Origin: Polyangiales bacterium | GTDB lineage: Bacteria; Myxococcota_A; Polyangia; Polyangiales; Polyangiaceae | Length of the DNA stretch: 64,000 nucleotides | Direction of reading: 5' to 3' | Assembly (NCBI GenBank): GCA_038231275.1 | Contig: JBBRLQ010000019.1 | Coordinates: 32,001-96,000 of the forward strand | In this document: positions 1 through 64,000 of the stretch, piece by piece | Position numbering within the stretch: the stretch's first letter is position 1 | Layout: each line of letters begins with the position of its first letter | Notes under the pieces: model-generated | The model's database searches: none | Seen by the model: only the letters and a program-made list of their open reading frames with translations | Told to the model about the DNA's origin: nothing | Made by a program: the position numbers and the translations under genes

Positions 1-1
1 G

Positions 2-688
2 GCGAGGAAGCTCCACCGCGAGGACGTCGCGGCGTGCCGAATGATCGGCGCGCTCGGCGCCGCGCGAATCCCCGAGGGGGCCACGATCCTCACGCACTGC
101 AACGCCGGCGCGCTCGCGACCGGCGGCTACGGAACCGCGCTCGGCGTCATCCGCGCCGCGCACGAGGCCGGAAAGAACATCCGCGTCATCGCGACGGAGA
201 CGCGCCCGCTCCTCCAGGGCGCTCGCCTCACGGCGTGGGAGCTCGCGCGCGACGGCATCCCCGTCGAGGTGATCACCGACTCGATGGTCGCCTACTTCAT
301 GCGCCGCCGTTCGATCGCCGTCGTCGTCGTCGGCGCCGATCGCATCGCCCGGAATGGCGACACCGCAAACAAGATCGGCACCTACGGCATTGCGTGCATC
401 GCCCACGCGCACGGCATCCCGATGTACGTCGCCGCGCCGTGGAGCACCGTGGATCTCGCGTGCGAGAGCGGCGACGGCATCCCCATCGAAGAGCGCAGCG
501 AGCGCGAGGTGACGCACCCCTTCGATACCGCGATCGTCCCCGAGGCCGTGCGCGCACGGAACCCCGCGTTCGACGTGACGCCGGCGCGCCTCCTCGCAGG
601 GATCGTCACCGAGCGTGGCCTCGCGTCACCGGTGGACGAGGCCGTCCTCGCGGCGCTTGCGTCCGGGGCAAACGCATTGCAGAGCTGA
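2..688 (+). CDS. mtnA: S-methyl-5-thioribose-1-phosphate isomerase (5'-truncated by window edge)
   Basis: Motifs [63 protein letters not shown]. Frame is open from position 2. Confidence 0.95.
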
Positions 689-694
689 GGGGTC

Positions 695-1621
695 ATGCTT
701 CGCCGCTTCACTGCCTCGCTTCTTTCCATCCTCTCGTTCGCCGGAGCGCTCGGGGCGTGCAGCTCCGCGTCGACGGGGACGTCGGGCGGCTTCACACCGA
801 CCGACGGCGGCGCTCCGACCGACAGCGGTGGCCTCTTCACCGGCAACGACGGCGGCCTCGACCAGAACGGGTGCAGCGCGGCGTCGAAGCTCGTCTACGT
901 CGTCTCGAAAGAAGGCTCGCTCTACAGCTTCGACCCGCCGACGTCGACGTTCACGCAGATCGGCCACCTCGGATGCCCGACCGGCGGACAGCCCAACTCG
1001 ATGGCCGTCGATCGCACCGGCACCGCGTGGATTTCGTACACGAACGGCCCGGTCTTTCGCGTCAGCACCAAGGACGCGGCGTGCACGCCCTCGCCGTACG
1101 TGACCGACCAGCTGGGCTTCCACACCTTCGGGATGGGCTACGCGTCGAACGACGCCGATCCGACGAAGGACACGCTCTACGTCGACGACCACGACGGCAA
1201 GGGGCTCGCGAAGGTCGACGCCCTGAGCGGCAAGGCGACGCTCATCGCGCCGTTCGGTGCGCCGCTCCAGGGCAAGAACGGCGAGCTCACAGGGACCGGC
1301 GACGGCCGCCTGTTCGGCTTCTTCACGACACTGCCGGCTCAGGTCGCCGAGATCAACAAGGCCACCGGCGCCATCCTCTCGAGCCAGGTTCTAAATGCGG
1401 TGAGCACCGGGAGCGAGTGGGCGTTCTCGTTCTGGGGAGGTGACTTCTACCTCTACACGGCGCAGCCCGTCGCCAGCGGCCTCCCGCAGAACGCGACGAC
1501 GTCGGACATCACGCGCTATCGCCCGAGCGACAAGAGCATCACCGTGCTGAAGAAGAACATCGGGTTTCGCATCGTCGGCGCAGGCGTCTCGACCTGCGCG
1601 CCGACGACCGCGCCGAAATGA
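695..1621 (+). CDS. Putative lipoprotein, beta-rich/propeller-like, function unknown
   Basis: Signal peptide with lipobox LGAC, a G/T/D-rich linker, then repeated beta-strand motifs (SMAVDRTGTAW, ELTGTGDGRLFGF, AFSFWGGDFYLY). Confidence 0.75.
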   Translation: MLRRFTASLLSILSFAGALGACSSASTGTSGGFTPTDGGAPTDSGGLFTGNDGGLDQNGCSAASKLVYVVSKEGSLYSFDPPTSTFTQIGHLGCPTGGQPNSMAVDRTGTAWISYTNGPVFRVSTKDAACTPSPYVTDQLGFHTFGMGYASNDADPTKDTLYVDDHDGKGLAKVDALSGKATLIAPFGAPLQGKNGELTGTGDGRLFGFFTTLPAQVAEINKATGAILSSQVLNAVSTGSEWAFSFWGGDFYLYTAQPVASGLPQNATTSDITRYRPSDKSITVLKKNIGFRIVGAGVSTCAPTTAPK

Positions 1622-1690
1622 AGCTGAATTGAAGGCGGATCGAGGGCCGATGGAAGAGGTCGGGTTGACCGGGCTCGCGCGCGGCGCTAC

Positions 1691-2755
1691 GTGGATGCGG
1701 TGACGGCCGACGGTTCTTCTGCGAATCCCCCGCGCTTCGCGCCCAAGCCTGCGTGGCTCAAGGTGCGCGCGCCGGGCGGGGAGGCGTACGGGCGCCTGAA
1801 GGAGACGTTCCGCGCGCTCGACCTCCACACCGTGTGCGAAGAAGCGCGCTGCCCCAACGTGGGCGAGTGCTGGAGCGAGGGCACCGCGACCGTGATGCTC
1901 CTCGGCGACACGTGCACGCGCGGTTGCCGCTTCTGCGCGGTGACCACGGGCGATCCGCGCGGCGCCGTGGACGTGCGCGAGCCCGAGCACGTCGCGCGCG
2001 CGATCGCCAAGCTGGAGCTGCAGTACGTCGTCCTCACGATGGTCGATCGCGACGATCTGCTCGACGGCGGCGCCTCTCACGTCGCGCGCACGGTCTCGCG
2101 TTTGAAGGAGCTTCGGCCCGACATCCTCGTCGAGACGCTGCTCGGCGATTTCGGCGGGCACCTCGACTACGTGGACACGACGGTCGACGCCGCCCCCGAC
2201 GTGTGGGCCCACAACATCGAGGTCGTGAAGCGCCTGCAGCGCACGATCCGCGACGTGCGGTGCTCGTACGACCGCTCCCTCGCGGTCCTTCGCCGCGCCA
2301 AGGAGCGCGCGCCTTCGCGGATCACCAAGTCGAGCGTCATGGTCGGGATCGGGGAGACGGATGACGAGGTGATGGAGACGCTCGCCGATCTGCGCGCCGC
2401 TGGCGTCGATCTGGTCACGCTCGGGCAGTACCTGCGTCCGACGCCGAAGCACGCGAAGGTGGACCGCTACGTCGATCCGTCGACGTTCGAGCGGTTTCGT
2501 GAGGAGGCGACGAAGATGGGCTTTCTCTATGTCGCGAGCGGGCCGCTCGTGCGGAGCTCGTACAAGGCCGCGGAGGTCTTCGTGCGCGGTGTGCTTCGAC
2601 CGGAGGATCCGTCCGCGCACCTCGCGACCCGCCTCGCGGATGCCGTCGCTCGCGCCGCCGCCGCAGGGGGTGCCGGCGCCGGCGCCGACCAGCCAGGACC
2701 AGGCAAAGATCTGCTCCCGGTCACGAGCCTCGTACGCAAGCCCGAAGCTCGGTAG
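1691..2755 (+). CDS. lipA: Lipoyl synthase
   Basis: KPAWLKV, CEEARCPNVGECW, radical SAM CTRGCRFC, LGQYLRP, SGPLVRSSY. Confidence 0.97.
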   Translation: MDAVTADGSSANPPRFAPKPAWLKVRAPGGEAYGRLKETFRALDLHTVCEEARCPNVGECWSEGTATVMLLGDTCTRGCRFCAVTTGDPRGAVDVREPEHVARAIAKLELQYVVLTMVDRDDLLDGGASHVARTVSRLKELRPDILVETLLGDFGGHLDYVDTTVDAAPDVWAHNIEVVKRLQRTIRDVRCSYDRSLAVLRRAKERAPSRITKSSVMVGIGETDDEVMETLADLRAAGVDLVTLGQYLRPTPKHAKVDRYVDPSTFERFREEATKMGFLYVASGPLVRSSYKAAEVFVRGVLRPEDPSAHLATRLADAVARAAAAGGAGAGADQPGPGKDLLPVTSLVRKPEAR

Positions 2756-2767
2756 AATCGGCGGACC

Positions 2768-3385
2768 ATGTTGGTCCTTCATCTCGTGCGTCACGGGGAT
2801 ACGGCGCAGAGCGCCGACGGCGTCTTTTGTGGAGACCTCGACCCTCCGCTCACCGACAAGGGACTCGGGCAGGCCGCACGGCTCGCGCACGCGTTGTCAA
2901 AGCTCTCCCTCACCGCGGCGTACGTGAGCCCGAAGCTGCGCGCGCGCTTGACTGCGCAGCCCACGCTCGACGCGACGCGGCTCACGCCGACCTTCGAAGA
3001 GGGGCTCCGCGAGATCGGGTACGGCTCATGGGAGGGGCGCAAGGAGTCCGAGATCCGGGAGAGCGAGCCCGAGACCTACCGAAACTGGGTGATCGATCCG
3101 GCGGTTCACGCGCCGCCCGGGGGCGAGAGCGGGTACGCGATCGCGGCGCGATCGATGCCCGTCGTCGAGCGCATTCGGCAAGCGCACCCCAGCGGGCACG
3201 TCCTGATCGTCAGCCACAAGGCGACGATCCGCGTGATCACGTGCGCGCTCTTGAACCTGCACATCGGCCGCTTCCGAGATCGCGTGGCGTGCCCGACGGC
3301 GTCGCTCACCACCTTCGAGTTCGGAGACCGCGGGCCGATGCTCGTTCGCATCGCCGACACCAAGCACCTGGAGCAGAAGGGATGA
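2768..3385 (+). CDS. Histidine phosphatase (phosphoglycerate mutase family)
   Basis: LVRHGDT, SPKLRA, LREIGYGSWEG, PGGES, IVSH motifs. Confidence 0.92.
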   Translation: MLVLHLVRHGDTAQSADGVFCGDLDPPLTDKGLGQAARLAHALSKLSLTAAYVSPKLRARLTAQPTLDATRLTPTFEEGLREIGYGSWEGRKESEIRESEPETYRNWVIDPAVHAPPGGESGYAIAARSMPVVERIRQAHPSGHVLIVSHKATIRVITCALLNLHIGRFRDRVACPTASLTTFEFGDRGPMLVRIADTKHLEQKG

Positions 3386-4167
3386 AGAGAGCGGTCGCGT
3401 GCCTGATCCTGATGGCCGCGGCGCTCGTACTCGGCCTGGGGTGCGAGAAGGAGCGTGTCGGGAGCGTGGCGGGACCGCCGCTCGTCGCCGCGCCCGCGCC
3501 GCCTGAACGCCCCGCGACCTTGGAGCTCGTGGAGGTGCGCGGGAAGAACGTCGCCAGCGCGCCGCGAAGCGAGTCGATCACGTTGCGGCCGTGCGAGGAG
3601 GTCCTCGTCACCGCCGTCGCCGCAAAGGTCTCCGTCTTCGGGGAGGAGCTGGACGCGGGGGACACGCTCGTCGCCGTCGGCACCGGGTCGCTCGAGATCA
3701 CGACGCACCTCCCGTCGGCGAGGGTCGCGGTTGCGCGCGTCGTTCCGACCACGGCATGCGGCTCGGCCGGGCCGCTCGCGAAGCACGTTGTCCGCGCCAG
3801 CGCGGCGCCCGAGCTGACGTGGGCGGGCGGCAAGATGCACGCGCACCTGGATGTCGAGAAGGCGATCTCGCCGGTCGCCTACATGGGTCGCCTGAGCGGC
3901 ACCGTGCCCGTCGCCGAGCACACCCACCCCGACTCGTGGGAGCTGATCTGCGCGATCGAAGGGGCGGGCACGTTCCGCGTCGGCGGCAACGAGTCGCGCA
4001 TGGGCGCCGGGCAGTGCGTCGCCGTTCCTCCCGGCGTGAAGCACCAGTGGACGCCGGACGAGGGCACACGCCTCGAGGCGGTTCAGATGTACGTTCCCCC
4101 TGGTCCCGAGCAGCGTTTCCGCGCGCTCGCCGCGGCCGCTGCGGCTCCTCCGGACGGAGGTCGCTGA
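3382..4167 (+). CDS. Cupin-domain lipoprotein
   Basis: ATGA overlap with the upstream stop. Lipobox LGLGC. Cupin motifs EHTHPDSWE and VPPGVKH. Confidence 0.8.
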   Translation: MKRAVACLILMAAALVLGLGCEKERVGSVAGPPLVAAPAPPERPATLELVEVRGKNVASAPRSESITLRPCEEVLVTAVAAKVSVFGEELDAGDTLVAVGTGSLEITTHLPSARVAVARVVPTTACGSAGPLAKHVVRASAAPELTWAGGKMHAHLDVEKAISPVAYMGRLSGTVPVAEHTHPDSWELICAIEGAGTFRVGGNESRMGAGQCVAVPPGVKHQWTPDEGTRLEAVQMYVPPGPEQRFRALAAAAAAPPDGGR

Positions 4168-4168
4168 C

Positions 4169-5212
4169 GTGCAGCGCGCGCAGCCGCTCGCGTCGCTCGA
4201 TGCGCTCCGGCGCGACGCGATGGCGGCGGTCCTCGCGCGCCCTCGGCTCGGCGCGTGGCTCGCGCGTCGGGATCGACGGCTCGCGATCCTGGCGATCGCC
4301 GGCGTCGCGGTCGCGCTCGTCGTGGCGTGCGTCTTCCCGATGGCGGCGCTGGTGCTGGCGCCGCTCGCGCTCGGTGTGCCTCACGTCGCGAGCGACGCGC
4401 GGTACCTCGTGCTCCGCCGCGGGTTGCCGCCGGGTGTGGTGATCGCGGCGGCACTCGGGTGTCTCGCGATGCTGGGGCTTCGCGTGGCCGAGTGGCTCGC
4501 CGCGGATCCGAATGCGTTCGGCGCGCGCGAGATCTTCCTCGGCGCGTCGTGGATCGCGGTTCTCGCCCTCCTCGGCGCGTCGACGTCGGGGCGATGGGCC
4601 CGCGCGCTCGTGGTCATGGGGACGGTCGCCGCCGCCGCCGCCTGGGCGCTGCGCGAGCCCGCGTTCGCCCGGCTCGTCCTCGCGCACGGGCACAACCTCG
4701 TCGGGGTCGCCGTGTGGCTCGCGCTCTTCCGCGTCGCGCGCCGCCCGATGGTGCCGGTCCTCGTCGCGCTCGCGGTCGCGACGCTCTTCGCGGCGACCGG
4801 CGCGCCGCTCCAGGTCGCGCGCGCCCTCGGAACCGATCACGCGCTCGGCATGACCACCGCCGACGCCGCCGCGACGCTGGCCCCCGGGCTCGCCGGATCG
4901 GCGGCGGCAGGGCTCGTCGCGTCGTACGTCCTCCTCCAGGGCGTGCACTACGCGGTGTGGCTCGGATGGATCCCGCAAGACGACGTGCGCGGCGAGGGCA
5001 CCCTCACGTTCGCGATGACCGCGCGTGGCCTCGTACGCGACTTCCGCCCGCTCGGCCTGCTGGTCATCGCGCTCGCGTGGGCCGCCGTCCTCGCCGGCGC
5101 GCTCGTCTCCGCGCGTGGCGCCCGCGACGCGTACCTGGCCGTCGCCTCCTTCCACGCTTACGCCGAGCTCGCGATGCTGGCGTACTTCGCCGTGGCGGGT
5201 TCCCGAAAATAG
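4169..5212 (+). CDS. Polytopic membrane protein with His motifs
   Basis: Many hydrophobic segments. Motifs GVPHVASD, HGHNL, LQGVHY, FHAYAEL. Starts 1 nt after the upstream stop. Confidence 0.7.
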   Translation: MQRAQPLASLDALRRDAMAAVLARPRLGAWLARRDRRLAILAIAGVAVALVVACVFPMAALVLAPLALGVPHVASDARYLVLRRGLPPGVVIAAALGCLAMLGLRVAEWLAADPNAFGAREIFLGASWIAVLALLGASTSGRWARALVVMGTVAAAAAWALREPAFARLVLAHGHNLVGVAVWLALFRVARRPMVPVLVALAVATLFAATGAPLQVARALGTDHALGMTTADAAATLAPGLAGSAAAGLVASYVLLQGVHYAVWLGWIPQDDVRGEGTLTFAMTARGLVRDFRPLGLLVIALAWAAVLAGALVSARGARDAYLAVASFHAYAELAMLAYFAVAGSRK

Positions 5213-5221
5213 GACACCACT

Positions 5222-5237
5222 GTCCGACGCATCGGAC
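5222..5237. promoter_or_regulatory. Inverted repeat GTCCGA-N4-TCGGAC, candidate enhancer-binding-protein site
   Basis: Perfect 6-bp dyad about 45 bp upstream of a sigma54 motif, in an intergenic gap. Confidence 0.4.
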
Positions 5238-5280
5238 GCACGAAAGCCCTCTATTTCCAGGGAAAGCGGTCGTCCGTCCG

Positions 5281-5296
5281 TGGCACGCGCCTCGCA
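5281..5296 (+). promoter_or_regulatory. Sigma54 (-24/-12) promoter
   Basis: TGGCACG-CGCC-TCGCA against consensus TGGCACG-N4-TTGCW. Lies 18 nt before ATG 5315, with a sigma54 activator gene next door. Confidence 0.7.
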
Positions 5297-5314
5297 GTGC
5301 ATGCCGAGACCACC

Positions 5315-5938
5315 ATGACCAACCCCTCCCCGACGCGCCTACGTGCTCTCGCCTTCGTTGCCTGCGCCCTCGGCTCCTTCGCGGCGGCCGGCTGCTCTGG
5401 CTCGAACGAGGCCGACGTCCCCGAGGACGACGTTGCGGTCGAGTCCGCGGCCCTGAGCCGCGCGGGGGTCTGCGATCAAGCGAACCTCGTCACCGAGCAC
5501 TGCTCGTTCCTCGCGTTCGGCATCCAGTGGAACGCGCCGGCGGGCCCGCGAAAGACGATGATCGAGCGCGGCGTGCGCTGGCTCGACATGGGCGTGCCGT
5601 ACTCCAAGTACCGTTCGACAGAAGGCTATCGCCAGGACTGCTCGGGCTCCGTGAGCATGGAGTGGCAGCTTGGCGCGAACCCGTCGACCGCGCAGTTCGC
5701 GCCGTACGGCCACGCGTACTCGTACCAGCTCGGCTCACTCGACGATCTCGAGCCGGGGGACGCGCTGAACCGCGTCGCGCCGCGCGGTCATATCGTCCTC
5801 TTCGCGCAGTGGGCCGACGAGACGCACCAGTCGTTCTTCGTCCTCGAAGAGGCCGCGCCGGGCAGGCTGATGCAGATCCGGACCATGACGCGGTGGGACG
5901 CGAGCAAGTACGTTCCGATCCGCAAGAACGGGCTCTAA
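5315..5938 (+). CDS. NlpC/P60-like cysteine peptidase lipoprotein (putative peptidoglycan hydrolase)
   Basis: Lipobox AAGC. Catalytic-type motifs YRQDCSGSVS, LEPGDAL, GHIVLF. ATG 5315 chosen because the track's 5297 start directly abuts the sigma54 motif. Confidence 0.75.
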   Translation: MTNPSPTRLRALAFVACALGSFAAAGCSGSNEADVPEDDVAVESAALSRAGVCDQANLVTEHCSFLAFGIQWNAPAGPRKTMIERGVRWLDMGVPYSKYRSTEGYRQDCSGSVSMEWQLGANPSTAQFAPYGHAYSYQLGSLDDLEPGDALNRVAPRGHIVLFAQWADETHQSFFVLEEAAPGRLMQIRTMTRWDASKYVPIRKNGL

Positions 5939-5973
5939 GGCGAGGTGTCTGTTGAAGCAGGAGCTCGCCCGCC

Positions 5974-7350
5974 ATGGTACGTTTTGCAGAGGTGAACGGA
6001 TTCGATCGCACCAAGGCCGATCCGCGCGTCGCGGCGCTCCGTGTTCGCGAAGCGTCGATCGATCTGGGCACTTCGCCGGTCGTTCGCGTGCGCGTCGAAG
6101 GCACCGCAGCGGTGGTCGTGGGGAGCGGCGAGAACTGCGACCTTCGCATCACGGACGACGAGACCGTGTCGCGTCAGCACGCGCGCTTCCTACTGACCGA
6201 GGGTGGCCTCTTGGTGGTCGACGAGGGGAGCCGCAACGGGACGTGGATCGGCCCGGTCCGCGTGCAGCGGGCCACGGTGTCGGAGGACACGCGCGTCCGC
6301 GTCGGCAACACGACCCTCGCCGTTCGCATCGACGAGGTGGAGAAAGACATTCCGCTCAGCCGTCGCACGCGCATGGGCGACGCGATCGGGTTCTCGCCGG
6401 AGATGCGCCACGTCTTTTCGCTCCTCGAGCGGGCGGCGGCCACCGAGGTGACGGTGTTACTGGAGGGCGAGAGCGGCGTCGGCAAGGAGGTGCTCACGCG
6501 CGCGCTCCACGCGTTTTCGCCGCGCAAAGACGGGCCCCTCGTCACCATCGACTGCGGCGCGATTCCGCGCGATCTCGTCGAGAGCGAGCTGTTCGGCCAT
6601 GAGCGCGGCGCGTTCACCGGCGCCGGGCAGGCGCGCATCGGATTGTTCGAACAGGCCGACGGCGGAACCATCTTCCTCGACGAGATCGGCGAGCTCCCGC
6701 TCGATCTGCAGCCGAAGCTGCTCCGCGCGCTCGAGGCGCGCGAGGTCAGGCCGGTCGGGGGAAACGCGGTCCGGCACGTCGACGTGCGCGTCGTCGCGGC
6801 GACCAACCGCAACCTGGCCGACGAGGTCAGGCGCGGCACGTTCCGCCAGGATCTCTTCTACCGCCTGTCCGTCGCGCGCATGCGCATCCCGCCGCTCCGC
6901 GATCGCTCGTCGGACATCGACGTGCTGGCGACGGCGTTCTACCGCGAGGTGCTCCGCAACGACAGCGCGTCGCTGCCGCCCGACATCCTCGATCTGCTCC
7001 GCTCGTACCGCTGGCCCGGCAACGTGCGCGAGCTCCGCAACGTCGTCAGCCGCTACGCGCTGCTCGGCTTCTCGGGCCGCGCGCTGTTCGACGATCAATC
7101 GCCGGACGCGCGCGCGAGGGGTGCACCGCCCGCCGAAGGGGCCGCGGACTGGCAGGGGCGGCCGTACCACCAGGCGCGCCAGGTCGTTCTCGATCGCTTC
7201 GAGGTCGAGTTCACGAAGGACGCCATCGGCCGGGCCAACGGCGTCATGCTCCGCGCCGCCGAGCTCGCGGGGATGGCCCGTTCGAGCTTCTATCGGCTCG
7301 TCGAGAAGCACGGGATCCGCGACGCGCAAGATCCCGACGCCGACAAGTAG
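5974..7350 (+). CDS. FHA-domain sigma54-dependent transcriptional activator (Fis-type HTH)
   Basis: FHA (VSRQHA, SRNGTW), Walker [31 protein letters not shown]-terminal HTH. True start may be GTG 5992. Confidence 0.95.
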
Positions 7351-7375
7351 CGACGCGACGCCCGTGCACGTTCGA

Positions 7376-8281
7376 TCAGAACGATCCCCGCGCCACGAGA
7401 CCGCCGCCGCCCGTCCCGAAGGACACGCTCGTCTTCGGCGTCGGCCAGAAGTAGAGCGTGGCGCCGGCCGCGACGAGCACCCCGCCGCCGATCAAGGAGA
7501 CCGTCGAGAGGGTCGACCATCGGCGCGCGCGATCGTTCGGATCGCTCGCGCTGGGGCCGCACTGGTCTGGGTACGACGGGCATTGCGCCTTCGCGTCGGA
7601 GAGCGCGCCGCTGGCGATGCCGGCGCCGACGACCCCGAACACCACGACGGCGACGCCGGCCCCTCCGACCACGAGACCGATCGTCCGCGTGGGCAACGGC
7701 TCCTTCTGCGCCCCTCCCGTCGGGCGCGTGAGGGGCTCGAGGGCAGGGACGTTCACGGCGGTCGTCGCGGCGTCACGGAGGATGACCGAAGCGCGGAAAG
7801 GACGACGCTCGGGGGCTTCGGCGGCGACGACGTGCGTACCGGGCTCCGCCGCGAACGGGACGTCGAACGACGCCGCGGCGAGCGGCGCGCCGTCGACGGT
7901 GACGCGCACTTCGGTAGCGCCGGCGCCGCGATGGACCACGAGCTTAGGCAACGCGGCGTCGAGGCTTGCGACGTGCGTGTCGGCGACCTTCTGCCAATCG
8001 GCGCGGCCGCGCGCCGCGGAGGCGCTGGACGCGCGCCGAAACGTTTCGAGCGCGAGAACGCGGCGTCCGCTCTTCTCGTAGCACCCGGCGAGGTTGAGGA
8101 GCGTCCCCGCCGCCGGCTCGAGCCGCGCGCTCTCCTCGAGCTTTGGGCACGCCTCCGTCACGCGCCCCGCGTCGAGGAGCGCGACACCCTCGTCGAACAG
8201 CGCGGCGGCGTCCGTCGCGCGCGCCGGCAACGCGAGGAGGACCGCCGCCAGACAAGACGCGATGGAGAGCCTTCCGGTCAT
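7376..8281 (-). CDS. Exported TPR/PEGA-like protein of the type accompanying myxobacterial kinases
   Basis: ATGA overlap with the kinase stop. Signal peptide, TPR-like [23 protein letters not shown]-like VTVDG..PGTHVV, hydrophobic C-terminal segments ending in GSF. Confidence 0.8.
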
Positions 8282-9738
8282 CGCTCGTGGGTCAGGGCGC
8301 CGCCGCTCGACGCGCCGGGATCGGGTTTCGTCGAAGGGGGCGGCGGCGGCCGGACCGTCGGCCTCTTCACCGTCGGGCGCGGCGTCACGACGGCAGCCTG
8401 CGAGCTCGAGGGCGTCGCGAGCGGCGTCGACGTCACGGGCGCCGGCGCGCTCGCCACCGCCGTCGCGCTCGATGCGGCCGTCGGCGAGGCAGGCTCCGAG
8501 GTCGCGCCCGGCGCCGTGGCCGGATCGGAGGGCGAATGACGAAGGCGCACCACGAGGAGGATACCAGCGATCGCCACCGCGGCGGCGAGCGCGATCACGG
8601 CGCCGATCCGCACGGGAGCGACGGGAAAGGACGCCGCCGGAGCGACGACCGGCGACACGCCGGAGGCCCCTCCGAGCAGGACCGCGGTCCGCGCGAGGGC
8701 GTGAGCTTGCCGCGCGCGCGCATCGGGCTGCGGCGTCATCCGCATGGTCGCCGAGGATGGGGCGGTGCTCGCCATCACCGGAGCGAGCAACGTCGGGGTG
8801 ATCGGCGCGGTCATGCTGGACACCTGCCGCCGCGTCGGCGGAGCGGTCTCGGCGGGTCGGTGCGAGGCCTGCAGGTGCTTCAATCGTTCGACGACGTCCG
8901 CGAGAGCGAGCCTCTTCGTCACGTCCTTCTGCAGGCACCCGTGCACGAGGGCGACGAGGTCCGGCGGCAGATCGCCGCGGTGCCGCTCGATGGGCGTCGG
9001 CTCGTGCGTGTACACCTTCACGCTCAGCTCGAAGAACGACTCCGCTTCGTACGGCGTCCTCCCGGTGAGCGCGTTGTACAAGGTGGCCCCGAGCGACCAG
9101 ACGTCGGCCTTCGGGGTGACGCCGAAGCGCGTGTCGAGCTGCTCGGGCGGCATGTACCAAGGCGTGCCGATCATCGAGCCGGTCGTCGTGAGCGACTGCC
9201 CTCCGAACGTCGTGCCGTCGACCTTGGCGATCCCGAAGTCGAGGACCTTGGCCGAGCGGCTGCCGTCGGGAGCCTCCACCACGAAGACGTTCGCCGGCTT
9301 CAGATCGCGGTGGATGATGCCGCGCGCGTGCGCTTCGGTGAGGGCGTCGCAGACCTCGAGGGCGAGATCGACGACGGTGGCGGGGTCGAGCGTGTGCTCG
9401 GCGACGATCGCGGACAAGCTCCGCCCGATCAAGTGCTCCATGACGATGAACGGGGCGCCGGCGCTCGTCCGCCCGACGTCGAAAATCCGCGCGACGTGGG
9501 CGCTCTGCAGCGACACCGACGCGCGCGCCTCGCGGTCGAAGCGCGCCACCGCCTCCTCGCTCCCGACCAGCTCCTGGCGCAGCACCTTGATGGCGACCGG
9601 CGGCCCGCCGTCGACCTGCCGGGCGCAAAAGACGATGCCCATCCCGCCGCGGCCCAAGACCGATTCGGCGACGTACTTGCCCCCGAGGAGCTCACCTTCC
9701 AAGCTGGAGAGCTCGGGGAGTTCGGGTTCGTGATCCAT
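8278..9738 (-). CDS. Membrane-anchored Hanks-type Ser/Thr protein kinase
   Basis: LGRGGMG, VAIK, HRDLKPAN, DFGIAK, GTPWYMPPE, DVWSLG, then a TM helix and a Pro/Thr-rich tail. Confidence 0.96.
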   Translation of the reverse strand: MDHEPELPELSSLEGELLGGKYVAESVLGRGGMGIVFCARQVDGGPPVAIKVLRQELVGSEEAVARFDREARASVSLQSAHVARIFDVGRTSAGAPFIVMEHLIGRSLSAIVAEHTLDPATVVDLALEVCDALTEAHARGIIHRDLKPANVFVVEAPDGSRSAKVLDFGIAKVDGTTFGGQSLTTTGSMIGTPWYMPPEQLDTRFGVTPKADVWSLGATLYNALTGRTPYEAESFFELSVKVYTHEPTPIERHRGDLPPDLVALVHGCLQKDVTKRLALADVVERLKHLQASHRPAETAPPTRRQVSSMTAPITPTLLAPVMASTAPSSATMRMTPQPDARARQAHALARTAVLLGGASGVSPVVAPAASFPVAPVRIGAVIALAAAVAIAGILLVVRLRHSPSDPATAPGATSEPASPTAASSATAVASAPAPVTSTPLATPSSSQAAVVTPRPTVKRPTVRPPPPPSTKPDPGASSGGALTHER

Positions 9739-9810
9739 CCGCGCTCTTGCATGCTAGCGCGGTGCCGGTAGACACACAGCGGAGTCCTTCAACAAATGGT
9801 CGAGAGCCGA

Positions 9811-11145
9811 ATGGGTCGTGGAACCGCGTGGGGTGCCGTCATCGTCGCGGTCGCCGTCGTCACGGCGTGCGGGCCGCTGTTCGGCGTCCAGGAGATCACG
9901 ATCGTGGACGTTCCCGACGCGTCGCTCCCGGACGCCCCGGCGGACGAGGCAGGGGGCGGGGGAGGCGAGGGGGGAGTCGACGGAGGCGTCGAGTGTGCGT
10001 TCGCGGCGGACTGCCCGGCGCTTGCGGCCACTCCTGCCGGGTGCGCCGTCGCCGACTGCACCGCGAGCAAATGCGTGTATCATGCAATCGACAAGGACCA
10101 GGACGGCCACCCGACGGCGCGTTGCGCGGCCACCGGGGGCGTCCGTGTGACGCTCGGCGACGATTGCGACGACACGACCGCGCAGCTCTACCCTGGCCAT
10201 CCAAAGGACTGTTCGGAGGGTCCTGACGGCGGCGTCATCACGTTCCCGGGCGGCCAGCCGGTCGGCGCCTGCACGTTCGGAAAGAAATCGTGCAACGGCG
10301 ACGGCACCGTCTCGGCGTGCGTCGGCGCGGTCGCGCCGGTCCCGGTTACGGCGTGCACGCCGGCGATCGACGAAGCGTGCACCGGCAACGCCACCGAGGG
10401 CTGCGCGTGCACCACCGGACAGACGACTCCGTGCGGCACGTCCTCGGTCGGCGTCTGCATGAAGGGCGTCTCGACGTGTCAGGGGGCGAGCAACACCTTC
10501 GGCCCGTGCGTCGGCAACGTCGAGCCCGGTCCCCGAAGCTGCGCGGCCGGCAGCGACAACGACTGCAACGGGACCAACGACAACGCGGAGGCCGCGTGCC
10601 AGTGCCCGGGCGGCGGCGCGCCCACCAGCACCCGCGCGTGCAACACCCACCCGCAAGACGGCACCGGCGCGTGCGTCGCCGGCTCGCAGACATGCACGCC
10701 GAGCGGCTCGTCGTCGGATTGGTCCGGCTGCGCGGGCGACGTCGGACCGCAGGCCGAGCAATGCGACGGAGTCGATCGCGACTGCAACGGAGTCGCCGGC
10801 GTCAACGAGCCCGCCGATCCAGCGCCTCAGCCTCCGGTGTCGACGCTCGCGACCGTGAACTGCACCCACATCTTCCGCTGCCCCGCAGCCGGTCGGGGCG
10901 CGCTCTACTACCGCAACGGCGTCGGCTGGACGAACTTCGCCGGCACCAACACGGTGTGGACCGGCTACGCGCCGCAGGGCAGCTTCTCGGGCGGCACCGC
11001 GCCGCCCGGCGAATACCGCATCTCGCGCGACGGCTCGGGCACCAAGATGGGACCGGTCAGCGTCGCGTCGGCGTGCTGCAGCGGCGGCTGCGCGACCGCC
11101 AACGTGTACGCGGACGGCAACGGCCAGTTCTACACGCCGCCCTGA
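9811..11145 (+). CDS. Cys-rich lipoprotein with MopE-like/putative metal-binding repeats
   Basis: Lipobox VTAC. Motifs DKDQDGH..GDDCDD..YPG, DNDCNG, EQCDGVDRDCNG. Alternative start 9796. Confidence 0.8.
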   Translation: MGRGTAWGAVIVAVAVVTACGPLFGVQEITIVDVPDASLPDAPADEAGGGGGEGGVDGGVECAFAADCPALAATPAGCAVADCTASKCVYHAIDKDQDGHPTARCAATGGVRVTLGDDCDDTTAQLYPGHPKDCSEGPDGGVITFPGGQPVGACTFGKKSCNGDGTVSACVGAVAPVPVTACTPAIDEACTGNATEGCACTTGQTTPCGTSSVGVCMKGVSTCQGASNTFGPCVGNVEPGPRSCAAGSDNDCNGTNDNAEAACQCPGGGAPTSTRACNTHPQDGTGACVAGSQTCTPSGSSSDWSGCAGDVGPQAEQCDGVDRDCNGVAGVNEPADPAPQPPVSTLATVNCTHIFRCPAAGRGALYYRNGVGWTNFAGTNTVWTGYAPQGSFSGGTAPPGEYRISRDGSGTKMGPVSVASACCSGGCATANVYADGNGQFYTPP

Positions 11146-11161
11146 GGAGGCTCGAGGCGCG

Positions 11162-11992
11162 TCAGAGTTTCTCCCAGCGCGCGCCGGGAGCTTCGCCGCA
11201 GCGGACGCGGAGGATGGTCGACCGATCGATGCCTCCGAAGACGCCGAACGGTGAGCCTTCGCTCGCCGCGCACATCGCATCGACCACCTTGGCGAGCGAC
11301 TCGGGCGGCGCGTCTCGCGTGATCGGATCGCGCCATCCGGCCAGCGTGATCACGGGATACGAGCCGCGTCCGTACAGCTGCGTCCGTACCGGCGTGAGCT
11401 TCGCGATCACGAGCGCGTCGCGGAGCTTCGTCGGTGGCGCATCGGCTTCGATCGCGGACGGCGCCGCGGGAGGGCCGCTCGGATCGCTCCCATCCGGCCA
11501 CTTCGCGAGCGGGCCGCCCTTGGCCAGCTCCAGACGATCGCGATCGACATCGACGAGGAACGTGTCGCGCGGCCCGCCTCCGCCCGGTGCCGTGCATCCC
11601 GCCGTCGGCGGCTCGCGATCGCGGACCTCGACGATCGCCTTGCCGTCTCGGCTCCCCGCCGCTTTCGTCGAGACGCATCGGGTCGCGTCGCCGTACCGTC
11701 GCGTCGCGCGCACGTACCGAGCGACGTAGTCACGCGCGGGCTCGGCGCGGTCCAGGTCCCACGCGGGTTGGCTCGACGGCGCCGCAGGGATGTCCGCCGG
11801 GTTGTCCTCCGGTCGCGGACGCGTCGGCACGAGGCGTCCCTCTTCGTCACGGACGAGGTGGGATCGATTCATCGCCGACGGCGGGGCCTTCGCGGTCGAG
11901 CTGCTGCTCGGCGCGGGTGCCGCGACGTCCTCCCGCTTGCCCTTGCACCCCGCCGCGACCAAGCAGATCGCGAGGATGACCGCGTTGCGCAT
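11162..11992 (-). CDS. Hypothetical lipoprotein
   Basis: SD AGGAG upstream, lipobox AAGC, globular region with paired Cys. Confidence 0.75.
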   Translation of the reverse strand: MRNAVILAICLVAAGCKGKREDVAAPAPSSSSTAKAPPSAMNRSHLVRDEEGRLVPTRPRPEDNPADIPAAPSSQPAWDLDRAEPARDYVARYVRATRRYGDATRCVSTKAAGSRDGKAIVEVRDREPPTAGCTAPGGGGPRDTFLVDVDRDRLELAKGGPLAKWPDGSDPSGPPAAPSAIEADAPPTKLRDALVIAKLTPVRTQLYGRGSYPVITLAGWRDPITRDAPPESLAKVVDAMCAASEGSPFGVFGGIDRSTILRVRCGEAPGARWEKL

Positions 11993-12216
11993 GCGCTCCT
12001 ACATGACCCAGCGTCGCGACGGAGTAAAGCGCTCCACCCGCGCGTTGGCCCCCAAGAAAAGTCACGAAACGTGCCAGGCGGCGCCGATCGCCGCGAGGAT
12101 CTAGCGTTATGGAGAGCGTCCGCGCTCATGTTTTTCTGGTCGTAGATCGACCCGCCGCCGCGGGCGTACCAAGAGAACGTCGCGACTCGCCCATCGTCGG
12201 CTACCTTTAGGAGCAA

Positions 12217-13995
12217 ATGCGCATGCGAACCGTCCTGTCCCCGCTCGTCGCCGCCGGCCTCGCCGCCGCCACAATCGCCTTGGCCGCGTTTCCCGCGGGC
12301 GCGTGGCAAGCGCAGACCGACGACGCGGCGCCTCCCCCCGTTGCTCCTGCCGACGTCGCGTTCGACGACACGCTGCCGACGGAGATCGAAGGCGAGATCG
12401 CGATCGACCTCCGTGATGACGCGTCGGACGCGGACATCGAAGCCTTCGCGACGCGCAACGGCCTCACGGTCCGACCCAACAGCTCGTGGAGCACGCACGA
12501 CAAGTTCGAGATCGCCGATGTCGACCCCGCCGCCGAGCGCTCCATCCTCGAGAAGCTCTCGCACGATCCGCTCGTCGAGCACGCGGAGCCGATGGCGCTC
12601 TACCGCGCGTTCTTCGTCCCGAACGATCCGCTCTTCGCGAGCAAGCAGTGGCACCTCACCAACGTCCACGCCGAGCAGGGGTGGAACTACACGTGCGGGC
12701 GCGGCGTCACCGTCGCGGTCATCGACACCGGCGTCGCGTGCTTCACGAAGGGCCCGTTCTCGAAGGGCACCGATCTCGAGGGCACGCGCTGCGAGGGCGG
12801 CTACGACTTCGTCAACAACGACGCCGAGGCTGCCGACGATCACGGCCACGGCACCCACGTCGCCGGCACGATCGCGCAGACGACGAACAACGGCATGGGC
12901 ACCGCCGGCCTCGCGTTCTGCGCGACGCTCATGCCGGTGAAGGTCCTGAGCAAGCAAGGCTACGGCACCGTCACCAACGTGGCCGAGGGCATCCGCTTCG
13001 CCGCCGACAACGGCGCGCAGATCATCAACATGAGCCTCGGCGGCCCGAGCCGCAGCAAGATCATCGAGGACGCGGTCAAGCACGCCATCGCGAAGGGCGT
13101 GCTCGTCGTCGCCGCGGCCGGCAACTCGGGGCGCAGCGTAGGCTTCCCCGCCGCGTACGACGGCGTGCTCGCCGTCAGCGCCACCGACTCCAACGACAAG
13201 ATCGCGTGGTTCTCGTCGCGCGGGCCTGAGGTCGGCATCGGCGCGCCAGGCGTCAACGTCACCCAGCAGACGATCTGCGAGGGCGGCAAGAACAAGTGCG
13301 AGATCTTCGGCACGTTCAACGGCACCAGCATGGCCGCGCCGCACGTCGCTGGCGTCGCCGCGATGGTGCTCAGCATGGGCGTCACCGATCCCGGCGCCAT
13401 CCGCAGCACGCTCGAGGCGACCGCGCGGCCCAAGGAAGAGAAGAACTTGTATGGTGCAGGTATCTTGGACGCCGGCCCTGCGATCGCGCGGGCGCACTGG
13501 CTCCACGTCGGCCTGCGCCTCGCCGCGCTGGTGGCGCTGTTTGGACTCATCGCCGCGCGCATCAAGAAGAACCGTGGCCAGCTCGCCGCGACGCCGCTCG
13601 CCATCGCCGGTGCGCTCGCCGGCGCGGTGGGTCTCGTCCCGTTCGCGCCGCTCCTCCACCTCGGATCGTTCGGCTTCGCACGCCCGGTCGTCGAGCTCCT
13701 CATGCGTCCGGTAGGCGAGTGGGATCTCCTCTTCGGCGCGGGCCTACACCGATGGTTGCCCCTCGCGAGCGCGCTGCCTGCGATGGCCGGCGTAGCGCTC
13801 CTCTTCGGAAGCAAGCGCCTCCGCTCGGGCGTCGGCGGCTTCGCGATCGGGTCGGCCGCCCTCATGGTGCAAATCGCGTTCTCCGCCGACGTCGCGTTCG
13901 GCCTCGGCTCCTTCGCGCTCCGCCTTTGGATGGTCGCGAACATTGCGGTCTGCCTCTGGCTCGGCCAGATGTGCCTGGACAGGAAGACCATCTGA
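12217..13995 (+). CDS. S8 subtilisin-like serine peptidase with C-terminal TM helices
   Basis: VAVIDTG, HGHGTHVAG, AAAGN, GTSMAAPHV. Signal peptide plus pro-domain. About five C-terminal hydrophobic helices. Confidence 0.95.
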   Translation: MRMRTVLSPLVAAGLAAATIALAAFPAGAWQAQTDDAAPPPVAPADVAFDDTLPTEIEGEIAIDLRDDASDADIEAFATRNGLTVRPNSSWSTHDKFEIADVDPAAERSILEKLSHDPLVEHAEPMALYRAFFVPNDPLFASKQWHLTNVHAEQGWNYTCGRGVTVAVIDTGVACFTKGPFSKGTDLEGTRCEGGYDFVNNDAEAADDHGHGTHVAGTIAQTTNNGMGTAGLAFCATLMPVKVLSKQGYGTVTNVAEGIRFAADNGAQIINMSLGGPSRSKIIEDAVKHAIAKGVLVVAAAGNSGRSVGFPAAYDGVLAVSATDSNDKIAWFSSRGPEVGIGAPGVNVTQQTICEGGKNKCEIFGTFNGTSMAAPHVAGVAAMVLSMGVTDPGAIRSTLEATARPKEEKNLYGAGILDAGPAIARAHWLHVGLRLAALVALFGLIAARIKKNRGQLAATPLAIAGALAGAVGLVPFAPLLHLGSFGFARPVVELLMRPVGEWDLLFGAGLHRWLPLASALPAMAGVALLFGSKRLRSGVGGFAIGSAALMVQIAFSADVAFGLGSFALRLWMVANIAVCLWLGQMCLDRKTI

Positions 13996-14117
13996 TCCTG
14001 CGGCGCCGCACGTCGGAGCTCAGATTGTGCAATGCCCTGTTGCGCGAATTGCGCAACGGCTACGATGCATCGTGTACCTAGGCTGAGCATGGCAGTTGCT
14101 TGGGGGGTGACGAGCCG

Positions 14118-15353
14118 ATGAACGCCGCACGCGAAGCCGAGTTGCCCGACGTGGAAGTGGGCGCACTCCTCAAGGACAAGTGGCGGATCGACGCGCTGCT
14201 CGGGCGCGGCGGAATGGCGACGGTGTATGCAGCCACCCACCGCAACGGCATGCGCGTGGCCATCAAGATCCTGCACCGCGCGATGACGATGAACCGCGAG
14301 GTCCGTGAGCGGTTCCTGCGCGAGGGCTACGTCGCGAACGCCGTCGGACACTCCGGCGCGGTCAAGGTCCTCGACGACGACGTCACGCCCGCGGGCGACG
14401 CGTTCCTCGTCATGGAGCTGCTCGAGGGGGAGTCTCTCGACGCGCGGCAAGCGCGCCTCGGCGGTGTCCTCCCGTCCGAAGAGATCTTCGCGGTGGGCGA
14501 GCAGCTCTTGGGCACGCTCGCCGCGGCGCACCAGAAGGGGATCGTCCACCGCGACATCAAGCCGGAGAACCTCTTTCTCACCAAGCAGGGGACGCTGAAG
14601 ATCCTCGATTTCGGGATCGCGCAGATGCGCATCCCGGGGGGCCTGCGGACCAAGAAGGGTCTGCTCCTCGGCACGCCCGACTTCATGGCGCCCGAGCAGA
14701 CGACCGGCTCCGACGGGATCGACGCCCGCACGGATTTGTGGTCGGTCGGGGCCACGTTGTTCATGCTCGCGGCCGGAGAGCCGGTTCACGTGTCCACGTC
14801 GGTGCCGGACTACATCGCGCGCGTGAACACGCAGCCGGCGCGCGCGCTCTCGGACGTCGCGGCGAACGCACCGGCGCAGCTCACGTCGGTCCTCGCCCGC
14901 GCGCTCCGGATCGACAAAGCCGAGCGCTGGCAGAGCGCGACCGCGATGCAGAAGGCACTGCGCGCGGCGCACGTCGCGCAGGCCGAGGCCGCCGGCGATC
15001 CGCTGAAGCCCGCGATCCACGTGATGAGAGAGGACGAAGGCCTCGAGACCGATCCGACCGAGTTCGCGCCGCTGGGAAGGGTGATGGCTCCGCGCCCGCA
15101 GCCCTCGCCGCCGCTGGCGCACGTCATGTCGACGGTGCGCATGGTCGCGGCCCCTCCGCAGGCCTCCGCGCCGATCGCCGCACCCATCGCCGTGCCGCTC
15201 GCGCCCGCGCCTTCGAACGTCACGATCGTGTCGCCGCCGCCCCCCGCGTTTCACGCGCGCCGGCGCTGGATTTTCGCCGCGATCGTGCTCGCGCTGCTCG
15301 TCGCCGGAGCCCTTTGGTTCCTCGCCGGGCACGCGCCGCAAATGGTACGGTAA
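14118..15353 (+). CDS. Hanks-type Ser/Thr protein kinase with C-terminal TM
   Basis: [39 protein letters not shown]. Terminal TM with almost no external domain. Confidence 0.95.
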
Positions 15354-15360
15354 AGGGGAG

Positions 15361-16476
15361 ATGTCCCTCAAGATCGACCAGGATCACTCCCGCTTTCGCG
15401 CGATTGTCCGCGGCAAGATCCGACAGAACTTGCGCAAGTACATTTCACAAGGCGAGATGATCGGCCGCAAGGGCAAAGACCTCGTCTCGATCCCGATTCC
15501 GCAGATCGACATTCCGCGCTTCCGATACGGCGACAAGCAGCAGGGCGGCGCCGGGCAGGGTCAAGGCGATCCGGGTGATCCGGTCTCCGGTCAGCAGGGC
15601 GACGAGCAAGGCGAGGGCGGCAAGCAGGCCGGCGAGGGCGCGGGCGAGCACGTCCTCGAGGTCGACGTCACGATGGACGAGCTCGCCGCGATCCTTGGCG
15701 AAGAGCTCGAGCTCCCCGACATCCGCGACAAGGGCAAGAGCAAGATCATCAACGCGAAGGATCGCTACACCGGCGTCCGCCGCGTCGGCCCCGAGTCGCT
15801 CCGCCACTTCCGCCGCACGTACCGCGAGGCGCTGAAGCGCCAGATCTCGATGGGCACCTACGCCCCCGACAAGCCCATGATCGTCCCCATCCCCGACGAC
15901 AAGCGCTACCGGTCGTGGAAGACGGAGGCCGAGCCGGTCGCCAACGCCGTCATCATCTACATGATGGACGTGTCGGGCTCGATGGGCGACGAGCAGAAAG
16001 AGATCGTCCGCATCGAGAGCTTCTGGATCGATGCGTGGCTGCAGAAGCAATACAAGGGGCTCGAGAGCCGCTTCATCATCCACGACGCCGTCGCGCGCGA
16101 GGTCGATCGCGAGACGTTCTTCCACACGCGCGAATCGGGCGGCACGATGATCTCGAGCGCCTACAAGCTCTGCTCGCAGCTCATCGACGATCACTACCCG
16201 CCCGAGGAGTGGAACATCTACCCGTTCCACTTCTCCGACGGCGACAACTGGTCGATGGACGACACGCTCTCCTGCGTCGAAATCCTGAAGCAGAAGATCC
16301 TCCCGCGCGCGAACGTGTTCGCCTACGGCCAGGTCGAGAGTCCGTACGGTTCGGGCCAGTTCATCAAGGATCTGCGCGATCACTTCGGGAAAGACGACCG
16401 CGTCATCACGAGCGAGATCCGCGACAAAGACGCGATCGTCGGAAGCATCAAGGAGTTTCTCGGCAAGGGGAAGTGA
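15361..16476 (+). CDS. yeaH: DUF444 / YeaH-YhbH family protein (VWA-like)
   Basis: IPRFRYG, Gly-rich GQGQG segment, [37 protein letters not shown]. Confidence 0.92.
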
Positions 16477-16573
16477 CCGTTCGGCGAAGGCCGAGGGGTC
16501 CCTCTCTCCCTCCTGTAATTTCTTCCGGGAACTTTATTCAAAACTTCTAGACGGCTCGCGCGTCTGAGGACCC

Positions 16574-17794
16574 ATGAACGGTCGGCACCTCTCCTGGGTG
16601 CTGGCGGCTACCCTCGTCGTCACGGCGTGGGCGTCGCCAGCGTGTGTCAGGTCGCATGGCGGAACGAACGGCGGTCGCGCGTCCCCGGCAACGGACACAC
16701 AAACTGCAACGGCCACGTCACCCGACGTGCAAGCCGCTGCCGGCGCAGCGCCAGGCGCAGCACCTCAACCTGGCGGCAACGCCAACGCGGCAGGCGTTGC
16801 AGCGGCCGCGGGCGGTGCGATGAAGGACCAGACGGTCGGCGATCCCAAGGCCTACGACAACCTCACGATCCTGCCGATCTTCGCGAAGACGCAGATCGAC
16901 ATGGGACCGATGACGACGCTCGACCAGGCCATGGCGAAGGGCAAAGCCGAGGTCCGCGAGATGGGCGCCGACGGCCGCGGCGGCGGCGCGCAGGTCAATA
17001 CGCTCGTCATCGAGAACAAGGGCGACGTCGCGATTTACGTGCTCGCCGGCACCATCGTGAAGGGCGGAAACCAAGATCGCCAGATCGGCCAGGACTTCAT
17101 CATCGAGCCGAAGCAGACGACGCCGGTGGACGCGTTCTGCGTCGAGCACGGCCGCTGGACAGGTGCTCGTGACGGGCAGGCCACGGGAGGGAAATTCGGC
17201 TCCGCGCAGCAGCTCGTCACGAGCAGCGTCCGCGCGGCGGCGCAGTACCAGAAGAACCAGGGCGAGGTTTGGGCCAAGGTCGAGAAGGTGAACGAGGCGC
17301 ACCACAAGAGCGCGCAGTCGGGCACGCTCATGGCGACGCTCGACGCCCCCGACGTCCAGCAAAAGCGCGCCGCGTTGGTCGAGAAGGTGAACGGCTTCCT
17401 CGTGACGACGACGCCCAACGACAAGCTCGTCGGCTTCGCGTTCGCGGTCGACGGAAAGGTCAAAGGGGCGCGCTGGTTCGCGAGCCACAAGATCTTCGAG
17501 CTCTTTCGCACGCAGCTCGTGAACGGCGTCGCGGTCGACGCGCTCACGGCACAAGTCGAGCGCAACGGCGCGCCTCCGCCGGCGGCTGCGGCGATTCAGC
17601 CGGCCGCCATCGTGCAGTTCGTGGACGACGTCGAGAAGACGCAGGTCACCGAGAAGCGCGACACCGCGGGCTCCAACTCGAACGAGTACAAGGACTCGGA
17701 CAAGGCGTACGGATCGAAGGCGTACCGAAAGCCGAGCCTGAGCGCGCCGACGGCCCCGAAGGTTCCCGTCAGCCAGGACTACCTGGTGCACTGA
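16574..17794 (+). CDS. ARPP-1/DUF6569-like domain protein with signal peptide
   Basis: YDNLTILPI..VNTLVIEN..LAGTIVKGGNQDR..FCVEHGRW..QGEVW pattern. N-terminal hydrophobic signal ending at SPAC. Confidence 0.75.
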   Translation: MNGRHLSWVLAATLVVTAWASPACVRSHGGTNGGRASPATDTQTATATSPDVQAAAGAAPGAAPQPGGNANAAGVAAAAGGAMKDQTVGDPKAYDNLTILPIFAKTQIDMGPMTTLDQAMAKGKAEVREMGADGRGGGAQVNTLVIENKGDVAIYVLAGTIVKGGNQDRQIGQDFIIEPKQTTPVDAFCVEHGRWTGARDGQATGGKFGSAQQLVTSSVRAAAQYQKNQGEVWAKVEKVNEAHHKSAQSGTLMATLDAPDVQQKRAALVEKVNGFLVTTTPNDKLVGFAFAVDGKVKGARWFASHKIFELFRTQLVNGVAVDALTAQVERNGAPPPAAAAIQPAAIVQFVDDVEKTQVTEKRDTAGSNSNEYKDSDKAYGSKAYRKPSLSAPTAPKVPVSQDYLVH

Positions 17795-17933
17795 CCGATC
17801 GGCGAGAACCCAAGACCGAACACGCGCCGCGGTGCTGGCACAGTCCGGCGCAGCGATCCCATTCACTCGCGGGAGAACGTAACGCAAAGACGGAGTGTTA
17901 CTGCTGCGCACGACTCTTGCTGAGGCCCTTCCC

Positions 17934-18320
17934 ATGTGGAGGCCGACGCGCGCCGGGATCGGATGGAGTCTTTTCGCCGCGATCGACGCCGTTGCGCTCG
18001 CCGTCGCACTCCTCGCGCCGGCGTCGCCCTCGCAGCCAGATCTCTCCGAGGCGGACGCCCGCATCATGTACGCGTCGATCGCGCGCGAAGAACCGGCGCT
18101 CCGCGCTGCGGCGGCGCGCTCGTTCCCCGGCGATCTCTGGTCGCAGGACGACGACTTCCACGGTAACGAGCAGAAGAAGATCCGCGCCCTCGCCGGCGAG
18201 CGACAGGCCCGCATCGGTGACGCGCTCCGCGCCGTCGACGACGGCATGCGTGAAGGCTGGAGTCCGCGCGGAGCGCTGAGCCCCAAGGTCCCTCCGTGTC
18301 GACCACGTCTCGATTATTGA
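17934..18320 (+). CDS. Small membrane-anchored hypothetical protein
   Basis: N-terminal TM, motif FPGDLWSQDDDFH, overlaps the next gene. Start uncertain (17895 or 17934). Confidence 0.6.
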   Translation: MWRPTRAGIGWSLFAAIDAVALAVALLAPASPSQPDLSEADARIMYASIAREEPALRAAAARSFPGDLWSQDDDFHGNEQKKIRALAGERQARIGDALRAVDDGMREGWSPRGALSPKVPPCRPRLDY

Positions 18321-20599
18321 GATCCATCGGGACGGCCGCCTCGCAGGCACCCGTGCGCCTCGCCGCGTTCGCGCTCCTCGCCCTGATCGCCAAATGGCCG
18401 CTCCTCGCGAGCGCGGCGATGATGAATGACTTCCGCGACGCGCAGTACTTCACTCTGTTCGAAGAGGCTGCGCGCACGACGGTCGTCCGCTTCCACGAGC
18501 TACCGCTCTGGAATCCCTATTACTGCGGCGGCATCCCCGCCCTCGGCATTCCCTCCGCCCGCTTCGCGTCACCGCCGTTTCTGCTCACGCTCCTCTTCGG
18601 CACACTGCGAGCAAACGCGCTCATCGCGTTCGCGATGTCGGTGCTCGGCTTGGAGGGCACCTTCCGTTACGCGCGCGCCCGGGGTTCGACCGCCCTCGGC
18701 GCGTTCGCGGCAGCGCCCGTCTTCGCCATGGCCGGGTTCTTTGCCCGCGCCTCGGCGCTCGATTGGATCAACTTCTACGGCTTCGAGCTCGTTCCGTGGG
18801 CGGCCCTCGGAATTCACAGCGCCCTGCGCGGGAGCCGGCGCGGCGCGGTCGTGGCCGCGTTCGCGCTCGCGTGGATGATCGGCCAAGGGGGCACGTACGC
18901 CGGTCCGTTCATGCTGCTCGTAGGACTCTTCGAGCTCGTCGAAGCGGTCGGGCGCGCGTTCGTGCGACGCAAACGGCGGCCCATGGGGCAGGCGCTCGTC
19001 GCGATCATGGGGATGGCCGCGATGCTGGGTCTCTTGGCGTTGGCGCTGAGCGCGTTCCGGCTATGGCCGGTCATCGAGAACCTCGCGACCTCGCCGCGCA
19101 TCCTCGGTGGAGCTCCCGGCAACGGGGGCCGCGCGGTCTGGCATAGCGTCTTCGGCGACGCGTCGTTGGCGCGCGGCGAAATGCTGATTGGGGTCCTCGT
19201 GCTTCCCGCGGTGCTGGCGTCGTTCTGGCGCAAGCGGACGCTCCCGATCGTCGTCGTCGCAGCAGTTTGGATTTGGCTGGCGCTCGGGTACAGCGTGAGG
19301 CCGTCGCTCTTCGCCGAGCTCCGGCGCATCCCTCCGTACACGATGCTCCGATATCCGGAGCGCTTTCTGGCTCTCTTCGGTTTGGTGGCCGCAGTGGCCG
19401 CGGCGCTCGGGGTGACCGAGCTCAGCGCGCGCGCGCGCAAGCGAAAGGGGTGGCGCATTCCCCTTGTGATCGTGACCGCCCTCCTGCTCGGCAACGTCGT
19501 CCTCCCGACGGCGAACGACCACGCCGAGGCCAAGGGACGCGCGCTCGTTGCTCCGCCGGTCGACCAGCCACAGGACTTTCATCAGGCGCGCGGAAATCGC
19601 TGGCTCGCCGCCTACTACCCAGGCATCGGGCGCGGGTCGCTCTCCTGCTTCGACGACTACAACGTCGCTCAATCCGCGGCGCTGCGCGGGGACCTCGCAG
19701 AGGAGGAGACGCTCGCCGATCCGACGGCGGGCACGATTGCCCGCGAGAGCTGGACCCCCAACGCGCTCGATCTGCACGTCGCGGTCACGCGGCCGGCGCG
19801 GGTCATCGTCAACCAGAACTTCCACCCCGGATGGCGCGCGAGCGTCGGGGAGGTCGTTAGCGACGCGGGCCGCATCGCCGTGGACCTTCCGGCCGGAACC
19901 CACGCGCTGCACCTGCACTTCGCGCCGCGGTCCGCGACCGGAGGTGCCGCGGTGTCGCTCCTCGGGCTCCTGGTGGCCATCGCGATCTGGCGGCGCGCCG
20001 GGGCCACCGCCACGCCCATCGCCGGCCGGCGGGCGTGGGCGAAGCAGCTGGCGCTCACCGCCGCGCCGCTTTTTGCCGTGCCCCTCTCGTTCGCGCTGGT
20101 GCGCGAACCTGAGCGTCCGACGCCGCCGCTCCTCACGCCACAAGGCGAGCCACTCGTCGTTGGTACGCCGCCGCCCACGTCAAGGCCGCTCCACGTCCAC
20201 TTCGAAGGCGGCGTTGAGCTCGAGGCCGCCGCGCTCCACTTCTCACGTGCGTTCGACGCTCAGGTGGTCACCCTCGAGCTCGACTGGAAGAGGCCCGCAG
20301 CCATCCCCGCCGGCCTCGGGATTTTTGTGCACATCGAGGCGCCCGGTTCCGACACGCTCGGCGCCGATCATGTGCTCATCGGAAACCAAGTGCCCCTCGA
20401 GGGAGCCCCGGCGGATCAGACGCTGCGCGACGTGACGGCACCGATCGGCCTGCCGACGACGACCGAGCCGCGGCACTGGACCGTGCGGGTGGGGCTGTGG
20501 AAGGCTCGCGCGGGGGGAGCGAGGCTTGGGGTCCGCGATCCGGGGCAGGCGACGATCACGGACAACGCGGTGGAGATCGAGAGCTTCGACACTCCGTGA
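18296..20599 (+). CDS. YfhO-like / GT-C-type polytopic membrane protein (putative glycosyltransferase)
   Basis: LPLWNPYYCGGIP, RYPERF, NQNFHPGWRA, many TMs. Possible TTG start at 18317. Confidence 0.75.
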   Translation: MSTTSRLLRSIGTAASQAPVRLAAFALLALIAKWPLLASAAMMNDFRDAQYFTLFEEAARTTVVRFHELPLWNPYYCGGIPALGIPSARFASPPFLLTLLFGTLRANALIAFAMSVLGLEGTFRYARARGSTALGAFAAAPVFAMAGFFARASALDWINFYGFELVPWAALGIHSALRGSRRGAVVAAFALAWMIGQGGTYAGPFMLLVGLFELVEAVGRAFVRRKRRPMGQALVAIMGMAAMLGLLALALSAFRLWPVIENLATSPRILGGAPGNGGRAVWHSVFGDASLARGEMLIGVLVLPAVLASFWRKRTLPIVVVAAVWIWLALGYSVRPSLFAELRRIPPYTMLRYPERFLALFGLVAAVAAALGVTELSARARKRKGWRIPLVIVTALLLGNVVLPTANDHAEAKGRALVAPPVDQPQDFHQARGNRWLAAYYPGIGRGSLSCFDDYNVAQSAALRGDLAEEETLADPTAGTIARESWTPNALDLHVAVTRPARVIVNQNFHPGWRASVGEVVSDAGRIAVDLPAGTHALHLHFAPRSATGGAAVSLLGLLVAIAIWRRAGATATPIAGRRAWAKQLALTAAPLFAVPLSFALVREPERPTPPLLTPQGEPLVVGTPPPTSRPLHVHFEGGVELEAAALHFSRAFDAQVVTLELDWKRPAAIPAGLGIFVHIEAPGSDTLGADHVLIGNQVPLEGAPADQTLRDVTAPIGLPTTTEPRHWTVRVGLWKARAGGARLGVRDPGQATITDNAVEIESFDTP

Positions 20600-20626
20600 T
20601 TCGTCACGCGGAGGTCGAACGACTTC

Positions 20627-22300
20627 CTACTTGATCGGCGGCGGCGGCGGCGCGATGCCCTTGAGATCGAGGCCCCCCGGATACTGGTAGCTGGTCTGCC
20701 GCCCGTATCCGATCACCTGAAGGCCGAACGCTTTGTCGCCCGTCATCACGTGCGCCCCGTTTTGACCTTTGCCGAGCTTGACGCGCGCGACGCCGAGCCC
20801 GTTCACGCCGACAGGGGTGAACGAGGCGCCTGCGCCGGTGCCGTCGAGCGTCAACGCCGTCCCGGTCGGCGCGACGACGTCGACGTAGCTCACGTCGTAG
20901 TCGGGCGGCGCGAGGAAGATGTACTTCGTTCGATACTGCTCGACCGCGATCATCTGGCTTTGCGAAGGATCGCCTTCCGCGTTGGCGCCGGCGGTCGGAT
21001 CTACGACTTCCGCGCCCAGCATGAACGAGCCGACCGCGAACTCGTGGTCTCCGGTCACTTCGAAGTCCTTCTTGACCACGCCACAGTCGATGACCTGCCC
21101 GGCGTTCACGGTCGCTGGGCAAGGCGCGCCGCCGCCGTAGCTCAGCTTCGTTCCGTCCACGTTGCCGTAGATGCGGACGACGTGGGAGTTCGGCTTTCCG
21201 TTCGGGCTCGTCGGAACTGTCACCACGTAGTGCTTCCCCAGCGTCTCGGCGGGGAAGACCGACTCCTCGACGTGGTCGCACGCCTGCACGCCCTTGGGCA
21301 GGTAGATGCACGGAATGCCGGTGAGCACTTGGACAGGTTTGTCCGCGCTCACCTGCGAGCCGCTCAGATCGAACGTTTCCTCTGGCCCGCCGATGACCTC
21401 GGCCACGTCACCCGCATTGAGCGTGAAGGAGAGGACGCCGCCCGCCGCGACCGCCTGGATGCCGCTGCCCGCGACGACGTTGCCCGTGCTGGAGACCTTG
21501 ACCTTGACGCTCGTGCCATCCGCAGTCCCGGTCACGGTGAAATACGCGCCGATGTGGGCATCGTTGGGGTTATTGAAGTCGGGCGTCTGAGTCCACCCGT
21601 GAATTCCGGAGATTCGGTAGTTGCCAGTCATCGCCGTCGACGGCAAGAGGAGAGACGCGTCGTTCGTGTAGGAGAGGCACACGCCGTTTTGCGGGACGCA
21701 GGAGCTCCAATCTTTGCCGGGCGGGCCGCCCTTCGCTTGATACTCGAGCGCGTTGAACTGGTAGACGGTCACGGGCGCGCTACTGACCAGGTGAAAGGCG
21801 CTCTTCGTGGCGAGCACCGACGCGGCGAGACCGGCGGGCGGCCCCTTCAGCGCGGGAACCCACGGCAGATAGATCGTCGTGAGCTGCTGCGGCGGGACGG
21901 TCACCTTCTTGTTGGTGCCGTTGGGTCCTGTGACCGTGATGTCGGCGGGGTTCGCCCCGGCGTTCGCGACGACCGCCGCGAAGTCGTAGATGTCGTCGAC
22001 GAGGTTCGCGGTGACCGTCGGCCAATAGTCGCAGCCGATGTACGACTTGTACGCGGCGGCTTGCTCGCACGTGACCGGGTCGCCGGTCGGGCCGCCGGAG
22101 CTTCCGCTGCCGTCGCCGCCCAGGCTGCTGTCGCCGAAGATGCTCCCGCCGTCGTCCCCCGAGCTGCCGCTGCTGCCGCTGCTCCCCGAGCTCCCGTCGC
22201 CGAAGCCGTTGCCGTTCTTGCTGCTGCACGCGACGAAGAGGAGGAGAGCCCCCGCGGCCGACACTCCGAACGCCCCCGAACCCGAAATGCTGCGCTTCAT
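20627..22300 (-). CDS. IgGFc-binding-domain lipoprotein
   Basis: Lipobox FVAC, Gly/Ser linker, [38 protein letters not shown]. Confidence 0.85.
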
Positions 22301-22427
22301 GGGCGCGGACCCTAGCACTACCTTTGCGGTTTGCAGCCCAGATCGAGCCTCCCCGTGCGTCGGGACGCCTAAGGGACGCGGGAAAAACGCTCCCCCGGGA
22401 ATGGCCGAAACCGGTACGATTCTCGTC

Positions 22428-23987
22428 ATGAGCGAGTTCGCCCTCAAGACCGCGCTCCCCCCGTACTTGCGCGCGGAGCAGCAGCGGATCCAGAGTCTCG
22501 CCGCCGCCGAGGGGCTCGATTTCTTCCCGATCGTCTTCGAGATCCTCTCCTACGATCAGATGAACGAAATCGCGGCGTACGGCGGTTTTCCCAACCGTTT
22601 CCCGCACTGGCGCTTCGGCATGGAGTACGAGCGCCTCGCCAAGAGCTACGAGTACGGCCTCTCGAAGATTTACGAGATGGTCATCAACAACAACCCCTCG
22701 TACGCGTACCTCCTCGAGGGAAATTCGCTCGTCGACCAGAAGCTCGTGATGGCGCACGTCTGCGGGCACGTCGACTTCTTCAAGAACAACTACTGCTTCC
22801 GCGCGACCGACCTCGACACCGGCGGCCGGACGGTGGACCCGGCCGTACGACGGCTCGACTACGATCCGAACCGCCGCTGGATCGACAAGATGGCCAACCA
22901 CGGCTCGCGCATGCGGCGGCACGTGGCGCGGATGGGCATCAACAAGATCGAAGAGTTCGTCGATCACTGCATGAGCCTCGAGAACCTCATCGACCCCCAC
23001 GCCCCGTTCCACGGTCGGCGGGCGGTGAAGGACGTCGACGCCGAGGAGACGGCGACCGAGATCCCGCGCCTCAAGTCGAAGGACTACATGGAGTCCTTCA
23101 TCAACCCCGAGGAGTACCTCGAGGAGCAGCGCAAGAAGATCGCCGAGGAGAAAGAGAAGGCGAAGAAATTCCCCGAGCACTCCGAGCGCGACATCCTGAA
23201 GTTCTTGATGGACCACGCGCCGCTCGAGCGCTGGGAGCGCGACGTCCTCGAGGTGATCCGCGAAGAGGCGCTCTACTTCGTGCCGCAGATGCAGACCAAG
23301 ATCATGAACGAGGGCTGGGCCAGCTACTGGCACTCCAAGCTCATGACCACCAAGGTCCTCGATGCGAGCGAGATCATCGACTACGCCGACCACAACGCCG
23401 GCGTCATGGCGACCAGCAAAGGCCAGCTCAATCCCTACAAGCTCGGCGTCGAGCTCTATCGCAACATCGAGGAGCGCTGGGACAAGGGGCAGTTCGGCAA
23501 GGAGTGGGAGGACTGCGACGACCTCGACTCCAAGAAGAACTGGAATTTGCGGCTGGGGCTCGGCAAAAAGAAGATCTTCGAAGTGCGTGCACTCTACAAC
23601 GACGTGACGTTCATCGACGAGTTCCTCACGCCCGAGTTTTGCCGCGAGCAGAAGCTCTTCTCCTTCGCGTGGAGCAACCGGAACGAGCGCTACGAGATCG
23701 AGACGCGCGAGTTCAAGCAGGTCAAAGAGAAGCTGCTCTTCCAGCTCACGAACGCCGGCAACCCGTTCATCTACGTCGAGGACGCGAACTTCGAGAACCG
23801 CGGGGAGCTGCTCCTCCGGCACGATCACCAGGGGATGGACCTGAAGGCCGACTACGCGCGCGAGGTCATGAAGAGCCTCGTGCGCGTGTGGAAGCGGCCC
23901 GTGAACGTGACGACGGTGGCCGAAGGCAAAGGCGTCATGCTGCGGTTCGACGGGCGCGAGCACACGACGCGTCACCTGAAGCCATGA
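22428..23987 (+). CDS. spoVR: SpoVR/YcgB family protein
   Basis: [61 protein letters not shown]. Confidence 0.95.
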
Positions 23988-23996
23988 GACCCGGGC

Positions 23997-24422
23997 ATGG
24001 CCGTGGAGTTCATACGCGACAAGGAGCACTGGCTGCGGAGGTTCTCGCCGCACGAGTGGATCCGCGCGGCGATGGGAGAGATGAAGCGGGCGGAGCAGGC
24101 GTACGCGCGGCGGAGCGTGAGGGCAGGGCTCGCGGGGGCGCGGCGCGCCGCGGGGATGGCGTTAAACGGTGCGCTCGTCGTGGCGCCGAACGACGCGTGG
24201 GGGCGCACGTACATCGAGCACTTGATGGCGCTGAAGACGTCGGAAGGGGCGCCGGAGGCGGTGCGAAAGGCGGCGGCGCTGCTGATGGAGGCCGCGCCGC
24301 TGTCGAACCAGCTCGTGATTTTGCGCAGCAAGGATCAGGACACGCGCGTCCTCGAGGCGGCGCGCGACGTGATGGCGCACGCGTATGCGATCGTGGTGAG
24401 GCATGAGTCGGCGGAGAGCTGA
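23997..24422 (+). CDS. Small helical hypothetical protein (HEPN-like pattern)
   Basis: Starts 9 nt after spoVR. W..AA..E...A..ARRAAGMALNGAL helix pattern. Confidence 0.65.
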   Translation: MAVEFIRDKEHWLRRFSPHEWIRAAMGEMKRAEQAYARRSVRAGLAGARRAAGMALNGALVVAPNDAWGRTYIEHLMALKTSEGAPEAVRKAAALLMEAAPLSNQLVILRSKDQDTRVLEAARDVMAHAYAIVVRHESAES

Positions 24423-25542
24423 GCTCGTCGCGGTGGTCGTCGCGCTCGCAGCGATCGCCTGTCATCCCGAGCCGCAGCCGAGGGACCCCCTCTCGATTCC
24501 GACTCCGACTCCGACTCCGACTCCGACTCCGACTCCGACTCCGAGTCCGACTCCGACGGCAGACGCGGCGCCGCTGCCGCCTCCGCGGCCGACCACGTTG
24601 CCCCTCGCAAAGGCGGGCGGCGACAAGGTCGACGAGCTGCTGCTCGCGGGAGACAAAGCATTCGAGGCGAACGACATCGCCGAAGCGCTCAGGCACTACA
24701 AAGCCGCAGCTGCCGCAGGGCCCAAGCGGCCGGGACCCGTCGTCGGGGCGGCGCGGGTGCGGATCGCGAAGGTCAGCGCGGCGATGGATTTCGCGGCGGC
24801 GAAGGGGAACGCGGAGGTGCTCGCCGCGTCGCGCGACTTGAAGCGCGCGACGCAAATGGAGCCGGGGTACGGGCCTGCGCAGGTCGAGCTCGGGCGCGCG
24901 CTCCTCTTGCTCGGCGATGCGGCGGGCGCGATCGACGCGCTCAGGAAGGGCGCGCAGCTCATGCCGCAAGAGGCCGAGGCGCACTCGGCGCTGGGTGTCG
25001 CGCTGCTCGCGACGGGAAAGAAAGACGAGGCGACCGGAGAGCTGGCGAAGGCCGCGGAGCTCGACGCCGGGAGCGCGCCACGTCATGGCAACCTGGGGAC
25101 GGTGCTCTTCATGGTGGGGCGCGTCGCCGAGGCGGTGCGCGAGTACGAGACCGAGGTGCGGCTCGCCGATGGAGACGCGCGCGCGCACTCCGACCTGGGC
25201 ACCGCGCTGCTCGCGCAGAACGAGCTCGTGCGCGCGTCACGCGAGCTGGAGCGCGCGGTGCAGATCGATCCCGCTCGCGCGACGTTCCGTTCGAACCTGG
25301 GGTACGCGCTACAAATCCAGGGAAAAACCACGGAGGCCATCGCGCAGTACCGCGAGGCCATCAAGATCGATCCGAAGCTCGGGAGCGCGTGGATCAACCT
25401 CGCCACCGCCCTCGCGCGCGATCCGAAGACGCGCAAAGAGGCGCGCGACGCGCTCGAGAAGGCGCGCCAGCTGGACCCGACGGATCCGCGCGTGAAGGCG
25501 AACGTCGAAGAGCTCGACGCCCTCGAAAAGGGCAAGCCGTAA
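24403..25542 (+). CDS. TPR-repeat lipoprotein
   Basis: Lipobox AIAC, (PT)n linker, multiple TPRs (AHSALGVAL, HGNLGTVL, RSNLGYAL, AWINLATAL). Confidence 0.9.
   Translation: MSRRRAELVAVVVALAAIACHPEPQPRDPLSIPTPTPTPTPTPTPTPSPTPTADAAPLPPPRPTTLPLAKAGGDKVDELLLAGDKAFEANDIAEALRHYKAAAAAGPKRPGPVVGAARVRIAKVSAAMDFAAAKGNAEVLAASRDLKRATQMEPGYGPAQVELGRALLLLGDAAGAIDALRKGAQLMPQEAEAHSALGVALLATGKKDEATGELAKAAELDAGSAPRHGNLGTVLFMVGRVAEAVREYETEVRLADGDARAHSDLGTALLAQNELVRASRELERAVQIDPARATFRSNLGYALQIQGKTTEAIAQYREAIKIDPKLGSAWINLATALARDPKTRKEARDALEKARQLDPTDPRVKANVEELDALEKGKP
24499..24558 (+). repeat. (CCGACT)n hexamer repeat encoding a Pro-Thr linker
   Basis: Seven perfect CCGACT units at 24499-24540, then CCGAGT, CCGACT, CCGACG. 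Confidence 0.95.
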
Positions 25543-25544
25543 TC

Positions 25545-25580
25545 GGGCACCGGCGTGGGCACGGGCGTGGGCACGGGCGT
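25545..25580 (+). repeat. Intergenic 12-bp tandem repeat (GGGCACSGGCGT)x3
   Basis: gggcaccggcgt gggcacgggcgt gggcacgggcgt, immediately after the TPR gene stop. Confidence 0.85.
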
Positions 25581-25651
25581 TCGCGGGTCGCCAAACGGCG
25601 GGCGACTGTCAAGAGGCACGTTTCGCCATGGGCGCGTGCGGCTCTCCGTCC

Positions 25652-25681
25652 TTGACCCCTCGGCTATGGCCCCGTTAGGGT
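25652..25681 (+). promoter_or_regulatory. Candidate sigma70 promoter of the cold-shock gene
   Basis: TTGACC-N18-TAGGGT. Gives a ~100-nt 5' UTR, as is typical of csp genes. Confidence 0.5.
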
Positions 25682-25790
25682 GGCCCAACTCCGAGTCGGA
25701 ACGGAGCCACAAATTCCTGAAGTTCCAGCAGTAGCGGTCCGATACGTACGCAGTAGAAGTGGCAATTGAAGCTGAAGTGGAGGCACTCCG

Positions 25791-26009
25791 ATGGCAGTGG
25801 GAAGGGTGAAGTGGTTCAACGACGAGAAGGGCTGGGGGTTCATCAAGCAGGATGAAGGCCCGGACGTGTTCGTGCACTACTCGCAGATCGCGGGGGAGGG
25901 ACGCCGTCGCCTTTTCGAGGACGAGCTCGTTGAGTTCGAAATCAAGGAGGGGCCGAAGGGCCTCCAGGCCATCAACGTGATGCGCCAGGAGGGTGCGCAG
26001 GCCAACTGA
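25791..26009 (+). CDS. Cold-shock protein (CspA family)
   Basis: GRVKWFNDEKGWGFI, DVFVHYSQI, GPKGLQA. SD GGAGG. Confidence 0.97.
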   Translation: MAVGRVKWFNDEKGWGFIKQDEGPDVFVHYSQIAGEGRRRLFEDELVEFEIKEGPKGLQAINVMRQEGAQAN

Positions 26010-26094
26010 CCTGAACGCGCACGCCCTGCCGCCCATCTGAGTGGAGCGAAGCGCAGCGGAGCGAAACGCTCCTGACGGGAAGCGGTCATCTGAG

Positions 26095-26144
26095 CGCGCC
26101 TGGTTCTTCCTCTGCTTCAGAGGGGAGCCGGGCGCGACGCTTTT
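26095..26144 (+). terminator. Probable intrinsic terminator after csp
   Basis: CGCGCCTGGTTCTTCCTCTG pairs with CAGAGGGGAGCCGGGCGCG (G-U pairs, one bulge), followed shortly by TTTT. Confidence 0.6.
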
Positions 26145-26185
26145 GTGGGTGGCCCATCTCCCACGACGTCTGCTGTACTAGGCCC

Positions 26186-26458
26186 ATGGTGCCCCGCCGT
26201 CGCCTCGCGAAGAAGCTCCTCGTCGCCTCCGTGGGCGTCGCCGCGGTCAGTTACGTGATGGCGTGCAACAAGCAACCCGTGGGCAACCTCGCGATGCCCG
26301 CCGCCGACGCCGCCGACATGCCGGCAGTCGGGAACCTCATGGCGCCTCCGCCTCCGCCGATCGACGCTTCTCCGACGCCGCGCGACATTCCTCCCGGCAA
26401 CCTCATGCCTCCGCCGCCGCCGCCGCTGCCAGACGCGGGCAAGCCGAAGGCGCGGTAG
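26186..26458 (+). CDS. Small Pro-rich lipoprotein with three GNL motifs
   Basis: Basic N-terminus, hydrophobic core, VMAC lipobox. Repeats PVGNLAMP, AVGNLMAPPPPP, PPGNLMPPPPPP. Confidence 0.75.
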   Translation: MVPRRRLAKKLLVASVGVAAVSYVMACNKQPVGNLAMPAADAADMPAVGNLMAPPPPPIDASPTPRDIPPGNLMPPPPPPLPDAGKPKAR

Positions 26459-26495
26459 CGTCCGTCTTCGCCTCGGGACCTCGCTCGGCGGGAAG

Positions 26496-27416
26496 TCAGA
26501 CGACCTTCGGGACGCTCTCCACGCCGAAGGTCTTGCCCTCGGGCTCGAACACGTGCGCCGAGATGTCCGTGATCTCTCCGTCGTTGTCACCGATCTCGTA
26601 GACGTTGAAGCCGGCCATTCGCCCCGCCTCTTCGTGATGAAGCGACGCGCTCGTGGCGCCGACGGCGAGCAAATTCCCCGCGCTCGTTGGGATGGCGCGC
26701 TGGATGCGGCGGTGGAGGTGGCCGTGGAGCACCATGCCGCGCGTGAGATCGCGCACGCCGGTCCAGAGGAGCGCGGCGTCGGAGAGGCCTTCGAGCGCCG
26801 ACTTCACGCGCGAGAGCGGGTTATGCGCGGGGTGGTGGAGGAGGACGATGGGGGTGCGCGATCGCACCTCGGGGTGGCGCAGCACGTCGCCGAGCGCCGC
26901 GATCTGCTTTTTGCCCAGCCGCCCCGCCGCGACGAACGGCAACTGCGGCACCGCGCTCGAGAGGCCGATGATCGCGACCGGCCCGCGAAGCTTCACGAAC
27001 GGGAAGCGCCCGACACCGACGTCGACCGCGAGCTCCGGCAGATCGCTCTTGATGTAGTCGGCGAAGTACGTCGAGAAGCGCTGCGACGTCATCGCGCCAC
27101 GCGTGTAGAGATCGTGGTTCCCCGGAACGACGCTCACGTGCTTCGGATCGAGGCCGAGATCCTCCTCGAGGAGGAGGCGCGCGGCCGCGAACTCTTCCTC
27201 GAGGGCCAGGTTCGTCAGATCGCCGGTGATGACGACCTCGTCGATGCCGAGCCGTTTGATCTCGCGCGCGATGGCGCGGACGTAGCTTGGCCGGTGGATG
27301 TGCTTCCGCTTGAGGCGCAGGTTGGCGTAGCCGGTGAGGCGCTTGTTCAAGAAGCGGAGCGGTGAGACCCCTTCGAGCGCGAGGATGTGCAAATCGGAGA
27401 GGTGGGCGATTTTCAT
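26496..27416 (-). CDS. Metallophosphoesterase (calcineurin-like)
   Basis: HLSDLH, ITGDLTN, PGNHD, LLHHP, HGHLH. ATGA overlap with the upstream gene. Confidence 0.92.
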   Translation of the reverse strand: MKIAHLSDLHILALEGVSPLRFLNKRLTGYANLRLKRKHIHRPSYVRAIAREIKRLGIDEVVITGDLTNLALEEEFAAARLLLEEDLGLDPKHVSVVPGNHDLYTRGAMTSQRFSTYFADYIKSDLPELAVDVGVGRFPFVKLRGPVAIIGLSSAVPQLPFVAAGRLGKKQIAALGDVLRHPEVRSRTPIVLLHHPAHNPLSRVKSALEGLSDAALLWTGVRDLTRGMVLHGHLHRRIQRAIPTSAGNLLAVGATSASLHHEEAGRMAGFNVYEIGDNDGEITDISAHVFEPEGKTFGVESVPKVV

Positions 27417-28411
27417 GGGTCGTAGGCGCAGCGGAACCCGACGGTCGGCGCGCGCGAAGCGCTCATCTTGCCACGCGCAGCCCCCCTGACCCAAGCGGCG
27501 CCTTCGGCGAAAGAGCCGCCGCGGAACACGTGCCCCGGGCCGGTCGTCGGTCCTTTGGGGTTGACGAGCGGCTGGCCCGGCGCGGTCTCGGGGTAGCCGA
27601 AATTCTGGTCGTCGGTGTCGAACAAATCCCAGACCCACTCGGCGACGTTGCCGGCGAGATCGTAAATGCCGGCGCGCGTGGCGCCGTCAGGGAAGGAGCC
27701 GACCGGCGCGAGGCTCACGAAGCCGTCGCTCGCATCGGTCTCGTCCTGCGCGAGGGCGCCGTGGTTGCAGAGATGCGCGTTGTAGGCGTTGCCCCACGGG
27801 AACTGTCGCCCTTCAGGTCCGCGCGCGGCGAGCTCCCATTCGGCCTCGGTGGGGAGGCGTCCGTCGGCCCACGCGCAGTAACCGACGGCGTCTTGCCAGC
27901 TCACGTGGGAGACGGGGAGGGTGGGCCGGTCGTACCGAAAATCACCGGGCGGAAACGCCGGCGCCGCGCACACGCCTGCCGAAACACACCGCGCGTACGC
28001 CGCGACGGTGACCTCGGTCCGATCGAGATCGAAGTCGCTCAGGGTGACCGCGTGCGCGTGCCCTTCGGCGCGGAAGCCGTTCTGGAGGACGGCCTCACCG
28101 CAAAACGTCCGGAGCACCTCGCGCTCGCACATGTTGACGGCGCCTTGACCCTCGAGCTCGGTCGACCCCATGCGAAACGTCGCGCCGATGACGCGTGCTC
28201 GGCCTGCGCGCGGCGTCCGCAGTTGCACGACGCCGTGCGCGCGCGCTTCTTCGCGCGGCGCATCGAGAGAACGCCACACGTCCGCCGGTCGAATCGGTCG
28301 CTTGGCCTGCGCGTCACTTGCGCCGACGGCGATCGCGAGCGACAGCAGGGCCGCGCGCGCGACGAACCGAACGGCGAGATCGAAGGCGCGCATCGTTCGC
28401 ATCGTTCGCAT
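27413..28411 (-). CDS. Formylglycine-generating enzyme/SUMF1-family (FGE-sulfatase domain) exported protein
   Basis: FRMGS, DRTEVT, VSWQDA, RLPTEAEWE, DLAGNVAEWV, RGGS, GFRC. Start is 28411, 28402 or 28393. Confidence 0.9.
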   Translation of the reverse strand: MRTMRTMRAFDLAVRFVARAALLSLAIAVGASDAQAKRPIRPADVWRSLDAPREEARAHGVVQLRTPRAGRARVIGATFRMGSTELEGQGAVNMCEREVLRTFCGEAVLQNGFRAEGHAHAVTLSDFDLDRTEVTVAAYARCVSAGVCAAPAFPPGDFRYDRPTLPVSHVSWQDAVGYCAWADGRLPTEAEWELAARGPEGRQFPWGNAYNAHLCNHGALAQDETDASDGFVSLAPVGSFPDGATRAGIYDLAGNVAEWVWDLFDTDDQNFGYPETAPGQPLVNPKGPTTGPGHVFRGGSFAEGAAWVRGAARGKMSASRAPTVGFRCAYDP

Positions 28412-28416
28412 GGGCC

Positions 28417-29862
28417 TCAGCCGGTGAGGATGCGCATCGGGTGCTCGAGCAACCCGCGCAGCTCGGCGAGGAAGGCGGCGCCGACGGCCCCGTCGATCAC
28501 GCGGTGATCGCACGAGAGCGTCATCGACAGCATCTTGCCGGGGACGACCACACCGTCTTTGACCACCGGGACGTCCCGGGTTTGGCCCACCGCGAGGATC
28601 GCTCCCTCGGGAGGGTTGATCACCGCAGAAAACGCGTCGATCCCGAACATCCCGAGGTTCGAGATCGAGAAGGTGCCGTTCGACATCTCCTCCGGCTTGA
28701 GCTTCTTCGCGCGCGCCCGCCCAGCGAGATCGCGGACCTCGCGCCCGATCGCGACGATCGTCTTCTGGTCGGCGTTGCGCACCACCGGCGTGACGAGCCC
28801 GTCGGGGATCGCGACGGCGACCGAGATGTCCACGCGCTTGTGGACGAGGATCGCGTCGCCCGCGAACTGCGCATTGCACTCCGGCACCCGCACGAGCGCC
28901 GTCGCGCACGCCTTGACGAGCAGATCGTTGACCGAGACCTTCGGCGGCCCGTCGCCCGTCGCCCCGCGTCCATCTCCGGCGCCGCGCGCGAGCTCTGCGT
29001 TGATGCTCTCGCGCATCTTCACGAGCGCCTCGGCGTTCACGTCGATCGTCAGGTAAAAATGCGGGACCGTCTGCTTCGACTCGACGAGCCGCCGCGCGAT
29101 CGTCTTGCGCATCATCGACAGCGGACGCACCTCGGGCTCGGCGAGCCCCGGCACTGCGAGTGGCGCGTGCGCCCCCGCCACTACCACCGCGCGCGACGCG
29201 TCGCCGTTCGCAGGCGCGGGGCTGGCCGCCGCCGCGGGTCCCGCAACGATCCGCTCCAGATCGCCCGCGACGATGCGCCCTCCGGGCCCACTCCCTGTCG
29301 CACCCTGCAGATCGATTCCGCGATCCCGCGCCGTCTTTCGGATGTAGGGCGAGGCCATGACGCGGCCATTTTCCCGCGTTGCCGCCGCGGGCGCATCCCG
29401 CTCGGTCCGCGTAAGCGGATTGCCCTTGTCTGCCGGAGCCGCCGCCACCCTCGGAGCCGGAGCCGGAGCCGGAGTCGGAGTCGCGGTCGGAGTCGGAGTC
29501 GGAGCCGGAGTCGGAGCCGGAGTCGCGGTCGGAGTCGCGGTCGGAGCCGGAGTCGCGGTCGGAGTCGGAGTCGGGGTCGCCGTCGGGGTCGCGGATTTTC
29601 CTGCGAGCGCCGAAATGTCCTCCCCCGCGTTCCCCAAAATCGCCACCGGCTGCCCCAGCTTCACCGTCGCCCCGGCCGGCACGAGCAGCTTCAGCAGCGT
29701 CCCCCGATCGAACGCGCGAAACTCCATCGTCGCCTTGTCCGTCTCGACCTCGGCGAGCAGATCGTCCACCTCGACCGCGTCGCCCTCCTTCTTGTGCCAT
29801 GCGGAGAGGACGCCCTCCTCCATCGTCGGCGACAGTTTCGGCATGTCCAGGATCTTTGCCAT
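28417..29862 (-). CDS. pdhC: Pyruvate dehydrogenase E2, dihydrolipoamide acetyltransferase
   Basis: MPKLSPTMEEG, lipoyl-Lys VETDKATME, binding domain ASPYIRK..GSGPGGRI, catalytic DHRVIDG. Confidence 0.97.
   Translation of the reverse strand: MAKILDMPKLSPTMEEGVLSAWHKKEGDAVEVDDLLAEVETDKATMEFRAFDRGTLLKLLVPAGATVKLGQPVAILGNAGEDISALAGKSATPTATPTPTPTATPAPTATPTATPAPTPAPTPTPTATPTPAPAPAPRVAAAPADKGNPLTRTERDAPAAATRENGRVMASPYIRKTARDRGIDLQGATGSGPGGRIVAGDLERIVAGPAAAASPAPANGDASRAVVVAGAHAPLAVPGLAEPEVRPLSMMRKTIARRLVESKQTVPHFYLTIDVNAEALVKMRESINAELARGAGDGRGATGDGPPKVSVNDLLVKACATALVRVPECNAQFAGDAILVHKRVDISVAVAIPDGLVTPVVRNADQKTIVAIGREVRDLAGRARAKKLKPEEMSNGTFSISNLGMFGIDAFSAVINPPEGAILAVGQTRDVPVVKDGVVVPGKMLSMTLSCDHRVIDGAVGAAFLAELRGLLEHPMRILTG
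29452..29594 (-). repeat. Degenerate hexamer repeat (CCGACT/CCGGCT/GCGACC) encoding the P/T/A linker of PdhC
   Basis: Run of ggagtc/ggagcc/gcggtc units on the + strand. Confidence 0.85.
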
Positions 29863-29864
29863 GG

Positions 29865-30848
29865 TCAGCTCGCCCTCGTCATCAGGCGCTTCACCGCACC
29901 GATGACGCGATCGGGTTGGGGAATGCAAAGCTGCTCGAGCTTCGCGTTATAGGGCATGGGCACGTCGAGCGTGCTCACGCGCAGGATCGGCGCGTCGAGA
30001 TCGTCGAACGCGAGGCGCTGCACGCGATCGCTGACCTCGGCGCCGACGCCGCCGTACGGCCAGCCTTCGTGGACCACGACGCAGCGGTGGGTCTTCTGCA
30101 CGCTCGCGACGAGCGTGTCCTCGTCGAGCGGACGGAGGGACAAGAGGTCCACGACTTCGGCCGAGATGCCCTCCTTCTCGAGCGCCGCGGCCGCCTCGAG
30201 CGCGACGTGCGTGGTGCGCGAGTAGGCGACGATCGTGACGTCCTTCCCCTCACGGACGATTTTGGCCTTCCCGAGCGGGATCGCGTCCTGATCGTCGGGC
30301 ACGTCCCCTTTGACCCCGTAGAGCGTCTCCGACTCCATCACGAGGACGGGATTGTCGTCGCGGATGGCGGCCTTCATGAGGCCCTTCGCGTCGGCGGGGA
30401 AGGCGGGCGCGACGACCTTCAGACCCGGCACCGTCGCGTAGAAGTGCTCCATCGAGTGGCTGTGCTGGCTGCCGACCTGGCGGGCGCTCCCGTTGGGGCC
30501 ACGAAACACGATGGGGCAGGTGAACTGCCCGCCCGACATCTGCCGCACCTTCGCCGCGTTGTTCAAAATCTGATCGAACGCGACCGCGCTGAAGTTCCAG
30601 GTCATAAACTCGATGATCGGCCGAAGCCCCACCATGGCCGCGCCGACGCCGATCCCCGCGAATCCGCCCTCGGCGATCGGCGTGTCGATGACGCGCTTCT
30701 CCCCGAATTTTTCGAGCATCCCCTCGCTGACCTTGTACGCCCCCTGGTAGTGGCCGACCTCTTCGCCCATGAGAAAGACGCGGTCGTCCCGCTCCATCTC
30801 TTCGATCATGGCCTCGCGCAGCGCCTCTCGGTATCGCAGGTTTCTCAT
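29865..30848 (-). CDS. pdhB: Pyruvate dehydrogenase E1 beta subunit
   Basis: MGEEVGHYQGAYKVS, DTPIAEGGFAG, EFMTWNF, QHSHSME, DVPMPY. Confidence 0.97.
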   Translation of the reverse strand: MRNLRYREALREAMIEEMERDDRVFLMGEEVGHYQGAYKVSEGMLEKFGEKRVIDTPIAEGGFAGIGVGAAMVGLRPIIEFMTWNFSAVAFDQILNNAAKVRQMSGGQFTCPIVFRGPNGSARQVGSQHSHSMEHFYATVPGLKVVAPAFPADAKGLMKAAIRDDNPVLVMESETLYGVKGDVPDDQDAIPLGKAKIVREGKDVTIVAYSRTTHVALEAAAALEKEGISAEVVDLLSLRPLDEDTLVASVQKTHRCVVVHEGWPYGGVGAEVSDRVQRLAFDDLDAPILRVSTLDVPMPYNAKLEQLCIPQPDRVIGAVKRLMTRAS

Positions 30849-30850
30849 GG

Positions 30851-31882
30851 TCAGCTCGCGAACGGCCCCGAGTAGGTCGTCTCTGCCAGGATCGAGACGT
30901 CGGGCTCCGGGCTCTCGTCGGCGAACTTCACCGCCTCCGCGACCTCGGCCTCGACCTCCTTCTCCATTTGCTCGAGACGCGGCTCGCCGTAGCCGTCGGT
31001 CGCCAGCTTCTGGCGTGCGCGGGTCAGCGGATCCTTCTTCTTGTGCTCCTCGAGCTCGTCCTTCGTGCGGTACTTCGCCGGATCGCTCATCGAGTGGCCG
31101 CGGAAGCGGTAGGTGCGTACCTCGACGAGGGTGGGAAGCGAGAGCTCTCTCGCGCGCTGGACCGCCTCGCCGATGCGCTTTTCGACCTCGAGCACGTCGT
31201 CGACGAAGAAGCGATCGCGATCGACGCCGTAGCCGAGCGCCTTCATCGACACGTCCTCGACGCTCATCGATCGCGAGAGGGGAGTGCCCATCGAGTATTC
31301 GTTGTTCTCGCAGATGAAGACGATCGGCAGCTTCCACAGCGCGGCGAGCGATAGCCCTTCATGGAACCCGCCAATGGACACCGCGCCCTCTCCGAAGAAG
31401 CAGAGGGTGACCTTGCCGTCCGCGCGGTACTTCGACGCGAAGGCGACGCCGGCGGCGAGCGGGATGTGCCCGCCGACGATGCCGTAGCCGCCGAGCATGT
31501 TGTTTTTGGCGTCGAAGAGGTGCATCGACCCGCCGAGCCCCTGCGAGCAACCGGTCTTCTTGCCCCACAGCTCGGCCATGAGCGTCTTGGGGCTCATCCC
31601 CTTGGCGAGGGCCATGCCGTGATCGCGGTACGTCGTGATGACGTAATCGTCGTGACGGAGCGCGGCCAAGGCGCCGACCGCTACCGCCTCCTGGCCGATG
31701 TACAGGTGCAAAAAGCCGCCGATCTTCCCCTCGGCGTAGGCGCGCGCGCACTCCTCTTCCACGCGGCGGATGAGGAACATTTGGCGATAGAGCCCGGCGA
31801 GCTTGTCGAGCTGGCCGCTCGGCTGGGTCAGCGGGACGAGGCTCTCCCGGCCTTCAGGAGCTGCGCGAGGTGCTTGATCCAT
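30851..31882 (-). CDS. pdhA: Pyruvate dehydrogenase E1 alpha subunit
   Basis: GFLHLYIGQEA, GGSMH, FGEGA..CENN TPP-binding motif, YRFRGHSMSDP. Confidence 0.97.
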   Translation of the reverse strand: MDQAPRAAPEGRESLVPLTQPSGQLDKLAGLYRQMFLIRRVEEECARAYAEGKIGGFLHLYIGQEAVAVGALAALRHDDYVITTYRDHGMALAKGMSPKTLMAELWGKKTGCSQGLGGSMHLFDAKNNMLGGYGIVGGHIPLAAGVAFASKYRADGKVTLCFFGEGAVSIGGFHEGLSLAALWKLPIVFICENNEYSMGTPLSRSMSVEDVSMKALGYGVDRDRFFVDDVLEVEKRIGEAVQRARELSLPTLVEVRTYRFRGHSMSDPAKYRTKDELEEHKKKDPLTRARQKLATDGYGEPRLEQMEKEVEAEVAEAVKFADESPEPDVSILAETTYSGPFAS

Positions 31883-32058
31883 TTCTGCGACCGAGGAGTC
31901 TAGACGATCTTCGCGGGCGTGTGGCGCCCGCAAAAAAGCGGGCCACGGCAGCTGCCGACGGGTCCTCGGGCGGCGAGCGTCGCGGGGCGCGGGCGACGCG
32001 GAGCCGCGGTGAGGACGCGAGGTCGTGCGCCAACACACGTTCCCGTGATGCGCGAGCG

Positions 32059-32438
32059 CAATTTAATTAAATAAAAAATCATACGAGGAATGGTGTTTAC
32101 GAAATCGTCAATTAACTAAATCGAGATGCGGAGGCGCACGAAGCGGGGCGCTCCGTCGCACGATGCGTGCGTCTCGGTGCGTGCGCGCCATCACTCTGCG
32201 CCGGGGCAGCGAGGCGCAGTCAGCCCAGGGCGGGATGAAATACGGCGCGTTTCTCAGCCGGCGGAGCTCGTTAGTCGCCTGACGGTTCAGCGTTCGCCCT
32301 ACGTGCGGATTTTGACGAGCCGCCGTGCGCCGAGTGACGGCGTCATTTTTCAACGCGCGCGCCGTCTTCGTCCTGTTTGAGGTCGCGCACACAACTCAAT
32401 TAAATTTCTCGACCGGGAATCGTCACTTGAATATACAT
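32059..32438. promoter_or_regulatory. AT-rich regulatory islands in the divergent pdhA / giant-lipoprotein intergenic region
   Basis: Palindrome ATTTAATTAAAT (32061-32072). TCAATTAA at 32108 and 32396. AATCGTCA at 32103 and 32418. Confidence 0.55.
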
Positions 32439-32515
32439 CGGTCGCGACGGGGGATGTAGCGGCCGTCTTCGATTACCAAGTTCGAGTGCAGGGCTGCGGA
32501 GCAAAAGGAGCGCTC

Positions 32516-35500
32516 ATGCGGAAGCTATCTTTCATCTCGCTTGCCTTCTCGCTGGTGGCGTTCGCCGCCGGCTGCGAGGACGGGCCGAACCAGACCTACA
32601 ACCCGGCGCCTCCCAACGCCGGCAACCTGTGGAACAACGGCAACGCCGACGCGGCGGTGAATCCGTTCGCGCAGGACTTCGACGCGGGGTATCCAACCTC
32701 CAGCGCGACGTCGCTCTGCAGCACGGACTTCAAGCGGCAGCGGTGGGCGTGGATGCTCACGCAGCCCGTCCAGCCGCCGCGCTTCTACGCCGGCCTCGAC
32801 ATGGCGAAGGACGATCTCTGGACCGGCCTCAAGATCGAGGACGCCGAGAATCCGCCCGCCGATCCCAACTCTCCGACCGGCGGTATCTGCCAGTCGACGC
32901 CGTTCGGCTTCCAGGGCACGTGCCCCAGCGGCTTCGGCGGCTGCAACCTGAACGCGTGGGGCAATAACGCCGAGGTCCAGTTCTCCTGGAACGTCGCGAC
33001 GCACCTCGTCGACCAGATGATCTTGAACCTCGGGTACACCGGGACGCTGACGACCAAGCCGTACCCCGACCACAACGGCGAGCCTCACTCGTACTCGATT
33101 CAGGTCGGTGACGTGATTCGTCGCGACGGCCAGCCCTTCCAGATCGCGTGGACGGACATCGGCACCGCGCGCACGCAGATCACGGACATCTTCAACGGCG
33201 TCATGTCGACCTTCTCGGTGAAGGCCGGAGTTCCGTTCGACACCTCGACCTGCAACGCCGACGCCGAATGCGTCGCGCCCGGCACCAAATCGATCTGCGA
33301 GTGCAAGCACGCGGTCGACAGCGCCGGCAAACCCCTCGCGACGTGCCAGGCGCCAGGCCAGTGCGGAATCAAGAATTGCGGCACCGACGGCAACTGCCTC
33401 ATCCGGAACGACGGCAGCGTGACGATCTTCGGCATCCGCCCGATGGTCATCTACGTGCAGGGCACGGCCGGCGTCCCGCAGCCGGCCCTCAGCACGCCGA
33501 CGAGCTTCTACAACTTCTTCTCGAAGTGGGAGCCGTTCTCGTACCTCCCGCAAGAGGTGAAGCTCGACAAGGACGGACCCAACTCGTCGGGCACGCCGGT
33601 CGGTGTCCCCAAGGGCTCCACCCTCGTCTGCACCCAGGAAATCGGCCAAACGTTCGACGATTTCCGAAAAAACTGCGTCCAGGTCCACGGCGACTCGTCG
33701 AACCCGAGCGGCGTCGATGCGGTCAACCTCAACAAGGTCACGCATAGCCTCACGCACGATCAGGAGCATTGGACGGCGAACGTGCTGGGAGTGAACCAGA
33801 ACTTCACGTCGCTCCGGGTTCTCAACAACGAAGACTCGGTCGTTCTCGACACCGACGTGCCGGAGCCCGGCGACATCGCGCAGGATTGGACGTTCGACGT
33901 CCGCGCGCGCGGCGCGGTCAAGAACGAGTGGGGCGGAGATCTGCCCGGGTCGGCCCTCGTCTTCATCGAGTGGGCGCGCCTCATGCTCGAGGACATCGCC
34001 AAGATTCAAGGCCTCCCGGCGCCCAAGAAGCTCGGCGATCCGACGTGCGTCGGCTACGACGCCGCCGGCAACCCGAACTACAAGAACAGCACCGGATGCT
34101 CGGGCATCGAGGGTCTCATCGTCCCGTCGTACGGCGGCGTCGACTTCAGCAAGGACCCCAAGCGGCCCGATCTCGACGCCGGCATCAACTACGACGTCCT
34201 CTTCTCGTACGCCAGCGTGCTGAAGCCCGGTGACGTCGTCGGCCCGCTCTGCCTCGACCCCGGTGTCATGAGCGACTGCACCTACGACACGACGCTCTCC
34301 ACCTGGGGCAACGCGCTCCTGCACGTCACGCGCGTGATGGGCAATGGAGACATCAACAAGGTCCCGAGCGAGCTCCGTGACCGTCGCTACTACTTCAAGT
34401 GGTTCGGTGTCGCCTTCATCAAGTACATGAAGGCGTACGGCAACTACGACGCCGTCAAGCGCTTGCAGCTCCCCGACGGCACGCCGGGCGGCGGGCTCGG
34501 CCCGTCGGACGTCGCGGCGCAGCAGATCGACCTCGAGGCGCTGTTCTTCGACTACCTGGCCCAGCCGGGCGCAGGTGGCGCGCAGACGTTCGACAAGTTC
34601 GAGTACGTCGACCGCGAGTTCATCGGCAAGGGTGTCGGCGGGCAGTTCAACTGGGTCCCGTGGGACTTCGAGTACGGCACCGATCTGAAGGGCGGCAACC
34701 AGCGCTACGACAACTACTTCCGCCGCATGGATCGCGAAGAGGTCGCCCTCTACTCGGCGATGCTCACCGACAAGACGCACACGCCCGGCCAGGAGAACAA
34801 CGTCAACGTGACGAACCTGTTCGGCAGCATCATGCTCGGCGGCGACCCTTCGTCGAACGTGTCCGGCCTCTGGTCGAGCTACGCCTGCGCCATCGGACAA
34901 GCCGGCGATCCGGGCGCAAATTGCGGAGGCGTCAACCCGCCGCTCGATCCCACCAACCCCTCGAAGCTCCCGGCGTGCGGCGCCGGCGGCACGTGCGCGG
35001 CCGGTCGCGGCTGCATCACCGGAGTCACGTACGAGGCGGGCAACATCACCAAGTGTGCCGTGCCGTGCAACTTCACTTCGTATCCGAAATCCGGGTGCGC
35101 GAGCACAAGTCAGACGTGCGTAGTGAACGGCAGCTCCAATGGCTGCTTCGACATGATGATGGATTTGAACGGCACGGCCCCGAACGCCAAGCCGCTCCTC
35201 TCCTACTACCCCGGCGCGTGGACGCGAACGCCGTTCGGCCGCGGTCACAGCCCGATCAAGCTGCCCCAGGCCAACAAGAAGCCGCAGCTCGGCGTCGCGA
35301 AGGTCATCCTGCCGAACTTCCTCGACGGTCCGTATACGGCGAGCCCGGCGGTCGTCGATTCGACAGGCAAGTGCCCGACGAATTACGCGATCAGCGCGAA
35401 CGGTGTGTGGTGCAACGCGCCGCTCAACTCCGGCAACGGCGCACTCGCGGCGACCTTCAATGCGCTCTCGCCGTGGCTCGAGGTGCAGCCTGGTGTCGGC

Positions 35501-36049
35501 TTCCGTATCCCGCTCGACGGGCAGCGTGACCAGCAGGTCTCGACCGGACAGATCGACTACACCGGCGTCCTCGAGAGCTACATCGTCGACTACATCCCGT
35601 ACATCGACGGGGCGAAGGCGAGCTGCGTCGCAGACGGCAAGTGCAACAAGGGCTTCGTCTGCGAACCGGCCTCCAAGAGCTGCATCACCGACGACGATAC
35701 GATCGACGTCCAGGCGATCGAAGGCGCCGACTTCCTCGGCGAGGCGTTCCTCTGCCTCGACCCGCAGACGAGCGACGTCCTCCACGCACGCATGTACGAC
35801 TCGGTCCTCCCGATCATCGAGTGGTTCGCGGCCCACCCGGGCGGCGGCGTCAACCCGAACCAGGGCGGCTACTACCCGAGCGCGCAGAGCGCCTGCCAGA
35901 TCGTCATCCGGCGGACGCCCTACGACAACTACATCGACAGCATCACGTCCAAGACCTACGGCGTCGACCTCAACGTCGGCGGCGGTCAGGGCCTCGGTCG
36001 AATCACCGATGTCGTCCTCTTCGACCCCACGCTGGTCCAGGCCCTGTGA
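32516..36049 (+). CDS. Giant (~1177 aa) Cys-rich lipoprotein of unknown function
   Basis: SD AAGGAG, lipobox AAGC, clear coding bias, several Cys-rich modules (e.g. CVADGKCNKGFVCEPASKSC). No family motif recognised. Confidence 0.9.
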   Translation: MRKLSFISLAFSLVAFAAGCEDGPNQTYNPAPPNAGNLWNNGNADAAVNPFAQDFDAGYPTSSATSLCSTDFKRQRWAWMLTQPVQPPRFYAGLDMAKDDLWTGLKIEDAENPPADPNSPTGGICQSTPFGFQGTCPSGFGGCNLNAWGNNAEVQFSWNVATHLVDQMILNLGYTGTLTTKPYPDHNGEPHSYSIQVGDVIRRDGQPFQIAWTDIGTARTQITDIFNGVMSTFSVKAGVPFDTSTCNADAECVAPGTKSICECKHAVDSAGKPLATCQAPGQCGIKNCGTDGNCLIRNDGSVTIFGIRPMVIYVQGTAGVPQPALSTPTSFYNFFSKWEPFSYLPQEVKLDKDGPNSSGTPVGVPKGSTLVCTQEIGQTFDDFRKNCVQVHGDSSNPSGVDAVNLNKVTHSLTHDQEHWTANVLGVNQNFTSLRVLNNEDSVVLDTDVPEPGDIAQDWTFDVRARGAVKNEWGGDLPGSALVFIEWARLMLEDIAKIQGLPAPKKLGDPTCVGYDAAGNPNYKNSTGCSGIEGLIVPSYGGVDFSKDPKRPDLDAGINYDVLFSYASVLKPGDVVGPLCLDPGVMSDCTYDTTLSTWGNALLHVTRVMGNGDINKVPSELRDRRYYFKWFGVAFIKYMKAYGNYDAVKRLQLPDGTPGGGLGPSDVAAQQIDLEALFFDYLAQPGAGGAQTFDKFEYVDREFIGKGVGGQFNWVPWDFEYGTDLKGGNQRYDNYFRRMDREEVALYSAMLTDKTHTPGQENNVNVTNLFGSIMLGGDPSSNVSGLWSSYACAIGQAGDPGANCGGVNPPLDPTNPSKLPACGAGGTCAAGRGCITGVTYEAGNITKCAVPCNFTSYPKSGCASTSQTCVVNGSSNGCFDMMMDLNGTAPNAKPLLSYYPGAWTRTPFGRGHSPIKLPQANKKPQLGVAKVILPNFLDGPYTASPAVVDSTGKCPTNYAISANGVWCNAPLNSGNGALAATFNALSPWLEVQPGVGFRIPLDGQRDQQVSTGQIDYTGVLESYIVDYIPYIDGAKASCVADGKCNKGFVCEPASKSCITDDDTIDVQAIEGADFLGEAFLCLDPQTSDVLHARMYDSVLPIIEWFAAHPGGGVNPNQGGYYPSAQSACQIVIRRTPYDNYIDSITSKTYGVDLNVGGGQGLGRITDVVLFDPTLVQAL

Positions 36050-36069
36050 TGCGCCCGGAGATGAAAACC

Positions 36070-39000
36070 ATGACGTCCATGAGCCATCGTTCCACCTCCG
36101 CCTTGATCGCGCTCGCTTCGGTGAGCGCGCTCTGGGGCTGCGTCGCCGACCGCCCTTCGCGTAATGGCGTCTTCAGCGAGAACCAGTATCTCCGCAAGGA
36201 TTTTCTCGTCCAGCCGGGAGACGGCAACGCGCCCGATCGCGGCTGGTTCGTCAAATCCACGATCGTCGCGACGTCGACCCCCAACCCGCTCGCGAACGTG
36301 AGCGGGGCCGGGCTCTTCGCCGGCGCGGAGTCGGGGACGTCCAACTTCGTCCGCTTCGGCCTCACGCAGGACAAGCTGAACGTCATCAACCTGCGCGAGA
36401 TCAGCAACGATCCCAACTGGCAGGCGCAGAACCAGCGCGTGCCGGAGACGATCAACTCGTGGCCGGTCGCCAACGTCGATCTGAAATACCGCATCAACCT
36501 CGACGGCGAGAAGACCAACTTCTACGAAGAGAACCAGGAGCTCGACTGGCAAGTGCGTCAGTGGGTGAAGATCAACTTCGCAAAGAACGACATGAGCGAC
36601 TTCTACATGTTTTACGGGGGCCTGAACCCCGTCTTGCAGAAGTGTACCGACCAAGCGAACGCGACGGCGACGCTGGTGCCCGGCTCGTTCAACGTGGACA
36701 CGCCGAACGAGTATTGGGAGTACACGGTCGCCGTGACCGTGCCGGTCGGCTACAGCGACGGCGACGCCGCGACATGTCAGGCCGCGTTCGGCGCCTCCGC
36801 GGCCGGCTTCTTCAAGCTGAACCGCCAGAACGTCACCATCAACATCAAGACGGCGTTCGTCCGGCCCAACAAGGTCGTCGACGGCACGTACGTACCGATG
36901 CCGCTCGCCGAGAAGGATCCGATCCGCCGAAAGTACGGCGCGTTCGAGGTCCAGCCGATCTACCGCGACACGAGCTCGGGTCTCTTGACGTCGCAATCGC
37001 TCGTCGCACGCTTCAACCCGAATCACGACATCGTCTACTACTTCGCCCCCGGCATGCCCGAGGTCTACAAGCAGTTCTTCATCAAGGCGGGTGGGCTCGT
37101 CGAGCAGACGAACAATAGCATCCTCGCGAAGTCGGGCGGCAAGGGTCGCCTGAAGATGTTCAACTACAACGACGACACGACGTACGGCGACGGCAAAGGG
37201 CCGATCCGCATGTACGGCGATCCTCGCTACAGCTTCATCAACTGGCACTCGGATCTCGACAACGGCTCGGCGCTCCTCGGCATCGCGCAGTTCTTCGTCG
37301 ATCCGCACAGCGGCGAGACGTTGTCGGCGAGCGTCAACCTCTTCGAAGGCAACTTCAAGGACACGACGCAGCAGCGCCTCGATCTGTTCCTCCAGACCGT
37401 CGGCACCGAGTACCTCACGCCGAGCGGCGAGTTCGACGACTCCAAGTACCCGCAAGGCTGCAAGGACGGCGACGTCGTGCCGCTCGTGCCCGCCAACGTC
37501 GCGGGCCTCCTGAACCGCCAGTCGACCGTGTACGGCAAGATGCAGGCGTACCTGCAGAAACCGTTCGCCACGTACGGCTACCTCGGGCCCGCGGACTTCC
37601 TGCCGAACCACGACAGCGACTTTTACAACGCCTACTTCTCGGTGCTCCCGTACAACGTCTACGCCGATCCTTCGGCGAACCCGTACGTGACGCCGGAGGG
37701 GACGCAGCTCGACTCGAGCGCGGCCCAGTGGACGTCGCTCCAGCAGATCGCCGCGTTCAACAAGCTCGCGGGCAAGATCGACCAGGGCTGGGCGCCCTAC
37801 GACGTCGAGGGCCCCGGCGCGGTCAAGGGAGCGGTCGACTTCTCGGAGACGTGGTCGACCCTTGCCCAGTCCGTCACCGACTACGAGTACACGCGCCGCT
37901 ACGGCAGCAAGATGCGCGCGGCGGACGACGCGTCGCTCTTCTCGTACTTCGATATCTACCAAAAGAACGGACGGCACTGCGTCGGCGGAAAGTGGGAGTC
38001 GCGAGCGGACTACACCACCAACCTCATCACGAGCCTCAACATGGCGGTGGCGGCGCACGAGTTCGGGCACACGCTCGGCCTGCGCCACAACTTCATGGGC
38101 TCGATCGACCAGCGCAACTTCCCGAAAGACGCGAACGGTCGCCCGACGCTCTATGCGTCGAGCCTCATGGACTACAACCAGACGATCTCGGAGGCGTTCT
38201 TCGAGACGAACCCGGGCTCGCCCGGCTGGGGTCCGTACGACGCGGCGGCGCTCGGCTGGATTTATGGCAACAGCCTCTCGACGAGCGCGGTCGGCCCCGT
38301 AGCGACGCCGGCCGGTCAGAAGTCGTCGACGGCCTCGGGTCAGGTCAGCGCGACGGCTCCGTGGAACGATCCGCTCGGCTTCGCGGCCGACGGCAAGACG
38401 GAGAACCCGTTCCTCTACTGCAGCGACGAGCACCTCCGCTACACGCCGCTCTGTCGGCAGTACGACTCGGGCGTGACGCCGTCGGAAATCACCGCGAACG
38501 ATCTCCAGCGCCGTGAGTGGAATTACTTGTGGACGAACTTCCGCCTCTACCACAAGTACTTCTCGACCGAGAATTACGGCCAGGGCGTCGTCCGCGACTT
38601 CAACGAGATGCGCCGCTTCTCGTCGCTCTGGGCCTTCGACTGGTCGGGCGGCGAGCTCACCAATACGCTGCGCCTCATCGGCACGAAGGTCCCGGTGGGG
38701 ACGACCGCCGCGGACTACTACAACCAGCTGACCGCGAAGTTCAACACCGACGCGTCGATCGCGAACCAGCTCGCGGCGTCGTACCACCGCGCGATCATCG
38801 AGCAGGCCTCCGGCGAGCGTCCGTTCGTCACCGTGTTCGATCCGTTCTACGGCGACGTCACCCAGCAGGGCATCCAGATCGACAAGGTCCAAGCGACCAC
38901 GTCGTTCAGCGCGCTCTGGCCCGCGATCAGCAATTACGATCCGAGCCAGGCGGCCGGCGTGTACTTCTCGAGCGCGTCCGGTCAATTCGGCGATTCGACG

Positions 39001-39582
39001 TACACCTCGGTGTCGCGCGCCGTCCTCGCGGACTTCCTGGGCGCCGCGTTCGCGACGTTCCAGTACGCGCAGCTCGGTCCTATCGCGAACTTCGCGGCGT
39101 CGACGCATAGCGCGAAGTACACGGGCGATCTCCGGCTGCAGACCTGGGTCGGCGGCTGGGCCTTCAACCGCGAGCGTGACTTCCTGGACTTCGTCCGGCA
39201 GTCCGCGGTCGCGACCAAGTTCGCCAACTGCGACGAGAACGGCCTCAACTGCTCGCCGTGCACGTCGCTCGACAAGTGCACCTGGGACCCGCGCACGCAG
39301 CAGGCACGCGCGGCCCAGCTGACGCAGTCCGATCACTACAACCGCTTCCAGTCGCCGGACGGACGCACCTACATCTGGGGCTTCATCCGGAGCCGCAACC
39401 AGTGGGTCATCGCGGACAAGGATCGCAACATCGCGACCTACGCCCTGATGCTCAACTGGACCACCGACATCATCAACGGCGAGGACGACGGCTTCAACGG
39501 CGCCAGCCCGCTGGAGTACAAGGTCCGCTACATCGTCGACGCCTTTACGACCTACGATCAGCAGACGCTCAACGCGCCGTGA
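36070..39582 (+). CDS. Giant zinc-dependent metalloprotease lipoprotein (metzincin, EcxA/DUF4953-like)
   Basis: Lipobox LWGC, HEFGHTLGLRHNF zinc motif, Met-turn SSLMDY, GPYDAAAL, FLYCSDE. In-frame ATGs at 36049/36061/36070/36079; GGAG favours 36070. Confidence 0.9.
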   Translation: MTSMSHRSTSALIALASVSALWGCVADRPSRNGVFSENQYLRKDFLVQPGDGNAPDRGWFVKSTIVATSTPNPLANVSGAGLFAGAESGTSNFVRFGLTQDKLNVINLREISNDPNWQAQNQRVPETINSWPVANVDLKYRINLDGEKTNFYEENQELDWQVRQWVKINFAKNDMSDFYMFYGGLNPVLQKCTDQANATATLVPGSFNVDTPNEYWEYTVAVTVPVGYSDGDAATCQAAFGASAAGFFKLNRQNVTINIKTAFVRPNKVVDGTYVPMPLAEKDPIRRKYGAFEVQPIYRDTSSGLLTSQSLVARFNPNHDIVYYFAPGMPEVYKQFFIKAGGLVEQTNNSILAKSGGKGRLKMFNYNDDTTYGDGKGPIRMYGDPRYSFINWHSDLDNGSALLGIAQFFVDPHSGETLSASVNLFEGNFKDTTQQRLDLFLQTVGTEYLTPSGEFDDSKYPQGCKDGDVVPLVPANVAGLLNRQSTVYGKMQAYLQKPFATYGYLGPADFLPNHDSDFYNAYFSVLPYNVYADPSANPYVTPEGTQLDSSAAQWTSLQQIAAFNKLAGKIDQGWAPYDVEGPGAVKGAVDFSETWSTLAQSVTDYEYTRRYGSKMRAADDASLFSYFDIYQKNGRHCVGGKWESRADYTTNLITSLNMAVAAHEFGHTLGLRHNFMGSIDQRNFPKDANGRPTLYASSLMDYNQTISEAFFETNPGSPGWGPYDAAALGWIYGNSLSTSAVGPVATPAGQKSSTASGQVSATAPWNDPLGFAADGKTENPFLYCSDEHLRYTPLCRQYDSGVTPSEITANDLQRREWNYLWTNFRLYHKYFSTENYGQGVVRDFNEMRRFSSLWAFDWSGGELTNTLRLIGTKVPVGTTAADYYNQLTAKFNTDASIANQLAASYHRAIIEQASGERPFVTVFDPFYGDVTQQGIQIDKVQATTSFSALWPAISNYDPSQAAGVYFSSASGQFGDSTYTSVSRAVLADFLGAAFATFQYAQLGPIANFAASTHSAKYTGDLRLQTWVGGWAFNRERDFLDFVRQSAVATKFANCDENGLNCSPCTSLDKCTWDPRTQQARAAQLTQSDHYNRFQSPDGRTYIWGFIRSRNQWVIADKDRNIATYALMLNWTTDIINGEDDGFNGASPLEYKVRYIVDAFTTYDQQTLNAP

Positions 39583-39610
39583 CGGGTTCGTAAAACCAGT
39601 TACCTCATTC

Positions 39611-39687
39611 TCTTCCTACCCCCGCTCCCACCCGCCCCCGATCGCATCCGGGGCAAGCCCCGGGAGCGGGGGTGGGGAGGGATTTTT
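39611..39687 (+). terminator. Long GC hairpin with T-run, probable terminator/attenuator
   Basis: TCTTCCTACCCCCGCTCCC pairs with GGGAGCGGGGGTGGGGAG, followed by ATTTTT. Confidence 0.65.
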
Positions 39688-39703
39688 CCCATTTCGAGGC
39701 ACC

Positions 39704-40072
39704 GTGAAGCTTCGCAGCGCGCTCGTCTTCTTCTTGGCCTGCGGCGTCCTCGCGGCGTCCGCATGCAACAGCTCCTCGTCGACCGCGACGAACGACGGCG
39801 GCGGCGCGACCGACACCGACAGCGGCGCACGGGGCTCCTCCGGGAGCTCGGGCGGGAGCCATGACGGCGCGGCACCCTCCGAAACAGGCTCTGCGGACGA
39901 CGGCGCGCTACCCGACGACGGGAGTACGCCCGGCGACGGCGCCGCCTCCACGGACGACGGCAGTAGCGGAACGTCGAGCGACGGCGGATGCGCGGGCGTC
40001 GGCGACAAATGCGGCCCCGGCATCAAGTGTTGCGCGGGAACGACCTGCGACATCTACAAAACGTGCAGTTGA
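39704..40072 (+). CDS. Small lipoprotein with S/G/D/T stalk and C-terminal knottin-pattern domain
   Basis: SD GAGG, GTG start, lipobox ASAC. C-terminus CAGVGDKCGPGIKCCAGTTCDIYKTCS. Confidence 0.8.
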   Translation: MKLRSALVFFLACGVLAASACNSSSSTATNDGGGATDTDSGARGSSGSSGGSHDGAAPSETGSADDGALPDDGSTPGDGAASTDDGSSGTSSDGGCAGVGDKCGPGIKCCAGTTCDIYKTCS

Positions 40073-40106
40073 ACCGCGCGGATGGCCCGCTCTCGCGATC
40101 GCTCCG

Positions 40107-40640
40107 TCAGTGAACCTGCCACCGCCCGTGGGCCAAGGTGTACTTGATCTCCGTGCCGCCACCGGTCGGATCGTCGGGCACGAGTCGGATCACCTCGTTG
40201 CCCTTCAGCGTCCAGCGCTCGTCCCACTTGCCGTCGCGGTCCATGTCGACGAGGACGCCGCCGAACCGATGCTCGGCGACGCTGCCGACGATGCGGGCCT
40301 TGTAGGGGCGGTCGGGGAAGAGATCGAGGAGGCGCGTGCGTTCGAGGCGCTCGTCGGCGAGGGCGGCGAAGATGTCCTTGTCCATGGGGCGGAGGGGCAC
40401 GCCCGCTTGGAAGGAAGGATCCTCGGCGAGGTCGAAGTGCTGGACGGCGGGCGATGCTGCGTTTGGCGCCGCCGCCGCCGAGAGCGCGGGCGAGGACGTC
40501 TTGGCCTCGACCTCCGGGATTCGCCGAGACCAGCGCCCCACGCCGATGCCGACGCCGCCCACGAGCGCGAACGCCACGAGCAGCGTCCCCTTCGACCGCC
40601 ACGCTGTTCCAAGGCGAATTGCCTGCCCGCGGTTTGTCAT
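40107..40640 (-). CDS. Membrane-anchored hypothetical protein with a DxDxDG motif
   Basis: N-terminal TM and a DMDRDGKWDE Ca-binding-like loop. Confidence 0.7.
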   Translation of the reverse strand: MTNRGQAIRLGTAWRSKGTLLVAFALVGGVGIGVGRWSRRIPEVEAKTSSPALSAAAAPNAASPAVQHFDLAEDPSFQAGVPLRPMDKDIFAALADERLERTRLLDLFPDRPYKARIVGSVAEHRFGGVLVDMDRDGKWDERWTLKGNEVIRLVPDDPTGGGTEIKYTLAHGRWQVH

Positions 40641-40902
40641 GATTGGAATTCTTTTAGCCTGATCGGATGAAGCCGCAATCGAACTAGCGGCACGATCATG
40701 ACAAAGCGCAAGATTACAAAATAGCGACCGGGTAAGTGGCCCATCGGGGCGAGCGGCCTCGTGCGTCAGCGCACGCATGCGACCGAATGCCACGCCGTGC
40801 GCGACGTCACGGGGGCAGCACATCGAACGGTTTCGACCTTGGCCCACGACGCGCGAGGTTTACGTTGGTGGAGCGACGCACGGCGACGCGTGGGAGGCTT
40901 CG

Positions 40903-42228
40903 ATGCGCTCCGTCTCGAAGATGAGGCTCGCGGCCTTGGCGGTCGGCGCTGCCCTCGTGGGGGCCGCCGCGACGGTCGCGTGCGCCCGTGGTGGCAGAGC
41001 CGGCTTCGGGACGCCCGACGAGGTGCCCTACTTCGTCGGCGAGGCGTGCGAGGGCGGGACGTGCGCGTCGTCGGCGTGCGTCACGACGATCTCCGGCTCT
41101 GCGCTCGCACCGAACGGAAGGGATCCGCTCTACGCCGCGGTCGTCTACGTCCCGATGGCCCCGCTCTCGCCTTTCTCGGAAGGGGCGACGTGCGCGAGGT
41201 GCGATGTGGTGTCCGGCGCGCCGCTCGTCTCCGCCGTCACCGGCCCCGACGGGCGATTCCGGCTCGAGGTGCCCCCGACGAGGCCGCTCGATCTCGTCGT
41301 GCAGGTCGGCAAGTGGCGAAGGCGGATCACTCTCGACGCCCTCGTGCCGTGCGCCGACAACCCTGTCCCCGCCGAGCGCTCGCGCCTCCCGAGGACGCAT
41401 GCAGAAGGGGACATTCCGCTCCACGCCGTCACCACCGGCAACTGCGATCGGCTCGAGTGCGTGCTCCGCAAGATCGGCGTCGCCGACTCCGAGTTCACGC
41501 TTCCGGCGGCCGGCGGTCGCGTCCACCTCTATCGAGAGAATGGCGCGTCCATCCCGGGGATCCCGCCCGCCGACGAGCTCACGGGGAGCCCTTCGAGCCT
41601 GGCGCGCTACGACGTCGTCCTCTTCGACTGCGCCGGGGAGCAAGTGGAGAAGCCGACCGCGCACAAACAAAACGTCGTCGACTTCACGACGCACGGGGGC
41701 CGCCTCTTCGTGAGCCACTTCAGCTACGTCTGGCTCTATGCGATCGCGCCGTTCGCGGCGACGGCGAGCTGGAACACCGGCGCGGCGATCCCTTCGTTCG
41801 ATCGCGTCCCCGCGAAGCTCGACACGTCGCACCCGCGCGGCGCCGCCTTCGCGCGGTGGATGGCGCGCGTCGGCGCGCTCGCGTCGGAGGGGGACCGGAT
41901 GATCGACGTCCTGGACCCGCGCTTCGACGCCCTCGCGATTTTTCCCCCCGCCGCGCGGTGGATCTACACGGACTCACCGCCCTCGGTGCAAGAGTTCACC
42001 TTCGACACGCCGATCGGCGCGAACCCGAGCGAGCAGTGCGGCCGCGTTACGTTCGGAGATTTCCACGTGACCGGTGCGGCGTGCACGCCCGATGGATTCG
42101 CGTTCCCGACGGAGTGCGAGTCGCCGTCCAGTGCGATGACGCCGCAAGAGCGGGTCATGGAGTTCATGCTCTTCGATCTCGCCTCGTGTCCGCAGTCGTT
42201 CGGCCCGCCGCCGGTGCTCGTCCGCTGA
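40903..42228 (+). CDS. Lipoprotein with carboxypeptidase-regulatory-like Ig domain (myxobacterial family)
   Basis: SD GGAGG, lipobox TVAC, ISG..APNG.DPLY, TGPDGRF.L, LVVQVGKWRR, LECVLRKIG, EFMLFDL. Confidence 0.8.
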   Translation: MRSVSKMRLAALAVGAALVGAAATVACARGGRAGFGTPDEVPYFVGEACEGGTCASSACVTTISGSALAPNGRDPLYAAVVYVPMAPLSPFSEGATCARCDVVSGAPLVSAVTGPDGRFRLEVPPTRPLDLVVQVGKWRRRITLDALVPCADNPVPAERSRLPRTHAEGDIPLHAVTTGNCDRLECVLRKIGVADSEFTLPAAGGRVHLYRENGASIPGIPPADELTGSPSSLARYDVVLFDCAGEQVEKPTAHKQNVVDFTTHGGRLFVSHFSYVWLYAIAPFAATASWNTGAAIPSFDRVPAKLDTSHPRGAAFARWMARVGALASEGDRMIDVLDPRFDALAIFPPAARWIYTDSPPSVQEFTFDTPIGANPSEQCGRVTFGDFHVTGAACTPDGFAFPTECESPSSAMTPQERVMEFMLFDLASCPQSFGPPPVLVR

Positions 42229-42236
42229 CGTCGCGG

Positions 42237-43247
42237 TTAGGGTGCGGTGCGATCACCGGCGGCGTGCTTCGCCGCGAAGTCGCCGAGCGTGACGCCTTTG
42301 CAACCGCGCGCGTGGAGGAACGCGAACGTCGACTCGAGCATGCCGAAGAGCGTCTCGATGCTGCCCGCTGTCGGGAACGACTCGCTGCCACCAGGCATAA
42401 GCTCGCTCGAGTGGAACATCATCTCGAGGCACGGCAGCTTCATCTCGCGCGCGACCTCGTAGACCTTGCGGAAGCGGCGCGCGTTCATCGTCGGGTAGGG
42501 ACGAAACCACGTCGGCTCGAGCTTGAACGCGCGGTTCAGGAGGCTCGCCCCGGGGAGCCGACGCATGCGCGCGAACGACTCGCGTGCCCGCGCGCTCTCC
42601 CGCATCACGCGCTGCGTGTGCACGATGGTGACCGGCACCTCGTAGAGGCCGCTGGTGCCGGAGGCGCAGATGTCGTCGGCGCTGAGCTCGTACGGCGTCA
42701 CCGGCGCGCCACGAAAATCCGGCCCACCCGACGCGACGCCTTTGAAGCCGCGCCGATCGACGTGCGGCGTCACCGAGCAGTCGACGGTGTAGCCGAGCTC
42801 ACGCAAGACCGGGATGTGCTCCTTGCAGAATCCCCATCGCCCGGCGCGGTAGCTCCGCGGCGCGTGCCCTGTCTTGGCGCGGATGAGATCGGTGAGCACC
42901 TCCATCTTCGCGCGGAAGCTCGCGATCGGCAGCTCGCTCGGGTAGCCCGGGTACTCGGAGCGATCGAAGTCCACGACCGCGTCGCCCCCACGGAACGGCG
43001 GGTTCGTCCAAGGATGGAGGTGCGCGCCGATCTCGCACGCGCCCTTCTTCGCCCAGTACGCGAGCGTCTCGTCGAACCGCCGCGAGACGAGCACCTCGTA
43101 GGTGCACAGGTAGACTGGCACGAGCCTGTACTCCTCGCACAACCGCTGGAAGCGCGGGACGTAGTCGAGGTTGTCGACGCGCACCTTGCCGTCGGCCTCC
43201 CACTGCCCGTCGGCCTCGGTGTCGACGGTGACGATGACGTCCATCAT
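42237..43247 (-). CDS. Polysaccharide deacetylase/deformylase (NodB-like, WalW-like)
   Basis: VTVDTEAD, EIGAHLHPW, SYRAGRW, MMFHSSEL. ATGA overlap with the formyltransferase stop. Confidence 0.85.
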   Translation of the reverse strand: MMDVIVTVDTEADGQWEADGKVRVDNLDYVPRFQRLCEEYRLVPVYLCTYEVLVSRRFDETLAYWAKKGACEIGAHLHPWTNPPFRGGDAVVDFDRSEYPGYPSELPIASFRAKMEVLTDLIRAKTGHAPRSYRAGRWGFCKEHIPVLRELGYTVDCSVTPHVDRRGFKGVASGGPDFRGAPVTPYELSADDICASGTSGLYEVPVTIVHTQRVMRESARARESFARMRRLPGASLLNRAFKLEPTWFRPYPTMNARRFRKVYEVAREMKLPCLEMMFHSSELMPGGSESFPTAGSIETLFGMLESTFAFLHARGCKGVTLGDFAAKHAAGDRTAP

Positions 43248-44122
43248 GCGCCGTACCTCTCCCACAGCTTCGGCAGCTTTGCGTAGAGCTCCTTGTCGGT
43301 CTCGCGCGTAGGCGCCTTGTTCTTCGTCGCCTGCGACTCGTCCTGCGCCGTTCCCTTGGTGCCGGTTTGCTCGATGAGGCGAACCGCCTCGACGATCGCC
43401 TCGCGGCCGAGCACCTCGCTCTTGAAGCGGAGAGACGTCGGCGTGTCGCCTTTCTCGAACACCAACTTTTTCTGAACCAAAATGTCCCCGCTGTCGAGGC
43501 CAGGGTCGACGTAGTGCACGGTGACGCCGAGGTGCTCGAAGTCCTCGTAGTAGAGGCACCAGTACTCACCGGAGAGGCCGCGGTGCTTGGGGAGAATGGC
43601 GGAGTGCTTGTTGAGCACACCGTGCTTGGGCACGCCGAGGATGTTCGGCTTCACGATACGGCCGCCCACGATGACGCCGAGGTCCGGAGCGAGGGACCGC
43701 AGCGCGGCCTCGGACTCGGCGTCGTTGACGTTCTGCACCTTCACGATCGGAAGCTTGTAGAATGCAGCGATCTCCTCGAGCGGCGCGAATTCACGGAGAT
43801 CGGGGCGTTTTCCGAGGAAGGCGTGGCCGACCAGCATCGCGTCGAGGCTCGCGAGGTGCTTCTCCTCGGCGCGCGCGGCCCGGGCGAACGGATCCTCTTC
43901 GGGTTGCCGAAGGAGCTTCTTCGCGAGGGCCCGCCCCGCGCCGCGGACGCCGCCGCGCGTATAGTGGTAGGCCAGCTTCTCGAGCGTGGATTTGGCGGGG
44001 GGCGGCTTCTTCGTGCTGCCCCACTTGCCCACGTCCACGACGATGCCGCACACGTCGAGGTGCTTGACGAGGTAATGCGTGACGAAGCTCCCTCCGGGCA
44101 TCGTGAGGATCGCGACCTTCAT
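43244..44122 (-). CDS. Formyltransferase (formyl_trans_N family)
   Basis: LNKHSAILPKHRG and GVTVHYVDPGLDSGDIL. Confidence 0.88.
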   Translation of the reverse strand: MKVAILTMPGGSFVTHYLVKHLDVCGIVVDVGKWGSTKKPPPAKSTLEKLAYHYTRGGVRGAGRALAKKLLRQPEEDPFARAARAEEKHLASLDAMLVGHAFLGKRPDLREFAPLEEIAAFYKLPIVKVQNVNDAESEAALRSLAPDLGVIVGGRIVKPNILGVPKHGVLNKHSAILPKHRGLSGEYWCLYYEDFEHLGVTVHYVDPGLDSGDILVQKKLVFEKGDTPTSLRFKSEVLGREAIVEAVRLIEQTGTKGTAQDESQATKNKAPTRETDKELYAKLPKLWERYGA

Positions 44123-44145
44123 CGAATGCGATAGTACGGGATCGC

Positions 44146-45150
44146 ATGACCGAACGCAGGGTCGTCTCCGTCGACGCGTACCGAGGCGTCGTGATGCTGC
44201 TCCTCGTGAGCGGGGGAGGCCTCGCGTTGACGCGCTTCCGTGGGACGGGGCTCGAGTGGATCGCCCATCAGCTCGAGCACTCCGAGTGGGAGGGCTGCAC
44301 GCTCTGGGATCTGGTGCAGCCGGCGTTCATGTTCACGGTCGGCGTCGCGATGCCGCTGGCGCGGACGCGTGGGTGGCGGGAGGCGGCGGGCCGGGCGTGG
44401 CGGCTTCTCGCGCTCGGCGTCCTGCTCGACGTGTGGCAGACGCAGCGACTCGCGATCGGTCTCGTGAGCGTCCTCCAGCAAATCGCGCTCGCGTACTTCG
44501 TCGCGTTCGCCGTGCTGCGCCGTCCGCCGCGGGCGCAGCTGATCGCCGCCGCGGGCCTCTTGGCGGCGCACACGGCGCTCTTCATCCTCTACGGCAAATT
44601 CGGGGGAAGCGCCGCGTGGGAGATGGACGACAACGTCGGTCGCGCGCTGGATCGCCTCCTTCATCTTCCGGTCGACGCGGACGGGTACGTCACCGTCGCG
44701 TTCGTCTCGAGCGCCGCGACGGTGATCGCGGGCGTACTCGCGGGGGAGCTCGTCGCATCGGCGCGTCCGCCGCGCGCGATCGTTCTGCGCCTCGCCGTGT
44801 GGGGCGCCGTCGGGATCGCCGCGGGTCTGTCGCTCGCGCACGCGGTGCCAATGGTGAAGCACATTTGGACCGCGTCGTTTGGCCTCTACGCGACGGGGTG
44901 GTCGTGCGTCGGCCTCGCCGCGGCGTACGGCGTCGTCGAGGTGCTGGGCGCGCGGCGTCTCGCGCTGCCGTTCGTGGTCGTCGGGATGAACTCCCTCCTC
45001 ATCTATGTGCTCTCGGGCGTCCTCAACGGCCCGCTGCGCGCGCTCCTTCGGCCGGTGGTCGGCGCGGCCCTCGCGGCGCTCCTCCTCCTCGCCGGCAAGT
45101 GGCTCCTCGCGGCGTGGCTCTATCGGAAGCGCTTATTTTTTAGGGTTTAG
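44146..45150 (+). CDS. Membrane acyltransferase (DUF5009/NagX/HGSNAT-like)
   Basis: RVVSVDAYRG, HSEWEGCTLWDLVQPAFMF.VG, VLQQIALAY, KHIWTASF, GMNSLLIY. Confidence 0.88.
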   Translation: MTERRVVSVDAYRGVVMLLLVSGGGLALTRFRGTGLEWIAHQLEHSEWEGCTLWDLVQPAFMFTVGVAMPLARTRGWREAAGRAWRLLALGVLLDVWQTQRLAIGLVSVLQQIALAYFVAFAVLRRPPRAQLIAAAGLLAAHTALFILYGKFGGSAAWEMDDNVGRALDRLLHLPVDADGYVTVAFVSSAATVIAGVLAGELVASARPPRAIVLRLAVWGAVGIAAGLSLAHAVPMVKHIWTASFGLYATGWSCVGLAAAYGVVEVLGARRLALPFVVVGMNSLLIYVLSGVLNGPLRALLRPVVGAALAALLLLAGKWLLAAWLYRKRLFFRV

Positions 45151-46384
45151 CGTCGGCCGCGGTCTCGGCGTCGGCTTGCGGCGCGGAGGACGCGGCGGCG
45201 CTGGAGTCGGTCGCGAGGCTCGGCGAGATCGCGGCGGCGTCGAGATCGCGGGAGATGCCGGCGTCGTGGCGCGTCGTGGGCCGCGGCGGCGGTGTCGCTT
45301 CGTGCCGCGGCGCCGCGCGCGGTGCGATCGCGCTCGCGAACGACGAGCTCACCTGCTTGAGCGACGCGCCGTCCCCGTCGTCGGGGTTCCGCCGCCCGAG
45401 GATCAGGAGGCCGATGATCACGAGCGCCGCCGCGCCCGCCGCGATGTTCTGCGCGCGCTGCGCCGACTTCGGTACGAGCGAGATCGACGAGCGCGTGACG
45501 CTCTGCGGCCCCTCGACCGGCGGCGGGAGGGACGGACGACGCTCGAGCGCACGAAAGAGCGCCTCGCCGAGCTCGCTGCACGACGCGAAGCGCTTCTTCG
45601 GATCTTTGCTGAGCGCCCGCGTCATGACCGCGTTGACGGCCCGCGCGTCGTACGCCGTGGTCGGCTCGATCGGCGCCGGCTCCTCGTTCGCGATGCGCGC
45701 GGCGACGTGCAACGTATCGGTGCCCGGGAACGCACGAACGCCCGTGAGCGCCTCGTAGAGCGTCGACGCGAGCGAGAACTGATCGGACTCGGGCCCGAAC
45801 TGGCCCGCCTGTAGCGACTCGGGCGCGCTGTAGGCCGGCGTCCCGAGCACCACGCCGACGCGCGTGAGCGTCGAGTCCGGAAGGCGCGCGATGCCGAAGT
45901 CTGCGAGCTTTGCGCCCGTCGTCGGCAAGAGCACGTTCTCCGGCTTCACGTCGCGGTGGATGACGCCGGCCGCGTGCGCGGTGGCGAGCGCATCCCCGAG
46001 CTCCCGCGCGAGCCGCCCGACCTCCTTCGGCTCGAGCGCCCCGTCCCGCAGCCGATCGCGGAGCGTCGGACCATCGACGTACTCGAACACCAGATAGAGG
46101 CCCGCCGACGGCTCCTCGCCCATGTCGTGGAGCGTGACCATGTTGGGGTGGGTGAGCGCCGCCGCCGCGCGCGCCTCGTGCCGCATGCGATCGAACAGCT
46201 CGAGCCGCGCCTCGGGCGGAAGGCCAAGATCCTCTCGCACGAGCTTGAGCGCGACGAGCCGCCCGAGCACCGTGTCGCGGGCGAGGAGGACGCGCCCCAT
46301 TCCGCCTTGGCCGAGCGGGTGCACCACTTCGTAGCGTCCGATGCGCTTAACGACGGCCGGTGTGGTCGTGTCGAGGTCGCTCAT
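45140..46384 (-). CDS. Membrane-anchored Hanks-type Ser/Thr kinase
   Basis: [39 protein letters not shown] overlap with the ABC ATPase stop. Confidence 0.95.
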
Positions 46385-47457
46385 CCGCCCTCCGCGTCGT
46401 GCGGGTTCCAACACGAAACCCGATGCCCGGAGCCCGACGTGGTCTCGACGAGCGCCGGCACCTCCTTGTCGCACGTCCCTTTGACCGCGCGCGGGCAGCG
46501 CGGGTGGAAGGCGCAGCCGCTCGGCGGATCGATCGGCGACGGCGCGTCTCCTTCGAGCAAGACGCGCAGCTTACGGCGCTCCGGATCGAGCGACGGAGCC
46601 GCCGACATCAGCGCACGCGTGTACGGATGGCGCGCCTCGCGGTAGAGGACATCGGACGGCGCCTGCTCCACGATCTTGCCGAGGTACATCACCGCGACGC
46701 GGTGGCTCACGTGCTCGACGATCTTCAAATCGTGCGAGATGAAGAGGTACGCGACGCCGAGATCGTCTTGCAGATCCATGAGCAGGTTCACGATCTGCGC
46801 CTGGATCGAGACGTCGAGCGCGCTGATCGGCTCGTCGCACACGATGAACGACGGCTCCACCGCGAGCGCGCGCGCGATGCCGATGCGCTGGCGCTGCCCG
46901 CCGGAGAACTCGTGCGGATAGCGATCCATCGCCTCCGGGCGCATCCCGACCTTCTGCAAGAGCAGCGCGATGCGCGCCTCTTCGTCGGCCTTGGTCGCGG
47001 CGAGCTTGTGGATGCGGATCGCCTCACCGACGATCTCACGCACGGTCATGCGCGGGTTCAAGCTCGAGTAGGGATCCTGGAAGATGATCTGCATCTTGCG
47101 CCGCAGCGGGCGCATCTCGGCGTGCGAGAGCGGGAGGATGTCGCGGCCGTCGAAGATGACGCGCCCGCTCGTCGGCTCGACGAGGCGCAGCATGATGCGA
47201 CCGAGGGTGCTCTTGCCGCAGCCGCTCTCGCCGACGAGGCCCAGCGTCTCCCCGCGCCGCACGCGCACCGACACGTCGTCGACGGCGTGAACGAGCTGCT
47301 GCGAGCGGCCGAACAGGCCGGATTTCACCGGGTAGAACTTCGACACCTTGTCCGTCGCGAGCAGCGTGCGCGGACGCGGCGCCTCCGGCTCACCGTCGGC
47401 CGAGGGCGGCGGCGGGCGGGTGGACATCGGCACGCGCTTCTCGCTCGCCTCGCTCAC
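46381..47457 (-). CDS. oppF: Oligo/dipeptide ABC transporter ATP-binding subunit (OppF/DppF-type)
   Basis: [54 protein letters not shown] overlap. Confidence 0.9.
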
Positions 47458-48470
47458 GGCGACACCTCGCTCGCGCGGAAGCACCGCGAGAGGCGTCGCC
47501 CGTCACCGACGGTGCCCACGGTGACGAGCTCCGGCTCTGCCTCACGGCACTGCGCGATCACCATCTTGCACCGATCGGCGAACCGGCACCCACGCCCGAG
47601 CGTCCGGAGATCCGGCACCATGCCCTCGATCGTCGGCAGCCGCCGCCGCTTCTGCCCTTCGCCGCCCACCACGTCGACGCCGGCGCGCGGCGCCTTCGGC
47701 AAGCTCGCGAGGAGATCGCGCGTGTAGGGGTGGCGCGGCGACTCGAACATCTCCGTCGCCTTGGCGCTCTCGACGACCTGTCCCGCGTACATGACTACGA
47801 CGTGCTCGCAGAACTCCGCGACGACGCCGAGGTCGTGCGTGATGAGGAGCACGCTCATCTTCATCTCGCGCTGCAGCTTCCGCAAGAGCTCGAGAATTTG
47901 AGCCTGGATCGTGACGTCGAGCGCGGTCGTCGGCTCGTCGGCGATGAGGAGCTTGGGCTGGCACGCGAGCGCCATCGCGATCATCACGCGCTGGCGCATG
48001 CCCCCCGAGAGCTGGTGGGGATAGGCCCGCGCGTTCACGTCCGGCGCGGGGATGCCGACCAGGCGCAGCATCTCGACGGTGCGCTCCCACGCCTGGCCGC
48101 GCGATTTGTCTTGGTGGAGCCGGATGGCTTCGACGATCTGCGAGCCCACCGTGTAGACGGGGTTCAAGCTCGTCATCGGCTCCTGGAAGATCATCGAGAT
48201 GTCGTTGCCGCGAATGCGCCGCATCTCGCGCTCGGGGAGGGCCAGCAGGTTCTTGTCGCCGAGGAGGATCTCGCCGCCCTCGATCTCCGCGGGAGGGATG
48301 GGCAGGAGGCGCAGGATCGAGAGCGCCGTCACGCTCTTTCCGCAGCCGCTCTCACCGACCAGACCCACGTTGGTCGCCTCCGGCACGTCGAACGACACGC
48401 CGGCGACCGCGCGGAGCCTGCCGCTGTCGGTCCCGAAGCTCGTGACGAGGTCCCTGACGGAGAGGAGCAC
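47454..48470 (-). CDS. oppD: Oligo/dipeptide ABC transporter ATP-binding subunit (OppD/DppD-type)
   Basis: [47 protein letters not shown]. Confidence 0.9.
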
Positions 48471-48554
48471 CGACGCGACGGTACCAGAAAGACCACAGAA
48501 ATGGCCGCTCGGGTGGGGCAGGCCCCGACTTCCGCTCTGCTATAAGGACAGCGC

Positions 48555-49361
48555 ATGCGTCGCGTCGTCACAGCTCTATCGGCGGTCGTGATCGCGCTGG
48601 CGAGCGTCGCGCTCGGTGTCGCGTGCGCGTCGCGGCCACGGATGTGCGTCGCGACTGCGGAGTGTGGCGCCGGCGCGTGCGTGGCCGGACGATGCCAGGC
48701 GCTCGACGCGGGCGTACCGACGATCGCCGAGCAGGGGGACGCGGGTCTCCTCGTGCGAAGGCTGGTCGTCGCGCCGACGGACGTCGCGTGGCTTCGTCGC
48801 GGCGACGGTCCGCGCGCGGCGGGCGCGATGCCGGCAATCTTCCCGATGGGACGCGCGCAGGACGGGGAGTCCGTCTTGCTCACGCGCTTCGCGGTGCCCA
48901 TCACCAGGGAGACGCAGATCGTCGAGGCGTACCTCCTCCTCGCGCGGAGCGACGCGATGGATGCCGACCCTTCGCCCATCTCGCTGCACGCAACGCGCAT
49001 CGTCGACGCGTGGGACAGCCGCTCGGTGTCATGGTCGACGCAGCCGCGCACCGAAGAGCTACTGGCCGCCGCCACGCGCGTCGACGGGTCGTCGCGGACG
49101 CTCATCCGTCTCGACGTCCGGTCGCTCGTCGCGCGCTGGGCGCTGCATGATCGTCGCGATCAGGGGATCGCCGTGGTGGCCGAGGGAACCAGCGTGACGG
49201 GCGTGCCGTTCGCGTTCCAGCCTACCGGTGGTGCGCGATTGGCCGCGGCGCAAGCGCCTGCAATTACAGGATTTCAAGAGCGACCCGAGCGCGCTGCGCC
49301 CGTGTCGGATGGACCCACGGCCGAGTTATTGTCGCCGCGCCTCGAGCTCTATTTGAAGTGA
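48555..49361 (+). CDS. Lipoprotein with Cys motif and DNRLRE/CBM96-like domain
   Basis: Lipobox GVAC, CVATAECGAGACVAGRC, W...SVSWSTQP, LDVRSLV..W, PRLELY. Confidence 0.7.
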   Translation: MRRVVTALSAVVIALASVALGVACASRPRMCVATAECGAGACVAGRCQALDAGVPTIAEQGDAGLLVRRLVVAPTDVAWLRRGDGPRAAGAMPAIFPMGRAQDGESVLLTRFAVPITRETQIVEAYLLLARSDAMDADPSPISLHATRIVDAWDSRSVSWSTQPRTEELLAAATRVDGSSRTLIRLDVRSLVARWALHDRRDQGIAVVAEGTSVTGVPFAFQPTGGARLAAAQAPAITGFQERPERAAPVSDGPTAELLSPRLELYLK

Positions 49362-49474
49362 GGTTTTTGTGAAGCGCGCGCCCTCTCGAACGTCCAACGT
49401 GAGCTGACGGCTTTTCTTCTCGGCCTGATTTGGGTCAGAATCACCTCCCGCCGCCCGACAAAAGGTGCAAGAGA

Positions 49475-49927
49475 ATGCCGCACAAGATGAACCGTCTCGC
49501 CAGTGCCGTGGTCCTCGCTGCCTTCGTCCTCGCCCCCGCCCTCGTCGGCGCGAAAGAGATCAAGGGGAACAACTTCGTCCTCCAGGCGACCACCGGCGCT
49601 TGCAAGAAGGGTGAGGAGTGCACGCTGACGCTCCGCCTCGAGGCGCAGGGCGCGTACCACATCAACGACTCGTACCCGTACAAGTTCACGCCGGGAAAGA
49701 AGGACGACAAGTCCCTCAGCGAGAACGTCGAGTACGTGAAGGAGAACTTCTCGAAGTCGGGCGGCGACTTCAAGAAGGACGCCGAGAAGGTCGCCACGAT
49801 GACGGTGAAGTTCAAGCCGACCGCGACCAAGGCGAAGATCGTCGGCACCTACAAGATGAGCGTCTGCTCCGAGCAGAACTGCCAGCTCGAACAGCAGGAA
49901 ATCCAGCTCGAGGTCGAGGCGAAGTAG
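49475..49927 (+). CDS. Exported protein resembling a stand-alone DsbD N-terminal Ig domain
   Basis: Signal peptide, YHIN motif, C-terminal VCSEQNC (Cx4C). Confidence 0.65.
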   Translation: MPHKMNRLASAVVLAAFVLAPALVGAKEIKGNNFVLQATTGACKKGEECTLTLRLEAQGAYHINDSYPYKFTPGKKDDKSLSENVEYVKENFSKSGGDFKKDAEKVATMTVKFKPTATKAKIVGTYKMSVCSEQNCQLEQQEIQLEVEAK

Positions 49928-49953
49928 CCGCACGATTCTGGTACGCTTGCTCC

Positions 49954-52248
49954 ATGAGCGAGCCGCGCGACATCGCCGCCCAGATCAAGTCGGTCGCAGA
50001 GAGCGTCGAGCGACGTTTCCAGCGCGGCCGTCGGGTCCTCTCGTTCGCGGAGTACCTCGATCTCTTCGCCGCCGATCCGATCCGCTACGCGCGCGACTCG
50101 AGCCGCTACGTGCGCGACTGCTTCGATCACTTCGGCACCACGCAGGTGGAGCACCCGTGGGGCGAGTTCACGCGCTTCAACTTGTTCGACCTGCCGTGGG
50201 AGCCGAAGCCGCGGCAGCCCGGCGCCGTGCAAGCAGGGATCGGCGTGCTCCCGAAGGGCGCGCTCATCGGCCAGGAGCACGTGCAGGACGAGCTCTATCG
50301 CGCGCTCTCCAATTTCGCGCGCGAAGGGCGGCCGAACCGCCTCGTCCTCTTGCACGGCCCCAACGGCTCCGCGAAGAGCACCATCGTCGGCTGCATCATG
50401 CGCGCGCTCGAGCAGTACTCGACGACCGACGAGGGCGTGCTCTACCGCTTCAACTGGGTCTTCCCGACGACCAAGACCGTGCGCGGCTCCCTCGGCTTCG
50501 GCAACCGCGACGACGGCGCCGGGAAGAACGTCCCGAGCTACGCGCACCTCGCCGACGACGAAATCGACGCCAAGCTCCTCGTCGAGGTCCGTGATCATCC
50601 GCTCTTCCTGATCCCTGTCGAGGAGCGACGCGCGATGCTCGAGCGTCTCTTCAAAGAGAAGGACGGCAAGAGCGAGCCGCCGAGCGACTGGATCCTGCGC
50701 GGGCAGCTGTCCCACAAGAGCCAGCAGGTCTTCGAGGCGCTCCTCTCCAGCTACGACGGTTCGTACGCAGAGGTCTTGAAGCACGTCCAGGTCGAGCGCT
50801 ACTTCATCTCGCAGCGCTACCGCGTCGGCGCGGTGACGATCGGGCCGCAGATGAGCGTGGACGCGGCGGAGCGGCAAATCACGGCCGATCGTAGCCTCGC
50901 GTCGCTCCCGGCCTCGCTCCAGGCCATCACGCTCTACGAGGCGAAGGGGGAGCTGGTCGAGGCGGCCGGCGGCATCCTCGAGTTCAGCGATCTGCTGAAG
51001 CGCCCGCTCGACGCGTTCAAGTACTTGCAGCTCACGGTGGAGACCGGTGAGGTCAACCTCACGATGCAGAACGTGCAACTGAACTGCGTCATGATGGGCA
51101 GCGCGAACGAGCTGCACCTCGACGCGTTCAAGGACCACGCCGAGTTCGCGAGCTTCCGCGGTCGCCTCGATCTCATCCGCACGCCGTACCTGCGCAGCTA
51201 CGTGCAGGAGCAGGCCATCTACGACTCGCACGTCGCGCCGCAGGTGCGCCGTCACGTCGCGCCGCACGCCACCAAGATGGCCGCCATGTTCGCGGTGCTC
51301 ACGCGCATGCGGAAGCCCAACGCCGAGAAGCACACGCGCTCGCTCGGCGCGGCGGTGAGCGGCCTCACGGCGCTCGAGAAGATGGACCTCTACGCGCTGG
51401 GGCAAGCCCCCGAGCGCCTGGAGGCGGACGCGCAGAAGCTCCTGCACGCGAACGTCGATCAGGTCTACACCGAGAGCGACTCGTATCCGATTTACGAGGG
51501 GCGCGTCGGCGCGAGCCCGCGCGAGATGCGCGTCGTCCTCCTCGACGCGGCGCAGTCGACGGCGTTCAAGTGCCTGAACCCCCTCGCGGTGCTCGACGAG
51601 ATCGACGTCCTCTGCCAGCAGCGCGGCGACTTCGAGTGGCTCCAGCAGGATCCGATCGCGGGAGGCTTCCACGACGTGAAGCAGTTCCGTGAGGCGCTCG
51701 GCGGGCGGTTGGCGATCGCGTGGGAAACGGAGCTCTACGCGTCGACGGGCCTCATCGAGGACGATCGCTACGCCGAGCTCTTCGACCGGTACGTGCAGCA
51801 CGTGAGCGTGTGGGTGAAGAAGGAGCGCATCCGCAACAAGCTCACGGGCGACTACGAGGAGCCGGACGAGAAGATGATGCGCGAGGTCGAGCGCCTCCTC
51901 GACGCGAAGACGGAGACGTCCGAGTGGCGCAAGGCGCTGATCAGCAGCATCGCCGCGTGGTCGCTCGATCACTCCGGCGAGAGGATCGACGCCGCCGTCG
52001 TCTTCCCGCAGTACATGCGCCGCATGCGCGAGGCCATCTTCGCGGACAAGCGCGGCGACGTCGCCAAGATCGCCAAGGACATCGTCATCCTCGTGCGTGA
52101 GGAGGGGAGCGGCCTCGATCACGATCGCAAGAAGGAAGCCGAGGAGACGATCGAGCGCATGATCGCGGGCTTCGGCTACTGCGTGAACTGCGCCGCCGAC
52201 GCCGCGAGCGAGCTCCTGCGTAAGCGGTTCGCCGATCTCAACGTCTGA
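49954..52248 (+). CDS. prkA: PrkA/YeaG-family AAA+ serine kinase
   Basis: LHGPNGSAKST Walker A variant, GILEFSDLLK, PYLRSY..E..IY, HVAPH, GASPRE, EPDEKMMR.VE, GYC..CA. Confidence 0.9.
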   Translation: MSEPRDIAAQIKSVAESVERRFQRGRRVLSFAEYLDLFAADPIRYARDSSRYVRDCFDHFGTTQVEHPWGEFTRFNLFDLPWEPKPRQPGAVQAGIGVLPKGALIGQEHVQDELYRALSNFAREGRPNRLVLLHGPNGSAKSTIVGCIMRALEQYSTTDEGVLYRFNWVFPTTKTVRGSLGFGNRDDGAGKNVPSYAHLADDEIDAKLLVEVRDHPLFLIPVEERRAMLERLFKEKDGKSEPPSDWILRGQLSHKSQQVFEALLSSYDGSYAEVLKHVQVERYFISQRYRVGAVTIGPQMSVDAAERQITADRSLASLPASLQAITLYEAKGELVEAAGGILEFSDLLKRPLDAFKYLQLTVETGEVNLTMQNVQLNCVMMGSANELHLDAFKDHAEFASFRGRLDLIRTPYLRSYVQEQAIYDSHVAPQVRRHVAPHATKMAAMFAVLTRMRKPNAEKHTRSLGAAVSGLTALEKMDLYALGQAPERLEADAQKLLHANVDQVYTESDSYPIYEGRVGASPREMRVVLLDAAQSTAFKCLNPLAVLDEIDVLCQQRGDFEWLQQDPIAGGFHDVKQFREALGGRLAIAWETELYASTGLIEDDRYAELFDRYVQHVSVWVKKERIRNKLTGDYEEPDEKMMREVERLLDAKTETSEWRKALISSIAAWSLDHSGERIDAAVVFPQYMRRMREAIFADKRGDVAKIAKDIVILVREEGSGLDHDRKKEAEETIERMIAGFGYCVNCAADAASELLRKRFADLNV

Positions 52249-52252
52249 TCGA

Positions 52253-53632
52253 TTGAACCAGACCGGCGCGCGAACGCTCGCGGGGGAGGTGCGGGCGCTG
52301 GCGCTGCCTGCCATCGGGCACTCGTTCCTGCAGACGCTGGTCGTGGTCGTCGATCGCGCGATGCTCGGGCATCACGCGGCCACGTCGCTGGCGGCGATGC
52401 AGATCGCGGCGGCGCTGGAGTGGTCCATCTGGAGCGTCTTCGGCGCGTTCGAGATCGGGACGCTGGCGCGGGTGGGCTTCCACGTCGGCGCGCGTCGCCC
52501 CGAGCGCGCGCGGCATGCGGTTCGCATTTCACTCGCCGTCTCCGTCGTAAGCGGCCTCGTCGTCGCGCTCGGCTCGCCGGTCGTGATCTCCCTCCTGGCA
52601 CCGGCGGCCCCGGGTGCATCGGCGGTGGCTGTGGACGCGGCCGCCGATTATTTGCGGTGGACACTCGGCGCGACGCCGATCGTCTTCGTCGGAATGACGC
52701 TGATCGCGACGCTCCAGGCCGGCGGCGACACGCGCACTCCCCTCGCGATCGGCGTCGTCGCCAACGTCGCGCACGTGGCGATGAACCGCGTCCTCATCCT
52801 CGGGGCGTGGGGAATTCCTGCGATGGGGACGCGCGGCGCGGGGATCAGCACAGCGATGACCTTCACGCTCGAAGCCATCCTGGCGACGATCGCCCTCGCG
52901 TCGCCCTCGCGTCCAGGTTCGTTCCGCGCGCCCGCCGGTGCGCACCCCGGCTTGCCCGCGGCGTGGCGCGCCGAAGCGCGACGTCTCTTCTCGACCAGCG
53001 CGCCGGCGGTGCTCGAGAAGATCCTCTACCATGTGGGGTACGTGAGCTTCGTCGCCGTGGTGTGGCGGCTCGGCGATCTCGCGATGGCCGCGAACCAGGC
53101 GGTGCAGAGCGTCGAGGCGATTTGTTACCTCTCGGCCGACGGGTTCGCGATCGCCGCTGCATCGCTCGTCGCGCAAAAGCTCGGCGCGGGCCGTCCGCGC
53201 GAGGCTACGCTCGTCGCGCGCGTCGCTGCAAAGTATGCGATCGTGCTGCTCACGTCGGCCGGCGTCGCCGCGCTGGCATTCCGTTCGTGGATCTTGCCCC
53301 TCTTCTCCGGCGATCCCCGGGTCGCGGCCGCCGGCTCGGTGATCATTCCTTGGCTGCTCGTCGCGCAGCCCTTCATGGCGGCGTCGATCGTCCTCTCGCA
53401 GGCGCTGCGCGGCGCGGGGCAGACGCGCGCGGTCCTCGGGGTGAGCGCGATCGGCGCGCTCGTGGTCCGCGTCGCCGCGACGTGGCTCTTCGCGATCACG
53501 ATGGGCTTCGGCCTCGCGGGCGTGTGGATGGGCTCGACGCTCGATTGGGCGGTGCGCACGATCCTCCTCGTCGGGATCGGGCGCGCACGAGAAAAGGAGC
53601 TCAGCGCTCGAGCTTCGCGCGCGCCGTCTTGA
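52253..53632 (+). CDS. MATE family efflux transporter
   Basis: VDRAMLG, LQAGGDTRTP, GTRGAG, AMAANQ, LVAQKLGAG, ALRGAG. About 12 TMs. Confidence 0.9.
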   Translation: MNQTGARTLAGEVRALALPAIGHSFLQTLVVVVDRAMLGHHAATSLAAMQIAAALEWSIWSVFGAFEIGTLARVGFHVGARRPERARHAVRISLAVSVVSGLVVALGSPVVISLLAPAAPGASAVAVDAAADYLRWTLGATPIVFVGMTLIATLQAGGDTRTPLAIGVVANVAHVAMNRVLILGAWGIPAMGTRGAGISTAMTFTLEAILATIALASPSRPGSFRAPAGAHPGLPAAWRAEARRLFSTSAPAVLEKILYHVGYVSFVAVVWRLGDLAMAANQAVQSVEAICYLSADGFAIAAASLVAQKLGAGRPREATLVARVAAKYAIVLLTSAGVAALAFRSWILPLFSGDPRVAAAGSVIIPWLLVAQPFMAASIVLSQALRGAGQTRAVLGVSAIGALVVRVAATWLFAITMGFGLAGVWMGSTLDWAVRTILLVGIGRAREKELSARASRAPS

Positions 53633-54062
53633 CGCCAAAGAGCTCGTTGCCGTCGGGGCTCAGGATGGGTCCGAGGACGACGCTCGCGAGGACGGCGGCG
53701 AACAGGAGCGCGGCGCGATCGTCGGTCCGCGCGACCTCGACCAGCCAGACGGTGCCGCAGCGCGCGGCGAGAAGGGACATGCCTGTGTATCCTGCACGTG
53801 ATTCTGCGTCGGTGGCGGCGGCGAGATCGTCGTCCGACCGTGCGCGACCGAAGCACAGCCGAGCGTCGCCGTTTGCAGAGAGGCGCGCGGCGGCCGCGTG
53901 GGCGCCGAGATCGGCGGCGTCGCGCCCTTCGACGCCGCCCACCGCGAGCGTGGTCCCGAAGAAGCGCGCCGCTTGCTGGACGAGCACGTCGACCGCGAGG
54001 GCCGGTCGCGCTTGCTGCGCGAACACGGTAAAGGCGCCGCTTCGAGTGGGTTCCGCGATCAC
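53601..54062 (-). CDS. Hypothetical protein
   Basis: Fills the gap between MATE and tatD. Globular-looking C-terminus (LASVVLGPILSPDGNELFGVKTAR). Start uncertain. Confidence 0.55.
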   Translation of the reverse strand: MIAEPTRSGAFTVFAQQARPALAVDVLVQQAARFFGTTLAVGGVEGRDAADLGAHAAAARLSANGDARLCFGRARSDDDLAAATDAESRAGYTGMSLLAARCGTVWLVEVARTDDRAALLFAAVLASVVLGPILSPDGNELFGVKTARAKLER

Positions 54063-54086
54063 GCGCGGAGGTATACCGTCTTCCCC

Positions 54087-54875
54087 GTGCCGCTCATAGA
54101 CACGCACTGCCATCTCGACCCTCAGTACTTTCCCGCGGGACCGGACGCGGTGCTGGAGCGCGCGCGCGCCGTCGGGGTCGGGGGTTTCGTCGTGGTCGGC
54201 GTCGGCGGTGATCTCGCGCCCGCGCGCGCCGCGGTGGCCCTGGCGTCGCGATTGCCCGAACGGGTCGGCGCGGCGGTCGGCGTGCACCCTCACGACGCGA
54301 CCTCACTCGATGACGCGAGCTACGCCGAGCTCTCGGCGCTGTCGCGCGATCCGCACGTGGTCGCGGTGGGCGAGATCGGCCTCGACTACCACTACGATCA
54401 CTCCCCGCGCGACGTGCAGCGCGCCACGTTCGAGCGCCTCATCGCGCTCGCCCGCGAGGTTCGAAAGCCCATCGTGGTGCACACGCGCGCGGCGCCGGCC
54501 GACACGCTCGACGTCCTGACCGCGTGCGGGGCCCGGGACGTCGGCGGCGTCATCCACTGCTTCAGCGAGGACACCGCGTTCGCGAAGCGCGCGCTCGATC
54601 TTGGGTTCTATCTTTCGTTCTCCGGCATCGTGACCTTCAAGACCGCCACGAGTGTGCACGAGGTCGCCGCGCACGCGCCGCTCGACCGCATCCTCGTCGA
54701 GACCGACAGCCCTTACCTCGCGCCGGTCCCGCTCCGCGGCAAGCCGTGCGAGCCGTCCTACGTCGTCCACACCGCGAAGCGCGTCGCCGAGCTCCGCGGG
54801 ATCGCCATCGATGAGCTCGCCGCCGCCACGACCGCGAACGCCGAGCGCGCATTTCGCCGGAGTTTCGGCGTCTAG
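54087..54875 (+). CDS. tatD: TatD family hydrolase/DNase
   Basis: IDTHCHL, GVHPH, VGEIGLDY, HTR, GVIHCFS, LVETDSPYL. Confidence 0.95.
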   Translation: MPLIDTHCHLDPQYFPAGPDAVLERARAVGVGGFVVVGVGGDLAPARAAVALASRLPERVGAAVGVHPHDATSLDDASYAELSALSRDPHVVAVGEIGLDYHYDHSPRDVQRATFERLIALAREVRKPIVVHTRAAPADTLDVLTACGARDVGGVIHCFSEDTAFAKRALDLGFYLSFSGIVTFKTATSVHEVAAHAPLDRILVETDSPYLAPVPLRGKPCEPSYVVHTAKRVAELRGIAIDELAAATTANAERAFRRSFGV

Positions 54876-54928
54876 ACCAGGGTACTGGTGCCTAAACAAA
54901 TGGCGACGGTGGACGTCTAACGTCATAC

Positions 54929-56260
54929 TTGAAACCGGTGCCGACCTCGATGCCGCCTCCTCGCGCCCGCGCGCGCATGCCCGCCTGGACGTGGGCGGCG
55001 TCGATGGCCGTTCACGCGGGTCTCGTCGGCGGCATCGGTCTGCTCACCTACTACCACCTGCACGCCTCCGAGCAGGCCCACGTCATCCCCAACGAGCGCG
55101 GCGCGGTCACGACGGCGACGATGGACCTGCCCGGCTTCGCCGACGGAACCCTGCTCGTCGATCGCGAGCCCGATCCGGTCGGCGAGCCGCCCACACCGGC
55201 CGGCGGCGACACGACCCCGCGCGTCGACACGAAGAGCGCAGGGCACGGCGGCGATCCTTCCGCGCGCGTGGCCGCAACGCACCTCGCCGACAAGGACGAG
55301 GGCATGCACCTCTCGCCGGATCTCCTGAGCCGCCTCGATCGCGATCAGAACGCGCGCCTTCGCTCGAGCCAGGAGCGTCGCGCCTGGGAAGATCGACGCG
55401 CGACGACGAACCCGATGGAGCTCACGTTCCTCGCGTCCGGAGACCTGGAGCGAATGGAGCGGAGGACGCCGAGCCCGTTCGACCCGAGTCGCGGCGCGCT
55501 GGCGTCTCCTGCCCCCGCGGTGCAGGGAGGCGACGTCGGCGAGGCCGATCGCGGCGAGGGGGAGACCGAGGAGCGCCGTCGCATCGGCGCCGGACGGCTC
55601 GGCTCCATCGGCAGCGCGCCCGGCGTCGGCGTGAAGGACGGCCGCGCGGGGGACGATCACGCGAATGGCGCGCGCGTCGCGCACGCGCGGCCCGACGTGA
55701 CGACCGGTCCGGTGACTGTGCCCGCGTCGCTGCAGGGGCGCCCGAACGACGACGTCGACAGTGAGCAGGAGGTCGCGACCACGCTCCGCTCGATCGTCCA
55801 CGCGAGCGCGGCGGGCGGCCCGATCGGCGACGGGCGCGGCGGCGTCGGCGGCGGCGGCGATCCCGGCGCGGGCGGCGGACAGGGCGCCGGCTCGCACCCG
55901 AGACCGCTCGGCACCGGCGACGGCGCGTGGTTCGATCTCGACTCGCGCGACCCGCGCCTCCTCCTCTATTTCCGCGACCTCCACAAGAAGATCGATCCGC
56001 TCTGGGCCCACGCGTTCCCGAAGAGCGCGATGCTGGATCTCAAGCAGGGCACGGTGATCCTCGAGTTCACGATCTCCGCGGACGGCGATGTGCACGTCTC
56101 GTGGCCACCCGTACGCCCGAGCGGCATCGACGAGTTCGATCGCAACTGCGCCGATGCACTCCGTCGCGCGAGCCCCGTGCCGCCGATCCCCAAAGAGCTC
56201 GGGCGCACGAGCTTGCGCGTCCGCGCGCCGTTCGTCGCGTCGAACCCGATCGTCAAGTGA
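54929..56260 (+). CDS. TonB/TolA-family energy transducer-like protein
   Basis: N-terminal TM with SxxxH (SMAVH), long disordered linker, C-terminal domain YF..L..KI...W..GTVILEFTI..DG..SG..EFD...A. Confidence 0.8.
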   Translation: MKPVPTSMPPPRARARMPAWTWAASMAVHAGLVGGIGLLTYYHLHASEQAHVIPNERGAVTTATMDLPGFADGTLLVDREPDPVGEPPTPAGGDTTPRVDTKSAGHGGDPSARVAATHLADKDEGMHLSPDLLSRLDRDQNARLRSSQERRAWEDRRATTNPMELTFLASGDLERMERRTPSPFDPSRGALASPAPAVQGGDVGEADRGEGETEERRRIGAGRLGSIGSAPGVGVKDGRAGDDHANGARVAHARPDVTTGPVTVPASLQGRPNDDVDSEQEVATTLRSIVHASAAGGPIGDGRGGVGGGGDPGAGGGQGAGSHPRPLGTGDGAWFDLDSRDPRLLLYFRDLHKKIDPLWAHAFPKSAMLDLKQGTVILEFTISADGDVHVSWPPVRPSGIDEFDRNCADALRRASPVPPIPKELGRTSLRVRAPFVASNPIVK

Positions 56261-56285
56261 CGGCGACGTGACGGTGGACTGATGG

Positions 56286-57176
56286 TCAGCGCGTGAGGGC
56301 GACGGTGCCCTTCGCACCCGTGACCACGAGGGCCTCGCCGTCGAATCGCACCGTGACACGATCGACTCCCCGATCGCTGCGCAGCGAGGCCGCGAAGCCG
56401 GTCGCGCCCGCCTCGTCGATCGTGATCGCCCGCTCGGCGCGCAGGCCCGGTACGTCTACGATGACGCGCGAGCCCGTCACGCTCACGGTCACCTCGGCGG
56501 CCGAGGTCGACGACGCGACGCGCCACCGACCTTGAACGCGCGCGAGCGTCGACGCGGCGGGACCGGGCGCAGGCTCGGCGACGATCTCGGCCGGCGCACC
56601 CTCCAAGAACCGCGCGAGCGCCGCGCTGCCTCCGAGCGCCGCGAGGATCGTGAGGGGCGCGAGCCACCTTGCCGCGAGCGCGCGCCGCAGCCGTGACACG
56701 CGCTGACGAACGACGGGGGAGGGGAGCGAGACGTCGTTGGCGATGTCCGCGAGCAGCTCTCCCGCGTGCTCTCGGACGATCCACCCCAGCGTCTCGCGCG
56801 AACGTGCTTCCTCGTACGCCTCGGCGACGACGCGCACGAGCACCGCGCGCGCCTCGATCGGATCGCAGCGCGTGACGCCCTCCTCGCCGGGCGCCGTCGC
56901 CTCATCGCGCCGCGCACGCCGATGGAAGTCGGCCACTTTGTGGCGCGCGATGCCATACAGCCAGCGCGAGATCTCCGTCGGCTCCACTGGCGTCGTCGTC
57001 GACGCGAGCGCGTCGCAGAGAATGGACTGGACGACGTCCTCCGCGTCGCCCGCCGGGACCCTGCGACGCACCATCGCGGCGAGGCCAATGCGCAGGCGCG
57101 GCTCCGCGAGCTGCCGTCGAAGCGCGAACGAGGCGAAGGGAAGGGGCGACGGTGCGGCGCTCATCGACCAGTCCAT
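56286..57176 (-). CDS. ECF-type sigma factor fused to a TM helix and a C-terminal beta domain
   Basis: Sigma2 DAEDVVQ..WLYGIARHKVADFHR and sigma4 LADIA..VVRQRVSRLRRAL, then a hydrophobic helix. Start 57176 or 57164. Confidence 0.75.
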   Translation of the reverse strand: MDWSMSAAPSPLPFASFALRRQLAEPRLRIGLAAMVRRRVPAGDAEDVVQSILCDALASTTTPVEPTEISRWLYGIARHKVADFHRRARRDEATAPGEEGVTRCDPIEARAVLVRVVAEAYEEARSRETLGWIVREHAGELLADIANDVSLPSPVVRQRVSRLRRALAARWLAPLTILAALGGSAALARFLEGAPAEIVAEPAPGPAASTLARVQGRWRVASSTSAAEVTVSVTGSRVIVDVPGLRAERAITIDEAGATGFAASLRSDRGVDRVTVRFDGEALVVTGAKGTVALTR

Positions 57177-57219
57177 CGTGCGCCGGCGCGGCGTGTGACA
57201 CCAGCCGGCATACGATTTT

Positions 57220-57966
57220 TCACGATCCTCCGCGCGCGTGGTCGTCGAGCCACGCGAAAACCTCCCCCATGTCGTCATCAGGCTCGGTGCCCAGCTCACC
57301 GTGACGCGCACCCGTCAGCGAAAAAAACGCCGCGGGAACCCCTCCCTCGCGGAGGCGTCGCACACCCTCCTTCATGCTCGTCTGGGACTCCCGCGTCCCC
57401 GCCATCAGCGCGGCCGCGTGAACACGCCCGAGCCGGCTCGGTAACGGCGTGACGGGGCTCGCGATGAGCACCACCCGCGTGAACGTCTCGGGATACGCCG
57501 CCGCAAGCCGCTCCGCGCGCTCCGCCCCTTGCGAATAGCCGATGAGCGTGACGCCCCGCGCCTCGATGCCCGCCGCCGCGAACAACGCCTCCACCCACCG
57601 CGCAATCCCGCGCACGTCCCCCGACCATCGCCGAAGCTCTCCGCCGCCGCCGCACGACACGTCCCCCTGAAGCGCAAGCACCTCCCCCCGCACCCCGGCG
57701 GCGTGCTGAAAGGACTGCACATACCCGAGAGGGTGGCTGCACAATCCGGAGAGAAAGAGAAACCTCTGCGCCGTCCCGTGCTCACCACGAAGCACGAACG
57801 CAGGCAGATCTCCGGGAACCGCGATCGGCTCGAAGTGAGGATACGGAATCGGAGTCGGAGTCGGCGTCGGCATCGGAGTCGGCGTCGGCATCGGCATCGG
57901 AGTCGGAGTCGCGTCGCGGCACGCGATGAAGGCGAGGGCGACGAGGACCATTCGCAGCGGGTGCAT
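57220..57966 (-). CDS. Alpha/beta hydrolase lipoprotein
   Basis: Lipobox FIAC, (PT/PM)n linker, nucleophile motif GYSQG, C-terminal His (GARHG). Confidence 0.8.
   Translation of the reverse strand: MHPLRMVLVALAFIACRDATPTPMPMPTPTPMPTPTPTPIPYPHFEPIAVPGDLPAFVLRGEHGTAQRFLFLSGLCSHPLGYVQSFQHAAGVRGEVLALQGDVSCGGGGELRRWSGDVRGIARWVEALFAAAGIEARGVTLIGYSQGAERAERLAAAYPETFTRVVLIASPVTPLPSRLGRVHAAALMAGTRESQTSMKEGVRRLREGGVPAAFFSLTGARHGELGTEPDDDMGEVFAWLDDHARGGS
57845..57910 (-). repeat. Degenerate (CCGACT/CCGATG/CCGACG)n hexamer repeat encoding a P-T/P-M linker
   Basis: ggagtc/ggcgtc/ggcatc units on the + strand. Confidence 0.85.
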
Positions 57967-58042
57967 CCTCCTTCATCGCGCGCCCCCCCCGTCGTGTGAC
58001 ATCCACCGCTGCTCGCTCGAAGGCCCTCCCACGATCCCCAAA

Positions 58043-58184
58043 GCGGCTTGGCGGGCTCGCCGCTCCTTTGCCCCGTAAGGACACCACGCGCCGGCGCATC
58101 CGCTGCACTAGCCACTCACCAGCGTCGCCGGCGCGAGGGCTCACCCCCGCCAGGGGCAAAGGAGCGGCGAGCCCGCCAAGCCGC
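58043..58184. repeat. Perfect 32-bp inverted repeat with 78-bp spacer (REPIN/MITE-like)
   Basis: GCGGCTTGGCGGGCTCGCCGCTCCTTTGCCCC (58043-58074) is the exact reverse complement of 58153-58184. Confidence 0.92.
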
Positions 58185-58215
58185 GTGCGCCCCCCCCGGA
58201 GGACCAACCTACGAA

Positions 58216-59580
58216 CTACAGCGAAACGCCCAGGTGTGCGCGCAACGCAGCGCAGGCGTCACCGATCCAGAACTCCTCGAGGTCCCGCACGCGATCCTCG
58301 CCGCCCGCCTCCGCGCCCGTCACCGCCACGCACGCCACGAGATCCCCGGATAGGACGAGCCCCGCCCGGCACGCGGTCAGCTCCGCGCCGCGCGCCCAGC
58401 CACGCAGGCTCGTTCGGCCGCCGCGCTCGACGAACGCAGACACGTGGTAGCGAAGACTCGCGATGTGCTCGACCTCGAGCACCGGGAGGATCGCCGCCTT
58501 CACGAGATCGATGCGCTTGCGGACGTCGGGAGGCATCGGCAGCTCCGGAGCCCCGATGCGCAGCGCCGCGAGGAACAAATCCTCGAGGTGCCCGAGGTGC
58601 GGCACCAGCGTGCACACGAAGTGCTCGCTCCGGAACCACGACAGCGCGCGCCCCGCGTGGAACGCCAGCTGAATTGCGCTCTGACCGCGCAACATGCGCC
58701 CGCCGACACGAAGCGCGGGCGGCAGCGCAGGCACGATCACCATCCCGTCGTCGCGCTCCGGCGTGAGGTAAATCGGCGGCGCGTTCATACCGAGCGTCGC
58801 CGCCGCCCACGCGATCGCGCGCGTCGCGCTCACCGTAGACGTCGCCGGATCCTGTTTCTTCGTCGGGTCGAGGCGCTCGAGGAGCTTGTCGCGGCGGAGC
58901 GCGGTCAGCCGGCCAAGGAGGACCGCCGACGCGATGACGCCGAACACCTCGCCGACGATGACGTCCTGATCGGGATGACGAAGCAGCTCCGACCAGGCTC
59001 GGGCGTCCATCGGCTGCGCGGGGCGCAGTGGCGCGCGCGGACGATGCACGTCGTAAAGCGCGCGCTCGTCGGGTCGAGCGGCGCCGCGTCGGACCAGCAC
59101 GCCCGCGAGGCGGAATTTCTCGTCCAGCTCCGCGGCGGCGAAGCGCGCGTGAAGATCGAGGTTCGGATCGGCCGCGACGGGCGCCGCGGGCATGCGCGGC
59201 GGCGGGATCGACGCCTCGTCGCCCCCGAGCTCGGGGATGCTCGCTTGACGCGGTCGCCTCCGCGAGGACTCGACGAGCGCCTCCGGAGGACCGGTGTCGT
59301 CGGCGCTCGAGATCGCCGCGCGCGCCTCGTAGGCCGCGAGGAGCGCGCTCTCGAGGCGGTCGAGCCGTTTCTTGTCGAGCCCCAGCGCCGACGCCGCGAA
59401 GTCGAGGCGCTCCCGCTCCTCCACGCTGATAGGCCCGGAGCTGAGCGCGTCCGAGAATAGCTTCTCGTACTGCGCCTCGAAGTCGCCGGGCACGAAGCTC
59501 CCCGTGTCCTCGACCTTGTGGAAGGACGGGGCGACGCGGAACGGCTGCTCCGGCGGCGGCGGCAGGCTGCTCGAGCTCAC
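58216..59580 (-). CDS. Hypothetical protein: TerB-like N-terminus plus degenerate M48-peptidase-like C-terminus
   Basis: DALSSGPISVEERERL...ALGL. LAFHAGRAL replaces the HExxH position. ELTACRAGLVLSGDL. GTG start preceded by TAGGAT. Confidence 0.65.
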   Translation of the reverse strand: MSSSSLPPPPEQPFRVAPSFHKVEDTGSFVPGDFEAQYEKLFSDALSSGPISVEERERLDFAASALGLDKKRLDRLESALLAAYEARAAISSADDTGPPEALVESSRRRPRQASIPELGGDEASIPPPRMPAAPVAADPNLDLHARFAAAELDEKFRLAGVLVRRGAARPDERALYDVHRPRAPLRPAQPMDARAWSELLRHPDQDVIVGEVFGVIASAVLLGRLTALRRDKLLERLDPTKKQDPATSTVSATRAIAWAAATLGMNAPPIYLTPERDDGMVIVPALPPALRVGGRMLRGQSAIQLAFHAGRALSWFRSEHFVCTLVPHLGHLEDLFLAALRIGAPELPMPPDVRKRIDLVKAAILPVLEVEHIASLRYHVSAFVERGGRTSLRGWARGAELTACRAGLVLSGDLVACVAVTGAEAGGEDRVRDLEEFWIGDACAALRAHLGVSL

Positions 59581-59670
59581 GTGGCGCGATCCTACCCTCG
59601 GATGCGCCTGGGCGCCCTTTGCGCTCGAAAATGACTGGTCGGAGCGGAAAGTTCCACTATTATCAGTCGT

Positions 59671-60627
59671 ATGATAAAAAACATCCTCGTGGTCGCCGCG
59701 ATGGGGCTCGCGGCGACGTCGTGCCAGGCGCAGAGCCCGCCGCTCGAGGGTTTCCAAGGCACCGTCGAGCTCGACGAGCGCCTCCTCGCGTTCGAGGTCG
59801 CGGGGCGCGTCGTCGCGGTGCCGGTCCACCGCGGCGATGTCGTCAAGGACGGGGACCTGCTCGCGCAGGTCGACGACACCTTGGCGCGCCTCACCCGCGA
59901 CGCGCGCGCCGACGACGCGAACGCCGCGCGCGCAGATCTGGCGCTCCTCCAGGCAGGCGCGCGGACGCAGGACGTCGCAGCCCTCGCGTCCGACGTGCGC
60001 GCCGCCCGCGCGACCGAGGAGCTGCTGAAGAAGGAGGCCGCGCGCACGCAGGCGCTCCAGCAGTCCGGCGCGCTGCCGCAGGCTCAGGCCGATCGCGCCG
60101 ACTCCGATCTGGACCGCGCCGCGCAGCAGCGAAAGGCGCTCGAGCAACGCCTCGCGTCGCTCCAGTCCGGCGCGCGCCCCGAGGAGATCACGCGTGCAAA
60201 AGCGCGCGTCGAGTCCGCGGTTACCGCGCTCGCCTTCGAGGACGAGCGCCTCACGCGCTGCCTCCTTCGTACGAAAGGGGCGGGCACCGTCCTCGACGTG
60301 CACGTCGAGCCAGGCGAGCTGGCGGCGATCGGCACCCCTGCGGTCACCGTCGCCGACGTCGCGCATCCGTTCGTCGACGTGTACGTCGCGCAGGGGGAGC
60401 TCGACGGCGTTAAGGTCGGCGCCAAGGTCAGCGCGCGCGTCGACGCGACGACGACGGCCTTCCCGGGCGCGGTCGAGTTCGTCTCTCCGAGGACGGAGTT
60501 CACGCCCCGCTTCCTCTTCAGCGAGCGAGAGCGCCCGCACCTCGTCGTCCGCGTCCGCGTGCGTCTCGAGGATCCCGAGGGCAAGCTCCACGCGGGCGTC
60601 CCCGCGTTCGTACGGCTCGTCCGATGA
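59671..60627 (+). CDS. HlyD-family membrane fusion protein (lipoprotein)
   Basis: Lipoyl-like GRVVAVPVHRGDVVKDG, coiled coil with GARPEEI, EFTPR. Confidence 0.92.
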   Translation: MIKNILVVAAMGLAATSCQAQSPPLEGFQGTVELDERLLAFEVAGRVVAVPVHRGDVVKDGDLLAQVDDTLARLTRDARADDANAARADLALLQAGARTQDVAALASDVRAARATEELLKKEAARTQALQQSGALPQAQADRADSDLDRAAQQRKALEQRLASLQSGARPEEITRAKARVESAVTALAFEDERLTRCLLRTKGAGTVLDVHVEPGELAAIGTPAVTVADVAHPFVDVYVAQGELDGVKVGAKVSARVDATTTAFPGAVEFVSPRTEFTPRFLFSERERPHLVVRVRVRLEDPEGKLHAGVPAFVRLVR

Positions 60628-61604
60628 ACGACGTCCCCGAGCACATCATCGAGGCCGAGCACCTCTCGCGCACGTTCGGCAACCTCGTCGCCGTGAAGGA
60701 CGTCTCGCTCTCCGTGAAGCGCGGCGAAATTTTCGGCGTCCTCGGCCCCAACGGCGCCGGCAAATCCACGACGATCCGCATGCTCTGCGGCATCCTCGAT
60801 CCGAGCGGCGGAAAGGGGACCGTCGTGGGCTTCGACATCGCCAAGGACGCCGAGCGCATCAAGGAGCGCATCGGCTACATGACCCAGCGCTTCAGCTTGT
60901 ACGAGGATCTCACCGTTTCGGAGAACCTCACGTTCTACGCAGGAATTTACGGGGTCCCGCGCGGCGAGAAGAAGGCGCGCGTCACGGGCGTGATGGATCG
61001 CGCGGGCCTCCTCGGTCGCAAAGATCAGCTCGCCGGCACGCTGTCCGGCGGATGGAAGCAGCGCGTGGCGCTGGCGTGCTCGACGATCCATCGCCCGCCG
61101 CTCCTCTTCCTCGACGAGCCCACCGCCGGCGTCGATCCGGTGAGCCGTCGCGATTTTTGGGAGCAGATCCACCGCATCGCGTCCGAGGGGACGACGGCGC
61201 TCCTGACGACGCATTACATGGACGAAGCCGAGCGCTGCCACCGTCTCGCGTTCATCTTCCGCGGTGAGCTCCTCGACGTCGGCACGCCCGACGAGATCGT
61301 CGCGCGCCGAACGCTCCGTGTGGCCGAGCTCGACGTGGAGCGCGCCACCGACGCAGCGGCCGCGCTGCGCAAGAACCCCGCGGTCGAGGAGGTCGCGCAC
61401 TACGGGCACCTCCTCCGCATGTCTGTCCGAGCCGGCGCCGATCCGGTCGCGCTTGCGCACGCGGATCTCTCGACGGCCGGCATCGCGGTCCGCTCCGCGC
61501 GCGAGACACGGGTAACCGTCGAGGACGCCTTCGTGGCGATGGTCCGCGCTGACGACGCGGCGCAGGCCGCCCAGGCGACGAACGAGAAAGGAGCGCGCGC
61601 GTGA
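60624..61604 (+). CDS. ABC transporter ATP-binding protein
   Basis: GPNGAGKST, LSGGWKQR, LDEPTAGVD, TTHYMDEAE. Confidence 0.95.
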   Translation: MNDVPEHIIEAEHLSRTFGNLVAVKDVSLSVKRGEIFGVLGPNGAGKSTTIRMLCGILDPSGGKGTVVGFDIAKDAERIKERIGYMTQRFSLYEDLTVSENLTFYAGIYGVPRGEKKARVTGVMDRAGLLGRKDQLAGTLSGGWKQRVALACSTIHRPPLLFLDEPTAGVDPVSRRDFWEQIHRIASEGTTALLTTHYMDEAERCHRLAFIFRGELLDVGTPDEIVARRTLRVAELDVERATDAAAALRKNPAVEEVAHYGHLLRMSVRAGADPVALAHADLSTAGIAVRSARETRVTVEDAFVAMVRADDAAQAAQATNEKGARA

Positions 61605-62728
61605 AGCTCCGCCCGCTCGTCATCGCGTGGAAGGAGCTGGTCCAGCTCCGCCGCGATCGCCTCACGCTGGCGATGATGGTCGCGCTGCCGATCGTGCAGC
61701 TCCTCCTCTTCGGCTACGCGATCAACACGGATGTGCGTCACATCCGCACGGTGGTCTACGATCAGGACTCGAGCGCGGCGTCGCGCGCGTTGCCGCGTGA
61801 GCTCGAGGCGACGGGCTTCTTCGACGTCGTCGGCCACGTCCGCAGCCACGCCGAGATCGAGTCGGTCCTGCGCTCCGGCCGCGCCAGCGTCGCGCTCGTC
61901 GTGCCGCCGGACTATTCATCCGACCTCGCGAGCGGCCGCACCGCGCAGGTGCAGCTCGTCGTCGACGGCACCGATCCGCAGATCGTCGGCAGCGCCACCG
62001 ACACCGCGTCGTCGCTGGTCGCCGCGAAGGGAAGCGCGCTGCTGCTCGCGCGCCTCTCGCGTTCCGGGGTCCCCGGCGCCTCCACGCCGATCGAGCTCGT
62101 CCCCGACATCCTCTACAACCCCGATCTGCGCTCGGCGGTGAACATCGTGCCGGGCCTCATCGGCGTCATCCTCACGATGACGATGGTCATGCTGACCGCG
62201 ATGGCGATCGCCCGCGAGCGCGAGCGAGGCACGCTCGAGCAGCTCATCGTCTCGCCGGTCCGGACCATCGAGCTCATGATCGGCAAGATCCTCCCTTACG
62301 TCGCCATCGGCTACATGCAGATGGCGCTCATCCTCACGCTCGGCCATTTCGTGTTCGACGTCCCGATCACGGGCTCCATCGGCCTACTCTTCGCGCTCGC
62401 GTTCGTGTTCATCGCCGCGAACCTCGCGATCGGCCTATTTTTCTCGACCCTCGCGCAGACGCAGCAGCAGGCGATGCAGATGTCGTTCTTCTTCCTCCTG
62501 CCCAACATCCTCCTCAGCGGCTTCATGTTCCCCTTCGACGCGATGCCGCGCCCGGCGCAGTGGATGTCGTCGGCGCTGCCGCTCACGCACTTTCTCCGCA
62601 TCGTCCGCGGCATCGTACTGAAGGGGAGCCACTTCGAGGATCTGCGCGGCGAGCTCGCGTGGCTCACGGGCATCCTCGTCGCCCTCGTGTTCTTCGCGTC
62701 GCTCCGGTTCCGAAAGAAGCTGGTCTAG
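61601..62728 (+). CDS. ABC-2 type permease
   Basis: KELVQLRRD, LFGYAI, RERERGTLEQL, LLSGFMFP, PLTHF. Confidence 0.93.
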   Translation: MKLRPLVIAWKELVQLRRDRLTLAMMVALPIVQLLLFGYAINTDVRHIRTVVYDQDSSAASRALPRELEATGFFDVVGHVRSHAEIESVLRSGRASVALVVPPDYSSDLASGRTAQVQLVVDGTDPQIVGSATDTASSLVAAKGSALLLARLSRSGVPGASTPIELVPDILYNPDLRSAVNIVPGLIGVILTMTMVMLTAMAIARERERGTLEQLIVSPVRTIELMIGKILPYVAIGYMQMALILTLGHFVFDVPITGSIGLLFALAFVFIAANLAIGLFFSTLAQTQQQAMQMSFFFLLPNILLSGFMFPFDAMPRPAQWMSSALPLTHFLRIVRGIVLKGSHFEDLRGELAWLTGILVALVFFASLRFRKKLV

Positions 62729-62731
62729 ATC

Positions 62732-63382
62732 ATGGGGAGACCTCGCACCGACATCCAGCCGCGCGTCCTCGCCGCCGCGCGCGCGCGCTTCCTCGCGGAG
62801 GGGGTCGATGGCGCGTCGCTCCGCCGCATCGCCAAAGACGCAAAGACGAGCATCGGCATGGTCTTTTATTACTTCCCGACGAAGGACGACCTCTTCCAGG
62901 CCGTCGTCGAGGAGATCTACGCCGGCCTCGTTCGCGATCTCGAGGCGTGCCTCGCGCCGGGGCCCGACACGCGCGCGCGCCTCGAGCGGGCGTCGGCGCG
63001 CATCGGGAACGCCAGCCGCGAGGAGCTCGACGTGGTGCGCCTCATCGTGCACGAGGCGCTCCTCGGATCGTCCCGCTTCGAGCACATTTTCCTCCGGTTC
63101 CAGCGCGGGCACATCGCGCTCATGGCCAGCGCGCTCGGCGACGGTGTGCGTTCCGGTGAGATCGACGCCGCGCTGCCGTTGCCGCTCCTCCTGGTGTCGA
63201 CGCTCGGCCTCCTCGCGCTCCCCCAAGTCGTGAGGCGCATCGCCGGCGCGCGACCCATCTTCTCGTCGCTCCCCGATGCGGAGACCCTGGCGCACACGCT
63301 CAGCGGCCTGCTCTTTTCCGGGATCGGCGCGGTCGGGAAGCCGAAGGAGCCGAAGCGCGCCCGTCGCGATCGACGCGGCTAG
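62732..63382 (+). CDS. TetR/AcrR family transcriptional regulator
   Basis: AARARF...G...SLRRIA...S.GMVFYYFPTKDDL HTH. Confidence 0.93.
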   Translation: MGRPRTDIQPRVLAAARARFLAEGVDGASLRRIAKDAKTSIGMVFYYFPTKDDLFQAVVEEIYAGLVRDLEACLAPGPDTRARLERASARIGNASREELDVVRLIVHEALLGSSRFEHIFLRFQRGHIALMASALGDGVRSGEIDAALPLPLLLVSTLGLLALPQVVRRIAGARPIFSSLPDAETLAHTLSGLLFSGIGAVGKPKEPKRARRDRRG

Positions 63383-63444
63383 GTCAGGACGAGGCAGCCA
63401 CGAACCTGCGCGCGACGGGGTCCGCTGCTATCCTCGTGGCGCCG

Positions 63445-64000
63445 ATGGCGTCCCCCGACCCCGAACCCACCCTCGTCGCCGGCGACACGCTCGCCGGACG
63501 CTACCGCCTCGTGCGGCTGCTGGGCGAAGGCGGCATGGGCTACGTGTGGGAGGCGCGCCAGCTCACGACCGACAAAGCGGTCGCCATCAAAGTGCTCAAG
63601 AGCCAGGAAGGCGCGGACACCGCTCGCTTCCTGCGCGAGGCGAAGGTCGCCGCGGGTCTGTCGCATCGCAACATCATCCAGGTCTTCGATTTCTGGGAGG
63701 TCGAGGGCAAGGGCCCCGTCTTCATGGTGATGGAGCTGCTGCACGGCGAGACGTTGGCGGAGCTCCTCGAGCGCGTCGGAAGGCTCGCGCAAGAGCACGT
63801 GCTCACGCTGGTCCTCCCCGTGGCGTCGGCGGTGCGCGCCGCGAACGCGCGCGGCGTCGTGCACCGCGATCTGAAGCCCGACAACGTGTTCCTCGCGCGC
63901 GTCGCCGACGTCGATACGCCCGAGGTGAAGGTCGTCGACTTCGGTCTCGCCAAGCCGTTCGTCAACAGCGGCGCGACCGCCCTCACGCAAACCGGCTCGG
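63445..64000 (+). CDS. Hanks-type Ser/Thr kinase (3'-truncated; absent from the ORF track)
   Basis: Manual translation: MASPDPEPTLVAGDTLAGRYRLVRLLGEGGMGYVW..VAIKVL..HRDLKPDNVF..DFGLAK. Confidence 0.93.
   Translation, partial: MASPDPEPTLVAGDTLAGRYRLVRLLGEGGMGYVWEARQLTTDKAVAIKVLKSQEGADTARFLREAKVAAGLSHRNIIQVFDFWEVEGKGPVFMVMELLHGETLAELLERVGRLAQEHVLTLVLPVASAVRAANARGVVHRDLKPDNVFLARVADVDTPEVKVVDFGLAKPFVNSGATALTQTGS

Follow-up and report, generated by a model that had tools for sequence, protein, structure and literature searches.

The closest described systems to the lipoprotein gene considered here are inhibitor cystine knot (ICK) peptides with adjacent third and fourth cysteines, namely conotoxins of the O-superfamily type and spider toxins (PF07740 and PF02950; 2n8h, 2kgu, and 1wqb), the asteropsins of sponges (2n3p), and the amaranth alpha-amylase inhibitor (1clv). 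Venom-type knottins are made as precursors, from which the mature peptide is released by cleavage at a basic site in the propeptide. Knottin loops have length biases, the first loop having 3 or 6 residues (PMC2238874). An initial annotation of the DNA studied here had remarked that such knots are mostly described in eukaryotes; this stands for solved structures but not for predictions, since the KNOTTIN database already listed predicted bacterial knottins in 2018, without an experimental structure, and the passages of its paper that deal with them name neither taxa nor family (PMC5753296).

Two further groups of bacterial proteins are relevant. Potempins are outer-membrane lipoproteins with a beta-barrel fold and proven inhibitors, and their genes lie upstream of the peptidase genes, mostly within 5 bp of them, and are co-transcribed with them (PMC9890683). 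In addition, the papers on SCREP proteins, whose main text does not mention myxobacteria, point to a large number of cysteine-rich repeat proteins in bacteria with architectures not yet known (PMC9885460, PMC6262176).

Here we describe a gene in a 64,000-nucleotide stretch of DNA (the window) that corresponds to positions 32001-96000 of contig C19 in a 9.3-Mb genome with 69% G+C (G000).

Results

The lipoprotein gene and its surroundings

The window carries the following features (window positions):

32516..36049, + strand: 1177-aa Cys-containing lipoprotein, first gene of a two-gene core, with similar large ORFs upstream at homologous loci
36049..39582, + strand: metzincin lipoprotein (PF16313) of ~1170 aa, start uncertain (36049-36079)
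39607..39683, + strand: strong G+C hairpin with a few U residues in a row behind it (-60.8 kcal/mol and z -3.96 for the fold of the intergenic stretch)
39704..40072, + strand: 122-aa lipoprotein gene with a GTG start and orthologues at loci L051, L052, and L059
39704..39766, + strand: putative signal peptide II, 21 residues, with a lipobox-like A-S-A-C whose Ala-Cys is invariant in 4/4 orthologues
39767..39988, + strand: acidic Ser/Gly/Asp/Thr stalk, residues 22-95 (74 aa)
39989..40069, + strand: 27-aa six-Cys module C-X6-C-X5-CC-X4-C-X5-C, a predicted inhibitor cystine knot (sequence, profiles, AlphaFold2)
40107..40640, - strand: convergent membrane-anchored 177-aa protein ending in GRWQxH, with homologues directly after the metzincin elsewhere

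Because of its GC3 of 0.85 and three orthologous ORFs, we consider 39704-40072 a real gene. Its product runs from the signal peptide through the acidic stalk to one C-terminal knottin-like module, with cysteines at residues 13, 21, 96, 103, 109, 110, 115, and 121. The cysteine spacing of the last 27 residues, the stalk of ~70 residues, and the tethered lipoprotein architecture are as the initial annotation had described them. Judging from the lipobox-like motif, Cys21 (39764-39766) is the likely lipid attachment site. Neither Asp nor Lys occupies position +2 and Ala is absent at +7, which under the sorting rules of Myxococcus (PMC3222651), rules that may not hold in Polyangiaceae, points to an outer-membrane location. 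The stalk (18 Ser, 18 Gly, 12 Asp, 9 Ala, 8 Thr, and one basic residue) is likely disordered. Across the four orthologues its length stays within 67-74 aa at 32-43% identity, and none of the four stalks contains a dibasic site. The module is followed by a single Ser and the stop codon, and its last loop is of the D-x-Y-[HK] type. Net charges of the four orthologous modules range from +1 to -2, and aromatic residues are few (one or two per module, with one Tyr conserved).

The whole 122-aa protein had no significant match in Pfam or NCBIfam, and no dedicated model in either collection matched the module. Word-based homologue searches returned nothing for residues 83-122, nor for the four-orthologue alignment (lengths 62-214 only); since orthologues exist at homologous loci, we attribute these blanks to low sensitivity. 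A 359-base contig in each of runs X2 and X3 of one study spans 39955-40296 with 23 differing letters, so module and convergent gene also lie side by side in a close strain.

The presence of an adjacent metzincin, also noted initially, was confirmed: the upstream protein scores 43.1 bits against PF16313 (cut-off 24.2), and both its zinc motif HEFGHTLGLRH (38056-38088) and its Met-turn (38158-38175) are intact. Neither the 1177-aa lipoprotein nor the GRWQxH protein matched a Pfam or NCBIfam family. The hairpin at 39607..39683 was not called by a simple terminator scan; from its sequence, it is likely a terminator or an mRNA-stabilising element. No sigma-70 promoter was found within 39300-40400.

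Predicted fold of the module

The module has the sequence hallmarks of knottins, i.e., six cysteines in a C-C-CC-C-C frame, a first loop of six residues, and adjacent Cys III and IV. The best-scoring knottin family, PF07740 (Toxin_12), gave 17.3 bits (E 0.0076) where its cut-off is 21. The four orthologues, searched as a profile, had 13 matches among PDB sequences to E 10, including conotoxin muO-GVIIJ (2n8h), which it matched over all six cysteines (E 0.011). The broader family profile described below had 52 PDB matches to E 1 (best 0.0004); nearly all are venom or plant peptides that we take to be knottins, with NIP1 (1kg1) as the clear exception.

AlphaFold2 modelled the module at a pLDDT of 84.4 from a 37-sequence input and at 83.9 in the best of its single-sequence models (58-79 in the other four). 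Comparison of the two models with 48,161 chains by VIA-align placed knottin-type peptides, as we presume them all to be, in the top 12 and top 11 positions, with an rmsd of 1.1-1.9 Å over 27-30 residues and Z of 2.8-3.5, which is low by the tool's own scale and expected for so short a chain. The knottin fold proposed in the initial annotation is therefore upheld at the level of structure prediction.

An alternative concerning the fold only, and compatible with any of the functional readings below, is that the cysteines bind metal or pair without a knot, as in hairpin stacks of the granulin, EGF, or Dickkopf/colipase type. Knot connectivity is a prediction, neighbouring Myxococcota clusters are automatically named Dickkopf_N or DUF7107, some paralogues score weakly against Dickkopf_N (E 0.11-0.18), and the fold lists include colipase, Bv8, and Dickkopf with Z of 2.2-2.4. 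However, the colipase, Bv8, IGFBP, and Dickkopf folds rank below the knottins and fit worse in both models (2.1-4.0 Å), and the PDB sequence matches are nearly all presumed knottins. We thus regard this alternative as unlikely. Granulin turned up neither among the PDB matches of the family profile to E 1 nor in the fold lists, an absence that speaks neither for nor against it. The lines of evidence for the knot are not independent, since all of them rest on cysteine spacing, and AlphaFold2 may be biased toward a knot for such spacing through its training set. Taking this into account, it is very probable, on the models, that the module of 39704-40072 is a true cystine knot (I-IV, II-V, III-VI). 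Oxidation genes in the genome comprise 13 matches to PF13462 (DsbA-like) and one VKOR match.

A family of modules in Polyangiaceae and other Myxococcota

A six-frame scan of the source genome with a relaxed pattern (C-X6-C-X5-CC-X2-8-C-X2-10-C) returned 39 matches in 23 reading frames. Two were dropped (one in an Arg-rich shadow frame and one in a poly-Cys low-complexity frame), leaving 37 module copies in 21 credible ORFs. Five within-ORF shuffles gave 0, 0, 0, 2, and 1 matches, and five control patterns (with the CC pair placed elsewhere or the pattern reversed) gave 0-5 each, so the spacing does not arise by chance. The exact spacing of the window module occurs twice in this genome.

Three kinds of lipoprotein carry the module: tandem arrays of at most six copies, beta-propeller proteins with modules at their tails, and stalked proteins with a single copy. 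Most copies sit in tandem arrays or on propeller lipoproteins of 600-1000 aa, and the top matches in relatives lie mostly within frames of 600-900 aa. In the source genome, ~13 beta-propeller lipoproteins end in one or two modules; PD40 matches were obtained in 4/4 of those scanned, 3/4 above the cut-off. It looks as though PD40/TolB-like propeller lipoproteins are the main carrier family. These carriers are paralogous large lipoproteins of a family without a specific name, and they lie at C1:290733, C1:247608, C3:117122, C3:420051, C3:497763, C4:40519, C6:329092, C11:39359, C17:154437, C20:127471, C35:26445, C23 (~99.7 kb), and C45 (~48.9 kb) of G000 (loci L034, L035, L038-L043, L045-L047, L049, and L050). 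A twin of the window protein, with a lipobox, a 71-aa acidic stalk, and a single terminal module, is encoded at C1:723483-723866 (- strand; L033) in an unrelated gene context, beside MFS transporter and PP2C-like phosphatase genes, and its contig has no ORF with a metzincin motif.

A family profile built from 43 module copies had matches in 47 of 61 genomes (G000 and 60 relatives) and in 33 of 201 genomes drawn from the whole phylum, 12 of the 15 other Polyangiaceae among them. Among 1.84 billion cluster representatives, 1091 matched at E<=0.001. The best 150 of these 1091 clusters hold 1229 modules with the consensus C-X6-C-X5-CC-X3/4-C-X4-C, the first loop having six residues in 1184 and the second five in 1108. 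Three of the 14 top members listed bear a name, in each case 'hypothetical protein'. Thirteen matches were inspected whole by eye, and one looked eukaryotic: P0105, a 1403-aa protein resembling a eukaryotic sulfatase, with ~12 similar module copies. When the module by itself was used in a similarity search (Atlas), a single lead emerged, an unnamed Myxococcota cluster at 0.83. Some Myxococcota clusters are automatically named 'I2-superfamily conotoxins domain-containing protein' (PF17557; score 0.92, with 174 features in common but of low value for recognition), and one paralogue in the source genome passes PF17557 (36.6 bits, cut-off 27); the conotoxin-like resemblance is already picked up by automated tools.

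Collectively, the module is a generic Cys repeat of Polyangiaceae and other myxobacteria, not special to this locus, and by its sequence the 122-aa protein belongs, with a single module, to a large family of exported Cys-rich proteins in Polyangiaceae. We found no description of this family in the mostly open-access literature searched, and a large myxobacterial six-Cys repeat family has apparently gone undescribed so far. True cystine-knot domains are quite probably widespread in Polyangiaceae and other Myxococcota, where they would serve as an envelope binding scaffold.

The initial annotation had suggested two roles on which the family and the module's composition bear. In the first, as we spell it out here, the protein would be a toxin precursor whose stalk is cut by the metzincin, freeing a knottin active on protists, fungi, or invertebrates. 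Venom peptides are indeed the nearest solved sequences and folds, and the orthologue profile matches a conotoxin over all six cysteines. However, this likeness lies mostly in cysteine spacing, and most solved peptides with that spacing come from venoms. In addition, PF07740 scores under its cut-off, the modules are nearly neutral to weakly acidic (+1 to -2) with few aromatics, the four stalks lack a dibasic site, and most module copies belong to tandem arrays or large propeller lipoproteins. Release as a toxin thus found no support and is, in our opinion, extremely improbable.

In the second, which we extend from carbohydrates to surfaces, the module would be tethered for binding and would attach the cell to prey, chitin, or cellulose. 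An aromatic platform serves for binding in hevein domains and in the CBM1 domains of fungi, whereas the modules here have one or two aromatics each, a single Tyr being conserved. No carbohydrate-binding family appears among the Pfam matches to E 1 either. The design of a small domain on a stalk would suit such a role, a chitin-binding knottin is known in tachystatin A (PMC2853521), and tachystatin B occurs in the fold lists, last or near last. This suggestion likewise gained no support, and we judge it very unlikely.

Linkage of the knot gene to the metzincin

The first eight full-length metzincin homologues (42-54% identity) have no knot lipoprotein downstream. Closer loci were found by searching with the C-terminal 300 residues of the protease, and the closest metzincins, at L052 (84% identity), L059 (79%), and L051 (76%), are each followed in the same slot and on the same strand by a 113-119-aa lipoprotein with a stalk of 67-71 aa and one terminal module. 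In a tree of 40 metzincin loci, these three group with the locus of the window in a single clade (support 94/89, just below the tree's starred threshold), which indicates a single gain rather than four independent ones. The clade spans at least two GTDB genera, with L059 in a genome (G207) of a genus other than that of G000, and the gene downstream of the knot gene differs among the four loci.

Among 53 distinct metzincin loci, 49 lack the knot gene, including 9 of the 13 in the window's own subclade. The flank inspected per locus was mostly 1.5-4 kb (348 nt only at L078, a frameshifted sequence at L096, and a partial match at L103), and the counts leave out two duplicates (L062, equal to L059, and L065, equal to L060) as well as L086 (80 nt of flank). 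At L063 and L064 the metzincins are 71-72% identical to that of the window, yet the knot gene is absent, and the orthologue profile had no match in their genomes. Indeed, L063 has the window's arrangement minus the knot gene, i.e., the protease, a hairpin, and a convergent GRWQ-type gene. Gaps between protease and knot gene measure 121, 161, 89, and 88 nt in the four loci, all with a hairpin (z -3.8 to -4.8); hairpins also follow the proteases of L063 (z -4.1) and, weakly, L064 (z -1.8). The source genome has 14 ORFs with a metzincin motif, and of its 22 ORFs that carry modules only one lies next to any of them.

The module has changed faster than the protease: identity outside the cysteines is 14-52% among the four orthologues, versus 76-84% for the proteases relative to the window's. 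Nevertheless, the last eight residues are identical between the window and L052, and a D-x1-2-Y-[HK] last loop is present in all four orthologues and in 0 of the 1229 generic modules from the best 150 of the 1091 clusters; similar last loops occur in two unrelated proteins (L093 and L094). Searching 383 genomes of the family with the four-orthologue profile yielded nothing else that matched strongly (E 1.6e-6 for the next best). By gene order and sequence, the link between knot gene and protease appears real but narrow, being limited to one clade. Accordingly, the initial annotation, which counted against itself the case of a generic repeat unlinked to the protease operon, was right to fear the first part (37 copies, 47 of 61 genomes) but not the second, and the synteny that it proposed to examine is kept at all four loci of this clade while missing from the other 49.

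Elsewhere, the slot after the metzincin is taken by the GRWQxH protein, by a lipoprotein with 14-18 Cys, or by a protein resembling an outer-membrane barrel, or has no recognisable occupant, and the third gene of the operon appears, on these comparisons, to be swappable. The GRWQxH protein (~175 aa) follows on the same strand at six loci (L053, L055-L058, and L060) and is convergent at two, the window and L063; at L054, the gene may be a copy interrupted by an insertion sequence. The 14-18-Cys lipoprotein, which has an acidic tail, fills the slot at L002, L003, L005, L028, L068, L072, L074, L077, and L107, and the four scanned had no significant Pfam or NCBIfam match. Homology between it and the 122-aa protein is unlikely by eye, given a different Cys pattern and a reversed domain order. 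The source genome holds two more giant-lipoprotein/metzincin pairs (C19:142738-146469 and C2:259712-263251), one followed by a barrel-like protein and the other by an 18-Cys lipoprotein. A TPR lipoprotein with a thioredoxin-like (WAPWCHSC-type) motif is encoded convergently right after the knot gene at L051 (4777-6246, - strand) and L059 (5362-6804, - strand), and also after the metzincin at L106; there may be a redox link.

The remaining role suggested initially is inhibition or regulation of the adjacent metzincin. In a dedicated inhibitor or regulator, the stalk would give the knot access to the active-site cleft, and the conserved Asp/Tyr hairpin would be wedged there; the cell would thus shield its envelope from the enzyme, much as with the potempins of Tannerella. 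Potato carboxypeptidase inhibitor has a C-terminal tail; with one residue after its last cysteine, the module has no tail of this kind. The gene is on the same strand directly downstream, is kept at 4/4 loci of a clade (94/89) that covers two genera, and has a clade-specific last-loop motif, down to eight identical terminal residues between the window and L052; protease and knot protein are both lipoproteins. Precedents exist in small lipoprotein inhibitors encoded beside peptidases (PMC9890683) and in the enzyme inhibitors among knottins (PMC5753296). On the other hand, 49 of 53 metzincin loci do without the gene, including close relatives such as L063 and L064, the four loci represent one gain, and the module loops diverge much faster than the protease. 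The gaps of 88-161 nt with a hairpin also differ from the overlap or spacing of at most 5 bp, with co-transcription, seen for most potempins (PMC9890683). Positive evidence for inhibition goes no further than adjacency, and we consider dedicated inhibition unlikely.

Discussion

We propose, with a probability of roughly 60%, that the 122-aa protein is a tethered, likely knotted binding module whose gene was gained once behind the protease operon, as an optional accessory and not an obligatory inhibitor. An optional accessory is favoured because close relatives of the protease do without the gene, and because the gene lies behind a probable terminator and evolves fast. More specifically, the protein would be exported by Sec, lipidated at Cys21, and sorted by default to the outer membrane, and DsbA-like and VKOR proteins would oxidise the six cysteines to the I-IV, II-V, and III-VI disulfides. 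The unstructured acidic stalk would hold the knot away from the membrane and set its reach, making it a protease-resistant binding knob on a flexible leash of fixed length; since stalk length is kept (67-74 aa, and 71 in the twin) while its sequence drifts, reach seems to be important. The loops vary while the Cys frame stays the same, which suggests protein binding, and the loops would thus contact a protein partner in the envelope. Protein binding is also the usual role of knottins (PMC5753296). The metzincin complex is the most obvious candidate partner, and clade-wide retention beside the protease together with the clade-specific last loop hints at a dedicated one. A single gain would have placed the gene behind the giant-lipoprotein/metzincin operon, in a position filled by unrelated proteins elsewhere, and its expression would be separate from, or damped relative to, that of the protease operon, although the hairpin between the genes may permit read-through.

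For the family as a whole, the module probably works as a binding knob of general use in the cell envelope, and not as a toxin or as an inhibitor dedicated to a protease. A combined account, in which an undescribed family of true-knot envelope scaffolds supplied one copy that was recruited as a dedicated metzincin inhibitor or substrate adaptor, in the position of a swappable third gene, seems to us distinctly unlikely. If it held, a bacterial knottin would control a metzincin and a swappable third gene would tune the protease system; unless protease binding is demonstrated, the locus itself is a modest finding.

The family may have broader significance if its fold is confirmed. It would offer an experimentally tractable bacterial knottin, none having been solved as of the 2018 KNOTTIN paper (PMC5753296), and would make the knottin scaffold a common repeat of myxobacterial envelope proteins, with more than 1000 protein clusters. 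It would also bear on whether cystine knots had single or multiple origins, and its natural loop diversity could serve protein-binder work. The 27-residue single module is the simplest family member to make and test.

Among known systems, other Cys-rich modules of myxobacteria, such as NF041328 (MXAN_6577-like), Dickkopf_N (PF04706), and DUF7107 (PF23416), are likewise short disulfide-rich exported repeats. None of these models matches the window module, and in two paralogues an NF041328-like region lies next to the knot module, outside the six cysteines. With the potempins PotA-E of Tannerella forsythia, the protein shares a similar length (118-152 aa in potempins) and the arrangement of a small lipoprotein beside a secreted peptidase (PMC9890683). 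Unlike these beta-barrels (OB or up-and-down), it consists of a low-complexity stalk and a 27-aa six-Cys module, and its gene lies downstream of the peptidase, behind a hairpin, and is missing at most homologous loci. Its downstream position, 88-161-nt gaps, and non-barrel architecture rule out its being a potempin. Unlike venom-type knottins, all four orthologues have an N-terminal lipobox and stalks free of dibasic sites. The module also differs from the ICK peptides, which are released, in being bacterial, likely lipid-tethered, usually repeated or fused to large envelope proteins, below the Pfam cut-off, and predicted in its disulfides. What it has in common with them is the C-X6-C-X5-CC-C-C spacing and a Gly at the fourth position past Cys I; in addition, its backbone as predicted deviates from theirs by 1.1-1.9 Å.
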